DNA from: an uncultured virus (IMG/VR IMGVR_UViG_3300027736_000038)
Taxonomy: Duplodnaviria; Heunggongvirae; Uroviricota; Caudoviricetes
Virus record (IMG/VR): IMGVR_UViG_3300027736_000038
Span: 1 to 64,000 of that record
DNA length: 64,000 nucleotides
Strand: one strand, 5' to 3'
In this document: in pieces, positions 1 through 64,000 of the stretch
Layout: every line of letters starts with the position of its first letter
Position numbering within the stretch: position 1 is the stretch's first letter
The notes under the pieces: model-generated
What the model saw: only the letters and a program-made list of their open reading frames with translations
Database searches by the model: none
What the model was told of the DNA's origin: nothing
Position numbers and translations under genes: made by a program

Positions 1-13
1 CTCTAGTGTCCAT
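1..13 (-). CDS. 5' end of a gene running off the window (MDTR...)
   Basis: ATG at 13-11 preceded by AGGAG SD and a sigma70-like promoter at 41-69; truncated by the window edge. Confidence 0.5.
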
Positions 14-40
14 GTAAATCTCCTAGGTAAGTTATAGCAT

Positions 41-69
41 ATTATACAGTATTCCTGGAAGAAAAGCTA
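41..69 (-). promoter_or_regulatory. sigma70-like promoter (TAGCTT-17-TATAAT)
   Basis: Perfect -10, weak -35, 17-nt spacer, upstream of SD and ATG. Confidence 0.45.
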
Positions 70-97
70 GCATTAATCCCAACAATTGAGCCAAATG

Positions 98-1198
98 CTA
101 TTTTATGAAAAGTCGGTAAATCGTACTAACTATACCAATATTTTCAGCTTGTGCCCGGCGGGCAAACTCTCCAGACATGATATAGTCTTGGTTGTAACGA
201 CTAGATTCTTGAGTAGCATCAACAAGATCCTGGATACTGTACTGAGAAAACTGTTTTATCAAATTTACAATGCTAACTAACCGTGTGATGTTACCGGGAT
301 CTGAGTCCCAACTGGTATCAAATTTATAATCAAATTGAAATCCCAAACGTGAGAGTCTACCGTAGGTGTCATATTGTCCAACCGGCACAAATGCAGTTCC
401 GCCAACTAGACATTTAAGAGTTTTTTCAGTAATGAACGGCCCGGGACGAATGAACCTGCCTTGATCATTGTCCATATAACTGTAGTGCAAGCTTTCATTA
501 GTAAAGTGTATAGCAGCTTGTTGATATGCTGCACCCCATGGGTCAGCTGTGTACTGTTGATAATTCTTGTCTTCGGTGTAGTTATCCCCAATGTCCCGGG
601 GGCGGCCTGCGTATTTGTCCCAAAATATATTGGCCAGAGTGTCCAACAATTTGTTACCTGTTGGCTCTCGATAGTGAACATTTTTCTCCTCTACCCAGTT
701 GCTGAGTTTGAGCAAGCACTGATCTGTTCCGATATACTCTGCCAATGCAGTAAACACCAGCAGCTTGCTTTGTGTAATACGATTACAAAAGGCACTGGTT
801 AAATATTGTCGCTTGGTATCCCACCCAGGGTTTGGAAACCATTCCAGCATTTTTTTAATCTGTGAGTGCCAAAATATGTATGTAAAAGGATACACATTAC
901 TGGCATGAGGCCAGTTGTAATATTCTGAGTCTGACAAAACAATAATCGGCGCCTGAACTCGTTTTGCTTGTTGATTGACCCACTCGACATCCACTGGTTC
1001 CAAGTGGAAGCTTACTACATAACCATCACACCCCAATGGAAGATCTAACTTGCCTAGCCCTGGCAAAGATGGCCATCTTTGCCAAAGGGCAAGATACCAA
1101 GTATCGGGAAATTTTTTTAACCACTGCACATAGTAGTTCTGGGACCATCGATTGTCTAACTGACTAGGTCGACCTGTCCATTCCCTGGGCACTAACAT
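98..1198 (-). CDS. putative glycosyltransferase-like protein (GT10/fucosyltransferase-like C-terminus)
   Basis: C-terminal 'NES...FITEKTLKCLVGGTAFVPVG...LSRLGF...SWD' pattern typical of phage GT-B-like proteins; start moved from 1234 to the ATG at 1198, which lies 4 nt after a TAAATG late-like box. Confidence 0.5.
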   Translation of the reverse strand: MLVPREWTGRPSQLDNRWSQNYYVQWLKKFPDTWYLALWQRWPSLPGLGKLDLPLGCDGYVVSFHLEPVDVEWVNQQAKRVQAPIIVLSDSEYYNWPHASNVYPFTYIFWHSQIKKMLEWFPNPGWDTKRQYLTSAFCNRITQSKLLVFTALAEYIGTDQCLLKLSNWVEEKNVHYREPTGNKLLDTLANIFWDKYAGRPRDIGDNYTEDKNYQQYTADPWGAAYQQAAIHFTNESLHYSYMDNDQGRFIRPGPFITEKTLKCLVGGTAFVPVGQYDTYGRLSRLGFQFDYKFDTSWDSDPGNITRLVSIVNLIKQFSQYSIQDLVDATQESSRYNQDYIMSGEFARRAQAENIGIVSTIYRLFIK

Positions 1199-1227
1199 AT
1201 TCCATTTATCAAGCATATGAATATATA

Positions 1228-1304
1228 TGCTCACTTTGGACCACAGGGTAGCGAATCCGTGATTCCCGGGCAGCAGCCGCCCACCGCACCTTAACGGTCC
1301 TAGG
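1228..1304 (-). ncRNA. putative structured RNA with segments complementary to 16S and 23S rRNA
   Basis: GC-rich intergenic element with two hairpins; plus strand contains GGTAGCGAA (1247-1255), CAGCAGCCGC (1271-1280) and TAACGGTCCTA (1292-1302). Confidence 0.55.
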
Positions 1305-1452
1305 CTTGGTTCTGTTCGCGCTCTGAGCGCATTTTATATAGCATGTTTTGGATAACACGGATGTCATCCTGCTGTTGTACACTTTCTTGTACCAGTTTGA
1401 TAAACTCTAAACTGGCAGCGTCGTCTTCGAACAGGTCATCGACAATCATCAT
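1300..1452 (-). CDS. small hypothetical protein (50 aa, MMIVDDLFEDDAASLEF...EQNQA), not in the ORF track
   Basis: ATGA overlap with the stop of the upstream gene; open to TAG at 1300-1302; N-terminus resembles capsid-targeting-type leaders. Confidence 0.6.
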   Translation of the reverse strand: MMIVDDLFEDDAASLEFIKLVQESVQQQDDIRVIQNMLYKMRSEREQNQA

Positions 1453-3128
1453 TGCTCCTCGATGTAGTCAGCCGACTCAAGTTTTTGGCGCCGGTGTGAG
1501 CGATACATTTCACATGCCAGGCCAGCTTCGTCTAGACTCTTGAACTTGACCCTGCTGGGACGACCCTTGATACTGATACGGAATCCGTCGTCTTCGTTGC
1601 CGTGAATCTTGAGATCATGCCCGTCATCAGTTGTGACAGTTTTGACTGCAGATCCAATTGTGTCACTGCTGTGGGTAGGTGTGTGTTTGCTGGCCAAGGC
1701 AGCGTCATGCTTGACTGCATCGGCTACACTTTGCAAGTAGTCGCCCAGTTTGCGCTTTTCTTTGTCTAACACATCTTCCTGTGCGATGGCCTCGTCAATC
1801 TGGGGTTGCCAGTAAGACTCTTCAACTTCGTCTACTGCAATGTTTTCACCACCGGCTTCGATAGCACCAATACCATCAGCATCATGTGCAACCTGTTCCA
1901 GCTGCAGCCAGTAGCGGCGCGGCACAGTCATCATGCCCGACTCAGGGTCTTGCTCGACCACATCACCAAATCTCTCCATCACAGCATTGTACGCACGTTC
2001 GGTATCCAAGTGGAATCCGACCCGATCTGTGCTGGCTTCTTCTACCTGTCCCTGGTTGTGTGCTTTCCATGTGGTAGCATACGCAATGGCTTTTTCTTTA
2101 CCGGTCAGTTTACCATCTCGAGCATAACCTTGCTTGATGTGCTTGACCATGCGTTCGGCTTTAGCACCCGGGGGTGCGACTTCATCTACACCTTGAGCTC
2201 GTTTTTGGTATGCTGCCTCACGACGGGCTAATTCTTTTTTGGCATCTTCGTATGGGACTAATGCTCTTGAACCTGGTCCTGCGGCCACCACTCCTTTTAA
2301 GTATCCGACGCCGTACCGAGCCATGCTTTCCTCATGCTCTTTAGCTTCGGCATCCTTTGTTGCTTGTACACGCTGATTTAAGGTTTGTTGAGCGTCGGGA
2401 GTAAAGCTGCCACCGGACCCGGGCAACGAGACGCCGCCTGCACTTGCACCCATGGCCATCGAACCTGCCAACGCTGCTGCACCAAGCTTTTGTTTCCAGC
2501 CTTCCTCAACATCTTGCTCTTTTTTAACAACAAAAGATACATGCTTGTTTCCGGTGTTGGGATCTGTATATGTGCTCTTGAATACCTTGCCGCCGTGAGT
2601 TTTGGCATGTGCAAATGCTTCTGGCTTGCTGTCAAAACGATTAGAGGGCGGCTTAACCATCGGGCTTGCTTCTTCCGCCACACCTGATTGACCTTTTAAT
2701 GCCTGTAATAACGCTTCTGCTACTACGCGGTCTATGTCTTGTTGGTCTTTTGTTAATTGATTAAATGGCACCATTTGTGCTATTCTATCAGCCATTTTTT
2801 TATCAAACTTTCCTTTTGCACGTAACGTCTCGGTATCATCAAATTGATCAGGATCGTCTACAAATTTTTGTGCCACTGACCACCAACCTTTATGAACAGC
2901 ATCACTTATTTGATCAATATTAGTAATACCAGATTCAATTGCTTGTTTAGCATAGGCGGCGCTGGCTAAATTAGCTTGCCATCCAAATGTGTTACCAGGA
3001 CTACTACGACCATAGTGATATTTGTCATCTAATGCCTTGTCACTAATCTGTGCTAGCTGGCTAATGTCCATGTTTTCATTAATCATGTCAATATATTTTC
3101 TAAACAATTCACTAACATTCTCGTCCAT
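1449..3128 (-). CDS. modular acidic protein, putative head-packaged polyprotein; N-terminal RyR-repeat-like domain
   Basis: 559 aa; 'ISDAVHKGW...MVPFNQLTKDQQDIDR' resembles RyR repeats; modules separated by VAEE/VEEG/VDEV/VEEA/VEES; AGGA SD. Confidence 0.6.
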   Translation of the reverse strand: MDENVSELFRKYIDMINENMDISQLAQISDKALDDKYHYGRSSPGNTFGWQANLASAAYAKQAIESGITNIDQISDAVHKGWWSVAQKFVDDPDQFDDTETLRAKGKFDKKMADRIAQMVPFNQLTKDQQDIDRVVAEALLQALKGQSGVAEEASPMVKPPSNRFDSKPEAFAHAKTHGGKVFKSTYTDPNTGNKHVSFVVKKEQDVEEGWKQKLGAAALAGSMAMGASAGGVSLPGSGGSFTPDAQQTLNQRVQATKDAEAKEHEESMARYGVGYLKGVVAAGPGSRALVPYEDAKKELARREAAYQKRAQGVDEVAPPGAKAERMVKHIKQGYARDGKLTGKEKAIAYATTWKAHNQGQVEEASTDRVGFHLDTERAYNAVMERFGDVVEQDPESGMMTVPRRYWLQLEQVAHDADGIGAIEAGGENIAVDEVEESYWQPQIDEAIAQEDVLDKEKRKLGDYLQSVADAVKHDAALASKHTPTHSSDTIGSAVKTVTTDDGHDLKIHGNEDDGFRISIKGRPSRVKFKSLDEAGLACEMYRSHRRQKLESADYIEEQ

Positions 3129-3138
3129 TTTATTTTCC

Positions 3139-3498
3139 TTAATAACTTAATTTAACGTAATTAACTAAACCTTGATTGAAATCTACAATCTTTGCTCTCA
3201 TATATACAAAGTTACCGGTAACATTTGTGTATTGTGTAGCGTTTGGATTGTCGCTCCCGTTAAACTCATATACATCAAACCATTGATTATCCACTGTTGC
3301 AGGATTCGCTAGTGTTGCTTGTATAACAATGTTTCCAATAATATTGGTTACACTAAGATTAACAGTCTGTAAATCTCTGTTCCCTAAATAATATGCTGCG
3401 GCTGGTTGAGCATTCCCCACAACTGTGTAAGGTGCTCCGTTGCCTGGATTTACATAGGCTGTTTGTGGTAACAGAATAAGTGTAGTAGATTGGCTCAT
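3139..3498 (-). CDS. hypothetical beta-rich virion protein
   Basis: 119 aa; 'GNIVIQATL..WFDV..GNFVYMRAK' resembles the C-terminal part of 60014-60778. Confidence 0.55.
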   Translation of the reverse strand: MSQSTTLILLPQTAYVNPGNGAPYTVVGNAQPAAAYYLGNRDLQTVNLSVTNIIGNIVIQATLANPATVDNQWFDVYEFNGSDNPNATQYTNVTGNFVYMRAKIVDFNQGLVNYVKLSY

Positions 3499-3665
3499 TA
3501 TGCTTTTACCACTTCAACTACCACGTGTTGTCCCACTAATTCTTGGGCAACTTGCTCAATTGCCGCTTGTATTTCTTCGGAAATGCAGGTTGTTTGCTCT
3601 GCTGCCCCGTCTTTTACAAGCGAACTAAATTTGATTACGATTACATCTTCTACGATTTGTGCCAT
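3498..3665 (-). CDS. small hypothetical protein (MAQIVEDV...)
   Basis: GGAG SD and late box upstream; start reassigned to ATG 3665. Confidence 0.65.
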   Translation of the reverse strand: MAQIVEDVIVIKFSSLVKDGAAEQTTCISEEIQAAIEQVAQELVGQHVVVEVVKA

Positions 3666-3692
3666 GATAATACTCCATAGAGTATTTATCAT
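3664..3692 (-). promoter_or_regulatory. late promoter (GATAAATA, 3683-3690) inside an RBS-sequestering inverted repeat
   Basis: ATGATAATACTC / GAGTATTTATCAT, near-perfect inverted repeat with one bulge, covering SD and AUG. Confidence 0.6.
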
Positions 3693-3693
3693 T

Positions 3694-4428
3694 TTAGACA
3701 GGATCGGGACGTTTTTCTAATTTGTATCGTTTTCCAAGCATATGGCCATACATTAGCACCAGATAACTTAATGTACTTTCATTATCGTAATCAATAGAAT
3801 GAGTTCCACTAGTATAACGATAACTCCAACTGTTAAGTGCAGCAATCGGCCGTTTAACATACCCGTCTAACCATTTGCATAGCGCATCGCTAGGGACTAA
3901 TTCTTTACTTTTACTAACAGTATCATATAAATCTTTAACAAAAGTTTTATCTTCAATGTACGCAGTTTTTAAGTAAATCCTGTAGTTATGCTTTGGCTTA
4001 TTAACATAGTATTTTGTACCAGCAAACTGCTCTACTTGTACCTCAGTAATTTTTACAGTAATCGGTCCAAGGTCCTTTAATGTCAGCAATAATTCTAAAT
4101 CATTACTATAAACTGAAGATGTATCACCCTCAAGTCTAAACGTTATTGATCCGGGCTTTTTGTTACTATTACGCCAATCAATGAAGTTAGTAATTTCGTT
4201 GAAATTTCCTACAACCATAGCTTTTCTATCTACTCTTAATCTATTGTATCCAGTAGAATCTATTCGTTTTACTAAATCTTCTGGAGTTTCAACATAGCTA
4301 GAAAGACCCAACCCATCTATTCTGAATTTAGCACGATATCTATATTTACCGTAATAGTTGTTTTCCTTATATTCATAATAATCAATATTAGGAACGTCTT
4401 TAACTGACCTCAATAATCCCATTTTCAT
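3694..4428 (-). CDS. hypothetical protein
   Basis: 244-aa ORF overlapping the end of clpA; no recognised motif. Confidence 0.65.
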   Translation of the reverse strand: MKMGLLRSVKDVPNIDYYEYKENNYYGKYRYRAKFRIDGLGLSSYVETPEDLVKRIDSTGYNRLRVDRKAMVVGNFNEITNFIDWRNSNKKPGSITFRLEGDTSSVYSNDLELLLTLKDLGPITVKITEVQVEQFAGTKYYVNKPKHNYRIYLKTAYIEDKTFVKDLYDTVSKSKELVPSDALCKWLDGYVKRPIAALNSWSYRYTSGTHSIDYDNESTLSYLVLMYGHMLGKRYKLEKRPDPV

Positions 4429-6661
4429 TTACTTTCGCTGTTAATTTTTGTGTTACTGCAAAATCAATTGCACCGTCTGTCATCACAACATTGATTGTAG
4501 CAGATTTAATGCGTTCAAACAATACTTTTTTACTTAGAGGCACCCGAATCAATTCATCAATCTTACGTGCTAATGGTCGTGCGCCCATTTTCTTATCGTA
4601 ACCTTGTTCTGCCAAATACTCAACTACTGGCTCACTCAAGTTCAATGTGATATCATGCTTATCAACCAAACTCTTTTTCAAGTCATCGGTAAACTTGATA
4701 ACAATCTTCTTAATAGCAAGGGTATCTAACTTGTTAAACTTGCAAATCAAGTCAACACGATTTCTAAACTCAGGTTTAAAGAATTCTTTCAATGCTCTAT
4801 CATCTTCACCGGTCTTCTCTTGATTACCAAATCCAATGTTGTTGCGTTCACTATCACTACTACCCAAGTTACTGGTCATGATAATGATACTGTTCTTACA
4901 GTTAACTTGCTTGCCATTAGATCCAGTGATATGACCTTCATCCAACATCTGTAAGAAGATATTAAAGATATCTGGATGTGCTTTCTCAACTTCATCAAAT
5001 AACATGATACTATGTGGGTTCTTACTCAAGTCATTAATCAATCGTCCACCACTCACTTGACTGTCACCAAAGCCAACATATCCAGGAGGAGGTCCAATCA
5101 AACTGCTAACACTATGCTTCTCTCCATACTCACTCATATCATACTTAAGCAATGGCATATCTAAGTTCTTACTCAATAGTTTAGCAAGTTCAGTCTTACC
5201 AGTACCAGTTGGTCCTAAGAATAAGAAACTTGCTGTAGGTTTCTTATCATTGCCGATACCAGCAAATGAAACATAAACACGTTCAAGTACCTGTTGTACA
5301 GTTTCATCTTGTCCGTATAGTTTGTCCTTAATGTTTGATTCTAATTTATGAATCAATTCAAAGTTATCACCCTTCATCTTATCAGCAGGTACGCCAGTGA
5401 ATCGTTCAACTTGGTCAAACACAAGTTCTTTAGTAATCATTGCGCCCTTGTTCTCTGCTACACGTTGTTTAGCACAAGCGGCATCAAGCAAATCAATACT
5501 CTTGTCCGGGTTCTTTCGGTCATGAATGTAACGGTCAGCACTTTCAACTGCTGCTTTGATAGCTTCATCTGTGATTTCAACGTTGTGGAAATCATTCAGT
5601 CGGCTACTCAACCCATTCAGAATACGAATTGTTGTATCATGGTTAGGTTCGTCAACAGTTACACGATAGAACCTACGCATCAATGCACGATCCTTCTCAA
5701 AACTTTCGTAGTATTCTTCCCAAGTTGTGCTAGCAATAACTTTAAGAGTGCCCTTAGTGATTGCGGGTTTAATCATATTAGCAAAGTCAACTGACCCATT
5801 GTTTGAGCCACCTGAACCCTGCATAGTGTGTGCTTCATCAATGAAAAGAATAGTCTTTTTCTTTGTGTTCAGTGCATCTAATACTGCTTTGACCTTTTCT
5901 TCAAAGTCTCCGCGATACTTACTACCAGCAAGCAAACTACCCACTTCTAAACTATATAGTTGATGATCCTGCAAAAATTCTGGAACTTCTTTGTTAATCA
6001 TCATCTGTGCTAGACCTTCAGCAATTGCTGTTTTACCAACGCCAGGATCACCGACCATCAATACGTTTGACTTGAAACGTTTAGCAAGTACGTTAATGAT
6101 ATCATCAAGTTCTTTTGTGCGACCGATCAATGGTTCAAGTTTGCCCTGTGCTGCTAGTTGAGTTAGATTGATTGTATATTCCTCAAGGATCTCGTCAGCT
6201 TGACCATCTGTTAGATTAGTAGTTTCGTTATGTTTATAATTTTTCTGCCAATGTGCTACGAATTCATTTTTGCTAATTCCATACTTCAATAAGAAATAAT
6301 GAGCATGACTATTGCCTTCGGATGCGATACTTAGATATAAATCAACTGTAGTGACTTGTCTACGACCAGTAAACAAAACTTGTGTTACTGAACGATTCAT
6401 TACACGTTCCAAACTATTTGTTTTGCGTGGAACTACTTCATCTTCTTTGCTTACGATAGCATGTAGACTATCCAAATATGAACCAATTTCCAGGATCATA
6501 GTTTCTACATCAGCACCATAACTTACTATACATTTTTTAAATGAAGTGTGGCTTATTAGTGCTAGCAATAAATGTTCTACTGTAACATATTGGTGTTTAC
6601 GACTTTTAGCAAACTCAATTGATTGTTCAATAATGTTTTCGATTTCGGGTGAATGTGTCAT
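4400..6661 (-). CDS. clpA: ClpA-like Hsp100 AAA+ unfoldase
   Basis: Clp N-domain, two Walker A motifs (GDPGVGKT, GPTGTGKT), FIDEAH, FDEVEKAH, PPGYVG, IGF ClpP-docking loop, GARPL; no ClpB middle domain. Confidence 0.92.
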   Translation of the reverse strand: MTHSPEIENIIEQSIEFAKSRKHQYVTVEHLLLALISHTSFKKCIVSYGADVETMILEIGSYLDSLHAIVSKEDEVVPRKTNSLERVMNRSVTQVLFTGRRQVTTVDLYLSIASEGNSHAHYFLLKYGISKNEFVAHWQKNYKHNETTNLTDGQADEILEEYTINLTQLAAQGKLEPLIGRTKELDDIINVLAKRFKSNVLMVGDPGVGKTAIAEGLAQMMINKEVPEFLQDHQLYSLEVGSLLAGSKYRGDFEEKVKAVLDALNTKKKTILFIDEAHTMQGSGGSNNGSVDFANMIKPAITKGTLKVIASTTWEEYYESFEKDRALMRRFYRVTVDEPNHDTTIRILNGLSSRLNDFHNVEITDEAIKAAVESADRYIHDRKNPDKSIDLLDAACAKQRVAENKGAMITKELVFDQVERFTGVPADKMKGDNFELIHKLESNIKDKLYGQDETVQQVLERVYVSFAGIGNDKKPTASFLFLGPTGTGKTELAKLLSKNLDMPLLKYDMSEYGEKHSVSSLIGPPPGYVGFGDSQVSGGRLINDLSKNPHSIMLFDEVEKAHPDIFNIFLQMLDEGHITGSNGKQVNCKNSIIIMTSNLGSSDSERNNIGFGNQEKTGEDDRALKEFFKPEFRNRVDLICKFNKLDTLAIKKIVIKFTDDLKKSLVDKHDITLNLSEPVVEYLAEQGYDKKMGARPLARKIDELIRVPLSKKVLFERIKSATINVVMTDGAIDFAVTQKLTAKVNENGIIEVS

Positions 6662-7464
6662 TTAGACTCCTTTAGTTTTTGTTGAGAAATGCTATTGATA
6701 ACCGCTTCATCAATGATATCAGGAATAAACGGTTTTAGCAAGATTATTTGGTCACCGTATCCACTAGTGTTGTAGATGGGCATACCTTGTCCTGTTAATT
6801 TCAATTGTATATAGGGTTGTGTTCGTGGTTTTACTGTTACCTCAAGTGTTTTTCCAGATAAGGTCGTGAATTCAAAAGTAGTTCCAATAATCAAATCTAA
6901 TACTGATATAGAATGGTTACAAACTAAATCATTACCTTGTCTATCATATTTAAGATGCGGGTCGATACGAAAATCTACTACTAAACTAGCACCATCTAAT
7001 ACGTTATCGATTTTCATTTGATTACCATTTTGTACCCCTTTGGGTATTTGAATAGTTACCGCATGAACATTAGTAGGTGTTTGTAATTTCAATAATTGTT
7101 CACCGCCGTTGAATGCTTGTTCTAGTGATATGTTTATTGTAGTACGGAATACTTGTTGTTGTGGTTGTTGTCTACGTTGATTAAACGGGTCAAACGGGTT
7201 ACCGCCACCAAACATCTGCCCAAATATGTGTTCAAATCCTTGAGGCATTCCACCCTGATGGTGAAATCCTTGTGGCATGGGATTATCATATTGTTGACGT
7301 TTTTCTGGGCTGCTTAATGTATCGTAAGCCGCTTGTATATCTTGAAATTTAGCCTTGTCGCCGCCTTTATCAGGATGATGCTGACTAGCCAATTTGCGAT
7401 ATGATTTTTTTATTTCATCAGGGGTTGCATTTTTACTAACACCCAAAGTATTGTAATGGTCCAT
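6658..7464 (-). CDS. dnaJ: DnaJ/CbpA-like J-domain co-chaperone
   Basis: J-domain with HHPDKGG, G/F-rich linker, C-terminal DnaJ domain, no zinc finger. Confidence 0.9.
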   Translation of the reverse strand: MDHYNTLGVSKNATPDEIKKSYRKLASQHHPDKGGDKAKFQDIQAAYDTLSSPEKRQQYDNPMPQGFHHQGGMPQGFEHIFGQMFGGGNPFDPFNQRRQQPQQQVFRTTINISLEQAFNGGEQLLKLQTPTNVHAVTIQIPKGVQNGNQMKIDNVLDGASLVVDFRIDPHLKYDRQGNDLVCNHSISVLDLIIGTTFEFTTLSGKTLEVTVKPRTQPYIQLKLTGQGMPIYNTSGYGDQIILLKPFIPDIIDEAVINSISQQKLKESK

Positions 7465-7470
7465 TTAAAC

Positions 7471-7499
7471 ATTATAGCATACTACTATGCTATTGTCAA
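7471..7499 (-). promoter_or_regulatory. consensus sigma70 promoter for dnaJ-clpA
   Basis: TTGACA-17-TATAAT with extended TG; ATG 6 nt downstream. Confidence 0.85.
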
Positions 7500-7504
7500 C
7501 ACTT

Positions 7505-8104
7505 TTAATTAGCGCCGGCAACCTTTTCTTTAGTGCGGCCATATGCTGCGATACCCAATACAGCACCCATAGCAATATGATATAGTCCTGCACCCTGTAA
7601 GGTTAGTGGTTGCCACTGACTAGTAACTTGTCCATGGTTTAATGCTTGCAATAGACTCCAAAGAACGGGAAACAAAATAAAATCTGCAAAACAGGTAGAC
7701 ATATATAACCATCCCATCATAGGGCGCCATTTTGAATTTACCCAATGTTCGCTTTCTTTGTCATGTGCAACTAATATATCGGCACCACTTGCTGCATTAG
7801 TGGGTGCAGCACCAGTTAATACGGGTTGCTGTCCTGTTGATTGATTAATGTTTTGTGTACTTCCAAATCCTGTACTTGGTTGTTGATTGAATCCTGGGGA
7901 GTTAAAACTGTTTTGATTGAATCCAGACGTTCCTGTTCCAAACGTTGAATTTCCACCAAAGCCTGTTGTAGTGCTGATAGTTCCATAAGTGCTTCCTTGT
8001 GGAAATTGAGATATAGTAGGATCAGCCGCTAACATATCGTGGTGATCGTCACTCTTTGCTACTGCTGAATCTGTTGTTGACTTTTGTGCTAATATAGTTG
8101 CCAT
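7505..8104 (-). CDS. putative holin (3TM/GTA-holin-like) with low-complexity N-terminus
   Basis: 'SKWRPMMGWLY...FPVLW...GAVLGIAAYGRTKEK' hydrophobic helices with WRP and G.R..EK motifs. Confidence 0.65.
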   Translation of the reverse strand: MATILAQKSTTDSAVAKSDDHHDMLAADPTISQFPQGSTYGTISTTTGFGGNSTFGTGTSGFNQNSFNSPGFNQQPSTGFGSTQNINQSTGQQPVLTGAAPTNAASGADILVAHDKESEHWVNSKWRPMMGWLYMSTCFADFILFPVLWSLLQALNHGQVTSQWQPLTLQGAGLYHIAMGAVLGIAAYGRTKEKVAGAN

Positions 8105-8105
8105 T

Positions 8106-8654
8106 TTATAACCCTGCCATTGATATAAATGCTTTTAATTCGCTATCTGGTTCGCCGTGTAGATTTATTGTATCTAATCCTGCACGATGACGCATCTCAT
8201 TTAAACCTTCTTCATCTTCATTTTCTTCACGATATTCATGTGGACTAATAGTAATTTTTTGTTTCAATAAATCTGCATCAGCATCATAATCTTCTTCATC
8301 AATATTTATAGTCCACTCGGTTACTTTTAAATCTGTTAATGTTTCTAAATCTTCTATTAATTCTACAATACGTTCTGGGACTTTTGTTCTGCGTTTCATC
8401 TCAACAAATACTAGATATTTGCCTGGACTTAATTCACCTTCACTTAAACTAGCATCAAGTACCCAATCATACCCACGTTCAAACCAATCAACTAAATCAT
8501 TGCCTGCTGCTTCACTTTTAACAGTAAATGCTAATGTAACAATATCACTGTCTTTACCCATCTTAGCAGAATATTCATCTACGGAAACGGTAGGTTCAAT
8601 TTGGTCTACCATATCCAAATAATCTAATCCTTCATTAATGATTCTTCTTGTCAT
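8106..8654 (-). CDS. hypothetical acidic protein
   Basis: 182-aa ORF in the late operon; N-terminal 'IINE|G'. Confidence 0.7.
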   Translation of the reverse strand: MTRRIINEGLDYLDMVDQIEPTVSVDEYSAKMGKDSDIVTLAFTVKSEAAGNDLVDWFERGYDWVLDASLSEGELSPGKYLVFVEMKRRTKVPERIVELIEDLETLTDLKVTEWTINIDEEDYDADADLLKQKITISPHEYREENEDEEGLNEMRHRAGLDTINLHGEPDSELKAFISMAGL

Positions 8655-8662
8655 GTTATACC

Positions 8663-9280
8663 TTACATTGCGGGTGCAGGAGGTGCTCCGGGTGGGGCGC
8701 CTGGAGGCATTCCACCCATTCCCATACCTGCATCTTGTTCTTGTTCTTCCTGATCAGTAGTAGAATCTTGATCCAAATCTTCATCATATGAATCATCTAG
8801 TTCTTCCAAATCAATTGTCTGCCCAGCTAAGTCAATAGAGCCTTCTTTAATATCATCCAATAAGTCTTTTGGTATCTCTATGTAAACAAACCAAACTTTC
8901 TTTGGTGCCATCTTAGGATAACGTGTACCAGGAACATAATCTTCATAATCTTTAACTTCTACTGGAACTTCAACTTCAGATTTAGCAAACTTAACCTTAC
9001 ATCCAATTGCTACTAAACGTCTAGCACCTTTGGGATTAGGCATTAACTTGTATGGCCACATGAATATGCAACTAACTGTATAGCGTTTTATGTTAGGACC
9101 TTGAACTAATTCACCTAATTCCCAGTTACGGTAGGCGTAAAGATCGGATTCGTCTAGTACTCGTTCAAAGTCTAGTAGGGTGTTCATTGACCCGTCACTG
9201 GTAAATATACCCTTTACGGTGTCTACAATGCTGACATAATCAACATTATCAAAGAAATTGTCGGCGGCTTCGTGCTTCAT
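8663..9280 (-). CDS. hypothetical protein with acidic/Pro-rich tail
   Basis: 205-aa ORF; TAAATA box 5 nt upstream of ATG. Confidence 0.7.
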   Translation of the reverse strand: MKHEAADNFFDNVDYVSIVDTVKGIFTSDGSMNTLLDFERVLDESDLYAYRNWELGELVQGPNIKRYTVSCIFMWPYKLMPNPKGARRLVAIGCKVKFAKSEVEVPVEVKDYEDYVPGTRYPKMAPKKVWFVYIEIPKDLLDDIKEGSIDLAGQTIDLEELDDSYDEDLDQDSTTDQEEQEQDAGMGMGGMPPGAPPGAPPAPAM

Positions 9281-9452
9281 TAATATATTTATCTTTAATT
9301 GATTAATAGCACTATTTCAATATTTTGCTGTTAAGCCAAGTATTTAGTCTAAAATATTGCGTTAAAAGTCTGATACATTACACAAGATTTTTGGCTTTAA
9401 ATAATATTGAGTATTATGAGTACTCACCCGCTCTTATAAAGGAGAATTTACA

Positions 9453-10235
9453 TTGAGCAAACGGAAAACCAGTGCTTTACGCACTACTCAGCAAGATCCA
9501 CGCTTTTCAAGCAAAAAACAAACAAATCAAACTTTTTACATGAAAGAATCAAAAACAATAGATTTCTCGCAAGCAAAATCTGTAAGGATCAATAAGCGGC
9601 CCGTACAGTTAGTCCCCAAATCTCTAAATCAAGAAAATTACATAATGTCTCTATTAGATGAGAACACCGATATTGTTGTTGTCACTGGTCCGGCCGGTAC
9701 TGGTAAAACTTATTTAGCAATGCAGGCGGCTATTAAAGCAATGCGTGACGGAGAATGTGATAGAATCATATTGTCTCGTCCCGCTGTAGGAGTAGATGAC
9801 GAAAAACACGGCTTCTTGCCTGGTGATATCAATCAAAAGATGGAACCTTGGACAAGACCCTTAATGGATGTATTACGTGAGTATTACACACAAGCAGAAA
9901 TTACTCATATGTTGGAAGAACAGATTATAGAGATTGCTCCATTAGCATTCTGTCGTGGTCGTAACTTCAAACATAGTTGGGTAGTGTTAGATGAAGCGCA
10001 AAATGCAACACCTGGTCAACTCAAAATGATTATGACTAGAATCGGCGTTGGCAGTAAGATTGTAATTACTGGCGATATTGAACAAGCCGATAGAAAATCA
10101 GCCGACAATGGGCTACTAGACTTACAAAATCGATTGGGGAAGGGGGTGATACCAGGGTTGCAGTTATGTACTTTTGACATTAAAGATGTTCAACGGCACC
10201 GCATCATTGAACATGTACTAAACTTGTACAGTTAA
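9453..10235 (+). CDS. phoH: PhoH-like ATPase
   Basis: GPAGTGKT, GFLPG, RGRNF, LDEAQN, TGDIEQ, QRH motifs; TTG start after AAGGAG. Confidence 0.92.
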   Translation: MSKRKTSALRTTQQDPRFSSKKQTNQTFYMKESKTIDFSQAKSVRINKRPVQLVPKSLNQENYIMSLLDENTDIVVVTGPAGTGKTYLAMQAAIKAMRDGECDRIILSRPAVGVDDEKHGFLPGDINQKMEPWTRPLMDVLREYYTQAEITHMLEEQIIEIAPLAFCRGRNFKHSWVVLDEAQNATPGQLKMIMTRIGVGSKIVITGDIEQADRKSADNGLLDLQNRLGKGVIPGLQLCTFDIKDVQRHRIIEHVLNLYS

Positions 10236-10259
10236 AAAGAGGGGCAATGCCCCTCTTTT
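10234..10259. terminator. bidirectional intrinsic terminator
   Basis: AAAAAGAGGGGC-AAT-GCCCCTCTTTT between convergent genes. Confidence 0.85.
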
Positions 10260-10524
10260 ACTTCTGAACTTCTGATTCAGTATTATTCTTTTGTAATTGA
10301 TCAATTAACGTTGGATATACCTTTTTGTAGTATTCAATCATCTTATCCCAATCACTATCTACTACCTTACTTTCAATTACGCATTTGTCAATTTTCTTTT
10401 TATTAAAATCTAAAATGACATTGCAGGTTTGAATGTCAGAGGTGCGTACACGCTTACTAATACTAACTTGTTCATCAATCTGTCCATTAGGTTTACGGAC
10501 AAAGGTAATCAATAAATATCTCAC
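10258..10524 (-). CDS. hypothetical protein
   Basis: 88-aa ORF coupled to the clamp-loader gene (GTGA overlap). Confidence 0.65.
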   Translation of the reverse strand: MRYLLITFVRKPNGQIDEQVSISKRVRTSDIQTCNVILDFNKKKIDKCVIESKVVDSDWDKMIEYYKKVYPTLIDQLQKNNTESEVQK

Positions 10525-11447
10525 GATGTTAACTCCACTAATGTTGCTGCTAATGAGATTTCAGGAATTCCAACTAACGGCAAGTTTGCTAGACCATTAC
10601 GAATGACAATGATACTAGCATCACGTTTTTCTTGTTGCTTTCCCCATAAGTCTAAGTTGTCATACATCCACCTGTAAGTATCTTCAATACGTGTTGGGTA
10701 CAACGCAATGTATTGCATCAGTTGCTGGCGACCCTCAAGAATTTTACCAGCTTTAAACAATGTTGTTGCTTCTAACAGTAACTCGTGTTCACTATTACCT
10801 TCTGATTGTGGGGGCAATAGCTTACCTGTGCTGCTATTGACTTGTAGTTGATTCAAACATTTACGCAAGTCTGGATATGCTACACGAACATAACTATCCA
10901 ATGTATCCAAATCAAACTCAATGCCCTCAGTTACAAGAACAGTTGCTGCCCTTGCAGTGTACTCAGTACGATCGGGTTTAGCGATATGAAACTTGTGACA
11001 ACGACTTTCACGCAATGCTGGAATGATTTTGTGTTCATAGTTACAAGTAAGAATGAATCTTACTGTATCAGCATATGCTTCCATATCATTACGCAATGCT
11101 GCTTGAAACTCTGGACTTGTATAGTCAGCTTCATCAAGTAGAATCACTTTAAACTTACCGAAGGGCATTGTTTGAGCAAATCCATTAATCTTATCACGCA
11201 CAACTGCCACACCATTCTCACGACTAGCATTGATTTCTAATACATCATAATCTTCTACACCAAGTTCATTAATTAAAACTTTAGCAAGAGTAGTCTTACC
11301 TGTGCCCGGGTCACCACTTAGTAATAGATGTGGGATAGAACCATTAGCGATCCAACCTTCTACTTGTTGTTTTTGTCGTTCATCTACAAAGACATAATCT
11401 GTTACAGATTTTGGACGATAACGCTCAACCCAAAGTTGGTTCTTCAT
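10521..11447 (-). CDS. sliding-clamp loader AAA+ subunit (gp44/RFC-like)
   Basis: LWVERYRP, GDPGTGKTT, EINAS, LDEAD, SRC motifs. Confidence 0.9.
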   Translation of the reverse strand: MKNQLWVERYRPKSVTDYVFVDERQKQQVEGWIANGSIPHLLLSGDPGTGKTTLAKVLINELGVEDYDVLEINASRENGVAVVRDKINGFAQTMPFGKFKVILLDEADYTSPEFQAALRNDMEAYADTVRFILTCNYEHKIIPALRESRCHKFHIAKPDRTEYTARAATVLVTEGIEFDLDTLDSYVRVAYPDLRKCLNQLQVNSSTGKLLPPQSEGNSEHELLLEATTLFKAGKILEGRQQLMQYIALYPTRIEDTYRWMYDNLDLWGKQQEKRDASIIVIRNGLANLPLVGIPEISLAATLVELTS

Positions 11448-11755
11448 TTTCTAAGCATCTCCAATGTTATAATGTGTGAAATACCTTGACCTAAGTCTTG
11501 ATCACTAGTAATGATATGCAATGCAGTATTGCGTTCATCTGTTCTAGGATCGTATTTGTTGTACTCCATAACATATCCGCCGTTTGCTGAATGTATTGTA
11601 AAGTTCATACCATTTGACTGATCTATCCTACGACCTGAATTAATAGTACCAATACCAATAGATTTTGAAGGTAAGTTTACATCCCCGTCAGAACGGACTT
11701 TATTCCAATCTTCTCTAACCCAGCTAATAACTTTTTGCTTAAACCAATTTATCAT
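11444..11755 (-). CDS. hypothetical protein
   Basis: 103-aa ORF in operon. Confidence 0.65.
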   Translation of the reverse strand: MINWFKQKVISWVREDWNKVRSDGDVNLPSKSIGIGTINSGRRIDQSNGMNFTIHSANGGYVMEYNKYDPRTDERNTALHIITSDQDLGQGISHIITLEMLRK

Positions 11756-12135
11756 TAATACACCTTGTCGCTAAATGTTTCGTCATATACTTGTTCATCT
11801 GACGCTAATAGTATATCACTAGGATCAACTCTACGCAATGTTTTCTTACCCGTTTCATCTTCAATGTCGATACCACGTGTCCAACGACCATGACTTACCA
11901 TGACCCATAATTCTTCATACAAATCAGGGTCTTTATTCTCTGCACCAATCTTGTATATCTTTCCCCAACGAGGCCTGATACCTGCACTTTTCATATCATC
12001 ATTTGGTAATAGTATACCACTAGTGGTAATACGAACATCAAAACTCATATCATAAACAATGATATGTGCGCCGATTGGTCTGAATTGGTCTTTAGTGAAT
12101 TTATGCGGGTCAAATGCTAATTTCTTTTCTTCCAT
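11755..12135 (-). CDS. groES: GroES-like co-chaperonin
   Basis: 'FRPIGAHIIV...TTSGILLP...GKIYKIG...SDILL' matches the Cpn10 pattern; start reassigned to MEEKK at 12135. Confidence 0.75.
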   Translation of the reverse strand: MEEKKLAFDPHKFTKDQFRPIGAHIIVYDMSFDVRITTSGILLPNDDMKSAGIRPRWGKIYKIGAENKDPDLYEELWVMVSHGRWTRGIDIEDETGKKTLRRVDPSDILLASDEQVYDETFSDKVY

Positions 12136-12136
12136 G

Positions 12137-12499
12137 TTATTTCTTCTTTGTTTCTTTGGCTTTGATTTGTTCAACTTCCAAATCATCATTAAACGATTCT
12201 TCCAATTCCAATTCTTCTGGGGTTAACTCAATCAAATCAAGTGTTGGGGTAGGGGCAGAATCTGGTTGAATTGTTGGTCTAGGTCTTTTTAGCGGTTGAG
12301 CAGAACGATTACCTACTGTTTTGCTGTATGCATTATTTACCTTTTCAGTCACGGGTTTGATAACTTTACCAAATGCATCAATGGTATCACCACGTGCATT
12401 TAGATTTTTAACATTACCCACTGCTCTTGTTTTTTCATTTTTGGATACTAGTGCTGACATATCAACACTTTTTCCCATTGCGGATCTAACTATAGCCAT
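12137..12499 (-). CDS. hypothetical protein
   Basis: 120 aa, AGGAG SD. Confidence 0.7.
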   Translation of the reverse strand: MAIVRSAMGKSVDMSALVSKNEKTRAVGNVKNLNARGDTIDAFGKVIKPVTEKVNNAYSKTVGNRSAQPLKRPRPTIQPDSAPTPTLDLIELTPEELELEESFNDDLEVEQIKAKETKKK

Positions 12500-12509
12500 T
12501 TTAATCTCC

Positions 12510-13025
12510 TTATTTTAAAAATTCATCTACCGATAATTGGTAGTACAAACTATTTATACGATGAATTCCAATCAAATACAATACATAGCTTGCTACACTA
12601 CTACCACGACCTACGCCCCATACAATATTGTTTCTACGCATTGTGTCAACTAGATATTTTAAATACTTCAATAATGGGAACATATCCCTATCATGGAATT
12701 TTATTAATTCGTTGCCTGCACGTTGCAGTTCTTCTTCGTTTTTACATTGATCTAATACCCATTTAGCAATATCCATTTCGTAGTATTCTACGGGCATTTG
12801 CCACTGAGATTGATTTTCTTTATCAAATTCTTCAACTGATAATTTTTTATCTATGTATTCTACTAATGTAGGTAGATTTTCTTCTGAGAGAAAGATGTGC
12901 GTACTGTCCAGATTTATTTGCTTATCTACAAGACAATCTTTAATGGTGCGGGCTGGATCACTCATATACAAATCACACAGATCATCTTCTGTGAGAATTA
13001 TTTGTCCATAATTATCAATTTTCAT
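12510..13025 (-). CDS. dnaE: DNA polymerase III alpha-like (family C), N-terminal palm fragment
   Basis: 'WGVGRGSSVASYVLYLIGIHRINSLYYQLSVDEFLK' corresponds to DnaE GPGRGS...G.T.VDP....L.FERFL. Confidence 0.8.
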   Translation of the reverse strand: MKIDNYGQIILTEDDLCDLYMSDPARTIKDCLVDKQINLDSTHIFLSEENLPTLVEYIDKKLSVEEFDKENQSQWQMPVEYYEMDIAKWVLDQCKNEEELQRAGNELIKFHDRDMFPLLKYLKYLVDTMRRNNIVWGVGRGSSVASYVLYLIGIHRINSLYYQLSVDEFLK

Positions 13026-13031
13026 CTATGT

Positions 13032-13060
13032 ATTATAACATAGACTTTTGTGTAAATCAA
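13032..13060 (-). promoter_or_regulatory. sigma70-type promoter for the dnaE N-fragment
   Basis: TTGATT-17-TATAAT with extended TG; ATG 6 nt downstream. Confidence 0.75.
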
Positions 13061-13666
13061 CTATAATGGTTGTTTTTCATGGTCATTACTAAAAATAATT
13101 TCAGTAGTGGTATATTCTTTTTGTTCCCAATCTAACCCAACGCTCCACCAATCAGAATGTTGTTTTACCAGTCTAACAATTTTATCCTTTTTGTTAGATT
13201 TGGTTATATCTGACATATTAGTAGAACTATCACTCCACCAGCCCTTATTACCAAATGGGTGATTAGACACATTTTCTATGTCATATACAAATTTAACATC
13301 ATCACTTAACCCAGACATAAGTGAAATATCGGTAATATGCAGTTTGCCTTCTGTTATTGCATTTAGTTTAAGCAATAATAATATGGTTATGATTTGATCA
13401 TATGGTTCGTCAGGTAATGTACAGACTTTGATATCAGCTTGCATATACTTTTCTATAGCTTTTTTTTCTGAATCTTGTACAAAGATACTATTACCCAAAC
13501 ATTCATGCAAGAAGTAATGTATTCTGTCCATTGCTATATTCTGTTCTTTAATAGATGCTGTATCAACTTCCATTTTTAATGCAAGTTCATATATGGTCAT
13601 TAAGAATTCACCTTCAAAATAAACCCCAGCTTGGAATGCGAATTCACGTTCTATTTTTGTTGCCAA
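13061..13666 (-). CDS. hypothetical protein
   Basis: 201-aa ORF, TTG start after GAGG. Confidence 0.7.
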   Translation of the reverse strand: MATKIEREFAFQAGVYFEGEFLMTIYELALKMEVDTASIKEQNIAMDRIHYFLHECLGNSIFVQDSEKKAIEKYMQADIKVCTLPDEPYDQIITILLLLKLNAITEGKLHITDISLMSGLSDDVKFVYDIENVSNHPFGNKGWWSDSSTNMSDITKSNKKDKIVRLVKQHSDWWSVGLDWEQKEYTTTEIIFSNDHEKQPL

Positions 13667-13907
13667 TTTGATCCTCTTTTTGTATTGATACTTGACCTTG
13701 AATGTTTTGTTTTTTCATAACATCGTCAAGTTTTTTGCTGGCTTCATTACGATACGTTTCAATTACCATATGAAGCTGATTAATTAATGGCCTATTACCT
13801 GTACGAGAAGCAAAGGTTAGTTTATTCATCAGACCGGTTAAATCAGTCTGGATTTCCTCTAATGTCTTTTCGGCCAGTTTTTTCTTATCTAAGAATGGAT
13901 GTTCCAT
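13644..13907 (-). CDS. hypothetical protein
   Basis: 87 aa; TAAATA box 5 nt before ATG. Confidence 0.65.
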   Translation of the reverse strand: MEHPFLDKKKLAEKTLEEIQTDLTGLMNKLTFASRTGNRPLINQLHMVIETYRNEASKKLDDVMKKQNIQGQVSIQKEDQIGNKNRT

Positions 13908-13918
13908 TCAAATATTTA

Positions 13919-15451
13919 TCACCAAGAAGATAGTGCGATTCTTTTCCAGATATCATTGCCAACATAGAATGTTGCAGTTGTTGCAGTAGTATTACCAGAT
14001 AGGACAACGGTAGTATCTGCTACTCCATTTGATCTACTTAAACTTACTGTAATATTGGCGCCGGAGAAGGATTTAACATAATAAACAGTGTTTGAAACTA
14101 ATCCTCCCATATTAGCAGCAAAAATGATTGGGGCATTATTTGCTAAACTTCCAGTATTGCCACTTAAGGTTATCATGCCATTAGCATATGTTTGTGTTAC
14201 TGATGTTCCGTATGATGAAGAATTATATGAGTCTGTAGCGACATATACATACGACACTGGGTTTGCATACATTGTACCAGACCCGCCTGCCAAGTTTACA
14301 TTGGCACCACCAATAGTTGATGAAACTGTAAAGTATGTATTAGCAGAAACATTTCTAACATAATATGTAGCACCGCTAGTGATATTAGCTTCAAAACTAG
14401 TACCAGTGAATACAATTGGCAAATCGGTATATAGTTGAGTAGTATCTGCTACATTTAAATATCCATTATTAACTTTATATGTTAAACCAGTAGGTGTTCC
14501 GGTTGTTGTTGTAATGTTTGAGCCGCCGCTAGTAGTTGATAATTGAAAGTTAGTTGTTCCATTGGTAGCTATAATATAATATGTACTAGGATCTGAATAC
14601 CCACTGATACTACCTGTGCCACCTGCAGTTCCAGATATTCTCAATTGTTGATCCACTGCTAATGGTAATGATGTCGCACTACAAGTAAACCCACCTGAAG
14701 TATTTGAAATCACTACGGTAGACAGAGACATTCCTGTATTTGACGATAACACAGATAATTGATTAAACGATGGCCCAACTGCGATATCACCATTAACATC
14801 ACCTTGAAATCCTTTAGGGGAAATAAGTTTTTGTTGAATCTGAGTTGATTGTCTTGGTCTATTGATTGGTTGAATATACAATGTGTTGCCGCAATCAGTT
14901 GAACTTATCAAATAGTTAAGTTGTGTTACTCCATTTGGTACTGTAACAGTTGGTATAGTACCAATATTAGCAAAGTTTTCAAGTAACATAACACCATCAT
15001 CATTGGAGATTACTAATTCACTTGGAAAACTGATTACAGCATTAGCATTTGAAACTGATAGATTTAGTTGCACATTGCTTTGAGTACCAGTTGGTGCCCA
15101 ACTACCAAAATTGATTGTAGTATTTGCAGCAACTGTTCCATACTGTACATCACCTAATGACACATCAACTAGTACAGTACCGGCTAATGCGTTACCTAAA
15201 TTATAAGTTGTTGCTCTAAAGCCACGTGTACTTGCATTACTGATAAGTGTATTAGCCATATCATTATTAATTGTAGTGCCTAGTAATGCTTGTTTAACTA
15301 CAACTTTATTTTGTAGGTCAGTTATTTCATTGCCGGCGGCATTTAAATTGTTTACGATAGAAGCAAAATTATCTCTGAATCCCTGGCTGTTATTGTTAAC
15401 GCCCGGGACAGGGTAATTTACATTTATTGCGGTTGTGTTGATTGTACTCAT
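13919..15451 (-). CDS. virion structural protein (baseplate/fibre-associated) with three TYY beta-modules
   Basis: N-terminal 'YPVPGVNNNSQGFRDNF' plus coiled coil; T/N/G-rich; C-terminal 'WKRIALSSW'. Confidence 0.65.
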   Translation of the reverse strand: MSTINTTAINVNYPVPGVNNNSQGFRDNFASIVNNLNAAGNEITDLQNKVVVKQALLGTTINNDMANTLISNASTRGFRATTYNLGNALAGTVLVDVSLGDVQYGTVAANTTINFGSWAPTGTQSNVQLNLSVSNANAVISFPSELVISNDDGVMLLENFANIGTIPTVTVPNGVTQLNYLISSTDCGNTLYIQPINRPRQSTQIQQKLISPKGFQGDVNGDIAVGPSFNQLSVLSSNTGMSLSTVVISNTSGGFTCSATSLPLAVDQQLRISGTAGGTGSISGYSDPSTYYIIATNGTTNFQLSTTSGGSNITTTTGTPTGLTYKVNNGYLNVADTTQLYTDLPIVFTGTSFEANITSGATYYVRNVSANTYFTVSSTIGGANVNLAGGSGTMYANPVSYVYVATDSYNSSSYGTSVTQTYANGMITLSGNTGSLANNAPIIFAANMGGLVSNTVYYVKSFSGANITVSLSRSNGVADTTVVLSGNTTATTATFYVGNDIWKRIALSSW

Positions 15452-15473
15452 GTTTTTATTCCGTTATATATAT

Positions 15474-18269
15474 TTAGTATTGTGATTCGTCCGGTAAAAT
15501 AGTTTGTCTAGGGAATAACACATAAAAATCTTGGCTATTTAATGGATTGGGAGTAGGGGTAGCACTTGGTAGTCCGGTCCAAGCAGGTGGGTTTAATCCA
15601 TTATCCCAATCATATGTAGCACTCTTATTAACGGTAAATCTATCAAGTTCAAAATTAATTTGATTCAATGAGTAATGTACAAAGTTACCTTGTGCGTTTG
15701 TATATCCCCAATTTGTTTCTATATTTGTTTTTATAACTTCCGCAGGACTTATTCCACCGGTTTCTCTTGGTTTTGTATAACATATAACCCAAGCCTGAGT
15801 ATATCCCAATGTACTACCATTTTCTTGTTGACTCGTCATCCATTGCGGTAATAATGTACTATTATACACTTGTCCTAATACATCGGCTACTTGATTACGC
15901 ATATTGAACAAACTATTAGGATATAACGTTATAGCATAGCCCGGAGTTAAACTGGTATAGAAGGTAGGCTCATATATAATACAATCCATCAAACCTGTAT
16001 CAGTAGTTAATACCATAGCAGTCCCATTGTAGGGGGTAGTAGATACCGTGAATTCAGTTGTACTATCAACACTAAGAACATAATAAGTAGTACCTGCTTC
16101 AATGTTTCCAAAAGTAGTGCCAGAAAACATTATTTGTCTACCTGACAATAAACCCACAGTTGAACCGCAAGTAATCTGATTGGTTGTGGCAGCAGTAGCA
16201 GTTACACTTAACGTACTTCCCGGTTGACCAAAATAATAGCTTGTAAAAATATTAGTTACACTAGTATACCATGCCCCTAAATTTAAATCTATTGGGCGAG
16301 GCCAGTTTATTTCAGCAGGAACACTTACACCGGACGGATTAACTAAGTTATCTATTACTTCACTATACACCACTTCATATATAATCTCGCCTGCATCATT
16401 TTTTGCCACCGCAGTTTTTAATTCACCTAAAGTAATATTTCTCCAATAGTGATTTTTTCTTTGTATTGCTGCAATATATTGATTTATATCACTAGCATAT
16501 ATTCCATACGCATGTTCATATATAACATTAGTAGCTTTTCCAAAATGAACGTCAGTTGGTCTATATAATAATAGAGGGTCTATTAGAGCGTCATTATCTA
16601 ATAATGTATTAAGAAGTTGTCTATCCTGTATGCTAGGCGATGCTTCTATGTACAATATGTCAGTTGGTTGATTATATTCTTGATATACATTTACTTCAAA
16701 TGTTTTACTAGAAAATATTGAATTATATGTAGTTGAATATGCCTGTACTGTGAAACTAAAATTAGTAGTAGTGGATGCATCTAACATTTGTGATGTAGGT
16801 TGATCCGCTATAATACCTATTATTTCTCCGTTAGATAACAATTCTAAGTCAGGAGGTAATGATCCTGAAGTTAATCTATATTGTAAATCTTCTGTGTCAG
16901 ATACTGCTTCAACTTTTAATGTACTGATACTACCGTTGTAAACAGTCCCTAAATTTTCAGTAGTAATCCATATAATATTACCTAATATATCAAAACTTAA
17001 TGTAAGTGAGAAATTAAAATTACCTGATGTTATAGATGGGCTATTTACTTTTCTCACGCTTACTGTAAAATTATAATTAATTATACTCTTTACATCTAAT
17101 ATAGGATATCCAGTCAACCATCCTGTAGTTGAATTACCTGACATCCAACTTGGCAAGTTAGAGAATATATATTCTAAATTATTTCCATCAAAATCGTAGC
17201 CTAACACTTTAAATGCAAAGTAGTTATCACTTTGAATTGTTCCTATTTGTGCAGCCTGTGTAGGTGGGATAGGTGGTAAAATATAATAACCATAATATGG
17301 ATCATTATCAGTTGGAGCAATAACTAATGGTCTTGTATTTAATATAGTTGGTGGTCTAGTATTAGGCTGTAATCCTAATGTACCCCCTTGACTTAAGGGC
17401 AAGTTTTGATTAATAACAGTAATTGAATAAGAAGCAATATTGCCGCCAAGTGGGCTTAATAGTCTTAACACAAATGAATATGTTCTTTTTGTGGGTTGTC
17501 CGGTAGAGATACTCGGTAACGTAACATTCATTGTGCCCGACGCATCGGCCAATGGTAATGCAGTACCAAATTCAGTAGCAGATATTGAAAATGAATTATT
17601 TGATGTATTAACATCTCTTATATAGTAAGTTTGATTAGATACAATATCCCCGAATGTATTAGTAAATACAACCGGTCTTCCTATCATAGTACTGTTTATA
17701 GAATTGTCAAAACATGAAATATAATCAGTAGTTGAACTTGATGACAATGCTACAGTTGTTACAGTGGGTAGTGTTAAATTAATTATTGGCGGGAGTGCAT
17801 AACCTTGAATAAGCCCTGATTCAGATAATTCAAGCCCCGGAGGTAATAGTCCTTCTTGCAAATCAACTATTACATTATTTGTCGTATCAGGATTAGCGTA
17901 TTGTACTTGAATTTGTGTCCATGTGCTATCGTTTACATTTTTCAACGAACCAGCGGGAGTGGTAAATTGTGGTACAGCAGTCCCTGACACGGTTATGCTA
18001 AACGTCCTGTCACGTATATTACCCAAGTTATCAGTTGCACGAATAGTAAATGAAGTTGTAGTATTTTGTGTAACTAGTGTAGGTACACCACTTATTAATC
18101 CGTTACTTGTTTTCAATGTTAGATTAGTAGGAAGTGATCCGGATAATAAAGTATATGTTATTGTAGCTGCCGGATCCACTGGAGTGGCTGAAACCAAAAA
18201 AGTCATAGTATATCCATAGGGATAAGTTCCTATAGAACCTGCGGGGGTAATCCAAGTTGGTTGTGCCAT
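15474..18269 (-). CDS. virion/baseplate protein with putative Ig-like (He_PIG-type) repeats
   Basis: Repeated 'SGSLP..L.L...G.I.G.P.....FT.RA' units; two TYY modules. Confidence 0.7.
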   Translation of the reverse strand: MAQPTWITPAGSIGTYPYGYTMTFLVSATPVDPAATITYTLLSGSLPTNLTLKTSNGLISGVPTLVTQNTTTSFTIRATDNLGNIRDRTFSITVSGTAVPQFTTPAGSLKNVNDSTWTQIQVQYANPDTTNNVIVDLQEGLLPPGLELSESGLIQGYALPPIINLTLPTVTTVALSSSSTTDYISCFDNSINSTMIGRPVVFTNTFGDIVSNQTYYIRDVNTSNNSFSISATEFGTALPLADASGTMNVTLPSISTGQPTKRTYSFVLRLLSPLGGNIASYSITVINQNLPLSQGGTLGLQPNTRPPTILNTRPLVIAPTDNDPYYGYYILPPIPPTQAAQIGTIQSDNYFAFKVLGYDFDGNNLEYIFSNLPSWMSGNSTTGWLTGYPILDVKSIINYNFTVSVRKVNSPSITSGNFNFSLTLSFDILGNIIWITTENLGTVYNGSISTLKVEAVSDTEDLQYRLTSGSLPPDLELLSNGEIIGIIADQPTSQMLDASTTTNFSFTVQAYSTTYNSIFSSKTFEVNVYQEYNQPTDILYIEASPSIQDRQLLNTLLDNDALIDPLLLYRPTDVHFGKATNVIYEHAYGIYASDINQYIAAIQRKNHYWRNITLGELKTAVAKNDAGEIIYEVVYSEVIDNLVNPSGVSVPAEINWPRPIDLNLGAWYTSVTNIFTSYYFGQPGSTLSVTATAATTNQITCGSTVGLLSGRQIMFSGTTFGNIEAGTTYYVLSVDSTTEFTVSTTPYNGTAMVLTTDTGLMDCIIYEPTFYTSLTPGYAITLYPNSLFNMRNQVADVLGQVYNSTLLPQWMTSQQENGSTLGYTQAWVICYTKPRETGGISPAEVIKTNIETNWGYTNAQGNFVHYSLNQINFELDRFTVNKSATYDWDNGLNPPAWTGLPSATPTPNPLNSQDFYVLFPRQTILPDESQY

Positions 18270-18270
18270 A

Positions 18271-18891
18271 TTAACTTGTTAAATAATGCATCGCTAATTC
18301 GTAATGATGCTTTCTATCTTCTAAACCAATTGTACCACCATTGATACGTTTAGTTAATGTTACAAAATCTCCACTATCACAGTATTGATTTAGTTTGTTA
18401 TTATCCCAGAACCATCCAGCACTTGCTACAGCACCGTTTGGCGTTTCTAAGTAAGCTATTGTATCTTCTAAACTCATGCCTAAATCTGCTGCAAATTTTG
18501 TATAGTTAGCACGACCTGTTAATTGAATTAGTCCACGACCACAGAAGCGATATCCATCACCTGATTCTTCTGGGCCATTACTCATACGATTAGCATAGAC
18601 ACGATTAGCAATACGTTCTGGCTTTTTAGCATATTGATTTGCTAGTTCATCGTTGGGAAAATATTTACCAAATGTACCACGTAGACCCTTAGCACTATAG
18701 TTTAAATTTTCTTTAATAGCAGTATATCCACCGGATTCATGTGCTGTTTGTGCTAGAAAGCCTGCCAATCTTGCTGGATTAACATTCATGTCATAGTATT
18801 CAGCCACTGTGTTTAGTGGTTCTAAGTATCCCTCAAGAATACTTGATTTTGTTCGGGGACACATATGTGTCAATAAATCTAGTGTTACCAT
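18271..18891 (-). CDS. glycoside hydrolase family 19 endolysin
   Basis: FLAQTAHESG, ENLNYS, GRGLIQLTGRANY, SAGWFW, TKRINGG.GLEDR. Confidence 0.92.
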   Translation of the reverse strand: MVTLDLLTHMCPRTKSSILEGYLEPLNTVAEYYDMNVNPARLAGFLAQTAHESGGYTAIKENLNYSAKGLRGTFGKYFPNDELANQYAKKPERIANRVYANRMSNGPEESGDGYRFCGRGLIQLTGRANYTKFAADLGMSLEDTIAYLETPNGAVASAGWFWDNNKLNQYCDSGDFVTLTKRINGGTIGLEDRKHHYELAMHYLTS

Positions 18892-18942
18892 AATACTTCC
18901 TTATTATAGTATTTATCGTTTTGATTGAAGGTTGTTGATGAC

Positions 18943-20031
18943 CTATATACTTGACGGGAAAGATCGTGTTGATCCAGGCCAGACTATATATACGGCTCCG
19001 TCGCCGCCTGGACAAGCACCGCCTGAACCTCCTCCGCCGTATGCACCACCCGCTACACCATATGTAGCAGATGCCCCGGAGCTGCCGCCCGAACCTCCAC
19101 CTCCTCCGCGACCACCGTCAATATCATAGACCCCGCCGGCACCATTGTTACTTTGACCATATATTCCTACACCTCCGCCGTTACCGGCTCTTTGTGAGCC
19201 GCCGCTAACCGACCCGCCGCCACCGCCGCCACCTCCTCCTGCGCCATCGCTACCATTCTGGTTGCTAGCAGTTGATCCGTTCCCGCCGTTACCTGAGTAG
19301 CCGCCGGCGCCACCGCCGCCGCCGTAGCCTCCCCAAAAGGTTCCGCCGTTGCCGCCCGTGCCGCCACCGGTGGCGCCTGAATATCCACCACCTGACCCGC
19401 CGCTGCCGCCGCCCAATCCTCCATTGCCAAAAACTGAATTATTAAAATGTGATGCACTTCCATCACAATCCGGTGACGAAAAAGATCCTGCGCCACCGGG
19501 ACCAACGTAAACCGGATATGTATTTCCCGGCACAACTGCAATATTATTTTGCCAGCCTAGGCCACCACCTCCACCTGCATTATTATATCCTCCGCCGCCG
19601 CCGCCTATTGTAACTACACTAACTGATGTTACGCCAGCTGGTGCTGTCCATATATAGTATCCAGCAGTTGTATATGCTTGTTGCCCGGCTGCTGCGGTTG
19701 TAGTAATTTGATTGCTTGCAGAACTAGGAGAACTTGTACCAATTGAATTTGTTGCAGTAACAGTAAATGTATATGCTGTACCCGGTGATAATCCAGTAAT
19801 ATTAATAGTGCCTGACCCTGCTTGACTCAATGTACCAGATCCGCCGGCGGGATTTGAGGTTGCAGTATAACTAGTTATAGTAGAGCCACCGTTATATGCA
19901 GGGGCAGTATAAGTTAATGTAGCTGTTGTTGTTCCAGTAGCAGTTGCAGTACCTACTGTGGGTGCATTAGGTACTGAAATTATTACCGCAGTAAATCCCG
20001 ATATTCGCATTGGTCCAAATGATATTCCCAT
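18943..20031 (-). CDS. fibronectin type III plus glycine-rich domain protein (putative adhesin/fibre tip)
   Basis: 'PNAPT...AP..NGGS.ITSY...GL.PGT.YTFTV.ATN..G.S..S' Fn3 followed by a Gly-rich C-terminal domain; start at ATG 20031. Confidence 0.75.
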   Translation of the reverse strand: MGISFGPMRISGFTAVIISVPNAPTVGTATATGTTTATLTYTAPAYNGGSTITSYTATSNPAGGSGTLSQAGSGTINITGLSPGTAYTFTVTATNSIGTSSPSSASNQITTTAAAGQQAYTTAGYYIWTAPAGVTSVSVVTIGGGGGGYNNAGGGGGLGWQNNIAVVPGNTYPVYVGPGGAGSFSSPDCDGSASHFNNSVFGNGGLGGGSGGSGGGYSGATGGGTGGNGGTFWGGYGGGGGAGGYSGNGGNGSTASNQNGSDGAGGGGGGGGGSVSGGSQRAGNGGGVGIYGQSNNGAGGVYDIDGGRGGGGGSGGSSGASATYGVAGGAYGGGGSGGACPGGDGAVYIVWPGSTRSFPSSI

Positions 20032-20046
20032 TATCAACTTTCAATG

Positions 20047-28437
<8,391 letters not shown>

Positions 28438-28490
28438 GTTAGTGTTACCTATTTATAATGTATTTATCGTTATTTGAGAAACGGTGACCC

Positions 28491-28521
28491 AAAAAAATAC
28501 CCGACTATTGCCGGGTATTTT
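28491..28521 (-). terminator. intrinsic terminator
   Basis: AAAATACCCG..CGGGTATTTT hairpin with a U-tract after the 953-aa gene. Confidence 0.8.
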
Positions 28522-28535
28522 AAAGTACGATTCTT

Positions 28536-31397
28536 TTATAGACCGCTTAATTTTCTGTAGTCTTTTAATAAATCATTAGACTCTTTCATTGGACTACCTA
28601 ATCCATCAACTCCCATACGATTCTTTTGACCATTGATAACTGGAACTGTTGTTTGACCAGTAGATTTTTGTTTATTCAATCCACCACTGATAACCTTAGT
28701 CATAAAGTCAATGTCAGCTTCAAAAGTATCATCTGCGCTATTAGCGTATGATTCATCTACTTTTGTGTCTTTCTTGTATTTTTCGTCTTTCTTGTCATCG
28801 TATTCAATATCTTTTTTTACTTCTTTACCGGCTTCTTCACCAGTAGTATCTTCTTTACCTTCAGTAGGACTTGAATATACTTGACCTTCTTCTTCATCAG
28901 CACCTGCATCCGCTGTTGCTAATGCGCTATTAGCCGCTGCATTACCTGCGACATCAGCATTAGTATTATCAGCACCAGAGTCTGGAGCATTTTCAGATAC
29001 TTCAAATTCCATTTGATCTTCTGATTCTACTTCATCTACCATTTCTTTTGAACCACAAGAATGACCAGCTTCCATCATGCCGCCGCATTCATTGCAAGTT
29101 TCTTCTTCACCGTGCATATGATCTTCTTCGCCGTGTCCTTCGTGACCTTCTTCACTTTCGTAATCACCGCCACTTGGCATTTCGCCGCCTGCGCCTGATA
29201 ACTTTCTCATCAATGCCATCATACCGTCATGGTCATCAACTACTTCAATGCCACCAGGAGCTTGTGTTGAGCCTTGTGGTGCGCCATAACCATTGTGTTC
29301 ATCACCGCCAAACAAACCCATGCCTGCTGACTTGATGATACTTAACAACTGGTCAGCTTCACCATCTTGTGCTGATACACTTACTGAATCAGGAGAACCT
29401 TGTTGACCTTTACTGATAGAAACTGTCATGCCTTCTGAAACTTTTTCTTCGCTTTCAAGTAGTGCATTCAATTGCTTGTCCAATGATTCAAACGCAAATT
29501 CTTCTAAATTTGAATCATAGCGTGTTCTATCAGTAAATGTATTTCCACCTACTTTAAACTTGCCACCTTGTGGTGTTCTAGCAAGCCCGGCAGTGAAAGG
29601 ATTGCCTTCATCCATACCCATGTCATCTGCACCATAACTAGCCATTGTGCCTACTTCGTTTTCACCAAATGCTTGTTGAACAGGCTTTCCTCTTTTTTGT
29701 AATGTTTGAATTAAACGACTATTCATATCTTGAGCGCGGCCCATGCCTATTGATGCTAGAGCAGGATGAGCACCCGGAGTCTTATACAAATTGATTTCAT
29801 CTTGGTATGCTTTGTGTTCTTCTGGAGAAGCCTCATCACCATAATGATCATATTGATTAGATGGACTAGCCACATAAGCCTCGTCTACTTCACCAACTCT
29901 TGTACGACCAAGTATTGGCATTTGACCATAGCACTCATCTAGGCCTTCTTTAAAGCCATCATGGTAGCAACGTGCTTCTTCCATATTATCGTGTGTGCAA
30001 TTGTAAGGCATTTTTCTTAGTGCGTGACTCTTACCTTCAAGTCTTGCTGCTTGTAAATGATGTTCCATACCTTCTTTCACTTTCTTTTTCTCAGTTTTCT
30101 TAGCAAAAGGATTTACACCTTTCTTAGGTGCTGCACCTTTTTTCTTTGTATCGTTTGGACCGTTACCATCTTCAGCATAGTCAGGGATACCGTTCTTGTT
30201 GGCATCTGGCTTTTTCTTATCGTCTTTTTTGTCATCTTTCTTAGCGAAAGGATTAACACCTTTTTTGCTTTCTAACACACCGCGATTAGCAGTGCTTAGT
30301 GGGCTTGATTGTGCAAAATGTTGCGGTTGTTCTGCTTCTGGCAAATTAGGTCTTGCATGTTGACCGTGAACATTTTTAATACTTTGTTTCAAACTGGTAA
30401 TTTGATCTCTTGATGGCAAGCCTGCTCTTTTGCCCTGAGTGTTTATACTATTTTTAGCCGACCTACGATGCCATTTTTCTAATGGATCACCGGTGCCACT
30501 GTGCATTGGGCTTTTTCTGCCAGCGTAGTCATCGGGGTAGTCATTATCGTAAGCATCATCCATGTCAGGGCCAAACGTATGGTCTAGTGGTTCCTGTGTG
30601 TACAATTGGTCTTTGTATTTAGGATCACGATACTTAGCTGCTTCTTCTATTTCACTTTCTTTCATTTTTTGAAATTGTGAGCCTGCAATTTTTGTAGCAG
30701 CTTCTTTGCCGTACTTAGGTGTCAATTTACGAACCAATGCGTCAAATCCTGTAGAGGCATTGTTATGCTTACCAACATCTCCTGTTTCTTTCATTGGTGC
30801 AACTTGTGAGCCTGCACCTGCAGCGGGTGCAGCACCAGGTGCAGTTGGGGCAGCGCCTGGCTTCTGCATTGACATTGTACCATTCTTAGCTGCTTGTACC
30901 ACTGCTGGATCTTGAGTAGTGATAGCTGGCATATTAGGATTAGCAGGATCTTTAATCATAAAAGATGGCTTTGTTGCCATTTGCTGCTGTTGCTTCTGTT
31001 GCGGTGTAGCTGGCATTGGTTGTACTGCTAGTCCTGCTTCGCTTAATGCTTCGTCCATTATATCAAAGTATTCTTTAAGACTATGCTTAACACTAGGCTT
31101 GCCAGTTGGCTTAGGTGCTTTACCGACACCCATTGCTTTGTTTAGTGCTGTGCTATCGTACTCTTTTGCTTTGTCAGGATTTGGTGGACGACCTTTGCCG
31201 CGCTTTGGTTCATTTGCAAGACCCATTTTACCTAAACTCATACGAGCAATTGGTTTACCATATTGATCAGTAACATCTTCTGATCCATGTTTATTTCCAT
31301 ATCCACCTGGGCCTGCTTTGTGAACTGTACCTTTATCAGTAGCTGTTGTTGCTTCTGATAAATTGTCGAATGATTTTAATATATCTCTGATATCCAT
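28536..31397 (-). CDS. large low-complexity charged protein, putative protease-processed head-internal polyprotein
   Basis: 953 aa; many [LVM]-x-E|[AGS] sites (LSEA, MKES, VLES, VKEG, VDEA, MDEG, VSEG, VDES); AT-hook-like KRGKGRP. Confidence 0.6.
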   Translation of the reverse strand: MDIRDILKSFDNLSEATTATDKGTVHKAGPGGYGNKHGSEDVTDQYGKPIARMSLGKMGLANEPKRGKGRPPNPDKAKEYDSTALNKAMGVGKAPKPTGKPSVKHSLKEYFDIMDEALSEAGLAVQPMPATPQQKQQQQMATKPSFMIKDPANPNMPAITTQDPAVVQAAKNGTMSMQKPGAAPTAPGAAPAAGAGSQVAPMKETGDVGKHNNASTGFDALVRKLTPKYGKEAATKIAGSQFQKMKESEIEEAAKYRDPKYKDQLYTQEPLDHTFGPDMDDAYDNDYPDDYAGRKSPMHSGTGDPLEKWHRRSAKNSINTQGKRAGLPSRDQITSLKQSIKNVHGQHARPNLPEAEQPQHFAQSSPLSTANRGVLESKKGVNPFAKKDDKKDDKKKPDANKNGIPDYAEDGNGPNDTKKKGAAPKKGVNPFAKKTEKKKVKEGMEHHLQAARLEGKSHALRKMPYNCTHDNMEEARCYHDGFKEGLDECYGQMPILGRTRVGEVDEAYVASPSNQYDHYGDEASPEEHKAYQDEINLYKTPGAHPALASIGMGRAQDMNSRLIQTLQKRGKPVQQAFGENEVGTMASYGADDMGMDEGNPFTAGLARTPQGGKFKVGGNTFTDRTRYDSNLEEFAFESLDKQLNALLESEEKVSEGMTVSISKGQQGSPDSVSVSAQDGEADQLLSIIKSAGMGLFGGDEHNGYGAPQGSTQAPGGIEVVDDHDGMMALMRKLSGAGGEMPSGGDYESEEGHEGHGEEDHMHGEEETCNECGGMMEAGHSCGSKEMVDEVESEDQMEFEVSENAPDSGADNTNADVAGNAAANSALATADAGADEEEGQVYSSPTEGKEDTTGEEAGKEVKKDIEYDDKKDEKYKKDTKVDESYANSADDTFEADIDFMTKVISGGLNKQKSTGQTTVPVINGQKNRMGVDGLGSPMKESNDLLKDYRKLSGL

Positions 31398-31407
31398 TTT
31401 CTTTTCC

Positions 31408-32037
31408 TTAACGGTTATATGCTGCGCCAGTCTTTGGCTTTGGTGGCATTTTGATAGTAGTCATTGGACTCTTATCACCCAACTTCTTATCATCTAAATA
31501 TGGCTTGAACGGGTCAAACGCATCTTTTGTTTTTGTTCCTGCATATGGAATATCAATCTTAGACTCTTTAGCTTGATCTTTGATTGAAGTTAAATATGAA
31601 TCTCCATACGCTTTGCTTGCTGCTTTAGCGTCTGGCTGTTGACCCATTTCTTCTTTGTCAAGTAATGGACTATTTTTCATTTCATTTTCATAGCCGGCCA
31701 TTTCGCTGTCAATGCTATCATCAAAGTCTGTTGATACCATACGCACCATGTTAACATTGTATCCACATAGTTGAGCAAGTTGTTGTACCATTGGCTCTGT
31801 AGCTGGGTATCTAAACTCAACTTTAATCAATGTTACGCTTTCATTCTCTAAATTAGGAAATCCATATGGTGACTTCTGTATCGGGGTAGACTTTGGTTCA
31901 CTGATTTCCACTGGGTCAAACTTGGTTAGATTGTATTTAAACATATCTAAAAAGTTTTTGTCAATGGTGCCGGCAATTTTGATAGTATACTTGTAAGTAT
32001 GTATACTTTCCATAATATGTTGTTTGAGGCTTCGCAT
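31408..32037 (-). CDS. hypothetical virion protein
   Basis: 209 aa; N-terminus MRSLKQHIME|S resembles T4 capsid-targeting leaders; late box upstream. Confidence 0.65.
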   Translation of the reverse strand: MRSLKQHIMESIHTYKYTIKIAGTIDKNFLDMFKYNLTKFDPVEISEPKSTPIQKSPYGFPNLENESVTLIKVEFRYPATEPMVQQLAQLCGYNVNMVRMVSTDFDDSIDSEMAGYENEMKNSPLLDKEEMGQQPDAKAASKAYGDSYLTSIKDQAKESKIDIPYAGTKTKDAFDPFKPYLDDKKLGDKSPMTTIKMPPKPKTGAAYNR

Positions 32038-32067
32038 TTTTTATTCCTGTATATATTATTTATCTTT

Positions 32068-32544
32068 TTAGTCGGATTTCGCTGCCAACATCTTAAGTAA
32101 CTCATTTCTGTCAAGTTCTCTACCCTCACCTAACGGGGTAGCCTCAATCTCTTTGTCTCTACTTGCTTCTTTTTGATCTAATTGCGCTTTTTTTAGTTGC
32201 AAATCAATCATCTTTAACTTCTTATTTAGTTTAGCAGTCTTTGCTGTGATAGCATGTCCTAGCATAGTTCCAGCAACATTGAATATCTCGCTAGCATATC
32301 TACTATCAACTTGCATTCCCAAGTCCATCAAGTCTTTATAGCTATCTTGTGCTAGTGTAGCAAGACTATCCATCTCATCGTCAGCAGCTTCTAATCCACG
32401 TACTTGTGGTAATGCTTGTTCTATTTTTGATAGACTATCTAATGCTTCAGTGGTAATTTCTTGTGCGTTCTCTGGCGTCGGTTTTGCCAAAGTGTCTATT
32501 TCATTTTGGGGAAGTTCAAATAATTCTTCTAGCTTTTTTGTCAT
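32068..32544 (-). CDS. probable terminase small subunit
   Basis: Helical 'EIFNVAGTML..A...K..K..K..DLQ' and terminal 'RNELLKML', like T4-type gp16; next to gp4-like gene. Confidence 0.5.
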   Translation of the reverse strand: MTKKLEELFELPQNEIDTLAKPTPENAQEITTEALDSLSKIEQALPQVRGLEAADDEMDSLATLAQDSYKDLMDLGMQVDSRYASEIFNVAGTMLGHAITAKTAKLNKKLKMIDLQLKKAQLDQKEASRDKEIEATPLGEGRELDRNELLKMLAAKSD

Positions 32545-32556
32545 AAAAGTATTTAG

Positions 32557-32994
32557 TTACTTTCGTGACCCGTTTCTAAAAAGGTCATCTTCAGTTATGA
32601 CTCTAAACGCAAACCCTTGCATTTTACAATATGCAGTAGCAGCGGCCCATTTAGCATGATTTACAGCAACTACTGCTCTATCTCTTGCGCTTGCCGCACG
32701 GCTTTCAATTAGACTTTGTTTCTTGGGTTTAATCTCTACTACTTCAGCAATTGCTTTTCCATACTTGTTTTGATAAACAACAAAGAAGTCTGGAATATAG
32801 TTATGCACTTTACCATCTAATGGACTACGATAAGGAATAGACATTGATTCGCTAGCCCAATGTGTTACGTTATTATGTGTATCACAAAAGGTCATGAATG
32901 TTAATTCCCATCCTGAACGGTATTTAGGTTTATGTTTCCCTACATATTTTTGTGGGTTTTTAGGAGTATATATGCCTTGTGCCCAGTTACCCAT
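32557..32994 (-). CDS. head completion nuclease (T4 gp4-like, TnsA-type PD-(D/E)xK)
   Basis: 'Y.PKNP.KY.G', 'YRSGWE..FM..CD', 'WASE...IPY', 'YIPDF', 'EIKP', 'N.AKW.AA'. Confidence 0.85.
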   Translation of the reverse strand: MGNWAQGIYTPKNPQKYVGKHKPKYRSGWELTFMTFCDTHNNVTHWASESMSIPYRSPLDGKVHNYIPDFFVVYQNKYGKAIAEVVEIKPKKQSLIESRAASARDRAVVAVNHAKWAAATAYCKMQGFAFRVITEDDLFRNGSRK

Positions 32995-32996
32995 GA

Positions 32997-33356
32997 TTAT
33001 TGTACGATATTACGTGCTACGGGTAAATTAGGTTTTGGTACTGTACCTATACCATAAAGAGATGTTTTGCTTTTGAAACTATTCATATAGTAAGCAAAAA
33101 TTTGATTCATCTCCATCTTTTTTTTGCCTTTTATTTGGTCTAACAAATCAAGTGCATCTATTCCGGTTTCTTGTGATATTCTGAATAACACCGCAGTGAA
33201 ATTATTTGCAATATTTTTTGTAGCACAAATTGATAGAAAATATCCACGAACGATATCATATTCGTTTCCGTTTATAGTTAAAGTGATGGCATAAAAGGAG
33301 TCAAATATTCTAACCGTTTGATCCATTGAAGTGCGTTGATCTAGTATTTGTGGCAT
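32997..33356 (-). CDS. hypothetical protein
   Basis: 119 aa in the tail cluster, late box upstream. Confidence 0.65.
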   Translation of the reverse strand: MPQILDQRTSMDQTVRIFDSFYAITLTINGNEYDIVRGYFLSICATKNIANNFTAVLFRISQETGIDALDLLDQIKGKKKMEMNQIFAYYMNSFKSKTSLYGIGTVPKPNLPVARNIVQ

Positions 33357-33379
33357 AATAAATTAATAGTTTATACTAT

Positions 33380-34642
33380 TTATCTGCCGCCTCGCGGGGA
33401 ATTAGTAACTCCGCTATTACTAGTACCCGCATAAGGAGCTCCGCCGAGTTGTTGAGGGGTAGATTGTGCATTACTTGGTGGTGCTCCGGCGGTGCCACTA
33501 GTTTGAGGTGCTGCCCCAAAGATAGGGGTACTAACAATTAAATTTCTATTAGGGGTTTGTCCAACTGCATTTATTATACCGGCAGTAAGTTCTGATTTAA
33601 CCAGACTGCCTAAATTAGTATTTTTAAATGTGTTATATGCTGTCCCTGCTTTTTGAATAGCACCTAGTAGGTTTACTTCTCCGGTGACTGGATCAGGAGT
33701 TAAATTATTGATAATACCACCTGCTGCATCTAGTAATCCGCCTTGACCTAATATAGTTTTATTAGCGCCTGGTCTCATTATTGGACTAGGCGTTCGATCA
33801 TAATTAGCATCATCACCAAATCCAGTAACAATATTTCCCGGTGCCTTTCCGCTTAATCCACCATCATTGTATACTACCGTTTCATAATCGATAGACATTT
33901 GATGTTCCATAGTACCAGTACCTTGAGCATAGTCATATGTATCGTGTGTAAATCTAGTTATGACTGGGTTAATCAACGTGTAGGCAGTCCAATTATGTTG
34001 ACTTAGACCAAATACAGTTATTTGTTTAAAGAAAGGTATTTTTGAACCAGACGGGTCAGGAGAGTCTCCTGAATATCCCCAATTGTCATTGCCTGTTATA
34101 GACGGTTTATATTGATTACGATTGTTATATGTAGCATCAGTAGAGAATGGATATGCACCACTAACTAATTTTCTGGGAGGGGCACCGGGTGCACCTGGCA
34201 ACACAACTTGAGGCACAGTACCATCAGCATAATAATAATTGTAATATGCTTTCCACAAACTTCTTATTGTGCCACCTGAATTTGGAGTATTAGGTGCAGT
34301 GCCGTGATCATCATGGAAAGTAATATCTATGGTATCATATTTTATTTTTGATTGAACCAATCTTTTGCGATTATATTGATTCATTACCGCTACGTCAAAA
34401 GTAAAACTAGGGAGTTTTACTGTTTTAACTAGAATACCAAAATTAGATCCTGTACTAATACCTTCGCCGTATGCTGCTGGATTTATTTCAAAATATGTAT
34501 GAAATAGATATTTAAACTTAGGAGCGTTTTGATATGAATTAGGTCTAAATGTCTTACTAGCATGAGTATAATCCCGTAGGTAATCGCCGCCGAAAAATGT
34601 TCCGGCGGCGCCTTTAAGTAAGTCTTGAAAAAATCCAGACAT
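33380..34642 (-). CDS. tail-tube-like baseplate/tube initiator protein
   Basis: 'VKTVKLPSF....NQYNRKR....I.Y..I.ITFHDD' and 'NP.IT...HDT.DY' tube-fold pattern; directly after the tube gene. Confidence 0.7.
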   Translation of the reverse strand: MSGFFQDLLKGAAGTFFGGDYLRDYTHASKTFRPNSYQNAPKFKYLFHTYFEINPAAYGEGISTGSNFGILVKTVKLPSFTFDVAVMNQYNRKRLVQSKIKYDTIDITFHDDHGTAPNTPNSGGTIRSLWKAYYNYYYADGTVPQVVLPGAPGAPPRKLVSGAYPFSTDATYNNRNQYKPSITGNDNWGYSGDSPDPSGSKIPFFKQITVFGLSQHNWTAYTLINPVITRFTHDTYDYAQGTGTMEHQMSIDYETVVYNDGGLSGKAPGNIVTGFGDDANYDRTPSPIMRPGANKTILGQGGLLDAAGGIINNLTPDPVTGEVNLLGAIQKAGTAYNTFKNTNLGSLVKSELTAGIINAVGQTPNRNLIVSTPIFGAAPQTSGTAGAPPSNAQSTPQQLGGAPYAGTSNSGVTNSPRGGR

Positions 34643-34663
34643 GCTAGATTTATTTAGCGTTGA

Positions 34664-35296
34664 TTATGAACCAGCGCCAATACCTGTAGATAATGAACCT
34701 GCTGTTCTACCGATAGTAGCACCTACACCAGAACCAATTGCAGATTGAATTGCATTATCAAAGCGTATTGTCAATGATATTGTCACAACCTCATTTGTAC
34801 CATAGTTCAATGTGTTGTAGTTAGCTGTTTGCAAGAAACATCCATATAGTTCCCATGTCTCTAATACTACAGGAGCATTTGTACCATTACCACCATCTAA
34901 AATTTCGATGTTGGTTTGGAATTTATAGTCTTGTCCTGATGCAGCACTTGCCATTTCAACAAAGTCTAATTGCTTCTGTAGTTGTTGACCAACTAATTTT
35001 GAAACGCTACCAGTTGCGTCATCACGAATGTTGACTGACATTGTTTGCCAAGCATATTTACCTGCCAAATACATTGTTGAATTGTATACTGGTAGTGTAA
35101 TTTCTTGGAACTGTACTTGTGGACGTGAGCAGTCAATAACTTGTTTAGTTAACTCTACTGTACTTGTGTCTGTTCCAAAATTCAAAAAGTTTACTCTGAA
35201 TCTGAATTGTAGTTTTGGCATTAGTAAGCCCTGATTGCCACCGGCATTATCAGATGCTACTGTCATGTTGAACAATGATTGTGAGGCTGTTGCCAT
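34664..35296 (-). CDS. tail tube protein (gp19-like)
   Basis: 'PKLQFRFRV', 'AGKYAWQ...V..RDD', 'WELYGCF...Y..L.Y', 'I.LTIRFDNA'; follows the sheath. Confidence 0.85.
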   Translation of the reverse strand: MATASQSLFNMTVASDNAGGNQGLLMPKLQFRFRVNFLNFGTDTSTVELTKQVIDCSRPQVQFQEITLPVYNSTMYLAGKYAWQTMSVNIRDDATGSVSKLVGQQLQKQLDFVEMASAASGQDYKFQTNIEILDGGNGTNAPVVLETWELYGCFLQTANYNTLNYGTNEVVTISLTIRFDNAIQSAIGSGVGATIGRTAGSLSTGIGAGS

Positions 35297-35337
35297 TTTA
35301 TATATCTCCTGTTAATCTTATTTATCTTAAATAAACA

Positions 35338-35360
35338 GATAACCCCTTTCGGGGTTATCC
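35338..35360 (-). terminator. hairpin after the sheath gene (terminator or processing site)
   Basis: GATAACCCC-TTTC-GGGGTTATC. Confidence 0.65.
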
Positions 35361-35367
35361 TAGCTTA

Positions 35368-38300
35368 TTATAATGATGCTATCTCACCTGTGTTTAGAAC
35401 ACGAACCGGGATGTAAATGAATTCAGCGGCTTTCACTGGTTCAAGTGCAACGTCAATCCAAAGTTCATTTCTATCGATTCTTGCTGGGGTATTGTTACTT
35501 TCGTCACAAATTACCAAGTAATCATAGATACCGCGTTTAGCAACTAAATCAACCATCAATGTTTGAACCACACCTGCGATTTGATTACGAGTCAATGCAT
35601 CGTTAGGTTCAAATACAAACGGTCTTGCTGCTAATGTTAATTGTCTACGTACATAAGCAATTAGTCGTGCAACGTTAACTCTATCTAATGCGCTAGAACT
35701 GTTATAACTTGTCTTGTTACCATAATTTAGTAACCCAACGCCTGTAAAGAATACCAACGGATTGATAAAGTTAATGTACAATACATCACGAATACCAATT
35801 TGTGTCTTAGTAGTAACAAACTCACCAGTAGCTGAATCAATATAACCAATGTTTGTAGCATTGTCAATGATACCGCGGCGTGTGCCTGCTGCTGCTAACC
35901 AAGGATAGCTGATGGTGTCATTACGTAAGAATGTACGCAACATCATGTGACTTGGAGGAACAGCAACTAAGTTACCACTTAGGTCACTTGTGATACCACT
36001 TGGATAGAACAACCCTAAGTATGTATTACGTGTTACACAACCTTCTTCGCCTGTGCTTGTTGCACCTGCGGCGTTAGTTGCCCATGCTTGAATATCAGTA
36101 GCACTTGGAGGCAATCTCATTGGAGTGTCACCAATAATATAACCTGTCTCACCGCGATCCGCATTCAATACAACCATGTTAGGTTGTAATTCTGGATAGT
36201 TAGGTGTAGCCATTAAGTTGAAGAAGTTATCTTCGTCGCGGATATCAGTATTAGTGTCAATCGCTGAACGCAATGATTTTACAACCATATTACGTTGTGC
36301 TTGGCGACCCATATACGGACTGCCGTTACTTTGTAATCCACTTTGACTTACCCATGTATAGCTAACCAATGGTAAGTTATCTATGTTAGTAGGATCCCCT
36401 GCATCATATGATCCGGCATTTGGATAATTAGCACTTGTAAAATATCCTGTTGTGAATTCTTTTACATTGTATCCTGAACGGCGTGTGTTGAACAACAACA
36501 TACCTGTTGGGTATGCAGCTGGATTCGGAACATCTAAATCAACATAATCACTAATTAACAAACTCTTGATAGTTGGAATCGGATCATCAACTGGGTTGAT
36601 TGCACCAGAACTGCTCCAACGTGCATCATAGAATGCTACACCTTTGCTGCTAGTTTGATCTGCATTGTCAATCAATACCCACTGATCTACAGACTCAACA
36701 CTTTGCCAACGACTAATAACCGGATACATTTCTAAATCAGTTGTGTTGATCCATAAATCACCGTATGCTAATGCAGTTGTGCCGTCACTTTGAGTTGTTG
36801 GTTCAGTTGCAGCAATTATAGGACCATTTGGATCTGTTGCATTACTGCCTGTTGCTGATGGGAAACCAGTAGAATCGTAATTTATATTTCTATAACCATT
36901 CCATTGACCATTAGCTTGCACTAGTATATCAACTTGGTCAATAACACTGTAGAACCAGTTTGTACCATTTGTTGGAGTTGCTACTGGGGCACCTTCGTTA
37001 GCAGTAAAGTCTAATTCTACCCAATTACTACATTCTACTGAATAATTAATACTAGAAGTACCTGAAACCCATGCAGTTGCGGTTACTGGACCAGTTGCGC
37101 TGTCACCTGATATAGCAGTAACTTGAACTACTAAATCGTTTGCCGGGCTTGTTCCACCTAATTGTGTACCCAAGAACGTTAATTGATCACCTATTGCATA
37201 TCCAGTTCCAGCGGTTGCTACACCATTACCATTTAATACATACTTTCCATAATTGCCTGTTATAGTTACCGTTGCATTAGTTCCTGTAGCACTATCAGTG
37301 GAATTAGGAGTAACTGATGTAAAAGTAACAGTTGGTTGATTTCCATATTTAGTAAATAGTGTATCCCCTACTATGAATCCAGCTTGATCTAAAATACCTG
37401 CAGAATATCCTTTAAGTGCGCCCGCAGTTTGAATAACATCATTCATTACAATTACACCGCCTAGGGTGTGTTGTAGTTGAATTGCGCCGTCAGTAGTAAT
37501 GCTTGCACTAGTATTAGGTATACCTGATGATTGCCATGCAGTTACAAAATCTGTGTTATCCATTCCGTCCTCAACTACAAAGCTATACACTGCTGATAAA
37601 TTAGTGGAACCAGCTGCGCTTACTTGAACATACAAAGATACATCTGGATTAGTCATGGTCATTGTACCAGTTGCATTAGCTAATTGGAATGTACTTCCAC
37701 CTAGGGTAGCAGAAATTGTTACTGCGGTTGCAGTTGGCTTATCTAAGATATAATATGTAGTTTCAACCACTACATTACCAAAAACACTGCCTGTAAATAC
37801 TACCGGGTCACCAATATTAAAAGCAGCAGAACTTGCTACAGTAATTTGATCACTTGATGCTGTTGTTGCAGTACAACTAGTAGAACTAGTAAGCCCAGCA
37901 AATACAACATCAGTTGTTGTTCCTGTTACTACTGTTGGGCCAGATGCTAATCTTTCCCATAAGTAAACCGGACCTGCATTAAATTGTCCATTAAAATTAT
38001 ATTGACCATAAACTTCACCTGCTGCAATCAATGCTCCGCCTGATGGATCTAACGTAGCGGTAACTGACCAATCAGATTGAGCCAATGATACAGATTTTGC
38101 AACCCATGATGCAGTTGTAGTACTATATCTAGATACAATTGGTTCCAATCCGTTTCCAGAAGAACCAATTTTCATCCAAATAGAACCAGTTGGACGAGGA
38201 GTTGTTTGACTACTAGACCACAATGGCATCTGAGATGAAGTGCCGTACTGTAATATTGGTTGATAAACGTTTGTTGATAAAGGAAGTCCCATTGCAGTTG

Positions 38301-39231
38301 CCGGTGTTCCTGTAGTATTTGTTATAGAGAAATAACCAAGACTTGTTGAAGTTTGTACAGAATAAATCAACAATCTACCTGAACTTACTCTTGCTGAAAT
38401 AATGCCTAATCCTACATCATTAATAGCACTTGCAACTCCTTCAACAGTATTATCTGCTGGAACTTCTATTACAATGTTGTATATACCACTTACATTTATA
38501 GTAAATGTATTAGTTGCAATTAATGTAGGATTACTTACAGTACCTTGAATTGTAGGAACAGAAGCCATCCATTCATTTGATCCCAATGGAACCCAAGTAT
38601 TATTGTAATTCTTTAAAAAGAATTGGTGTGTTGTAACAGGGGCGCCTGTTCCAGTCACTGTTGCATTTACTGCATAACTTCCAATGTTACCAATACTATC
38701 TAATGGATATCCACCTCCAGTTAATGAAGCTGCATCACTAATAACAAGAGGAGATACTGGGACAAATTGTCCTGTTGTTGCATTGAATATATTTATACCC
38801 CAAGTTGAAGTAAGAGTATCTAACCAATATGCGCCGTCAGCAGGGGCACCTGTTGGACGTGCTGTTTGTCCAACTAAACTTGCTAAATCAATATCAGCAC
38901 GTAATACATAACAACGGTTAGTAACGCCTAATAATGAATATGCTGCTAATAAACCATATTCATTTAATTCGTAACCTTGAATTGGTGTTCCAGCTGTTGT
39001 AGTATAGAAGAATGGTGTTCCATACAAACTTACTAAATCTCTTTGGCTTGTAACTTGATACAACTTATTTGCATTTGCAGCAGTTGTAGCGGGTGCTACG
39101 CCTGTACCTGTTGGATTGGCTTTGTTTTGCGCTGTAGCTAATACTACTAGCGGAACAGAACCAGCAGCCGCTGGTAAATATTGACTCTGGTCAATGATCG
39201 TTACTTCTACGCCGGGTGATGTTAATGCCAT
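35368..39231 (-). CDS. contractile tail sheath protein (gp18-like) with large insertions
   Basis: 'LTSPGVEVTIIDQS', 'PWLAAAG.RRG', 'LDRVNVARL', 'FVFEPND..TR', 'CDESNNTPARIDRNEL..D...PVKAAEFIYI'. Confidence 0.92.
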   Translation of the reverse strand: MALTSPGVEVTIIDQSQYLPAAAGSVPLVVLATAQNKANPTGTGVAPATTAANANKLYQVTSQRDLVSLYGTPFFYTTTAGTPIQGYELNEYGLLAAYSLLGVTNRCYVLRADIDLASLVGQTARPTGAPADGAYWLDTLTSTWGINIFNATTGQFVPVSPLVISDAASLTGGGYPLDSIGNIGSYAVNATVTGTGAPVTTHQFFLKNYNNTWVPLGSNEWMASVPTIQGTVSNPTLIATNTFTINVSGIYNIVIEVPADNTVEGVASAINDVGLGIISARVSSGRLLIYSVQTSTSLGYFSITNTTGTPATAMGLPLSTNVYQPILQYGTSSQMPLWSSSQTTPRPTGSIWMKIGSSGNGLEPIVSRYSTTTASWVAKSVSLAQSDWSVTATLDPSGGALIAAGEVYGQYNFNGQFNAGPVYLWERLASGPTVVTGTTTDVVFAGLTSSTSCTATTASSDQITVASSAAFNIGDPVVFTGSVFGNVVVETTYYILDKPTATAVTISATLGGSTFQLANATGTMTMTNPDVSLYVQVSAAGSTNLSAVYSFVVEDGMDNTDFVTAWQSSGIPNTSASITTDGAIQLQHTLGGVIVMNDVIQTAGALKGYSAGILDQAGFIVGDTLFTKYGNQPTVTFTSVTPNSTDSATGTNATVTITGNYGKYVLNGNGVATAGTGYAIGDQLTFLGTQLGGTSPANDLVVQVTAISGDSATGPVTATAWVSGTSSINYSVECSNWVELDFTANEGAPVATPTNGTNWFYSVIDQVDILVQANGQWNGYRNINYDSTGFPSATGSNATDPNGPIIAATEPTTQSDGTTALAYGDLWINTTDLEMYPVISRWQSVESVDQWVLIDNADQTSSKGVAFYDARWSSSGAINPVDDPIPTIKSLLISDYVDLDVPNPAAYPTGMLLFNTRRSGYNVKEFTTGYFTSANYPNAGSYDAGDPTNIDNLPLVSYTWVSQSGLQSNGSPYMGRQAQRNMVVKSLRSAIDTNTDIRDEDNFFNLMATPNYPELQPNMVVLNADRGETGYIIGDTPMRLPPSATDIQAWATNAAGATSTGEEGCVTRNTYLGLFYPSGITSDLSGNLVAVPPSHMMLRTFLRNDTISYPWLAAAGTRRGIIDNATNIGYIDSATGEFVTTKTQIGIRDVLYINFINPLVFFTGVGLLNYGNKTSYNSSSALDRVNVARLIAYVRRQLTLAARPFVFEPNDALTRNQIAGVVQTLMVDLVAKRGIYDYLVICDESNNTPARIDRNELWIDVALEPVKAAEFIYIPVRVLNTGEIASL

Positions 39232-39350
39232 TTTATTTTTCCTTTATGTAAAATTTTGAGGTTTACTACCTGATTGCATACTATTATTTATTAATAAATT
39301 CAAAAAAGTCGGTTTAACCGTACCTTCGAAGGTTTCTAACTAAATACTGT

Positions 39351-39704
39351 ATGCTAAATCAACGCCCAATTTGTATTAAATGTAACAAAAATCATACCGC
39401 TATAAATTATAAACGTGACGGAGTTACACATTACAGAAGTACATGTGATGAATGCGGCCGAAAGAAAAACAAACTAAAGCCTAGAAAGGCTAATTGGACC
39501 AAAAGTGGATATAAAAAAAAAGCCACATGTGATTTATGTGGGTTTAAAAGTCTATTTCTTACACAAATAACCGTGTTTCATATTGACGGAAACTTAGAAC
39601 ATACTGAACATACTAATCTACGTAGTATTTGTTTAAATTGTATAGAAGTAGTTAAGAAAAAAGATGTTACTTGGCGTCGAGGTGATCTACAAATTGACTA
39701 CTAA
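39351..39704 (+). CDS. zinc-binding HNH-like protein
   Basis: CxxC pairs and 'VFHIDGNLEH....NL..ICLNC'; TAAATA 4 nt before ATG. Confidence 0.7.
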   Translation: MLNQRPICIKCNKNHTAINYKRDGVTHYRSTCDECGRKKNKLKPRKANWTKSGYKKKATCDLCGFKSLFLTQITVFHIDGNLEHTEHTNLRSICLNCIEVVKKKDVTWRRGDLQIDY

Positions 39705-40326
39705 TTATTCCGTACATAGTGTTGTGTAATTCATCAATGGTACTGTTGTTATCTACCATATGGTCATAGTCTAGTCCTACACTACTGTACTCACTAGCAT
39801 GAATGTGTAGTTTGTCTAACTTCATTTTGCTTAGAGACCAAGCTGAGTTACCGTTTGGCCCTCTATTGTATGCCACTGCTGAATCATACCATTCAGGATC
39901 AGGGCCTCGTTTTACTCTAATTGCTATACCGCCTATGTTTCTAATAGCATTTACCTCATTGGCAAATCTACAATCGGTAATTACAATATCTTCATTAGAG
40001 TTTAATAGCTTGTGTTCTACGCTTGCTACCCAGATATCATTGTGAAAGTGATTACGACATACATCAGTTCCCCAATATTGTAGTATCCATCTTGGGGTAA
40101 TGTCCATACCCAAACGATTGCTCCACCATTCATCTTTCTGTTCACGCCAAACTCTACTAGCTTTTGTTGTGCCTTCTAAGTATTCACGGTTCCATCCAAA
40201 GATTACTGCTATTGCATCTTTAAGACTGGATGCAAAACTGATTCGTTTAAACCCGTGATGGGTAGTAAGATAGTCAGCAATTGTGTCTTTGCCTGAACCA
40301 ATTAAACCAGTGATACCTATAATCAT
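39667..40326 (-). CDS. deoxynucleoside monophosphate kinase (T4 gp1-like)
   Basis: GLIGSGKDT, SFA..LK, TPR.ILQ..GT, ITDCRF.NE, HASE. Confidence 0.9.
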   Translation of the reverse strand: MIIGITGLIGSGKDTIADYLTTHHGFKRISFASSLKDAIAVIFGWNREYLEGTTKASRVWREQKDEWWSNRLGMDITPRWILQYWGTDVCRNHFHNDIWVASVEHKLLNSNEDIVITDCRFANEVNAIRNIGGIAIRVKRGPDPEWYDSAVAYNRGPNGNSAWSLSKMKLDKLHIHASEYSSVGLDYDHMVDNNSTIDELHNTMYGIISSQFVDHLDAK

Positions 40327-40385
40327 ACAATGTTCCTATAAGTACTTATTATATTACAGTAACAAGACAATAGAAAGCATTTAGG

Positions 40386-41183
40386 TTAACCCTGTACCCA
40401 TGTTAATGGTTGACTGTAATCTACATATTTCTTCAATTCTTCAATCAATAATTCCATTCCAGCTTTGCCTTCTGCTTTCATGGCAGTACCGTTCAATGTT
40501 GTACCGCCACCTGGACCGGCGATAGTGCCAAATTTCTCACGGGCTTCACCAATCATAACTTTAAGATTAGCTAAAATAAAATCACCAATCCATACACCAG
40601 CGCCCGGGTCTTGTAGTAATATTTCTTCTGTCTTTTGTACATCGGCCCATATCAATACACGCTCTCCCGATCCTTTTGGATCACGAACAATACGCAATAT
40701 CTTGGACACTGGGTTGAATGTGTATGTTACATAACCACCGAACATTCTTGCTGCTAACTCAACATAACCTGCATAAAAGTCATATGTTGCCATACCGCCA
40801 GCATAATTATAGTTAAGCAAATAGGTGTTTAGAATAGCACTACTAAACGGATCAAAACTGCTGCTTGATGGCCCAGTTTCTAAACCAATTGTTCTACGGA
40901 AAATACTTCTTACATTGATAAACTCAGCAGGAAGAGTGTAGGTATCTACATTCTTTTCAATGGTCATTAGAATATAAGATTCTTCCGTAGCGGCTTGTGC
41001 CCGTTGACGATAGACCTTAATAGCGTAATTGTACGCTGCCTCGTAATGTTGAGGATCCAATTCAATATCAATCATCCCGTCACCAAGACGATATCTAAGA
41101 TTACTGAATAATCCCTCTTTTAATTCTGATAAAGTTAACCCGGTTGGAGTTGAAAGAACAGAAGCGGTTGGATATGTTGACAT
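40386..41183 (-). CDS. neck/head-tail adaptor (gp13-like)
   Basis: 'RLG...IDIELD..HY', 'G..R.KF..I.GP.GG.TLNG' pattern. Confidence 0.75.
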   Translation of the reverse strand: MSTYPTASVLSTPTGLTLSELKEGLFSNLRYRLGDGMIDIELDPQHYEAAYNYAIKVYRQRAQAATEESYILMTIEKNVDTYTLPAEFINVRSIFRRTIGLETGPSSSSFDPFSSAILNTYLLNYNYAGGMATYDFYAGYVELAARMFGGYVTYTFNPVSKILRIVRDPKGSGERVLIWADVQKTEEILLQDPGAGVWIGDFILANLKVMIGEAREKFGTIAGPGGGTTLNGTAMKAEGKAGMELLIEELKKYVDYSQPLTWVQG

Positions 41184-41184
41184 A

Positions 41185-41220
41185 AGTGTTACCTAATAAT
41201 ACTATTTATCAGGTAACACT
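41185..41220 (-). promoter_or_regulatory. late promoter (GATAAATA, 41203-41210) in the loop of a 10-bp RBS-sequestering hairpin
   Basis: AGTGTTACCT (41185-41194) / AGGTAACACT (41211-41220) perfect inverted repeat. Confidence 0.7.
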
Positions 41221-41232
41221 ATGGTTCATGTA

Positions 41233-41679
41233 TTACAAGTCGCCGTCTTTACGATTTTCGCTGTAAAATGCGTCAAACTTTCCACCGGGATAGCGTGACT
41301 CTAACTTGCGTATATTCTCAGCAATCACTTCGTTGGGGTCAAGATTCAACGCACGACATGCATTTACCCAGTACCACATAATGTCACCGAGTTCACGTTT
41401 CATATGAAATACATTCTCGTCAGTCAATGCTTTACCCTGAAAAATGATCTTCTTGGGCACTTCAATAAATTCACCACTTTCAGCCGCTAATCCAAAACAT
41501 GCTGTGATTAGTAGTGGAATATTAACATCAGGTCCATGCTTCATCTGATTGTCTGCTAAGTCTAGTTCATAGTTAGCATCTAACCGATCTATCGTATCAT
41601 GGAATGTAGTCAGGTCATTGCTTGCTTGACTAGTAACTGCCTCTACAAACTCTTGGTATTTGTTTAAATCAATTTTCAT
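41233..41679 (-). CDS. mazG: MazG-like nucleotide pyrophosphohydrolase
   Basis: 'GLAAESGEF.E..KK...QGK', 'RELGDIMWY', 'N..KL..RYP'. Confidence 0.88.
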   Translation of the reverse strand: MKIDLNKYQEFVEAVTSQASNDLTTFHDTIDRLDANYELDLADNQMKHGPDVNIPLLITACFGLAAESGEFIEVPKKIIFQGKALTDENVFHMKRELGDIMWYWVNACRALNLDPNEVIAENIRKLESRYPGGKFDAFYSENRKDGDL

Positions 41680-41852
41680 GGTGTTGTTGCAGTATCAATT
41701 CCAATGACACCTCCCAAGAAAATCTGCAACCAGCCATTTGCACTTTGTCCGCTAGCAAGCAAACTTAACCCACTCAAAATATTGAGTCCGGCAACTGTAT
41801 ATCCAATCGTTTTACGGTTACGATCAAACCATATAAAAAATTTATCTGTCAT
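41676..41852 (-). CDS. small membrane protein (58 aa), not in the ORF track
   Basis: MTDKFFIWFDRNRKTIGYTVAGLNILSGLSLL...; two hydrophobic segments; ATGA overlaps at both ends. Confidence 0.7.
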   Translation of the reverse strand: MTDKFFIWFDRNRKTIGYTVAGLNILSGLSLLASGQSANGWLQIFLGGVIGIDTATTP

Positions 41853-42037
41853 ACATAATCCTTAAACATTTCTTTTCTTCCTTCTACACCCAATTCAGAC
41901 TCAAATATCTCTTTAGACCTCTGCATCATAGCACAGGCTAACATTAATATTTCATTTCTGTCATCGGTCATTGCTATTGACTGGTCAATCATAACCATAA
42001 TCTCTGTCATTCGTTGTTGTACCTCTTGTCTGTTCAT
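41849..42037 (-). CDS. small hypothetical protein
   Basis: 62 aa in operon. Confidence 0.65.
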   Translation of the reverse strand: MNRQEVQQRMTEIMVMIDQSIAMTDDRNEILMLACAMMQRSKEIFESELGVEGRKEMFKDYV

Positions 42038-42038
42038 T

Positions 42039-43205
42039 TTAAAACGCTTTCAAAATCAACATATTTTCGTTGAACCTTCCATTGGGCACTGCACCTACTG
42101 CTTTGATATCTTTGAAATACTTACGTGCTGCGGGCTTGCTTCCCATCACTTCTTTGATTTGCTCGCCGGGCTTACGTAATGTTTTCATCTCACTAGTATT
42201 CGCATCAAACCCTAGCAATGTGTTACCCTTAACACTGAACACTTTGCTATAATCGTCAGCAATGTAGTGATGTAATTTACGCTTACCAGTATCATAAACC
42301 CACGCTTCACTTGCCCCGTGAAGTTTTGTAGGATGTACACTAACTAAATCAAGTTTAGATTGAACATCCTTGAACAACTTCAAGTATTTCAGTTTAGCAA
42401 CAATCTTTTCAACAGGGACTGCTTTACGTTTGCGCGGAGCCTTGCTTGCTTTCTTAATGCTGATATAGCTATTCAAGTCACCTAGCACACCCTCAATAAA
42501 TTTCAGAATGTTACGAATCTGAATCTTGCCTAGGAACGCATAACCCTCTTTTAGAGACTCGTCACCGTCACTTAGACGTTGAAATTCATCTTGCTTACGT
42601 TTCCAGATTTCAACAATGATTGGGATATGTTGAGGCATGACATTGTATTTTGCAACAATATCAACTGTCTTTTCCAACGCTTTGCCCTTAGTAACAAAAT
42701 CGTCAATCATCCCTTCCATTTCGCCGGCGGCATCTCGTGCCTTTTCTTTCAGAATTTCCTGAATGTTGGGGCGTGTTGCAACCACTTCTTCTTTTACGAT
42801 ACTGGTTGCGCTAGTTTTTGTTTCTGTAGAATTCAATGATTTGACTAGTCGTCCAATATCATTTTGCAATGTCAGTTCTTCATGCTCGGTTAATTCTAGC
42901 CCGCGCATTGTCATACGTGCTACCCAGCACAATGTAATAATGAATTCGCTTTCATGGACCTTACGAACCAACTTAGCCTCGTCTGTTCGCTTATTGTAAT
43001 CCAGATATTGACACAATAGTTCTTTTGCGTCTTTTTTAGTATAGAAACGGGTGTACCACGTAAAACTTCTAGCAAGTGCTGAAAATCTTGTTTCGGGTTC
43101 GGGCTGGGTCGGGAAGAATGGTTCTTCACCCATATACTTTGTATCAGCATCTCTGGGGTTGAGTGCTTTTACAAAATGATCGTCTGTATGCTTACGTGTA
43201 GCCAT
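42039..43205 (-). CDS. hypothetical early protein
   Basis: 388 aa, GGAG SD, behind a sigma70 promoter; C-terminal 'KTLRKP...GRFNE..LILKAF'. Confidence 0.7.
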   Translation of the reverse strand: MATRKHTDDHFVKALNPRDADTKYMGEEPFFPTQPEPETRFSALARSFTWYTRFYTKKDAKELLCQYLDYNKRTDEAKLVRKVHESEFIITLCWVARMTMRGLELTEHEELTLQNDIGRLVKSLNSTETKTSATSIVKEEVVATRPNIQEILKEKARDAAGEMEGMIDDFVTKGKALEKTVDIVAKYNVMPQHIPIIVEIWKRKQDEFQRLSDGDESLKEGYAFLGKIQIRNILKFIEGVLGDLNSYISIKKASKAPRKRKAVPVEKIVAKLKYLKLFKDVQSKLDLVSVHPTKLHGASEAWVYDTGKRKLHHYIADDYSKVFSVKGNTLLGFDANTSEMKTLRKPGEQIKEVMGSKPAARKYFKDIKAVGAVPNGRFNENMLILKAF

Positions 43206-43235
43206 ATATTACTCCAAAGTTTCAATTGAATACGT

Positions 43236-43264
43236 AGTATAACACAATAACCATTTAATGTCAA
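43236..43264 (-). promoter_or_regulatory. sigma70-type early promoter
   Basis: TTGACA-17-TATACT with extended TG. Confidence 0.8.
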
Positions 43265-43324
43265 GTTTTTGGTAATACGCCGTCGTCTGTATTTACGATA
43301 AATAAGTAATAAGGTAGGTTAATT

Positions 43325-45028
43325 ATGCCCCGGCTTTCACTTTGGCGTCCCAATAAAACTAATGATTATAACTTTTTTGATAAGATAATATCAGAACAGT
43401 TCACCGCAGGTTCCACGGATTTGTATGTACATAAGTATATGGGTCCAACAAACCAAGGTCCATCAATTGATGCTACCCAACCTGAATATGATGTATTAGC
43501 CCCGACTAATATACAAGATTTGTTATTCTTGGAAAACCGTGACAGAACATATGACCCAAATGTATATCGTTTACGTGGACATTACAATGTACAGAATTTA
43601 GATTTTGATTTAAGTCAGTTTGGATTATTCTTAAACAATGATATTATATTCATTACAGTTCATTATAATGATATGATTGATTTGATTGGTAGAAAGTTAA
43701 TGGTTGGTGATGTAATTGAATTACCTCATTTACTAGATTACAACCCCTTAAAGGAAACTATCCCAACTGCATTGAAACGTTTCATGCAAATTACCGACGC
43801 TAATTATGCTAGCGAGGGGTTTAGTCCAACTTGGTTCCCGCATCTATGGCGTATCAAATGTGAACCATTGGTTGATAGTGAAGAATTTAGTCAGATATTA
43901 AGTGCTCCAATAGACCAAGATACTTATTTAGGTATATGGGACAAAAATAAAACATATCCTGCAGGATATGTAATTACTTACGGTGATAAAAATTACAAGG
44001 CATTAATTGATGTTCCGGCCGGGACATACCCACCTGATCCTACATATTGGCAATTAGATACCGCGGATAATCTTAAAGATATTCTTGCTACTTACAATAA
44101 GAACATTGAAATTAACAATGCTGCCCTTGTTGAAGCAGAACGTCTTGTACCTAAGGCAGGTTACGATAGAAGTAATCTATATATTGTACCCACGTACGGT
44201 GAATATTCAAGTGATGGAGTTTTATCCCGAGCCATTAATAATCCTGCACCACCGGTTGGGGTTAATACAAATGGTAGTAATCCAGTTATAAATGTTAGAG
44301 TAATGATGGTTCGTAACTCTAATTTTAAAAATCCTAGCCCAGTACTTAAAATTTCTAAAGCAGCAATAAAAAGTATTTGGGACATGACGGCTGATATGGG
44401 ATATGATAAGTTAGATATTTTCAACACTGTCAATTTAGAAACAGTTACCTTAGCACCTGAAAGAACAGATACTAATTCAGGGCAGGTAACAGGGAACAAA
44501 ATATTAACAGTATATTCAATGGGACAAATTACCGGACCATACGGTACTGCTGATAATACATATGCAACTGCTGATGCTAACCCAGAACTACCGGGATTTA
44601 CTGGTACAATTAATCAGGATATGGATTGGAGAGCAGATTGTGATCCGGCATTCCAATTCATTGCACGTAGTAGCCCAAGAAGTTTTGGATATACGACAGG
44701 ATATTTAGATGGCACCGGAGAAGCACCAAATGGATTCCCAACTGGAGCTGGTATAAGTTTCCCACAAAATCCACAAGTTGGAGATTACTTTTTACGTATT
44801 GATTACTTCCCGCAATTGCTATATCGCTGGGATGGTAGAATATGGGTTAGAATATCTAAAAATGTCAGAACGCCTACAGGCATGACGGAAGCAGATAAAT
44901 CACAGAAATCTAGCTTTATTAATGATAGGGCGCAAACAAAACTTACAGATGGAACATTTGTTCCGCAACGTCAAGCGTTGTCAACTATTTTAGGATTGAC
45001 ACCTGACCCGTTGCCCCCAGTAGTATAA
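43325..45028 (+). CDS. neck protein (gp14-like) with carbohydrate-binding-like insert
   Basis: 'LSQFGLFL..D...IT.H..DM....GRKLMVGDVIELPH', 'W..KCEP'; late box GATAAATA at 43297-43304. Confidence 0.65.
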   Translation: MPRLSLWRPNKTNDYNFFDKIISEQFTAGSTDLYVHKYMGPTNQGPSIDATQPEYDVLAPTNIQDLLFLENRDRTYDPNVYRLRGHYNVQNLDFDLSQFGLFLNNDIIFITVHYNDMIDLIGRKLMVGDVIELPHLLDYNPLKETIPTALKRFMQITDANYASEGFSPTWFPHLWRIKCEPLVDSEEFSQILSAPIDQDTYLGIWDKNKTYPAGYVITYGDKNYKALIDVPAGTYPPDPTYWQLDTADNLKDILATYNKNIEINNAALVEAERLVPKAGYDRSNLYIVPTYGEYSSDGVLSRAINNPAPPVGVNTNGSNPVINVRVMMVRNSNFKNPSPVLKISKAAIKSIWDMTADMGYDKLDIFNTVNLETVTLAPERTDTNSGQVTGNKILTVYSMGQITGPYGTADNTYATADANPELPGFTGTINQDMDWRADCDPAFQFIARSSPRSFGYTTGYLDGTGEAPNGFPTGAGISFPQNPQVGDYFLRIDYFPQLLYRWDGRIWVRISKNVRTPTGMTEADKSQKSSFINDRAQTKLTDGTFVPQRQALSTILGLTPDPLPPVV

Positions 45029-45038
45029 AGAGTATATA

Positions 45039-46415
45039 ATGGCAGATTTTTTCTATGACAATCAGGTACGCAGATTTTTAATTCAATTTGCAAAAATTTT
45101 CAGTAACTGGCAAGTTACTAAAGGCAAAGATCCAGCGGGTAATGAAATATTAGTTCGTGTTCCTGTTATGTATGGTGATAGCAGCAGACAGGCATCAACT
45201 ATTATTGCTAATAATAGTGCCAGTAACTTACCAAGCGCACCTCTAATAACATATTATATTACTGCATTGGAATACGATCAACGCAGAACACAAGATCCTA
45301 CATTTATTGATAAGGTGCAAGTTCGACAACGATCTTATAATAACGACACACAAGAATATGAAACTGTGCAAGGACAGGCATTCACGGTAGAAAGATTAAT
45401 GCCAGTGCCTTATACATTAAGACTTACTGTAGATTTTTGGACTACAAACTATAATCAAAAACTGCAATTAATAGAACAATTAGGCACATTGTTTAACCCT
45501 GCATTAGAGATACAAAGTACTGATAACTTTATTGATTGGACCTCATTAAGTGTTGTATACCAAGATGGATTAACTTTCAGTAGTCGCAGTATTCCAGTAG
45601 GCACCGGTAATCCAATTGATGTTATGAGTTGGAAATTCTATATGCCAATTTGGATTAGTACAGCAAGTAAACTTAAGAAGATGGGTGTTATTGAAAAAAT
45701 TATTGCATCAATCTTTAAAGGCACAGCATTAACTGATATACAAGATGATGATTTGCTGTTAGGAACTAGACCAAAAATCACACCATACGGATACAAATTA
45801 TTGCTATTGGGAAATACATTACAAATATTGCCACAAGCAGTTGCGTTTGATCCAAGTAATTTTAATACAGAATTACCTGATAATCCCAATACTGATATAT
45901 ATTGGTCTAGTGTGTTAAATGTGTATGGAACAGTTAAACCAGGTATTAGTCAAATTTGGCTACAAAATCCATTTATGGATCACGAAATTGTAGGCACTAT
46001 TGTACCTAATCCCAATGATGATAGATTATTAATCTATAACATTGACCCTGATACATTACCACAAAATACATTGGATCCAGTTGACGGTGTGATAAACCCT
46101 CAATTAACTGGTCCAAATGCAGGATTGCCCGGGCCAGTTAATGGACGTAGATATCTTCTAGTAGATAACATTGGTGCTCCCGGTGATAGCACTGTTGCAT
46201 GGGGTAATGTAGTAGCATTTGCTAATGACATTATTGAATACAATGCCGGCGCTGGAGAATGGTTTGTAAGTTTTGATAGCACTATTGCAACCCCAACTAC
46301 ATTAGAATATGTAACTAACTTAACAACTAATGTCCAATATCGTTTTGTAGATGATACTTGGATGAAATCATACGAAGGATGGTATGATCAAGGGGATTAT
46401 TCTATCGTCATCTAA
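45039..46415 (+). CDS. tail terminator/sheath stabiliser (gp15-like) with C-terminal extension
   Basis: 'FFYD.Q.RR...QF...FSN', 'VPV.YG', 'PVPY.L....D.WT....QK.Q..EQ....FNP'. Confidence 0.75.
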   Translation: MADFFYDNQVRRFLIQFAKIFSNWQVTKGKDPAGNEILVRVPVMYGDSSRQASTIIANNSASNLPSAPLITYYITALEYDQRRTQDPTFIDKVQVRQRSYNNDTQEYETVQGQAFTVERLMPVPYTLRLTVDFWTTNYNQKLQLIEQLGTLFNPALEIQSTDNFIDWTSLSVVYQDGLTFSSRSIPVGTGNPIDVMSWKFYMPIWISTASKLKKMGVIEKIIASIFKGTALTDIQDDDLLLGTRPKITPYGYKLLLLGNTLQILPQAVAFDPSNFNTELPDNPNTDIYWSSVLNVYGTVKPGISQIWLQNPFMDHEIVGTIVPNPNDDRLLIYNIDPDTLPQNTLDPVDGVINPQLTGPNAGLPGPVNGRRYLLVDNIGAPGDSTVAWGNVVAFANDIIEYNAGAGEWFVSFDSTIATPTTLEYVTNLTTNVQYRFVDDTWMKSYEGWYDQGDYSIVI

Positions 46416-46434
46416 TACTGTGATAAATCATAGT

Positions 46435-46851
46435 ATGAGCAATACATCAGCCGGAGTTTTCTTTTATAGTAGTAAAACAAATCGCTACCTATATCTATTA
46501 CGCACAGACAACAAAAACCCTGGCAATTGGGGTATTCCCGGCGGCAAGATAGAAGATGATGAAACTCTGTTTGAGGGTATTGCTAGAGAATGTCAGGAAG
46601 AAATTGGAATGTTTCCAATTAATGCTAAATTAATACCTATACAGAAATTCATCAATCACACCTTTACCTATCATACATTCTTTTGTGAGGTAGAAGATGA
46701 GTTTGTTCCTGCACTTAATGAAGAACATTGTGGATATGCATGGGTAGGAGATAATCAATATCCCAAGCCATTACATCCTGGATTGTTTAGTACTGTGAAT
46801 TTTGATGTTGTCCAGGACAAGTTAAAGACACTTACAAAAAAAGAGACCTAA
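46435..46851 (+). CDS. Nudix hydrolase
   Basis: Nudix box GGKIEDDETLFEGIARECQEEIG; start reassigned to ATG 46435. Confidence 0.88.
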   Translation: MSNTSAGVFFYSSKTNRYLYLLRTDNKNPGNWGIPGGKIEDDETLFEGIARECQEEIGMFPINAKLIPIQKFINHTFTYHTFFCEVEDEFVPALNEEHCGYAWVGDNQYPKPLHPGLFSTVNFDVVQDKLKTLTKKET

Positions 46852-46863
46852 GTCTCTTTTTTT
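46836..46863. terminator. bidirectional intrinsic terminator
   Basis: AAAAAAAGAGAC-CTAA-GTCTCTTTTTTT between convergent genes. Confidence 0.8.
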
Positions 46864-47176
46864 ATTTTAGCAATGTTGACACTGTATTGAATCCCATAGA
46901 GCCGATTATTACACCTGCTCCCATCATCATCCAGCGCCATTTTTCTAAAACTGAAATCTTTCCAGCTAATTCGCTATGTTCCTTAACATCTTGTTCACGC
47001 ATAGTTTTCAACATTTGTCTAGTTTCTTCTGCGTTCTCATCTAGGGCATCACGAATTGACTTCAAATCCATTTTAAGATCACCAATTTTATCCTCGATGT
47101 TCTTAACTTGGACTTGAAGTACCGCAATTTCAGTTTCAGGTTGCATTTTAACGGCCTTACTTGATGCGGTTGCCAT
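46862..47176 (-). CDS. coiled-coil protein with C-terminal transmembrane helix
   Basis: Heptad region then 'LEKWRWMMMGAGVIIG'; start at MATASS. Confidence 0.65.
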   Translation of the reverse strand: MATASSKAVKMQPETEIAVLQVQVKNIEDKIGDLKMDLKSIRDALDENAEETRQMLKTMREQDVKEHSELAGKISVLEKWRWMMMGAGVIIGSMGFNTVSTLLK

Positions 47177-47177
47177 A

Positions 47178-48452
47178 TTATGCGCTAGCAATAGTTACGA
47201 TTGCGTAAGGTTGTCCACCAGTCGCATTTGCTGCTACTGCTGTGTTGAATGTTGCAAATACTGGAGCAGCATTTTGGAACACTATATTACCAGTAGCAAT
47301 TGGTCCTGAAGTAGCAGTAAACAACTCACCAGTGTGGTCAGAAAGACTTTGTACTGTTTGAGTAGCACTATTAGCATATGTAGCAAGGATACGCATTGAG
47401 TTTGGTGTCAATGCTGTGTTTGCAACGTTTGCTGTAAAGCATTGTGCTGTTAAACCAGTTACTGTTCCTGTTACTAGATATTTTTGTTTACCCTTTTGAC
47501 GAACAATATAACCTGCTTCATCATTAGCATAGATGAATGAAGCATTACTTCTGACAACGTTAGCATTGGCTGTTAGTACAACACGATTCATAAGAGCATT
47601 AGCTGTTACTGACGCATTAGCGGTGACAGCTTGTACCGGTCCACCTTGACTAGTAGAAACGGTGAATGCTGCTGCGTTAGCGATAGTTTTAACAAAATAT
47701 GTTGTACCTGTAGTTAAACCGCCAAAATTTGCGCTAAACTGTATTGGCATATCTGCTATAAGAGTTTGTGCATTACCCGAAGTTCCAATAACGCTACCTG
47801 ATACTGTTGTATTGGCAACAGCTACTGAAACATTACCGTGTGTAGCAGAAGCAAACCCAAGACTAACATAATCAGTACTACCGTTATTATTAGCAACTGC
47901 AATTTGTAGTGCTGCGCCAGTAGCTAAGTTAGCTAAATCAGTACCTACACCAACTACTACATTACTAGTATTAACTGCTAAAGGTGTGTATAATGTACCT
48001 GTACCACTGATACCAATAGCAACTTGTGCTAATACTTGTTTACCAATGATTGCTGTATTACCACCAACTACACTGTATGTGTTAGCATTAGTAGCAGGGA
48101 AACCTGTTCCACCAACTGGGTTGTTAAAGTATGCATCAACAACATTAAATGAAGCACTAACTGATTGACCAGTTGTGTCTGTTAATGGTTGCATTATTTG
48201 TGGCTGTACACTTAACTGAGTCTGTGATGCATTAAATGTAGTATTTGTTAGTATTGAATTTACATAATAAATTGTGTTAGCTGTTAATCCACCAACAGTT
48301 GTAGCAACTATAAATGACATACCTTTAGCTACACCTACAGTAGGTGATGTAGTTAAATTTCCACCTGATATTGTGACGATACTGCCGGTTTCTGCTGTAT
48401 CAGTTACTGTTAAGACTGCTTGAGCCTTTGCGATTTTTAGAGGGCGTCCCAT
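47178..48452 (-). CDS. virion structural protein with two TYY beta-modules
   Basis: MGRPLK N-terminus, 'YIVRQKG..KYLV'; strong AAGGAG SD; late box. Confidence 0.7.
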   Translation of the reverse strand: MGRPLKIAKAQAVLTVTDTAETGSIVTISGGNLTTSPTVGVAKGMSFIVATTVGGLTANTIYYVNSILTNTTFNASQTQLSVQPQIMQPLTDTTGQSVSASFNVVDAYFNNPVGGTGFPATNANTYSVVGGNTAIIGKQVLAQVAIGISGTGTLYTPLAVNTSNVVVGVGTDLANLATGAALQIAVANNNGSTDYVSLGFASATHGNVSVAVANTTVSGSVIGTSGNAQTLIADMPIQFSANFGGLTTGTTYFVKTIANAAAFTVSTSQGGPVQAVTANASVTANALMNRVVLTANANVVRSNASFIYANDEAGYIVRQKGKQKYLVTGTVTGLTAQCFTANVANTALTPNSMRILATYANSATQTVQSLSDHTGELFTATSGPIATGNIVFQNAAPVFATFNTAVAANATGGQPYAIVTIASA

Positions 48453-48470
48453 TTGTTTCTCCTTGAAATA

Positions 48471-48526
48471 TTAGTGAGTTCTAGTCACTACGCGGCGGGG
48501 ACCGCATAAACTCGCCGAATGCGAAT
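48471..48526 (-). promoter_or_regulatory. three-hairpin structured 5' leader behind a late promoter
   Basis: UCGC/GCGA, UAUGCGG/CCGCGUA and UAGUGA/UCACUA stems between GATAAATA (48535-48542) and the SD. Confidence 0.55.
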
Positions 48527-48556
48527 GTATTATATATTTATCTTAAGGAGTAAAAT

Positions 48557-49114
48557 TTACTTCTTTGGACCACCATTAACAGGGGTTGCCAATATACCTG
48601 ATGTACCCGTATTAGAATGAGGCATGCCCAATTCAGTAATACTGAATATAGAATTAGCACCGGCTAATGTTAAGTAAGATACAATATTACCTTGTCCTAC
48701 TATGATACTATTTTCTACAGTGTTTGCAGGAATAACTTCGCTATTGGCATTTGCTACAGTATACGGAACACCATATGGACTATATCTTGCGGTAGTATTT
48801 GCTATTGCCACAGAAGCATTTGCTGTTAGTGTTAAACTAGTATTATTAGCAATTGCTTTAACAATGCCGGCTGAGTTTCCGGCAGTATTGCCTATCCAAT
48901 ATCCAATTCCCAATTCGGTTAAAAATAATGTTCCCACTCCAGTTACTGTACTAGTATTAGTAGCACAAGTTACATTACCGGTTAATGCTACATTAGGGAA
49001 ACTAGTAGTATATTGAATAGCTGCATTAGAAGTGGCTATTCTTACTTTATCTGTTGCAATGTTTGCTGAAGCTGCCGGTGTTGCAATGTTTGCTGTATAT
49101 GCGTATGTTGTCAT
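48557..49114 (-). CDS. hypothetical virion protein
   Basis: 185 aa, A/N/T-rich; 'VTGVGTLF..EL..G' fibre-like motif. Confidence 0.65.
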   Translation of the reverse strand: MTTYAYTANIATPAASANIATDKVRIATSNAAIQYTTSFPNVALTGNVTCATNTSTVTGVGTLFLTELGIGYWIGNTAGNSAGIVKAIANNTSLTLTANASVAIANTTARYSPYGVPYTVANANSEVIPANTVENSIIVGQGNIVSYLTLAGANSIFSITELGMPHSNTGTSGILATPVNGGPKK

Positions 49115-49141
49115 TTTATTATTCCTATATCTTATTTATTA

Positions 49142-52100
49142 TTAAAGTCTGCCAACCGCTACTTCAATAACGCCTTCACCTTCAAAGTTTTCTAGTGATT
49201 TTCCGATTACCATTCCCATTACAGGTAATTGAGATGGTCTAGCAAATCCATTGCCGCCGCTTACAAGCATATCGCCCTTATGTATTGTTCCACGAACTTT
49301 ACATGGCACACGTCCTTGCAATGCTACAGCAACAACATGTTCACCCTGGCATTGTGAATTCATTACATAGGCTGGGTTAGTTGATACTACCCCAGCAACT
49401 CTTGTTGTGCCATCTTCAGCTATTGTAACTTCTTTTTCACCGCCAAACTCTACTACAGTACCAGGTTCGTATGATTTATCTGATTCATAGTATTCTGCCA
49501 AGTCAGCGTATGTTGCTTGTAATTTACTACCGGCACTTAATGACCAGTTGCCTGTAATGGTTCCAAGAAGCGTATTTGCACCAGTAGTAAGTGTCATATT
49601 ATTGCCGCTGATTGTTTGTGCATTGGCAAAGGTAAGGTTAGTGAATGATGTACTTACACTAGTGATGTTTGGCTGTGCTGCTGTTGTTAATGTACCGGTT
49701 AAGTAACTGGCACTAACTAGATTACCACCAGTAACATTGCCGTTTGTTATATTACCTGTTACCGCCAAACTTGTTAATGTACCTGTACTTGTAATATTTG
49801 GTTGTGCTGCTGTTGTTAATGTACCGGTTAAGTAACTGGCACTAACTAGATTACCACCAGTAACATTGCCGTTTGTTATATTACCTGTTACCGCCAAACT
49901 TGTTAATGTACCTGTACTTGTAATATTTGGTTGTGCTGCTGTTGTTAATGTACCGGTTAAGTAACTGGCACTTACTAAATTTGCACCTGATATTTGTGAT
50001 GATGCACCACTTTGTGTTATGTTTCCGTTGGCAGCAAATGTAATACCTGATGAAGAAAATACTACAACATTGGCTGCAGTTTGGTTTGCACTACCAGATG
50101 CAATTGCAGCAGCTACACGAATTGCTACGTTGCCGGGTGTTCCTGTACCAGTTCCTATTCCACCTGTAATAGTAATGATACCGCCGTTTGTGTTAGTGCC
50201 TCTTCCTGCACCGCCTCTTAATATCAAGTCACCGCCGCTGCTAGAAGAATTAGAGGATCCGCCGTTTGCTTGAATGAACGCTCCGGTGCCTGCGCCCAAA
50301 CCACCTACTAAGCCTACATAGCCCCCAAGTCCATTTGCAGAAGCAGCCCCACCGGAAAGAGTAACTACTCCGCCGATGGTAACTCCTGATGAATTGCCAT
50401 TACCACCTTGTATGCCAATTGATCCACCTTGTTCAGAATCACCTGCAGCTCCTATCTTTCCTACTATATTTAGTCCACCTTGGTAAGCATCATTCCCTAC
50501 AATATAATTAGCATTTATATTACCTGTGCTATTGATATTACCTGAAACAGTCAATGAAGTTAATGTACCAACACTTGTAATATTTGGTTGTGCTGCTGTT
50601 GTTAATGTACCTGTAAATAATGTGGCACTCAATGTACCCGTATTGACAGCAAATGATAAATTAACATTACTACCTAACTGATAATTAGCACTTGCGCTAG
50701 CACTGACCATTGTTGGATAGAAAGTGCCTGCGGTTTGTGATACAACATTACCATATTCTGATACATTAGACCTTGCCACATATAAATTAGGAACTACAGT
50801 TGTACTTTGTACACTTAATGGAGCAGTACCAGTAGCTACATTAGATATGAATTGCGGGGTAGTAATATTAGCACTTGCCAATACTTGTGCAGTTCCTAAA
50901 TTACCAACGTTAGCGTTACCACCAACGTTAGCAGTACCGGGTATATTTGCACCAGTTGCAGTTACAGTCAATTGACTAGTAGTATTACCAGTGACAAAGT
51001 GAGAGATATTGGCATTAGCAGTAATGGTAATATTGCTATTGCCGTTTTGCATTAATCCACTATTAATAGTAGTAATATTACCTGTTGTAATTGTTGCAGT
51101 TGATGTAACTAAGGTAACAACATTAGCAGTACCTGGTATATTTGCGCCAGTTGAAGTAACTACAAATTGTGCAGTAGCATTGCCACCAATAAAGGTAGAA
51201 ACATTGCCGGCGGATGCAATGGTAATATTACTTGTACTATTCTTCATCAATCCACTGTTGATAGTAGTGATATTACCTGTTGTAGCAACCAATGTAGTTG
51301 TACCCAAATTACCAGTATTGGCATTACCAGTTACATTTAATAATGTAGTAGTTAAATTACCGGTTGAAGCATTGAATGATAGATTGGCATTTGCACCTTG
51401 TGCTAAATTTCCCGACGTTGCGTTTACAAATAACGGATACCAAGTTCCAGTGGTTGTTAACGCAGTATTAGCATATTCAGAAACATTTGACCTAGCTACA
51501 AACAAATTAGGAACAAGTGTTGTACTTGTTACAGTTAGTGGGGCTGTGCCAACAGCAACGTTTGAAACTATTACTGGACCAGTAACTGCGGTGACCGCAT
51601 TAATGTTTCCAGCAACAACATTGCCAGAAGAAACGGTTAATGTAGTTGTGTTTTTATCAAAGGTAAACGCAGCAACACCATTTGAAATATTTTGATCATT
51701 AAACTGTACAGTAGTATTTGAACCACCTACTACTCCACTGCCACTACCACCTAATGCAGCAGTGGCTATTCCAGAATTCGCTACATACGTTAACAATCCT
51801 GCACCATTGGCAGTTGCTGTTAATCCTAAATCAGTATATAATACTACATTGCCTGAGGTAGCGTAATCCCCATTTAATTTTAAATAAAATGTATGACCAT
51901 TAATATTTGAATTTGCCCCGGAATTAGTAATTGTTGCACTAGTAATAGTTACAATCTGTCCATTGGTATATGGGGTCAAATTAGAAACTGTCATAGTAAC
52001 AATATTACCAGTAATGTTGTTTGTTAATCCTTTGATTGTAGTATACAATGTATTCTTAGGAGTCCAAGAAAGATTTCCTAACCCGTCTGTTTCTAAGATA

Positions 52101-52471
52101 TATCCAATGGCCCCACCGGTCATTGAAATATTTGATACATTACCTAATTTAAGTTTGGCACCACCGAGTTGTGAATTTAATCCGGTGTAGTTTTCCCATG
52201 TATCGGTACTTGATACATATGTCAATATTTGTCCATTCAATGGTACGGTTATGTTAAAGTTGCCACCATCACTACCGTTAATTTGACTAAAACTTATATT
52301 GGAATATGAAGTTAATACCTCAATATTCTCATCTGCATAAGTGTTTCCGGTTCTTCCAATGAAAAGTCTATTTTCATCAGTTGCCCAGCCAAATTCACCG
52401 TTGTCTAGCTGTGGTAAGTCAACTAGGTTACCTGCTCTTTGCTGTATCTTTGAGATTTGTACTATGGCCAT
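49142..52471 (-). CDS. tail fibre/spike protein with putative C-terminal chaperone/auto-cleavage-like domain
   Basis: N-terminal 'KIQQRAG...LP.L..GE.G.A.D..RL.IG' (Mtd-N-like); QPNITS repeats; C-terminal 'ADLAEYY...GVVST.PAY.MN...VAL.GRVPCKV'. Confidence 0.75.
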   Translation of the reverse strand: MAIVQISKIQQRAGNLVDLPQLDNGEFGWATDENRLFIGRTGNTYADENIEVLTSYSNISFSQINGSDGGNFNITVPLNGQILTYVSSTDTWENYTGLNSQLGGAKLKLGNVSNISMTGGAIGYILETDGLGNLSWTPKNTLYTTIKGLTNNITGNIVTMTVSNLTPYTNGQIVTITSATITNSGANSNINGHTFYLKLNGDYATSGNVVLYTDLGLTATANGAGLLTYVANSGIATAALGGSGSGVVGGSNTTVQFNDQNISNGVAAFTFDKNTTTLTVSSGNVVAGNINAVTAVTGPVIVSNVAVGTAPLTVTSTTLVPNLFVARSNVSEYANTALTTTGTWYPLFVNATSGNLAQGANANLSFNASTGNLTTTLLNVTGNANTGNLGTTTLVATTGNITTINSGLMKNSTSNITIASAGNVSTFIGGNATAQFVVTSTGANIPGTANVVTLVTSTATITTGNITTINSGLMQNGNSNITITANANISHFVTGNTTSQLTVTATGANIPGTANVGGNANVGNLGTAQVLASANITTPQFISNVATGTAPLSVQSTTVVPNLYVARSNVSEYGNVVSQTAGTFYPTMVSASASANYQLGSNVNLSFAVNTGTLSATLFTGTLTTAAQPNITSVGTLTSLTVSGNINSTGNINANYIVGNDAYQGGLNIVGKIGAAGDSEQGGSIGIQGGNGNSSGVTIGGVVTLSGGAASANGLGGYVGLVGGLGAGTGAFIQANGGSSNSSSSGGDLILRGGAGRGTNTNGGIITITGGIGTGTGTPGNVAIRVAAAIASGSANQTAANVVVFSSSGITFAANGNITQSGASSQISGANLVSASYLTGTLTTAAQPNITSTGTLTSLAVTGNITNGNVTGGNLVSASYLTGTLTTAAQPNITSTGTLTSLAVTGNITNGNVTGGNLVSASYLTGTLTTAAQPNITSVSTSFTNLTFANAQTISGNNMTLTTGANTLLGTITGNWSLSAGSKLQATYADLAEYYESDKSYEPGTVVEFGGEKEVTIAEDGTTRVAGVVSTNPAYVMNSQCQGEHVVAVALQGRVPCKVRGTIHKGDMLVSGGNGFARPSQLPVMGMVIGKSLENFEGEGVIEVAVGRL
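49666..49980 (-). repeat. 129-bp (43-aa) near-exact tandem repeat, about 2.4 copies
   Basis: GTACCGGTTAAGTAACTGGCAC at 49692, 49821 and 49950. Confidence 0.9.
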
Positions 52472-52504
52472 AAGTGTAATTCTTCACGTTTACACTTATT
52501 TATC
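52470..52504 (-). promoter_or_regulatory. late promoter overlapping a start-codon-sequestering hairpin
   Basis: ATAAGTGTAA (52470-52479) / TTACACTTAT (52490-52499); GATAAATA at 52497-52504. Confidence 0.6.
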
Positions 52505-52522
52505 ATAATATTGACTTAACCG

Positions 52523-53209
52523 CTATACAAATTTCATATAGTATTGCTCTACCCGCTTAAACCACATGTCACTATACTTGTCAAATTCAGTACCTTCAAT
52601 GATGAATTCCTGATAAACAACATCAGCGGTACACATAAAAATGACGCCTTTGCGTATCTTAGTCCCGTGTACTTCATTGTGAGCATTGGCATACGCTGCT
52701 AGTTGAATAAAGTAATCGTCAATCCACTCACGCTTTTTGAATTTGTTAGATTGTTTGTGGTCCATAATAGCATCACTTCCATCATGCACCCCGCACAAGT
52801 CAGTTGTGCCTGCATAGATTTTAGGGAAGTATAAAGGAACTTCTGTTCCCCAGTATTCGTTACATTTCACTAATCCCTGTTCAATAATTTGCTTTGCCAT
52901 TTTGTGACTTTGAATACTGTAGGGATTGCTGCCAGGCTCAGTAACTATACCTGTCTTGATATAATCCTCAAGAAACTTGTGCATACGTGTGCCACGTCCT
53001 GCTGCCTCAGTTGTAATCTCTTGTGCTTTTTGAACACCAACTCGTTTGCGCCAGTTATGTAATGCTTGTTTACTTTCTTCTGACTTGGTTGCGTCTAGTA
53101 TTGTTGTAACGCTTGGAAGTTTCTCACCATCTGGTGTAGCATATCTACGTTTGCCTTCAATTTCTACCCTGCTCATGAGTATATAGTTGTATTTGTTTGG
53201 ATTGTACAT
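52523..53209 (-). CDS. PD-(D/E)xK exonuclease
   Basis: 'LPSVTTIL', 'RGT.MH..LE', 'E..LY....AGTTD', 'DHKQS', 'QLAAYA'. Confidence 0.8.
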   Translation of the reverse strand: MYNPNKYNYILMSRVEIEGKRRYATPDGEKLPSVTTILDATKSEESKQALHNWRKRVGVQKAQEITTEAAGRGTRMHKFLEDYIKTGIVTEPGSNPYSIQSHKMAKQIIEQGLVKCNEYWGTEVPLYFPKIYAGTTDLCGVHDGSDAIMDHKQSNKFKKREWIDDYFIQLAAYANAHNEVHGTKIRKGVIFMCTADVVYQEFIIEGTEFDKYSDMWFKRVEQYYMKFV

Positions 53210-53217
53210 TATAGTAA

Positions 53218-53246
53218 ATTATAGTTGATTATAATACTAATGTCAA
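53218..53246 (-). promoter_or_regulatory. consensus sigma70 promoter
   Basis: TTGACA-17-TATAAT, 8 nt before the ATG. Confidence 0.8.
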
Positions 53247-53567
53247 TTAGATTCGGAAACTTTCTCCACACCCGCATCTATCACGTTCGTTAGGGTTACG
53301 AAATTCAAAACCCTCATTAAGTCCATTGCGGACATAATCTATTGTCATCCCTTGAAGATAAGCACAACTTTTTGGATCAACATATAATGAGCACCCATCA
53401 CAATCAATCTTTATATCTTCTGACATTGGTTGATCAACATATTCAAGAACATAGGCTAAACCAGAACAGCCTGTCGTTTTGACACCTATTCTAATTCCTA
53501 ATCCTTTGCCTCTTTTTGCAAGAGTTTGTTTTACTTTGTTTGTTGCTTTATCTGTAACAGTTATCAT
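53247..53567 (-). CDS. iscA: iron-sulfur cluster A-type carrier (IscA/HesB)
   Basis: 'GVKTTGCSGLAY', 'GLNEGFEF.NPN...CGCGESF'. Confidence 0.93.
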   Translation of the reverse strand: MITVTDKATNKVKQTLAKRGKGLGIRIGVKTTGCSGLAYVLEYVDQPMSEDIKIDCDGCSLYVDPKSCAYLQGMTIDYVRNGLNEGFEFRNPNERDRCGCGESFRI

Positions 53568-53896
53568 TGTGTTGGCATAGCACTTTGTGCCATTTGTTGT
53601 ACAACTTGTTGACTTTGTGATTGATCTGGATTTTCCGGAGTCTCATCATGTCCTTTGAAGATAATCTGATCACCTTGAATATTTTTAATTACAGTATTTA
53701 AAGGAGGGTTCTTTATCATATCATACAAGTCGGTGACATCTAAAACAATATCACCTTTATCTTGTAGATAAGTTAAAAACTCGTCCGTCGTGTAACTACT
53801 AGGATCTATTATACCGTTATCTAAATCAGTTTTAAGTTGATTGACAAGAACGATAAGTTTAGCACTCGCCGGATCAGCAAGTTCAAAGAGAAACAT
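53564..53896 (-). CDS. hypothetical protein (MFLFELADP...)
   Basis: Start reassigned to the ATG just after the upstream stop. Confidence 0.65.
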   Translation of the reverse strand: MFLFELADPASAKLIVLVNQLKTDLDNGIIDPSSYTTDEFLTYLQDKGDIVLDVTDLYDMIKNPPLNTVIKNIQGDQIIFKGHDETPENPDQSQSQQVVQQMAQSAMPTQ

Positions 53897-53897
53897 A

Positions 53898-54608
53898 TTA
53901 TCTCTTTGCTCTACCAACACCACCTGATGGGGGCATATCTGGTTCTTCAGCAGGAGGGGGAACATCACCCATACTCATATCAGCACCAGCATCCATGCCT
54001 GCGTCCATGCCAGCATCTACCCCTGCTTCTGCACCCATGTCAGCACCAGCATCAAATGCTGCGTCTACTGCTTGACCAGTTAAACCATTCAACGCATTTT
54101 TTAATGCAGTTGATGCTTCTTTCAATGAAGCAGATAATGTATCTAATTGACCTGAAACTTGATCATTGTATGTTTGACTTTCGTTAACACCAATTTCGCT
54201 TTCAATGCTTGATACTAACGCAGGCAATTCTTTAACTTGCATCTGACCTACATCTTCAAGCATCTTCTGTACTTGGTCTACCATGTCTTGCGCTGCTAAT
54301 ACAACTTGTGACTTCTCAACTTCTTCATTCTCAACCATGATTCTTGGCTGTGGAAGTGAACGTAGTTCGTTGTAGTGGTCACTAAGTGCTTGCTCCATGA
54401 ACACCAATTTCATATAAGAATTTGATGATTGACTATTATGATAGTCAGGAGATTGCTTTGACTCACTCAGTAACCCACGTACTTTTTGAAGCATAGTGCG
54501 GGTAGATGACATGGACATACCATCTACGTTAAATGAGGTTTCGTACTGTTCTTTCAATACTTTAGTAGAGAAAGAGCGGCGATTGTGGTTTAATTCAGTT
54601 AGTTTCAT
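53898..54608 (-). CDS. hypothetical helical acidic protein, possible prohead core/scaffold component
   Basis: 236 aa; late box; acidic Ala/Gly/Pro tail; MKLTE| leader. Confidence 0.55.
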   Translation of the reverse strand: MKLTELNHNRRSFSTKVLKEQYETSFNVDGMSMSSTRTMLQKVRGLLSESKQSPDYHNSQSSNSYMKLVFMEQALSDHYNELRSLPQPRIMVENEEVEKSQVVLAAQDMVDQVQKMLEDVGQMQVKELPALVSSIESEIGVNESQTYNDQVSGQLDTLSASLKEASTALKNALNGLTGQAVDAAFDAGADMGAEAGVDAGMDAGMDAGADMSMGDVPPPAEEPDMPPSGGVGRAKR

Positions 54609-54656
54609 ATTTGTATTCCAGAGAAATATATAATATATTTATCTTTTCTTTCGTTA

Positions 54657-55130
54657 TTATGCGGATTTGTTAAATCGTTTGTCTTGCCAAATTCTGGAAC
54701 TATTCACATAACCTGCTAATTCGTCGGCTATCTGCTTGCGTTCCATCTTTTCTTCACCCAATTTAGCTAGGTAAATCAATTTTTCTTCTAAATTTTTGGA
54801 CTTTTTTACCAATTTTTGATGCAATTGAATCTCAGTATCTACACTAGATAATCTATTGTCTAAATCTAAAATCCGATTGGATTCATATATACTGTTTCGT
54901 TTATCAAATGTACACCAAGATACTGCGTTTTTTAACACATTGAATGATTTGGTTCCTGCTATATTATCTTTTTCCACTATATAACAATCATTGTTTTTTT
55001 TAATTGCATATTGATTGAATAGAAAATAAGAACCTTCCGGGCCTTGAATTATAGTTAATTCGCTTAATTTTTCCATTTCTTGATTGGATATTGTTTTTGT
55101 AAATTTGTGCAGTAGTTTGTCGCTTATCAT
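54657..55130 (-). CDS. hypothetical protein
   Basis: 157 aa with a coiled-coil C-terminus. Confidence 0.65.
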   Translation of the reverse strand: MISDKLLHKFTKTISNQEMEKLSELTIIQGPEGSYFLFNQYAIKKNNDCYIVEKDNIAGTKSFNVLKNAVSWCTFDKRNSIYESNRILDLDNRLSSVDTEIQLHQKLVKKSKNLEEKLIYLAKLGEEKMERKQIADELAGYVNSSRIWQDKRFNKSA

Positions 55131-55573
55131 TTGGTTAACACTTTAAAATATATATTTCTCAACTCATCGCTAGTATCTAAGAATGTGGGGAGTTGGTCCC
55201 ATTCAGTATGGCATTTAATCATTGGTACTTGGTCACAATCTCTATATAATGCTCCCAATTCAGTTACACCATCATAAAACACACTAGGATGTTGTACCGC
55301 AAAATCAAAGTTCCAGCATGGATAAGTCTCTTTATCTTGTTGCTCAAATAAGAACCCAAACTCAGTGAATTCGTCAAATCTTATTTCTATTTTTTCAGGG
55401 ATACGAACAACATCGGGCTGGCTACGTAATGAGATTGCTTGTTGCACCGTGTCAAAATTACTTTGTGTATTGCGTTTATGATGCCATTCTTTGTCCATAT
55501 CAGGACGATGGCGGTTTGGTACATTAGTTTGCGTGATATCAAATAGGGTATAGCAAGAGATAATGTAACTCAT
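55127..55573 (-). CDS. hypothetical protein
   Basis: 148 aa; TAAATA 5 nt before ATG. Confidence 0.65.
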   Translation of the reverse strand: MSYIISCYTLFDITQTNVPNRHRPDMDKEWHHKRNTQSNFDTVQQAISLRSQPDVVRIPEKIEIRFDEFTEFGFLFEQQDKETYPCWNFDFAVQHPSVFYDGVTELGALYRDCDQVPMIKCHTEWDQLPTFLDTSDELRNIYFKVLTK

Positions 55574-55592
55574 ACTACTATTTAACAGAGGT

Positions 55593-55622
55593 AAAAAAAC
55601 CCTAGAAAATCTAGGGTTTTTT
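55593..55622 (-). terminator. intrinsic terminator
   Basis: AAAAAAACCCTAG-AAAAT-CTAGGGTTTTTT. Confidence 0.85.
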
Positions 55623-55635
55623 ATACAGATATTGA

Positions 55636-56025
55636 TTAACCTGTGAATGTAGCTGTAGCTGTAGTAACAGTTGTGTTAGCAACACCACCTGCTGTCAATT
55701 CAGCAATGATAGCTGCGTTCAATGTAGTAGTTGTCCAAGCGCCAGTTGGATACACAGCCATTGCCAATGTATCAGGACCCGCAGTTGTAAACTCATAGAT
55801 GTAAACTGTAGCTAATTGTTGTGTAGCTTGGATGATCAAGCTAACTTGAGTACCAGAGAAAGCACCTGAACTAGCTGCTGTAACTGTGAAGAAGTCTAGT
55901 TTAGGACCTTGAGGTTGTACTGTAGCAGCAGAACTAACTGCGTTTGCACCACTGTTGGTGTATGAGAATGAATCAAAGTTGATTACCGGTAGAAAGTCAC
56001 CGTTTGTTTTTGTAAATTGTGCCAT
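55636..56025 (-). CDS. small monocistronic late protein, possible capsid decoration protein
   Basis: 129 aa, A/T-rich; own late box, 5' hairpin and terminator. Confidence 0.55.
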   Translation of the reverse strand: MAQFTKTNGDFLPVINFDSFSYTNSGANAVSSAATVQPQGPKLDFFTVTAASSGAFSGTQVSLIIQATQQLATVYIYEFTTAGPDTLAMAVYPTGAWTTTTLNAAIIAELTAGGVANTTVTTATATFTG

Positions 56026-56106
56026 TTTGAAATGCCTTTAAATAAGTTGAAGCCTACTGCTTCATACACTTATTTATGCCAGAACTAAAAAAAACACGGA
56101 TTTGGC

Positions 56107-57306
56107 TTAGCGGCCGGCTAGATTTTGGCGACTAAAACCCATTCTATCAACGAATTTTAAGCCATTAGATACAAAACCCTCATGTGTTTCAGTACCATCA
56201 TCTAAATATCCTTTGACCGGGGATTCTTTTGCTGCTTGATTAAGCTGTTCTACGATAGACATTTTTAACTTGTACATCTCTACCCAAATAGTAAATGCCC
56301 CCTTAATTGCTTCGGCATTCTGTTGTAAGTATCCAGGAACAAGTACTTCTTTCTTTGTCTTTGGATCTAATGTAGTGTATCCTAACAATTTCTTACGCAT
56401 AGGTTCTGTCATGGGTCTAGCTTTTACAAAATCCATAAAGCCTTGTGCTAAATCATTTAAGTTACCCTCTACGATTCGTTTGTTAATGAATACTGTAAAC
56501 AATTGATTAAATGAATTACGTGCTTGGGGGGCATTATCCATAAATTGATCCACTAATGCTCCGTAACTTTTAATAGCATTTTGAGTACTTTTAACTAAAG
56601 ATGTGTTGATTTTCATCTTGGGGGTAATAGGCATAGCACTAGGGACAATAGCAACATTGCTATTATTCTTTAGCTGCCCTATAGTTCCATCTAATGTACT
56701 AGCATCATCTGTTGTCATGGCATTAGGTGCTAGATATTGATGCACAGCGATACCAGCTTGCTTGCCAGCCATTAATTTACCTAAATCACTTTCGGCATTT
56801 ACTTTATACGTAATGCCTTTGGGATTCGCTTTGAACATGTAGATACCGTTCTTTTCTGATAATGGTTGACTGAATAACAAATCCCCCCAATAATAACCTT
56901 TACCGCCACTAGATGATTTTGCTAGCCCTGGCCAAATCTCTGCCATTAATGAGTGTAGACCTGAACGGTCTACGCCCCTGGCTTGGTCATATTGCATAAA
57001 CTGTTCTGGACTGAATACTTGTCTACCTGACCCGTCTTTCTTGTTGAACATATGCTTGTCCATAATACTAAACTGTCCACGACTATTACGGCCAAATATC
57101 AATGCAGGATATCCGTCCCACTTAATAGTAACAGTCTTGGGATTCTTTACGGTAGCTATACTTGCTTGTAATGCACGATTTGCACCCTGACTTCCTCCCA
57201 AAAATATTAAATCTTCAGGATGATCTAGGTGTCCCTTATCTTCTTTCAAAGAGGCAATTTTATCTACTTTGTCTCTAAGTATCGCTAACGATTCAGATAG
57301 GTTCAC
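56107..57306 (-). CDS. nucleotidyltransferase (RNA-ligase-like, DUF6267-type) protein
   Basis: 'HLDHPED', motif I-like 'TIKWDG', 'WGDLLF', motif IV-like 'HEGFV', motif V-like 'LKFVDR'. Confidence 0.55.
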   Translation of the reverse strand: MNLSESLAILRDKVDKIASLKEDKGHLDHPEDLIFLGGSQGANRALQASIATVKNPKTVTIKWDGYPALIFGRNSRGQFSIMDKHMFNKKDGSGRQVFSPEQFMQYDQARGVDRSGLHSLMAEIWPGLAKSSSGGKGYYWGDLLFSQPLSEKNGIYMFKANPKGITYKVNAESDLGKLMAGKQAGIAVHQYLAPNAMTTDDASTLDGTIGQLKNNSNVAIVPSAMPITPKMKINTSLVKSTQNAIKSYGALVDQFMDNAPQARNSFNQLFTVFINKRIVEGNLNDLAQGFMDFVKARPMTEPMRKKLLGYTTLDPKTKKEVLVPGYLQQNAEAIKGAFTIWVEMYKLKMSIVEQLNQAAKESPVKGYLDDGTETHEGFVSNGLKFVDRMGFSRQNLAGR

Positions 57307-57541
57307 GGTTTTTCCTTAATGATTTAGAAAATCTCTGCTGGTCTTTGCTCTTAATAGCACTTAATAGTTTTCGCTCTAATATTTGCGCCTGTTCTTCAGG
57401 GTAATGCTTATTAATCAACTCAAGTAAATTAATAGCACTGGTTATGATATTATGAGCCCTACTTTCAATAATGTGACTTGTATCGCGGTTATTGCCGAGT
57501 GCTTCTAATTCCTGCAAGAGGGAGCGGGTTTGTTTTTGCAT
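57293..57541 (-). CDS. small hypothetical protein
   Basis: 82 aa; late box upstream. Confidence 0.65.
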   Translation of the reverse strand: MQKQTRSLLQELEALGNNRDTSHIIESRAHNIITSAINLLELINKHYPEEQAQILERKLLSAIKSKDQQRFSKSLRKNREPI

Positions 57542-57579
57542 ATAATTATCCTACTAGTATTTATGCGTGTATGGTATAA

Positions 57580-59022
57580 TTATTTCTTTAAGGAATTCAA
57601 CAATGTCTTAAATTTTGATCCCTGTATTTCAGCATGAACTGTTCTAGTCAACGGTTCTAATGTTATTTCTTCAGTACTTTGATCAACAGTATAATCTGTA
57701 ACTGTAGCTTGTGGTTTTAATGTACTCATTATGTCATTTGCGCTTGGCTTTGGTGTGTAACTCTGTTCACCATCGACCCCGGGGTCACTGATACGCATAG
57801 TCTCAACATCATATTCTAAATCAATCTTCATTCCTACGCCAGTTGAACTACGACTTTTCATACATTGAATCTGATACTTGCCACGCTCACGCATACTGCG
57901 ACTTGTGAAGATACCAAACACGTTATCTGCTGTGTTAATCTTACTGATACCGCCTGCAATATGACTATGGTCAAATTCTTGTTCGTCAACAGCACTACGA
58001 TTTAACTGACTTGCGGTAACTAACAAGACACCAAGTTCCTTTGCTAAATTACGCAATTCTTCTGCTACATACTTATCTTTAATAAACTGATCAGTGGGGC
58101 TAACATTAATAGACACTGGCATAACCAAATCTAAGTAATCAATCATAACAAAGTCAATTTTAATACCAGTTTGAATTTGCACCTCTTTTAAATAAGCACG
58201 AATATCATTTACATTGCTTTGTGCCGGTAATGCTTTAACCCGATACTTTCCAGACTTCTTACCTGCTATCTTAACTCTAAGTTCTGTTGTATCAATATCT
58301 TTACGAATTGCTTTTGTACCCATCATGGTTAACATTGCATCTGTACGCAACGATGTTAATTCTTCACTCAATTCCAGGGTAATATATGCACCACTCAATC
58401 CCATTTGTAACCAGCTTAATGCAATGTTCATCATCACAAGTGATTTACCTGAACCTGAACCACCTGCAAAGATATTCAATTCACCTCTACTCATGCCACC
58501 ATACAAAATACGATCCATTTGTGGCCAGCCTGTTGATACTTGTCCACCACTATTAAAATATTTGTTGATACGACCTTTAGGATCAGCAAAGTAATCTGTA
58601 CCCATGTCTCTTTGTAAACTAATTTGTACCGCATCTTTGATTAGTTTTTCAACTGGTTCAAAATCACCCTTCTCAAGTAAGTCTGCTGCCTTAAGAATAG
58701 CACGTTCTAATTCTTGTCTTTTGGTAAATGATTCAAATTCGTCAAAGAACCATTCATAATGACCTTCATTCAATTCTGGGATAGGGTCAATATCTATTCC
58801 GGTTGTTGCTTTAATTTGTGTAGAGTCCGGTAATACTCTATATTTGTCGGTATGTGTTTTAAATAATTCAGCCACTGGTTTTAGCGAACGATCAAAATTC
58901 TCGCTATTCATAATATTCATAACACGGGTATACAATTCCGCGTTTGTAATCATCATCCTCAGAAACAGCTTCTGAACATCAGATGTGTATTCTAATTGTT
59001 TTTTAGATTCCTGCTTTGCCAA
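57580..59022 (-). CDS. replicative DnaB-like helicase (gp41-like)
   Basis: GGSGSGKS Walker A, TLELSE, IDYLDL, TASQLNR, MKSR. Confidence 0.9.
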   Translation of the reverse strand: MAKQESKKQLEYTSDVQKLFLRMMITNAELYTRVMNIMNSENFDRSLKPVAELFKTHTDKYRVLPDSTQIKATTGIDIDPIPELNEGHYEWFFDEFESFTKRQELERAILKAADLLEKGDFEPVEKLIKDAVQISLQRDMGTDYFADPKGRINKYFNSGGQVSTGWPQMDRILYGGMSRGELNIFAGGSGSGKSLVMMNIALSWLQMGLSGAYITLELSEELTSLRTDAMLTMMGTKAIRKDIDTTELRVKIAGKKSGKYRVKALPAQSNVNDIRAYLKEVQIQTGIKIDFVMIDYLDLVMPVSINVSPTDQFIKDKYVAEELRNLAKELGVLLVTASQLNRSAVDEQEFDHSHIAGGISKINTADNVFGIFTSRSMRERGKYQIQCMKSRSSTGVGMKIDLEYDVETMRISDPGVDGEQSYTPKPSANDIMSTLKPQATVTDYTVDQSTEEITLEPLTRTVHAEIQGSKFKTLLNSLKK

Positions 59023-59977
59023 TTTTTTTCCTTTGCATTTCTATTTTGATTTTACTATTTGTTGCACATTGTAGTATACTTAATAGGGTAGGTAATTTAC
59101 CATATTTAACTACTGCATCATTTACATCTTTTACATCACTATCCCAATTTGGTAAACTAACACTATAACCCAATTCCAATGCTTTATCACACAATTCTAA
59201 TCCCGTCTTATCTCTATCTGGGACTAGTATAATTTGTTTGTTCAATGTGCTTAATAGTAATGCTTGTTCAGGATTGATATCATTATGCATTATTGCCACA
59301 CCGTCAATACTCAATGCATCAAATATTCCTTCAGTTACAATACAAACGCTCCAGTCTGGTTTTTGCATATCAATATTAAATACATAACCGTGTTGTTGTT
59401 CATTGATATACTTAGGTATTTTATCATCTAAAAATCTACTTGTATGACCTACTATAGTATTATTATAGGTGTAAGGGATGATTACTCTATTACCCATCCT
59501 GCCTTTTGCATTTGGAGTGATTAAAAAAGGATAAGCATTAATATCTATCTTTCTCAATTGCAGATAGTCTACATATACTTTGTGCAATGGATTATTAATA
59601 TCCACAATATCGCCGGCGGGCAATTGGTGTTCGTTAAAGGTAATCTTTATGCGTTGTTTTACTGGACGAGTGAAATCTATCAAATCTTTATTCTGTAGAC
59701 TTTGTAAATTCCACCTTTGAATTTGAATATCATCTATACCGCACCATTTTAATAATGTTCTAGTTTTTATTAAAATAGGTTGCCCTAAAGTGAAGCCTGT
59801 TTTGAATCCACAATTAAAACAAGCATATACCCAATTTCCCCCATCGAACATGATGCCACCGCGCAATCTTTGATCTGGTCGATGATTAAAGTGGTGACAA
59901 CAAACCGCGTTAAAGATAGTCCAACCAGTACTAGTTTTTCTTTTTTTGCCGGGTATTATTGACAGGATATCAAACAT
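59003..59977 (-). CDS. DNA primase (zinc finger plus TOPRIM)
   Basis: 'CC.....D...RGG', 'CFNCG', 'TEGIFDA', 'PDRDKTG', 'KDVND'. Confidence 0.88.
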   Translation of the reverse strand: MFDILSIIPGKKRKTSTGWTIFNAVCCHHFNHRPDQRLRGGIMFDGGNWVYACFNCGFKTGFTLGQPILIKTRTLLKWCGIDDIQIQRWNLQSLQNKDLIDFTRPVKQRIKITFNEHQLPAGDIVDINNPLHKVYVDYLQLRKIDINAYPFLITPNAKGRMGNRVIIPYTYNNTIVGHTSRFLDDKIPKYINEQQHGYVFNIDMQKPDWSVCIVTEGIFDALSIDGVAIMHNDINPEQALLLSTLNKQIILVPDRDKTGLELCDKALELGYSVSLPNWDSDVKDVNDAVVKYGKLPTLLSILQCATNSKIKIEMQRKKIGKAGI

Positions 59978-59983
59978 CTATTG

Positions 59984-60012
59984 ATTGTAACACAATCATA
60001 ATGTTAAAGCAA
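59984..60012 (-). promoter_or_regulatory. sigma70-type promoter for primase-helicase
   Basis: TTGCTT-17-TACAAT with extended TG; ATG 6 nt downstream. Confidence 0.65.
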
Positions 60013-60013
60013 A

Positions 60014-60778
60014 TTATCTGGTCAATATATTTGTTACTGCGCCCGCATTGCTAGTGAATTGCATACGAACATAAGGATGAAATCCTTCAATTACATATCC
60101 AACCGTTTGTGTAACATTAGAGACTTCCTCAGTAGTTACAATATCATACCAATCATTATCCACAATACTGCTACCTTGAATAGTTGTGTTTCCATAGAAT
60201 TCAATGTACTCAGTTTGGATAGTTAGTATTGGATTGTTATTAGTACTCAGTACACTAGTAGTGTAAGTGATGCTACTTCCATTACTGTTAGGACTATTAG
60301 GAAAGGCTTGCCCAGTTGGGATTGTGATATTGTATGATGGGACAAAGTTAGGTAATACACTATTAACAATATTCATCTCGCCACGGGCGCCGGCGTTTTG
60401 ATCCACAAACACAGGGAAGTCAAACTCATTAACTGGTATTTCTAAGGTATAATAGCATTTTTGAGCCTGTATATTCTCAAGGTCCGCAGCATTTAAATAT
60501 AACGCACAAATACCGGTGGCAGCAAACTGCAAGGTCAATGCTTTCTGTATTAAGATTTCATTACCTGTGTAGTTTAATATACGGCAAGTGATACTTTTTC
60601 CAGTAACATCTACGGGTTTTTGCTCTTGATTCAGGAATTGAAACTGGATTTGATTATCCACTCCCTTATGTAGGGTTAATGGTTTGGCATAGACTGGCAT
60701 ATATTTCCTCGGTGAATAGCCTGACAATAACACAACAATGTTGCGCTGAACGTAATAAAATACTGATGTTGAATACAC
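60014..60778 (-). CDS. putative virion structural protein
   Basis: 'L.LHKGVDN.IQF...NQEQKPVD.TG' baseplate-upper-like N-terminus; late box. Confidence 0.55.
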   Translation of the reverse strand: MYSTSVFYYVQRNIVVLLSGYSPRKYMPVYAKPLTLHKGVDNQIQFQFLNQEQKPVDVTGKSITCRILNYTGNEILIQKALTLQFAATGICALYLNAADLENIQAQKCYYTLEIPVNEFDFPVFVDQNAGARGEMNIVNSVLPNFVPSYNITIPTGQAFPNSPNSNGSSITYTTSVLSTNNNPILTIQTEYIEFYGNTTIQGSSIVDNDWYDIVTTEEVSNVTQTVGYVIEGFHPYVRMQFTSNAGAVTNILTR

Positions 60779-60865
60779 AAATGTAGGCTCCTATAACGTA
60801 TTTAGTCTATATATTTTAATTTAATTAACTTTGGTTACCCGATAAATAAACTGTTAACTAAAATA

Positions 60866-61246
60866 ATGATCCAAAACGAATTCTTTAAACGATTGACAGA
60901 AAATCACCCGTTCATTACAGTATGTTCATATGCCAACCAAGATTATGTAGGTATTGTTCAAAACCGTGATGACATGGTCACCACTATATATGATTACGGT
61001 GCTATAACCGATAACACAATCAAAGAAAAGTTCTTAGAATTAGGAGAAGTTTGGTGGTGGGAAAGTAATCGTCTTGTCCCTATCAATCTGTTTTTAAAGG
61101 ATGATTGGCTACCCTTTAAACCCTACTTAAGGACCTTTACTAACAAAAGTCTAGTAGTGGTTCACGGTCCAACGTGCAGTATGAATGAATTAAGTAAACG
61201 CCGTAGTAAACGCCGTAGCATCACCCTCGTTAAGAGAATGCCCTAA
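60866..61246 (+). CDS. hypothetical protein
   Basis: 126 aa; GATAAATA at 60841; 'WWWESNR..PIN.FL'. Confidence 0.7.
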   Translation: MIQNEFFKRLTENHPFITVCSYANQDYVGIVQNRDDMVTTIYDYGAITDNTIKEKFLELGEVWWWESNRLVPINLFLKDDWLPFKPYLRTFTNKSLVVVHGPTCSMNELSKRRSKRRSITLVKRMP

Positions 61247-61801
61247 CAAATTCATGTGAACAACTACTAGTTGTGCGTAGGCTACACTATGACTACGTTT
61301 GAATACATACCCATCAGTTCCCTTATCCCATACAGTTTTACTAATCTCACTCCAAGATTTCCCAATCAAATGCTTTTTACCAGGACGAATAACTGCTAAA
61401 AACATAGATAATCTTGGGATACTATCTATAGGTTCTGGCATCTTCTCTAAATTGTAGTACTGATTATTCAAGTGAATAAGTTTTTCAACAAAAGATTTAT
61501 CCTTCAGTTTACTCCAATCAGGCTCAACCATCAATTCATTAAGATGTTGTTCATCTCTGACATTCTCATAAACATGAACATTCAACAAATCTAGTTTGAA
61601 GTAACCACGCTTCTCGGCTTCTGTATAGTCAATACTTGCGATATCATGTATTGGATCATAGGGAATAGGTGTAACATATACACCAGTAGCATGTTTACGA
61701 ATAGGATTGACATTACGCATTGCTGCGCTTGTATGTTTAATCAGTTCAAGCAATTTATCTCTTGAACCAAAGTCAATGTCAATATCACTATCTATTCTCA
61801 T
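61190..61801 (-). CDS. dnaE: DNA polymerase III alpha-like (family C), catalytic C-terminal fragment
   Basis: SDIDIDF (catalytic DxD), 'KHATGVYV', 'GYFKLDLL' (third Asp), 'AVIRPG', 'GYVFKRSHSVAYA'. Confidence 0.85.
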   Translation of the reverse strand: MRIDSDIDIDFGSRDKLLELIKHTSAAMRNVNPIRKHATGVYVTPIPYDPIHDIASIDYTEAEKRGYFKLDLLNVHVYENVRDEQHLNELMVEPDWSKLKDKSFVEKLIHLNNQYYNLEKMPEPIDSIPRLSMFLAVIRPGKKHLIGKSWSEISKTVWDKGTDGYVFKRSHSVAYAQLVVVHMNLLGHSLNEGDATAFTTAFT

Positions 61802-62115
61802 CCTCTGAACCCCGGTAGATTATCCCAGTCACCGTTCCAATCGGGGGGTAACCACGGGTTAGTGAAATCACGTTCGGAAGGCCCTTCTACTTTTAAATCA
61901 AACGCCTTTGCAAACTTTTTTGCGTCTTTTTTAAATTTAAAACTAAACTCTATTACCTCTTTATTATCTACTAAATCAGTACAATCTTCAGCATCAATGA
62001 CAGTTATGTTGTTATCAACTAACCAAGTCATCAACTTAAAATCATCTTCATTCTGCATATAGTCATCATATTCTTTTTCCGTTTCAAATTTATATGCTAC
62101 AATATATACCATCAT
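61798..62115 (-). CDS. small acidic hypothetical protein
   Basis: 105 aa, ATGA-coupled at both ends. Confidence 0.6.
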   Translation of the reverse strand: MMVYIVAYKFETEKEYDDYMQNEDDFKLMTWLVDNNITVIDAEDCTDLVDNKEVIEFSFKFKKDAKKFAKAFDLKVEGPSERDFTNPWLPPDWNGDWDNLPGFRG

Positions 62116-62660
62116 GGTGCCATTACTCCTGCTTTAATTAGTTTAGTATACGCTTTTTGTACAACAATTGCTTGTCTTTCGGCATCTTCTACTGCTTTGT
62201 GACTAGTAGAATGTCCGCCATCACTTAGTTTGACTCCTGCAACTTCATACAACGTTCTAGTATCTCGTACGGTATAGAATGGCCACGGTATTCGCACTCC
62301 AAGTTGCCTCCATGCGGTCTCGCAAGCAACGATATCAAATGCAGCCCCATTAGACCACACAGCACGGCGATTCCAACAAAACTTATAAAGGGTTTCCATA
62401 CATTCACTAAATGAAACACGTCCTTCATCTCCCATCGCTTCTTCAAGTGCGGCAGGGCTTTGTTTTGCCCACCATTCAATTGTACTGTCATCAATTATCC
62501 TATCATATTTTTCTGTCTGTTCTTCAATCGTAGGACGCAATTCTAATCGTTCTACTACACCATTACCCTTAGGATCAAACCGCACAGCTCCTATAGTTAA
62601 TATAACACAATATGGACTTGTGTCAAGTGTCTCCAAATCAATCATTATATCATTTGCCAT
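62112..62660 (-). CDS. DEDDh 3'-5' exonuclease
   Basis: 'MIDLETL', 'WSNGAAFD', 'RDTRT', 'HKAVEDA'; start at MANDIM. Confidence 0.85.
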   Translation of the reverse strand: MANDIMIDLETLDTSPYCVILTIGAVRFDPKGNGVVERLELRPTIEEQTEKYDRIIDDSTIEWWAKQSPAALEEAMGDEGRVSFSECMETLYKFCWNRRAVWSNGAAFDIVACETAWRQLGVRIPWPFYTVRDTRTLYEVAGVKLSDGGHSTSHKAVEDAERQAIVVQKAYTKLIKAGVMAP

Positions 62661-62932
62661 TACATCTGCCACATTTCATACATTGTTATAAATCTATCAT
62701 CCCACAACTCTATTGTAACACATCCTCCAGCTAAAGAGAAGTCCCAACCTTGGTGTCTTTCACCAAAATTTCTTCTCATCCATTTTACAATGATAGATGG
62801 ATCCTCTTTATGATATCTACAATCTCTTTGATAGACTGTTTTGTGTCCTGCTTTATATTTGTTATCCTTACATAAAGAGCCTGAGGCATTGGGATATGCT
62901 GGATGGAAACATTCTGTGTATTTTATTGCCAT
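62660..62932 (-). CDS. small hypothetical protein (divergent member of the LRW array)
   Basis: 'KWMRRNFG....WDF...TMYEMW'. Confidence 0.6.
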   Translation of the reverse strand: MAIKYTECFHPAYPNASGSLCKDNKYKAGHKTVYQRDCRYHKEDPSIIVKWMRRNFGERHQGWDFSLAGGCVTIELWDDRFITMYEMWQM

Positions 62933-62933
62933 A

Positions 62934-63203
62934 TCATCCCCATTTTAATAAAAATATTAAATAGAGTTTTTCATCTACTATCTGATAACCATCTGTTATA
63001 TTGCCATTGGTAATATTCATTCTTACACCGTACTTCTTTTGTAGATAATCTTCAAAATCATATGCGTCAAAATCAGTTTTGTTTTCCATGTACTCTACAC
63101 GAACTTTTTTCAATGCTTCCCAATACTTCCAACGATTCTTTCGTTGATGTAATGCCGGATCATCGTCATCATAATCTTGAAATGATTTTGATATATTGGT
63201 CAT
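62934..63203 (-). CDS. small protein ending FLLKWG
   Basis: ATGA-coupled member of the tandem array. Confidence 0.7.
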   Translation of the reverse strand: MTNISKSFQDYDDDDPALHQRKNRWKYWEALKKVRVEYMENKTDFDAYDFEDYLQKKYGVRMNITNGNITDGYQIVDEKLYLIFLLKWG

Positions 63204-63403
63204 ACCCATCTCAATGCAAAGTAAGTACTGTATTCTTCTTTGTAGAAATTAAACACTGCTCGGCGATCTCTTGTATCATATGTGGAAGAACGATGATATG
63301 CCCAATCAAAATCTACTCCATCAGTCCAGCCGTGTGCTTGCATTTGATGTAATATTTCTATTACTTCATTCGCACTTTTGCCGTAGATGGTTACAGATTT
63401 CAT
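63200..63403 (-). CDS. small protein ending FALRWV
   Basis: ATGA-coupled member of the tandem array. Confidence 0.7.
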   Translation of the reverse strand: MKSVTIYGKSANEVIEILHQMQAHGWTDGVDFDWAYHRSSTYDTRDRRAVFNFYKEEYSTYFALRWV

Positions 63404-63645
63404 TCCCAGCGCAATAAAAACAATGTTAAATCTTCGTCACGGGTAAGCATTATCTCACATTGCTTAATATTATCTACCCAACGATTACTTCCAGTTTCAT
63501 CATCATACCCTGAATTGCCGTAATTCTTTTTACACCATTTCTTGATTTCTTTAGGGTCAACATCATCTTGGTTCTTCCAAGAGATAGTATGTATATTAAC
63601 TTTGCTACCAAAATAGCGTTCTGTTTTGTGTGTAAATTTACTCAT
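63400..63645 (-). CDS. small protein ending FLLRWE
   Basis: ATGA-coupled; 'KWCKKNYG...W...EDLTLFLLRW'. Confidence 0.7.
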   Translation of the reverse strand: MSKFTHKTERYFGSKVNIHTISWKNQDDVDPKEIKKWCKKNYGNSGYDDETGSNRWVDNIKQCEIMLTRDEDLTLFLLRWE

Positions 63646-63902
63646 GACCACCTCAATATGAAAAATGTAGCATCACTACCTTCTTTGAAAGCAATTCTGC
63701 CGTCCCAACAATGATATTCATGATATTCAATTTTATTTTCTTCTAACCAATCTGTTACACTATTACGCACACTAGGAATGTACCATGGATGCGGTATGTT
63801 AACAACAGTCCAACCCATAGCATTATACAATACTTCTGTATCAATGCTGTCAGCCATATCTTTAGCAAGTTTGTCAATGTATTCGTGTTCTATATCTATC
63901 AT
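63642..63902 (-). CDS. small protein ending FILRWS
   Basis: ATGA-coupled; 'W....F...DATFFILRW'. Confidence 0.7.
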   Translation of the reverse strand: MIDIEHEYIDKLAKDMADSIDTEVLYNAMGWTVVNIPHPWYIPSVRNSVTDWLEENKIEYHEYHCWDGRIAFKEGSDATFFILRWS

Positions 63903-64000
63903 GACCATCTCAATATAAAATGTGTAGCATCTTTTGCGTCTACGAAATAGAATGTACTACCAGCCCACTCATTTTTTTGCAAACAACAATCACGCCTAGT
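63899..64000 (-). CDS. 3' end of a further array member (...FYFVDAKDATHFILRWS)
   Basis: Read directly from sequence; truncated by the window edge. Confidence 0.65.
   Translation of the reverse strand, partial: TRRDCCLQKNEWAGSTFYFVDAKDATHFILRWS

What the first reader, a model, noticed from the sequence alone, without database searches (positions are those of the whole stretch)
1228..1304. Phage structured RNA that appears antisense to the ribosome's decoding and bridge region (23S H69-H70 and 16S 530 loop)
Seen: within about 56 nt of intergenic DNA the plus strand carries GGTAGCGAA (1247-1255), CAGCAGCCGC (1271-1280) and TAACGGTCCTA(GG) (1292-1302). Known: these equal E. coli 23S about 1929-1937, 16S 519-528 (the 519R primer site) and 23S about 1917-1927. 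The two 23S pieces are adjacent in rRNA (UAACGGUCCUAAGGUAGCGAA, the I-CeuI site region) but are separated and in permuted order here. All flanking genes are on the minus strand, so the transcript is the complement. On that strand UUCGCUACC lies in the loop of a GGAAUCACGG/CUGUGGUCC stem, and GGCUGCU is the loop of a GGGC/GCCC stem, as expected for loop-presented seed sequences. A single 9-11-nt match could be chance; two rRNA-adjacent blocks plus a third universally conserved block is hard to dismiss. Inference: a phage RNA that base-pairs with rRNA to block or redirect ribosome assembly or function, or a cis element acting on ribosomes terminating at the overlapping TAG (1300-1302). If the plus strand is made, it could instead be an rRNA-mimic decoy. 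I recognise no named RNA family for it.
Basis: partly seen in the sequence, partly recalled or inferred. Interest (0 to 1): 0.92.

Follow-up and report, generated by a model that had tools for sequence, protein, structure and literature searches.

The report
Phage RNA with anti-23S rRNA loops
This intergenic stretch encodes a folded phage RNA, shared by many uncultured phages and one cultured Pseudomonas phage, whose two best-conserved loops are exact complements of one universally conserved stretch of 23S ribosomal RNA, so it may act on the host ribosome's own RNA.

Summary
In this one sequence it is only mildly unusual: 1.8% of shuffles match rRNA as well.

The weight comes from relatives. 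The element (window 1226-1316, minus strand) belongs to a large phage RNA family absent from Rfam. It has three adjacent hairpins plus a pseudoknot, with strong covariation.

- **Loop L1:** CCUUAGGACC is 87-100% conserved in 78 relatives collected without reference to it. It complements 23S 1921-1930.
- **Loop L3:** AUUCGCUAC complements 23S 1929-1937, but occurs in only 48 of 78.
- **The "16S 530 loop" block (L2):** it pairs inside the RNA with the 3' tail. It is replaced, with compensating tails, in 8 of 34 relatives.

The element sits just after an upstream stop codon, once or twice per ~300-350 kb genome. It also occurs in cultured phage PA5oct.

Best reading is an antisense RNA aimed at 23S helix 69-70. 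Binding is untested and predicted pairing energies are unexceptional. This scan flagged the same family earlier on other DNA.

The parts
1226..1316 (-). Whole RNA element as matched by covariance model R1 (91 nt).
   Evidence: 80.6 bits, E 3.4e-23, full model length. It is identical in the five related contigs that hold this DNA, including L006, whose downstream protein is only 81% identical.
1304..1310 (-). P1 5' strand (ACCAAGC). It pairs with 1283-1289 (GUGCGGU) as 3+2 pairs around a 2x2 internal loop.
   Evidence: R1 alignment. The outer P1 pairs covary in relatives (helix 1, 69.8% of cells paired).
1290..1303 (-). Loop L1 (CUAGGACCGUUAAG). UAGGACCGUUA complements 23S 1917-1927. It contains the UAG stop (1300-1302) of the upstream 50-aa ORF. 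One U is missing compared with the family core CCUUAGGACC.
1283..1289 (-). P1 3' strand.
1268..1282 (-). P2 hairpin GGGC-GGCUGCU-GCCC. Loop L2 (1272-1278) is the complement of 16S 519-526.
   Evidence: P2 is 99.0% paired in 78 relatives, and 3 of its 4 pairs change on both sides.
1239..1265 (-). P3 hairpin GAAUCACGG / CCUGUGGUC with loop L3 AUUCGCUAC (1248-1256). L3 plus the closing C complements 23S 1929-1937.
   Evidence: The two pairs that close L3 are 94% paired and covary (helix 4).
1228..1235 (-). 3' tail AGUGAGCA, the pseudoknot partner of L2 (GCU:AGC and GCU:AGU around one bulged G). The GTG that the ORF listing takes as a start codon (1232-1234) lies inside it.
   Evidence: Eight different L2 sequences in relatives each have a 6-7 nt compensating tail.
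1300..1452 (-). Upstream 50-aa ORF of no known family. Its stop codon is inside L1.
98..1216 (-). Downstream ORF of no known family. Its likely start is the ATG at 1216-1214, 11 nt after the tail, with no Shine-Dalgarno sequence visible.
   Evidence: The same 11-nt spacing to an ATG is seen in L015, L016, L017, L070 and L080.

Best explanation
The stretch encodes one member of a large, uncatalogued family of phage RNAs. It is read from the minus strand, directly behind the stop codon of the upstream gene, as a 3'-UTR or small RNA.

**Shown.** The RNA folds into three adjacent hairpins, P1, P2 and P3. Loop L2 is tied to the 3' tail by a pseudoknot. That scaffold displays two 9-14 nt loops:
- L1, family core CCUUAGGACC, complements 23S rRNA 1921-1930 (1917-1927 in this window).
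- L3, AUUCGCUAC, complements 23S 1929-1937.

Together they complement one continuous, universally conserved stretch: the 3' strand of helix 69 and its junction into helix 70.

**Inferred.** I think the RNA most likely works as a loop-presenting antisense RNA. L1 and L3 would dock side by side on that stretch while it is unpaired, either in nascent 23S rRNA or in the flexible helix 69 of free 50S subunits. That would hinder or redirect 50S maturation or subunit joining during infection. The act of pairing with rRNA, and its consequence, are not shown.
For: **1. Family-wide conservation of L1.**
- 78 unique relatives were collected through L2 and the tail only, so the search was blind to L1 and L3.
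- In them, the ten bases CCUUAGGACC are 87-100% conserved, and every one is Watson-Crick to 23S 1921-1930.
- Complementarity tapers on both sides: 71% at U1931, 74% at C1920, 63% at A1919.
- Contiguous complements of 9-15 nt all fall within 23S 1917-1933.

**2. L3.** AUUCGCUAC(C) complements 1929-1937 in 48 of 78 relatives.

**3. Two different scaffolds share only these two loops.**
- These fall into long forms (P1/P2/P3 plus pseudoknot) and short forms (42-49 nt).
- In the short forms L3 is the loop of a terminator hairpin: 21 of 21 unique ones have a stem of 5 bp or more, and 20 of 21 a T-run.

**4. The folds are real.** Covariation score is 0.460, against 0.161 +/- 0.010 in shuffles (0 of 500 reached it) and 0.04-0.13 with slid partners.

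**5. The target is invariant.**
- 23S 1900-1955 is identical in E. coli, nine Acidobacteriota loci and one Leeuwenhoekiella locus.
- No contiguous copy of the target exists in five phage genomes that carry the element (0 of 5 at up to 3 mismatches). Host rRNA is therefore the only continuous complement found.

**6. It behaves like a gene rather than a repeat.**
- One or two copies per 300-355 kb genome.
- 6 of 21 short forms lie at least 103 nt from any co-oriented ORF.

**7. It is phage-specific in what was scanned.** The same two-block pattern in bacterial genomes gave unstructured chance hits (best 21.9 bits in 80 loci; 1 of 70 with both stem and T-run).

**8. By hand (inference).** A fixed 10-mer has an exact complement somewhere in 4.6 kb of rRNA with p about 0.004. 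A 9-mer landing within a few bases of it has p about 3e-5.
Against: - No binding, expression or phenotype data exist.
- In mature ribosomes 1920-1924 is paired inside helix 69 and the rest lies at the subunit interface (established knowledge, not tested here). Pairing therefore needs unfolded or nascent rRNA.
- RNAduplex energies of the window's loops on rRNA are not exceptional. Shuffled loops do as well in 46 of 300 trials (L1) and 86 of 300 (L3).
- L3 is replaced by four other loop types with no rRNA complement of 9 nt or more in 30 of 78 relatives.
- One genome's second copy lacks the L1 motif altogether.
- In 24 of 78 relatives the L1 side extends to 1933 and so overlaps the L3 target. 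Both loops then cannot pair fully at once.
- The invariant A at the start of L3 faces A1938, so rRNA pairing does not explain it.
- G-U versus A-C counts in the model alignment do not separate the strands (82 vs 86).
- A phage also needs working ribosomes, so the benefit of such pairing is unclear.
Confidence: 0.4

Rival explanations
1. A cis-acting 3'-end element. It would be a protective, processing or termination structure at the end of the upstream transcript, and its conserved loops would be the binding site of a phage or host protein. The complementarity to 23S would be incidental to how it works.
For: - An upstream co-oriented ORF ends within a few bases of the element in 97 of 110 relatives.
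- The short forms end in an intrinsic terminator.
- In PA5oct the element is followed by a canonical terminator.
- P3 is a swappable module.
- Duplex energies with rRNA are unexceptional.
Against: - A generic 3'-end structure would not need two loops that together copy the complement of one continuous 16-21 nt stretch of 23S across two unrelated scaffolds.
- There are only 1-2 copies per genome of several hundred genes.
- No candidate protein partner is conserved nearby: the flanking proteins fall into 84 clusters.
Confidence: 0.25
2. A ribosome-directed cis element. The RNA would act on the ribosome that has just terminated at the stop codon in or beside L1, for example by holding the 50S subunit or the 70S ribosome to favour translation of the next gene, which lacks a Shine-Dalgarno sequence. 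This would be an analogue of termination-reinitiation elements.
For: - The stop codon is the UAG of L1 in 25 of 97 relatives and in the window. In 63 of 97 it ends 5-16 nt upstream of UAGG.
- In the window and five relatives an ATG follows the tail at a fixed 11 nt without a visible Shine-Dalgarno sequence.
Against: - In many relatives a sigma-70-like promoter, or 50-96 nt of DNA, lies between the element and the next gene.
- 25 of 98 downstream genes are a DsbA-like gene, and those read have a Shine-Dalgarno sequence of their own.
- The short forms end in terminators.
- 6 of 21 short forms have no upstream ORF nearby.
- The complementarity is to 23S rRNA, not to the small-subunit rRNA that known reinitiation elements use (recalled).
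Confidence: 0.12
3. A riboswitch-like aptamer whose conserved loops form a ligand pocket. It would control the downstream gene through the pseudoknot next to the start codon, or through the terminator in the short forms.
For: - A compact pseudoknotted fold with invariant loop bases.
- A terminator hairpin that contains L3 in the short forms.
- The tail lies 11 nt from the ATG in the window.
Against: - Downstream genes have no common function. They include DsbA-like, fatty-acid desaturase, bilin reductase, radical SAM, terminase and many unknowns, in 84 clusters.
- Promoters often intervene.
- The element is anchored to the upstream stop, not to the downstream start.
- A ligand pocket does not explain continuous complementarity to 23S.
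Confidence: 0.06
4. A recombination cassette border of the PeSL kind. Such a border is a conserved terminator-plus-promoter sequence that mainly serves to shuffle genes between related phages.
For: - Four contigs (L018, L037, L071, L081) share the window's upstream ORF and the element as far as L2. They then carry a different 3' half and a different downstream gene.
- Many elements are followed by a sigma-70-like promoter.
- PeSLs are described for T4-type phages (PMC4122927, abstract and first third of the text read).
Against: - PeSLs are described there as a series of elements in a genome's variable regions. This element occurs once or twice per genome.
- Recombination does not explain covarying stems, or loops conserved across very distant phages.
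Confidence: 0.05
5. Chance resemblance to rRNA in a G+C-rich spacer with no function.
For: For the window alone, 1.8% of shuffles match rRNA as well, and the single-sequence fold is not significant.
Against: - 100% conservation next to an 81%-identical gene.
- At least 119 and 120 viral hits in two independent scans.
- Covariation.
- Compensating pseudoknot variants.
Confidence: 0.01

Closest known systems
Loop-presenting antisense RNAs (CopA/CopT of plasmid R1, RNA I/RNA II of ColE1, the two-loop OxyS-fhlA contact); recalled, not tested
   Same: Short hairpins display complementary bases in their loops, and two loops contact one target. Members occur both as free-standing small genes with a terminator and inside 3' UTRs.
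   Different: The only continuous complement found is ribosomal RNA, not an mRNA or a replication primer. No target regulation is shown. Loop L2 is locked in an internal pseudoknot.
Group II intron EBS2/EBS1 pairing with IBS2/IBS1 (recalled)
   Same: Two loops in one RNA bind two adjacent target stretches in the same 5'-to-3' order.
   Different: There are no intron domains, no reverse transcriptase and no exons. The element is about 90 nt and lies between ordinary genes.
Viral and cellular mRNA elements that pair with rRNA: Shine-Dalgarno/anti-Shine-Dalgarno, and the calicivirus termination-reinitiation motif that pairs with 18S rRNA (recalled)
   Same: Complementarity to a conserved rRNA stretch, and a position beside a stop codon.
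   Different: Those pair with exposed small-subunit rRNA and lie upstream of the stop-restart site. This element complements a mostly paired 23S stretch, lies downstream of the stop, and is often followed by a promoter or terminator.
PeSL composite terminator-promoter cassettes of T4-type phages (PMC4122927; PMC2839356 seen in a search listing only)
   Same: A stem-loop followed by an early-type promoter between genes of variable regions, with signs of recombination inside the element.
   Different: One or two copies per genome. The fold is more elaborate, has a pseudoknot, and is conserved across distant phages.
Ribosome-associated non-coding RNAs (named in earlier scan note e1-5838125; recalled)
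   Same: Small RNAs proposed to act on the ribosome directly.
   Different: Those were found by co-purification. Here association with ribosomes is only inferred from sequence.

Membership tests
Any Rfam 15 family | A covariance-model match at or near the family's gathering score. | tested here: not met
   - Whole window at gathering threshold: only freshwater-2, at 48450-48526.
- Window 1100-1500 at E up to 10: one 9.8-bit sR3 hit outside the element.
- 20 diverse relatives at E up to 0.1: 0 matches.
tRNA / tmRNA | Cloverleaf or tmRNA architecture recognised by ARAGORN. | tested here: not met
   0 genes in the window.
Loop-presenting antisense RNA | Conserved hairpins whose loops, not stems, carry the conserved bases. 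| tested here: met
   Stems covary. L1 is 87-100% conserved and L3 83-100%.
Loop-presenting antisense RNA | A defined RNA with continuous complementarity to the loops. | tested here: met
   L1 complements 23S 1917/1921-1930 and L3 complements 1929-1937. No such stretch exists in five phage genomes.
Loop-presenting antisense RNA | Demonstrated pairing with, and effect on, the target. | not testable with these tools
   Only RNAduplex energies could be computed, and they are not better than for shuffled loops.
Intrinsic terminator / PeSL composite cassette | A G+C-rich hairpin directly followed by a U-tract. | tested here: not met
   In the window the tail is followed by UAUAUAUUCAU, and no minus-strand terminator is called. 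The feature is met in the short forms (20 of 21) and just downstream of the PA5oct copy.
Intrinsic terminator / PeSL composite cassette | Many dispersed copies within one genome. | tested here: not met
   1, 2, 1, 1 and 1 matches in five records of 77-355 kb.
Riboswitch | Association with downstream genes of one pathway. | tested here: not met
   Flanking proteins fall into 84 clusters, 57 of them singletons, with mixed functions.
Riboswitch | A ligand-dependent expression platform. | tested here: inconclusive
   A terminator overlaps L3 in the short forms, and the pseudoknot tail lies 11 nt from the ATG in the window. Promoters intervene in many relatives.
Termination-reinitiation element | A motif complementary to small-subunit rRNA upstream of a closely spaced stop and restart codon. 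| tested here: not met
   The conserved complementarity is to 23S. The element lies downstream of the stop. Stop and ATG are 83 nt apart in the window.

The most novel reading that the evidence does not exclude
Large phages make a small RNA whose two loops base-pair directly with the helix 69-70 stretch of host 23S rRNA. It would trap the stretch while it is unfolded, and so block or re-route 50S maturation or subunit joining. This would be the first natural antisense regulator of ribosomal RNA in bacteria or their viruses. The P3 module would be exchangeable and could aim at other targets.
Probability: 0.3. Interest if true: 0.95.

Novelty: new variant of a known kind. Interest (0 to 1): 0.8.

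Why it matters
Phages are known to take over translation with proteins, tRNAs and mRNA signals. An RNA aimed at the rRNA itself has not been described in the literature I could search.

The target stretch is among the most conserved in biology. It forms the main inter-subunit bridge and is a contact site for recycling and release factors (established knowledge). If the pairing is real, one RNA design would work in hosts of any phylum, which fits the family's spread over very different phages.

The family is also a well-defined, covariation-supported RNA class missing from Rfam. It has a member in a cultured, transcriptome-profiled phage (PA5oct), so the question is directly testable.

Even if the rRNA reading fails, the element marks a conserved 3'-end RNA module. 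It has exchangeable hairpins and shows signs of recombination inside it.

Tried and rejected
- **Single-sequence folding.** MFE z-scores were -0.77 and -1.36, and the MFE structure differs from the family fold. I dropped it in favour of comparative structure.
- **BLAST against cultured phages.** Window 1-3200, L027:900-2300 and the element L042:1487-1585 at E up to 10 all gave no match.
- **Exact 30-mer of the window's element.** It occurs only in the five closely related contigs.
- **RNA runs X1 and X2.** These are metatranscriptome contigs. They cover 1355-1505 and 1300-1513 of relatives only, and nothing lies over the element. The depths come from contigs and show neither strand nor level. 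No conclusion was drawn.
- **Bacterial genomes.** The two-block pattern has only 17 specified bases, and by hand I expect thousands of chance hits in 596 Gb.
  - The 80 loci fetched were chance hits, or 23S genes read backwards. The best R1 score was 21.9 bits.
  - One locus (L323, a Cellvibrionaceae MAG contig) looks like a true short form.
- **Strand from G-U versus A-C counts.** 82 vs 86, uninformative.
- **Promoter scans** upstream of free-standing short forms and of the PA5oct copy gave no more sites than shuffles.
- **PA5oct literature (PMC7318152).** Its four ncRNAs lie elsewhere: 8263-8498, 21951-22401, 103065-103368 and 246116-246734. Its searchable supplements do not contain the motif.
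- **Catalogue of over 10,000 viral structured RNAs (PMC10690425).**
  - The passages read do not mention rRNA complementarity.
  - The motif is not in the supplementary files that could be searched. Files 1, 2 and 4 could not be searched, so the family may be listed there.
- **Other cultured jumbo phages.**
  - RaK2, GAP32 and SCTP-2: no hit.
  - 121Q, Vibrio phage 2.275.O, Phosso and Atu_ph07: only 12-14.5 bits, not counted as members.
- **tRNA-like, group I or II intron, homing-endonuclease site, attachment site, recoding signal.** I considered and dropped these. ARAGORN found nothing. The blocks are not contiguous in the DNA. The flanks are ordinary ORFs. A second stop follows two codons after the UAG.
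Full report
**1. The observation**

The window is part of a 77-kb virus record rated 22% complete, so the phage is large. G+C is about 37% and nearly all genes lie on the minus strand. The flagged stretch is a G+C-rich spacer (0.58). It lies between a 50-aa ORF (1300-1452, minus) and a 378-aa ORF. Neither ORF matches Pfam or PHROGs.

I compared the stretch with the E. coli K-12 rrnH operon. The + strand carries exact copies of:
- 23S 1917-1927 (11 nt, window 1292-1302)
- 16S 519-528 (10 nt, window 1271-1280)
- 23S 1929-1937 (9 nt, window 1247-1255)

Nothing of 9 nt or more matches on the other strand.

For this sequence alone the signal is modest. In 20,000 dinucleotide shuffles, 1.8% reach the same summed match length on either strand and 5.0% have four matches on one strand. 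The single-sequence folds are not better than shuffles. Rfam has no match and ARAGORN finds no tRNA or tmRNA.

**2. Relatives**

Seven viral contigs encode relatives of the downstream protein.
- In the five that hold the upstream DNA, the element is identical. One of them, L006, has a downstream protein only 81% identical.
- A 57%-identical relative (L007) has an 11-nt spacer and no element.

I then ran two pattern scans of the viral collection.

*Scan A* asked for the two 23S blocks with any 20-50 nt between them. All 80 fetched loci held the match.

*Scan B* asked only for loop L2 and the 3' tail, so it was blind to the 23S blocks. The 80 fetched loci gave 78 unique sequences. Only two of these lacked the L1 core strings my script looked for. 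One (L198) is a chance hit. The other (L207) has a variant L1 (ACUUUAGGACC) and is matched by the model.

**3. Anatomy**

*Long forms.* On the minus strand of the window, the long forms read as follows:
- an A-rich lead, often (U)AAGAAC
- P1, enclosing loop L1, sometimes with an extra small hairpin inside
- P2, with the 7-nt loop L2
- P3, with the 9-nt loop L3
- AAA, then a tail that pairs with L2

A covariance model (R1) was built from 75 members. It finds the window's element at 1226-1316 with 80.6 bits. It finds one element in 80 of 81 sources of scan B.

Covariation on that alignment:

| Measure | Value |
|---|---|
| Covariation score, observed | 0.460 |
| Score in 500 shuffles | 0.161 +/- 0.010 (none reached the observed value) |
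| Score with slid partners | 0.04-0.13 |
| P2 cells paired | 99.0%, with G-C/C-G swaps in 29-31 of 78 |
| The two pairs closing L3 | 94% paired |

The lower parts of P1 and P3 align less well (58-70% paired) because their lengths vary.

*Pseudoknot.* The consensus L2 GGCUGCU pairs with AGUGAGCA as GCU:AGC plus GCU:AGU around a bulged G. Eight of the 34 unique long forms from scan A carry quite different L2 sequences, and each has a 6-7 nt compensating tail:

| Locus | L2 | Tail |
|---|---|---|
| L028 | UCCCCCG | UGGGGGA |
| L018 | GCCCCG | UGGGGC |
| L027 | GCCGAU | AUCGGC |
| L053 | GCUCGA | UCGAGC |
| L083 | UGCCGA | UCGGCA |
| L069 | ACGACG | UGUCGU |
| L034 | GCCUAC | GUAGGU |
| L021 | GCUACU | AGUGGC |

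*Short forms.* The short forms of scan A (42-49 nt between and including the blocks; 21 unique) have no P2 and no pseudoknot. L1 lies between hairpins. L3 is the loop of a hairpin that is followed by a T-run in 20 of 21. Among the chance hits from bacteria only 1 of 70 shows this.

**4. The rRNA complementarity across the family**

*L1.* In the 78 block-blind sequences of scan B, L1 reads CCUUAGGACC with 87-100% conservation. Every base is Watson-Crick to 23S 1921-1930. Complementarity tapers outward: A opposite U1931 in 71%, G opposite C1920 in 74%, U opposite A1919 in 63%. It then falls to background.

The exact antisense matches of 9-15 nt all pile up within 1917-1933. Sense matches, and matches elsewhere in rRNA, are scattered ones and twos.

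The window belongs to a sub-type in which the loop is shifted (UAGGACCGUUA, complement of 1917-1927). So two sub-types extend the match in opposite directions, and both follow the rRNA sequence.

*L3.* L3 reads AUUCGCUAC(C) in 48 of 78 and complements 1929-1937. Its first A is invariant but faces A1938.

The other 30 carry four other P3 tops with no rRNA complement of 9 nt or more against E. coli:
- AGUCGUG
- UACGCCAG, which pairs inside the RNA with a GGCGU stretch between P1 and P2 (read from the sequences)
- CCGGGAAU
- CGCCAUUC

*L2.* L2 equals the complement of 16S 519-527. It is engaged in the pseudoknot and is replaceable. Its variants point to scattered rRNA places. Curiously, the consensus L2 also fits 23S 1902-1910 with two G-U pairs, next to the L1 target. 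I leave that as an observation.

*Fourth match.* The 16S 1380-1388 match straddles the P2/P3 junction and is not a family feature.

*Target conservation.* The target stretch is invariant in the rRNA genes I happened to fetch: E. coli, nine Acidobacteriota loci and one Leeuwenhoekiella locus are identical over at least 1900-1955. Five phage genomes that carry the element have no contiguous copy of the target.

*Caveats.*
- RNAduplex energies of the window's loops on rRNA are matched by shuffled loops in 46 of 300 trials (L1) and 86 of 300 (L3). The case therefore rests on exact, adjacent, conserved complementarity, not on predicted stability.
- In 24 of 78 the L1 side reaches 1933 and overlaps the L3 target.

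**5. Context**

*Upstream.* In 97 of 110 unique long forms, a co-oriented ORF of at least 40 aa ends at the element.
- In 25, as in the window, the stop is the UAG inside L1.
- In 63, the stop ends 5-16 nt upstream of UAGG.

*Downstream.* Distances to the next start are spread from -12 to +96 nt. What follows varies:
- an ATG 10-25 nt on, without a Shine-Dalgarno sequence (11 nt in the window and five relatives), or
- a sigma-70-like promoter serving the next gene.

*Flanking proteins.* They fall into 84 clusters, 57 of them singletons.
- The largest downstream cluster, 25 of 98, is an 86-aa DsbA-like DNA-binding protein (phrog_12534/639; labelled DsbA in phage MIJ3).
- Others include heme oxygenase, bilin reductase, fatty-acid desaturase, ferritin, radical-SAM proteins and a T4-type terminase.

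*Copy number.* One or two per record: five records of 77-355 kb, three of them rated at least 90% complete. The second copy in one complete genome keeps P2/L2, P3/L3 and the tail but has no L1 motif.

*Short forms.* Fifteen of 21 follow an ORF within 32 nt. Six lie at least 103 nt from any co-oriented ORF and look like free-standing small RNA genes. Promoter scans were not above shuffles.

*Strand.* The evidence is co-orientation with genes, the T-runs, and a more stable fold on this strand in 80 of 127 unique elements (the sequences are related, so the p-value is not independent). G-U versus A-C counts are uninformative.

*Recombination.* Four contigs share the window's upstream ORF and the element up to L2. 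They then switch to another L2/tail pair, another P3 stem and the DsbA-like gene. Recombination therefore happens inside the element.

**6. A cultured carrier**

The DsbA-like protein led to cultured jumbo phages: PA5oct and relatives, Phosso, Atu_ph07, SCTP-2 and a Vibrio phage.

R1 finds a member in Pseudomonas phage PA5oct at MK797984.1:115,464-115,563, + strand, 32.6 bits.
- It starts right after the stop of EST35_0189.
- It has CCCUUAGGACCG, an inner hairpin, a P2 whose loop pairs with a CAGC tail, and GAUUCGCUACC.
- It is followed by a canonical terminator.

The PA5oct transcriptome paper lists four ncRNAs, all elsewhere (PMC7318152, passages read).

Weak hits in Phosso, Atu_ph07, 121Q and the Vibrio phage (12-14.5 bits) are not counted. 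RaK2, GAP32 and SCTP-2 gave none.

**7. What it most likely does**

*Shown.* It is a conserved, structured, phage-specific RNA module at the 3' end of a gene. Its two constant loops together complement one continuous, invariant stretch of 23S rRNA. A third loop is tied up internally.

*Inferred.* L1 and L3 dock on that stretch when it is unpaired, in nascent 23S or in the mobile helix 69 of free 50S.

The order of the loops and their targets looks 'permuted' for a linear antisense. It is the normal order when two separate loops bind neighbouring target segments, as in group II intron EBS/IBS pairing (recalled).

I put 0.4 on this reading. The rivals are listed with their evidence:
- a protein-binding or 3'-end-protecting element (0.25)
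- a cis element for terminating ribosomes (0.12)
- an aptamer (0.06)
- a PeSL-like recombination border (0.05)
- chance (0.01)

**8. Known or new**

No Rfam family matches the window or 20 diverse relatives.

My literature searches found no description of a phage RNA complementary to 23S helix 69-70 (most papers seen as listings only). The large catalogue of viral structured RNAs (PMC10690425) may include the family unnamed, because three of its supplementary files could not be searched.

This scan noted the same family before on other genomes (e1-5838125, e1-5827281, e1-6079803; a similar case is e1-6155672). Those are unchecked AI notes that I saw after forming my reading.

- the pseudoknot, which takes the '16S' loop out of the rRNA story
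- the exchangeable P3 classes
- the anchoring to the upstream stop codon
- the low copy number
- the negative bacterial control
- the unexceptional duplex energies
- a cultured carrier

I class it as a new variant of a known kind: a loop-presenting antisense RNA with an unprecedented presumed target.

Noticed in passing
window 48450-48526 (-): A freshwater-2 RNA (Rfam RF02980) at 65.2 bits, above its gathering score of 49.9.
   Followed up: no
window 57578-57673 (-): A weak second hit of model R1 (8.7 bits, E 0.98). It contains UUAGAACCGUU but lies in sequence that looks coding. It is probably not a member.
   Followed up: partly
window 1318-1330 (+): A terminator-like hairpin GCGCTCTGAGCGC followed by ATTTTATATA on the + strand. 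It lies inside the minus-strand 50-aa ORF.
   Followed up: no
L018:1487-1581, also L037, L071, L081: These relatives share the window's 50-aa ORF and the element up to L2. They then carry a different L2/tail pair, a different P3 stem and a DsbA-like gene. This points to recombination inside the element.
   Followed up: partly
window 1270-1280 (-), loop L2 with its closing bases: The consensus L2 CGGCUGCUG fits 16S 519-527 with nine Watson-Crick pairs. It also fits 23S 1902-1910 with seven Watson-Crick and two G-U pairs, next to the L1 target.
   Followed up: partly
L259:1501-1585 (second copy in complete genome G001): This copy keeps P2/L2, P3/L3 and the tail, but its P1 loop has no UUAGGACC. 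The hairpins therefore behave as separable modules.
   Followed up: partly
L264:1501-1625 (Pseudomonas phage PA5oct, MK797984.1:115,464-115,588): A cultured phage carries a family member followed by an intrinsic terminator. It is not annotated in the record and is not among the four published ncRNAs.
   Followed up: yes
window 4400-6661 (-) and 6658-7464 (-): A 753-aa ORF with Clp/Hsp100-type ATPase motifs and a 268-aa ORF with a DnaJ-type J domain. Both were read from the translations only and not scanned against families.
   Followed up: no
L140, L148, L170, L183, L191, L194: In a sub-class, the P3 loop UACGCCAG can pair with a GGCGU stretch between P1 and P2. That would be a second internal pseudoknot in place of the anti-23S L3 (read from the sequences).
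   Followed up: no
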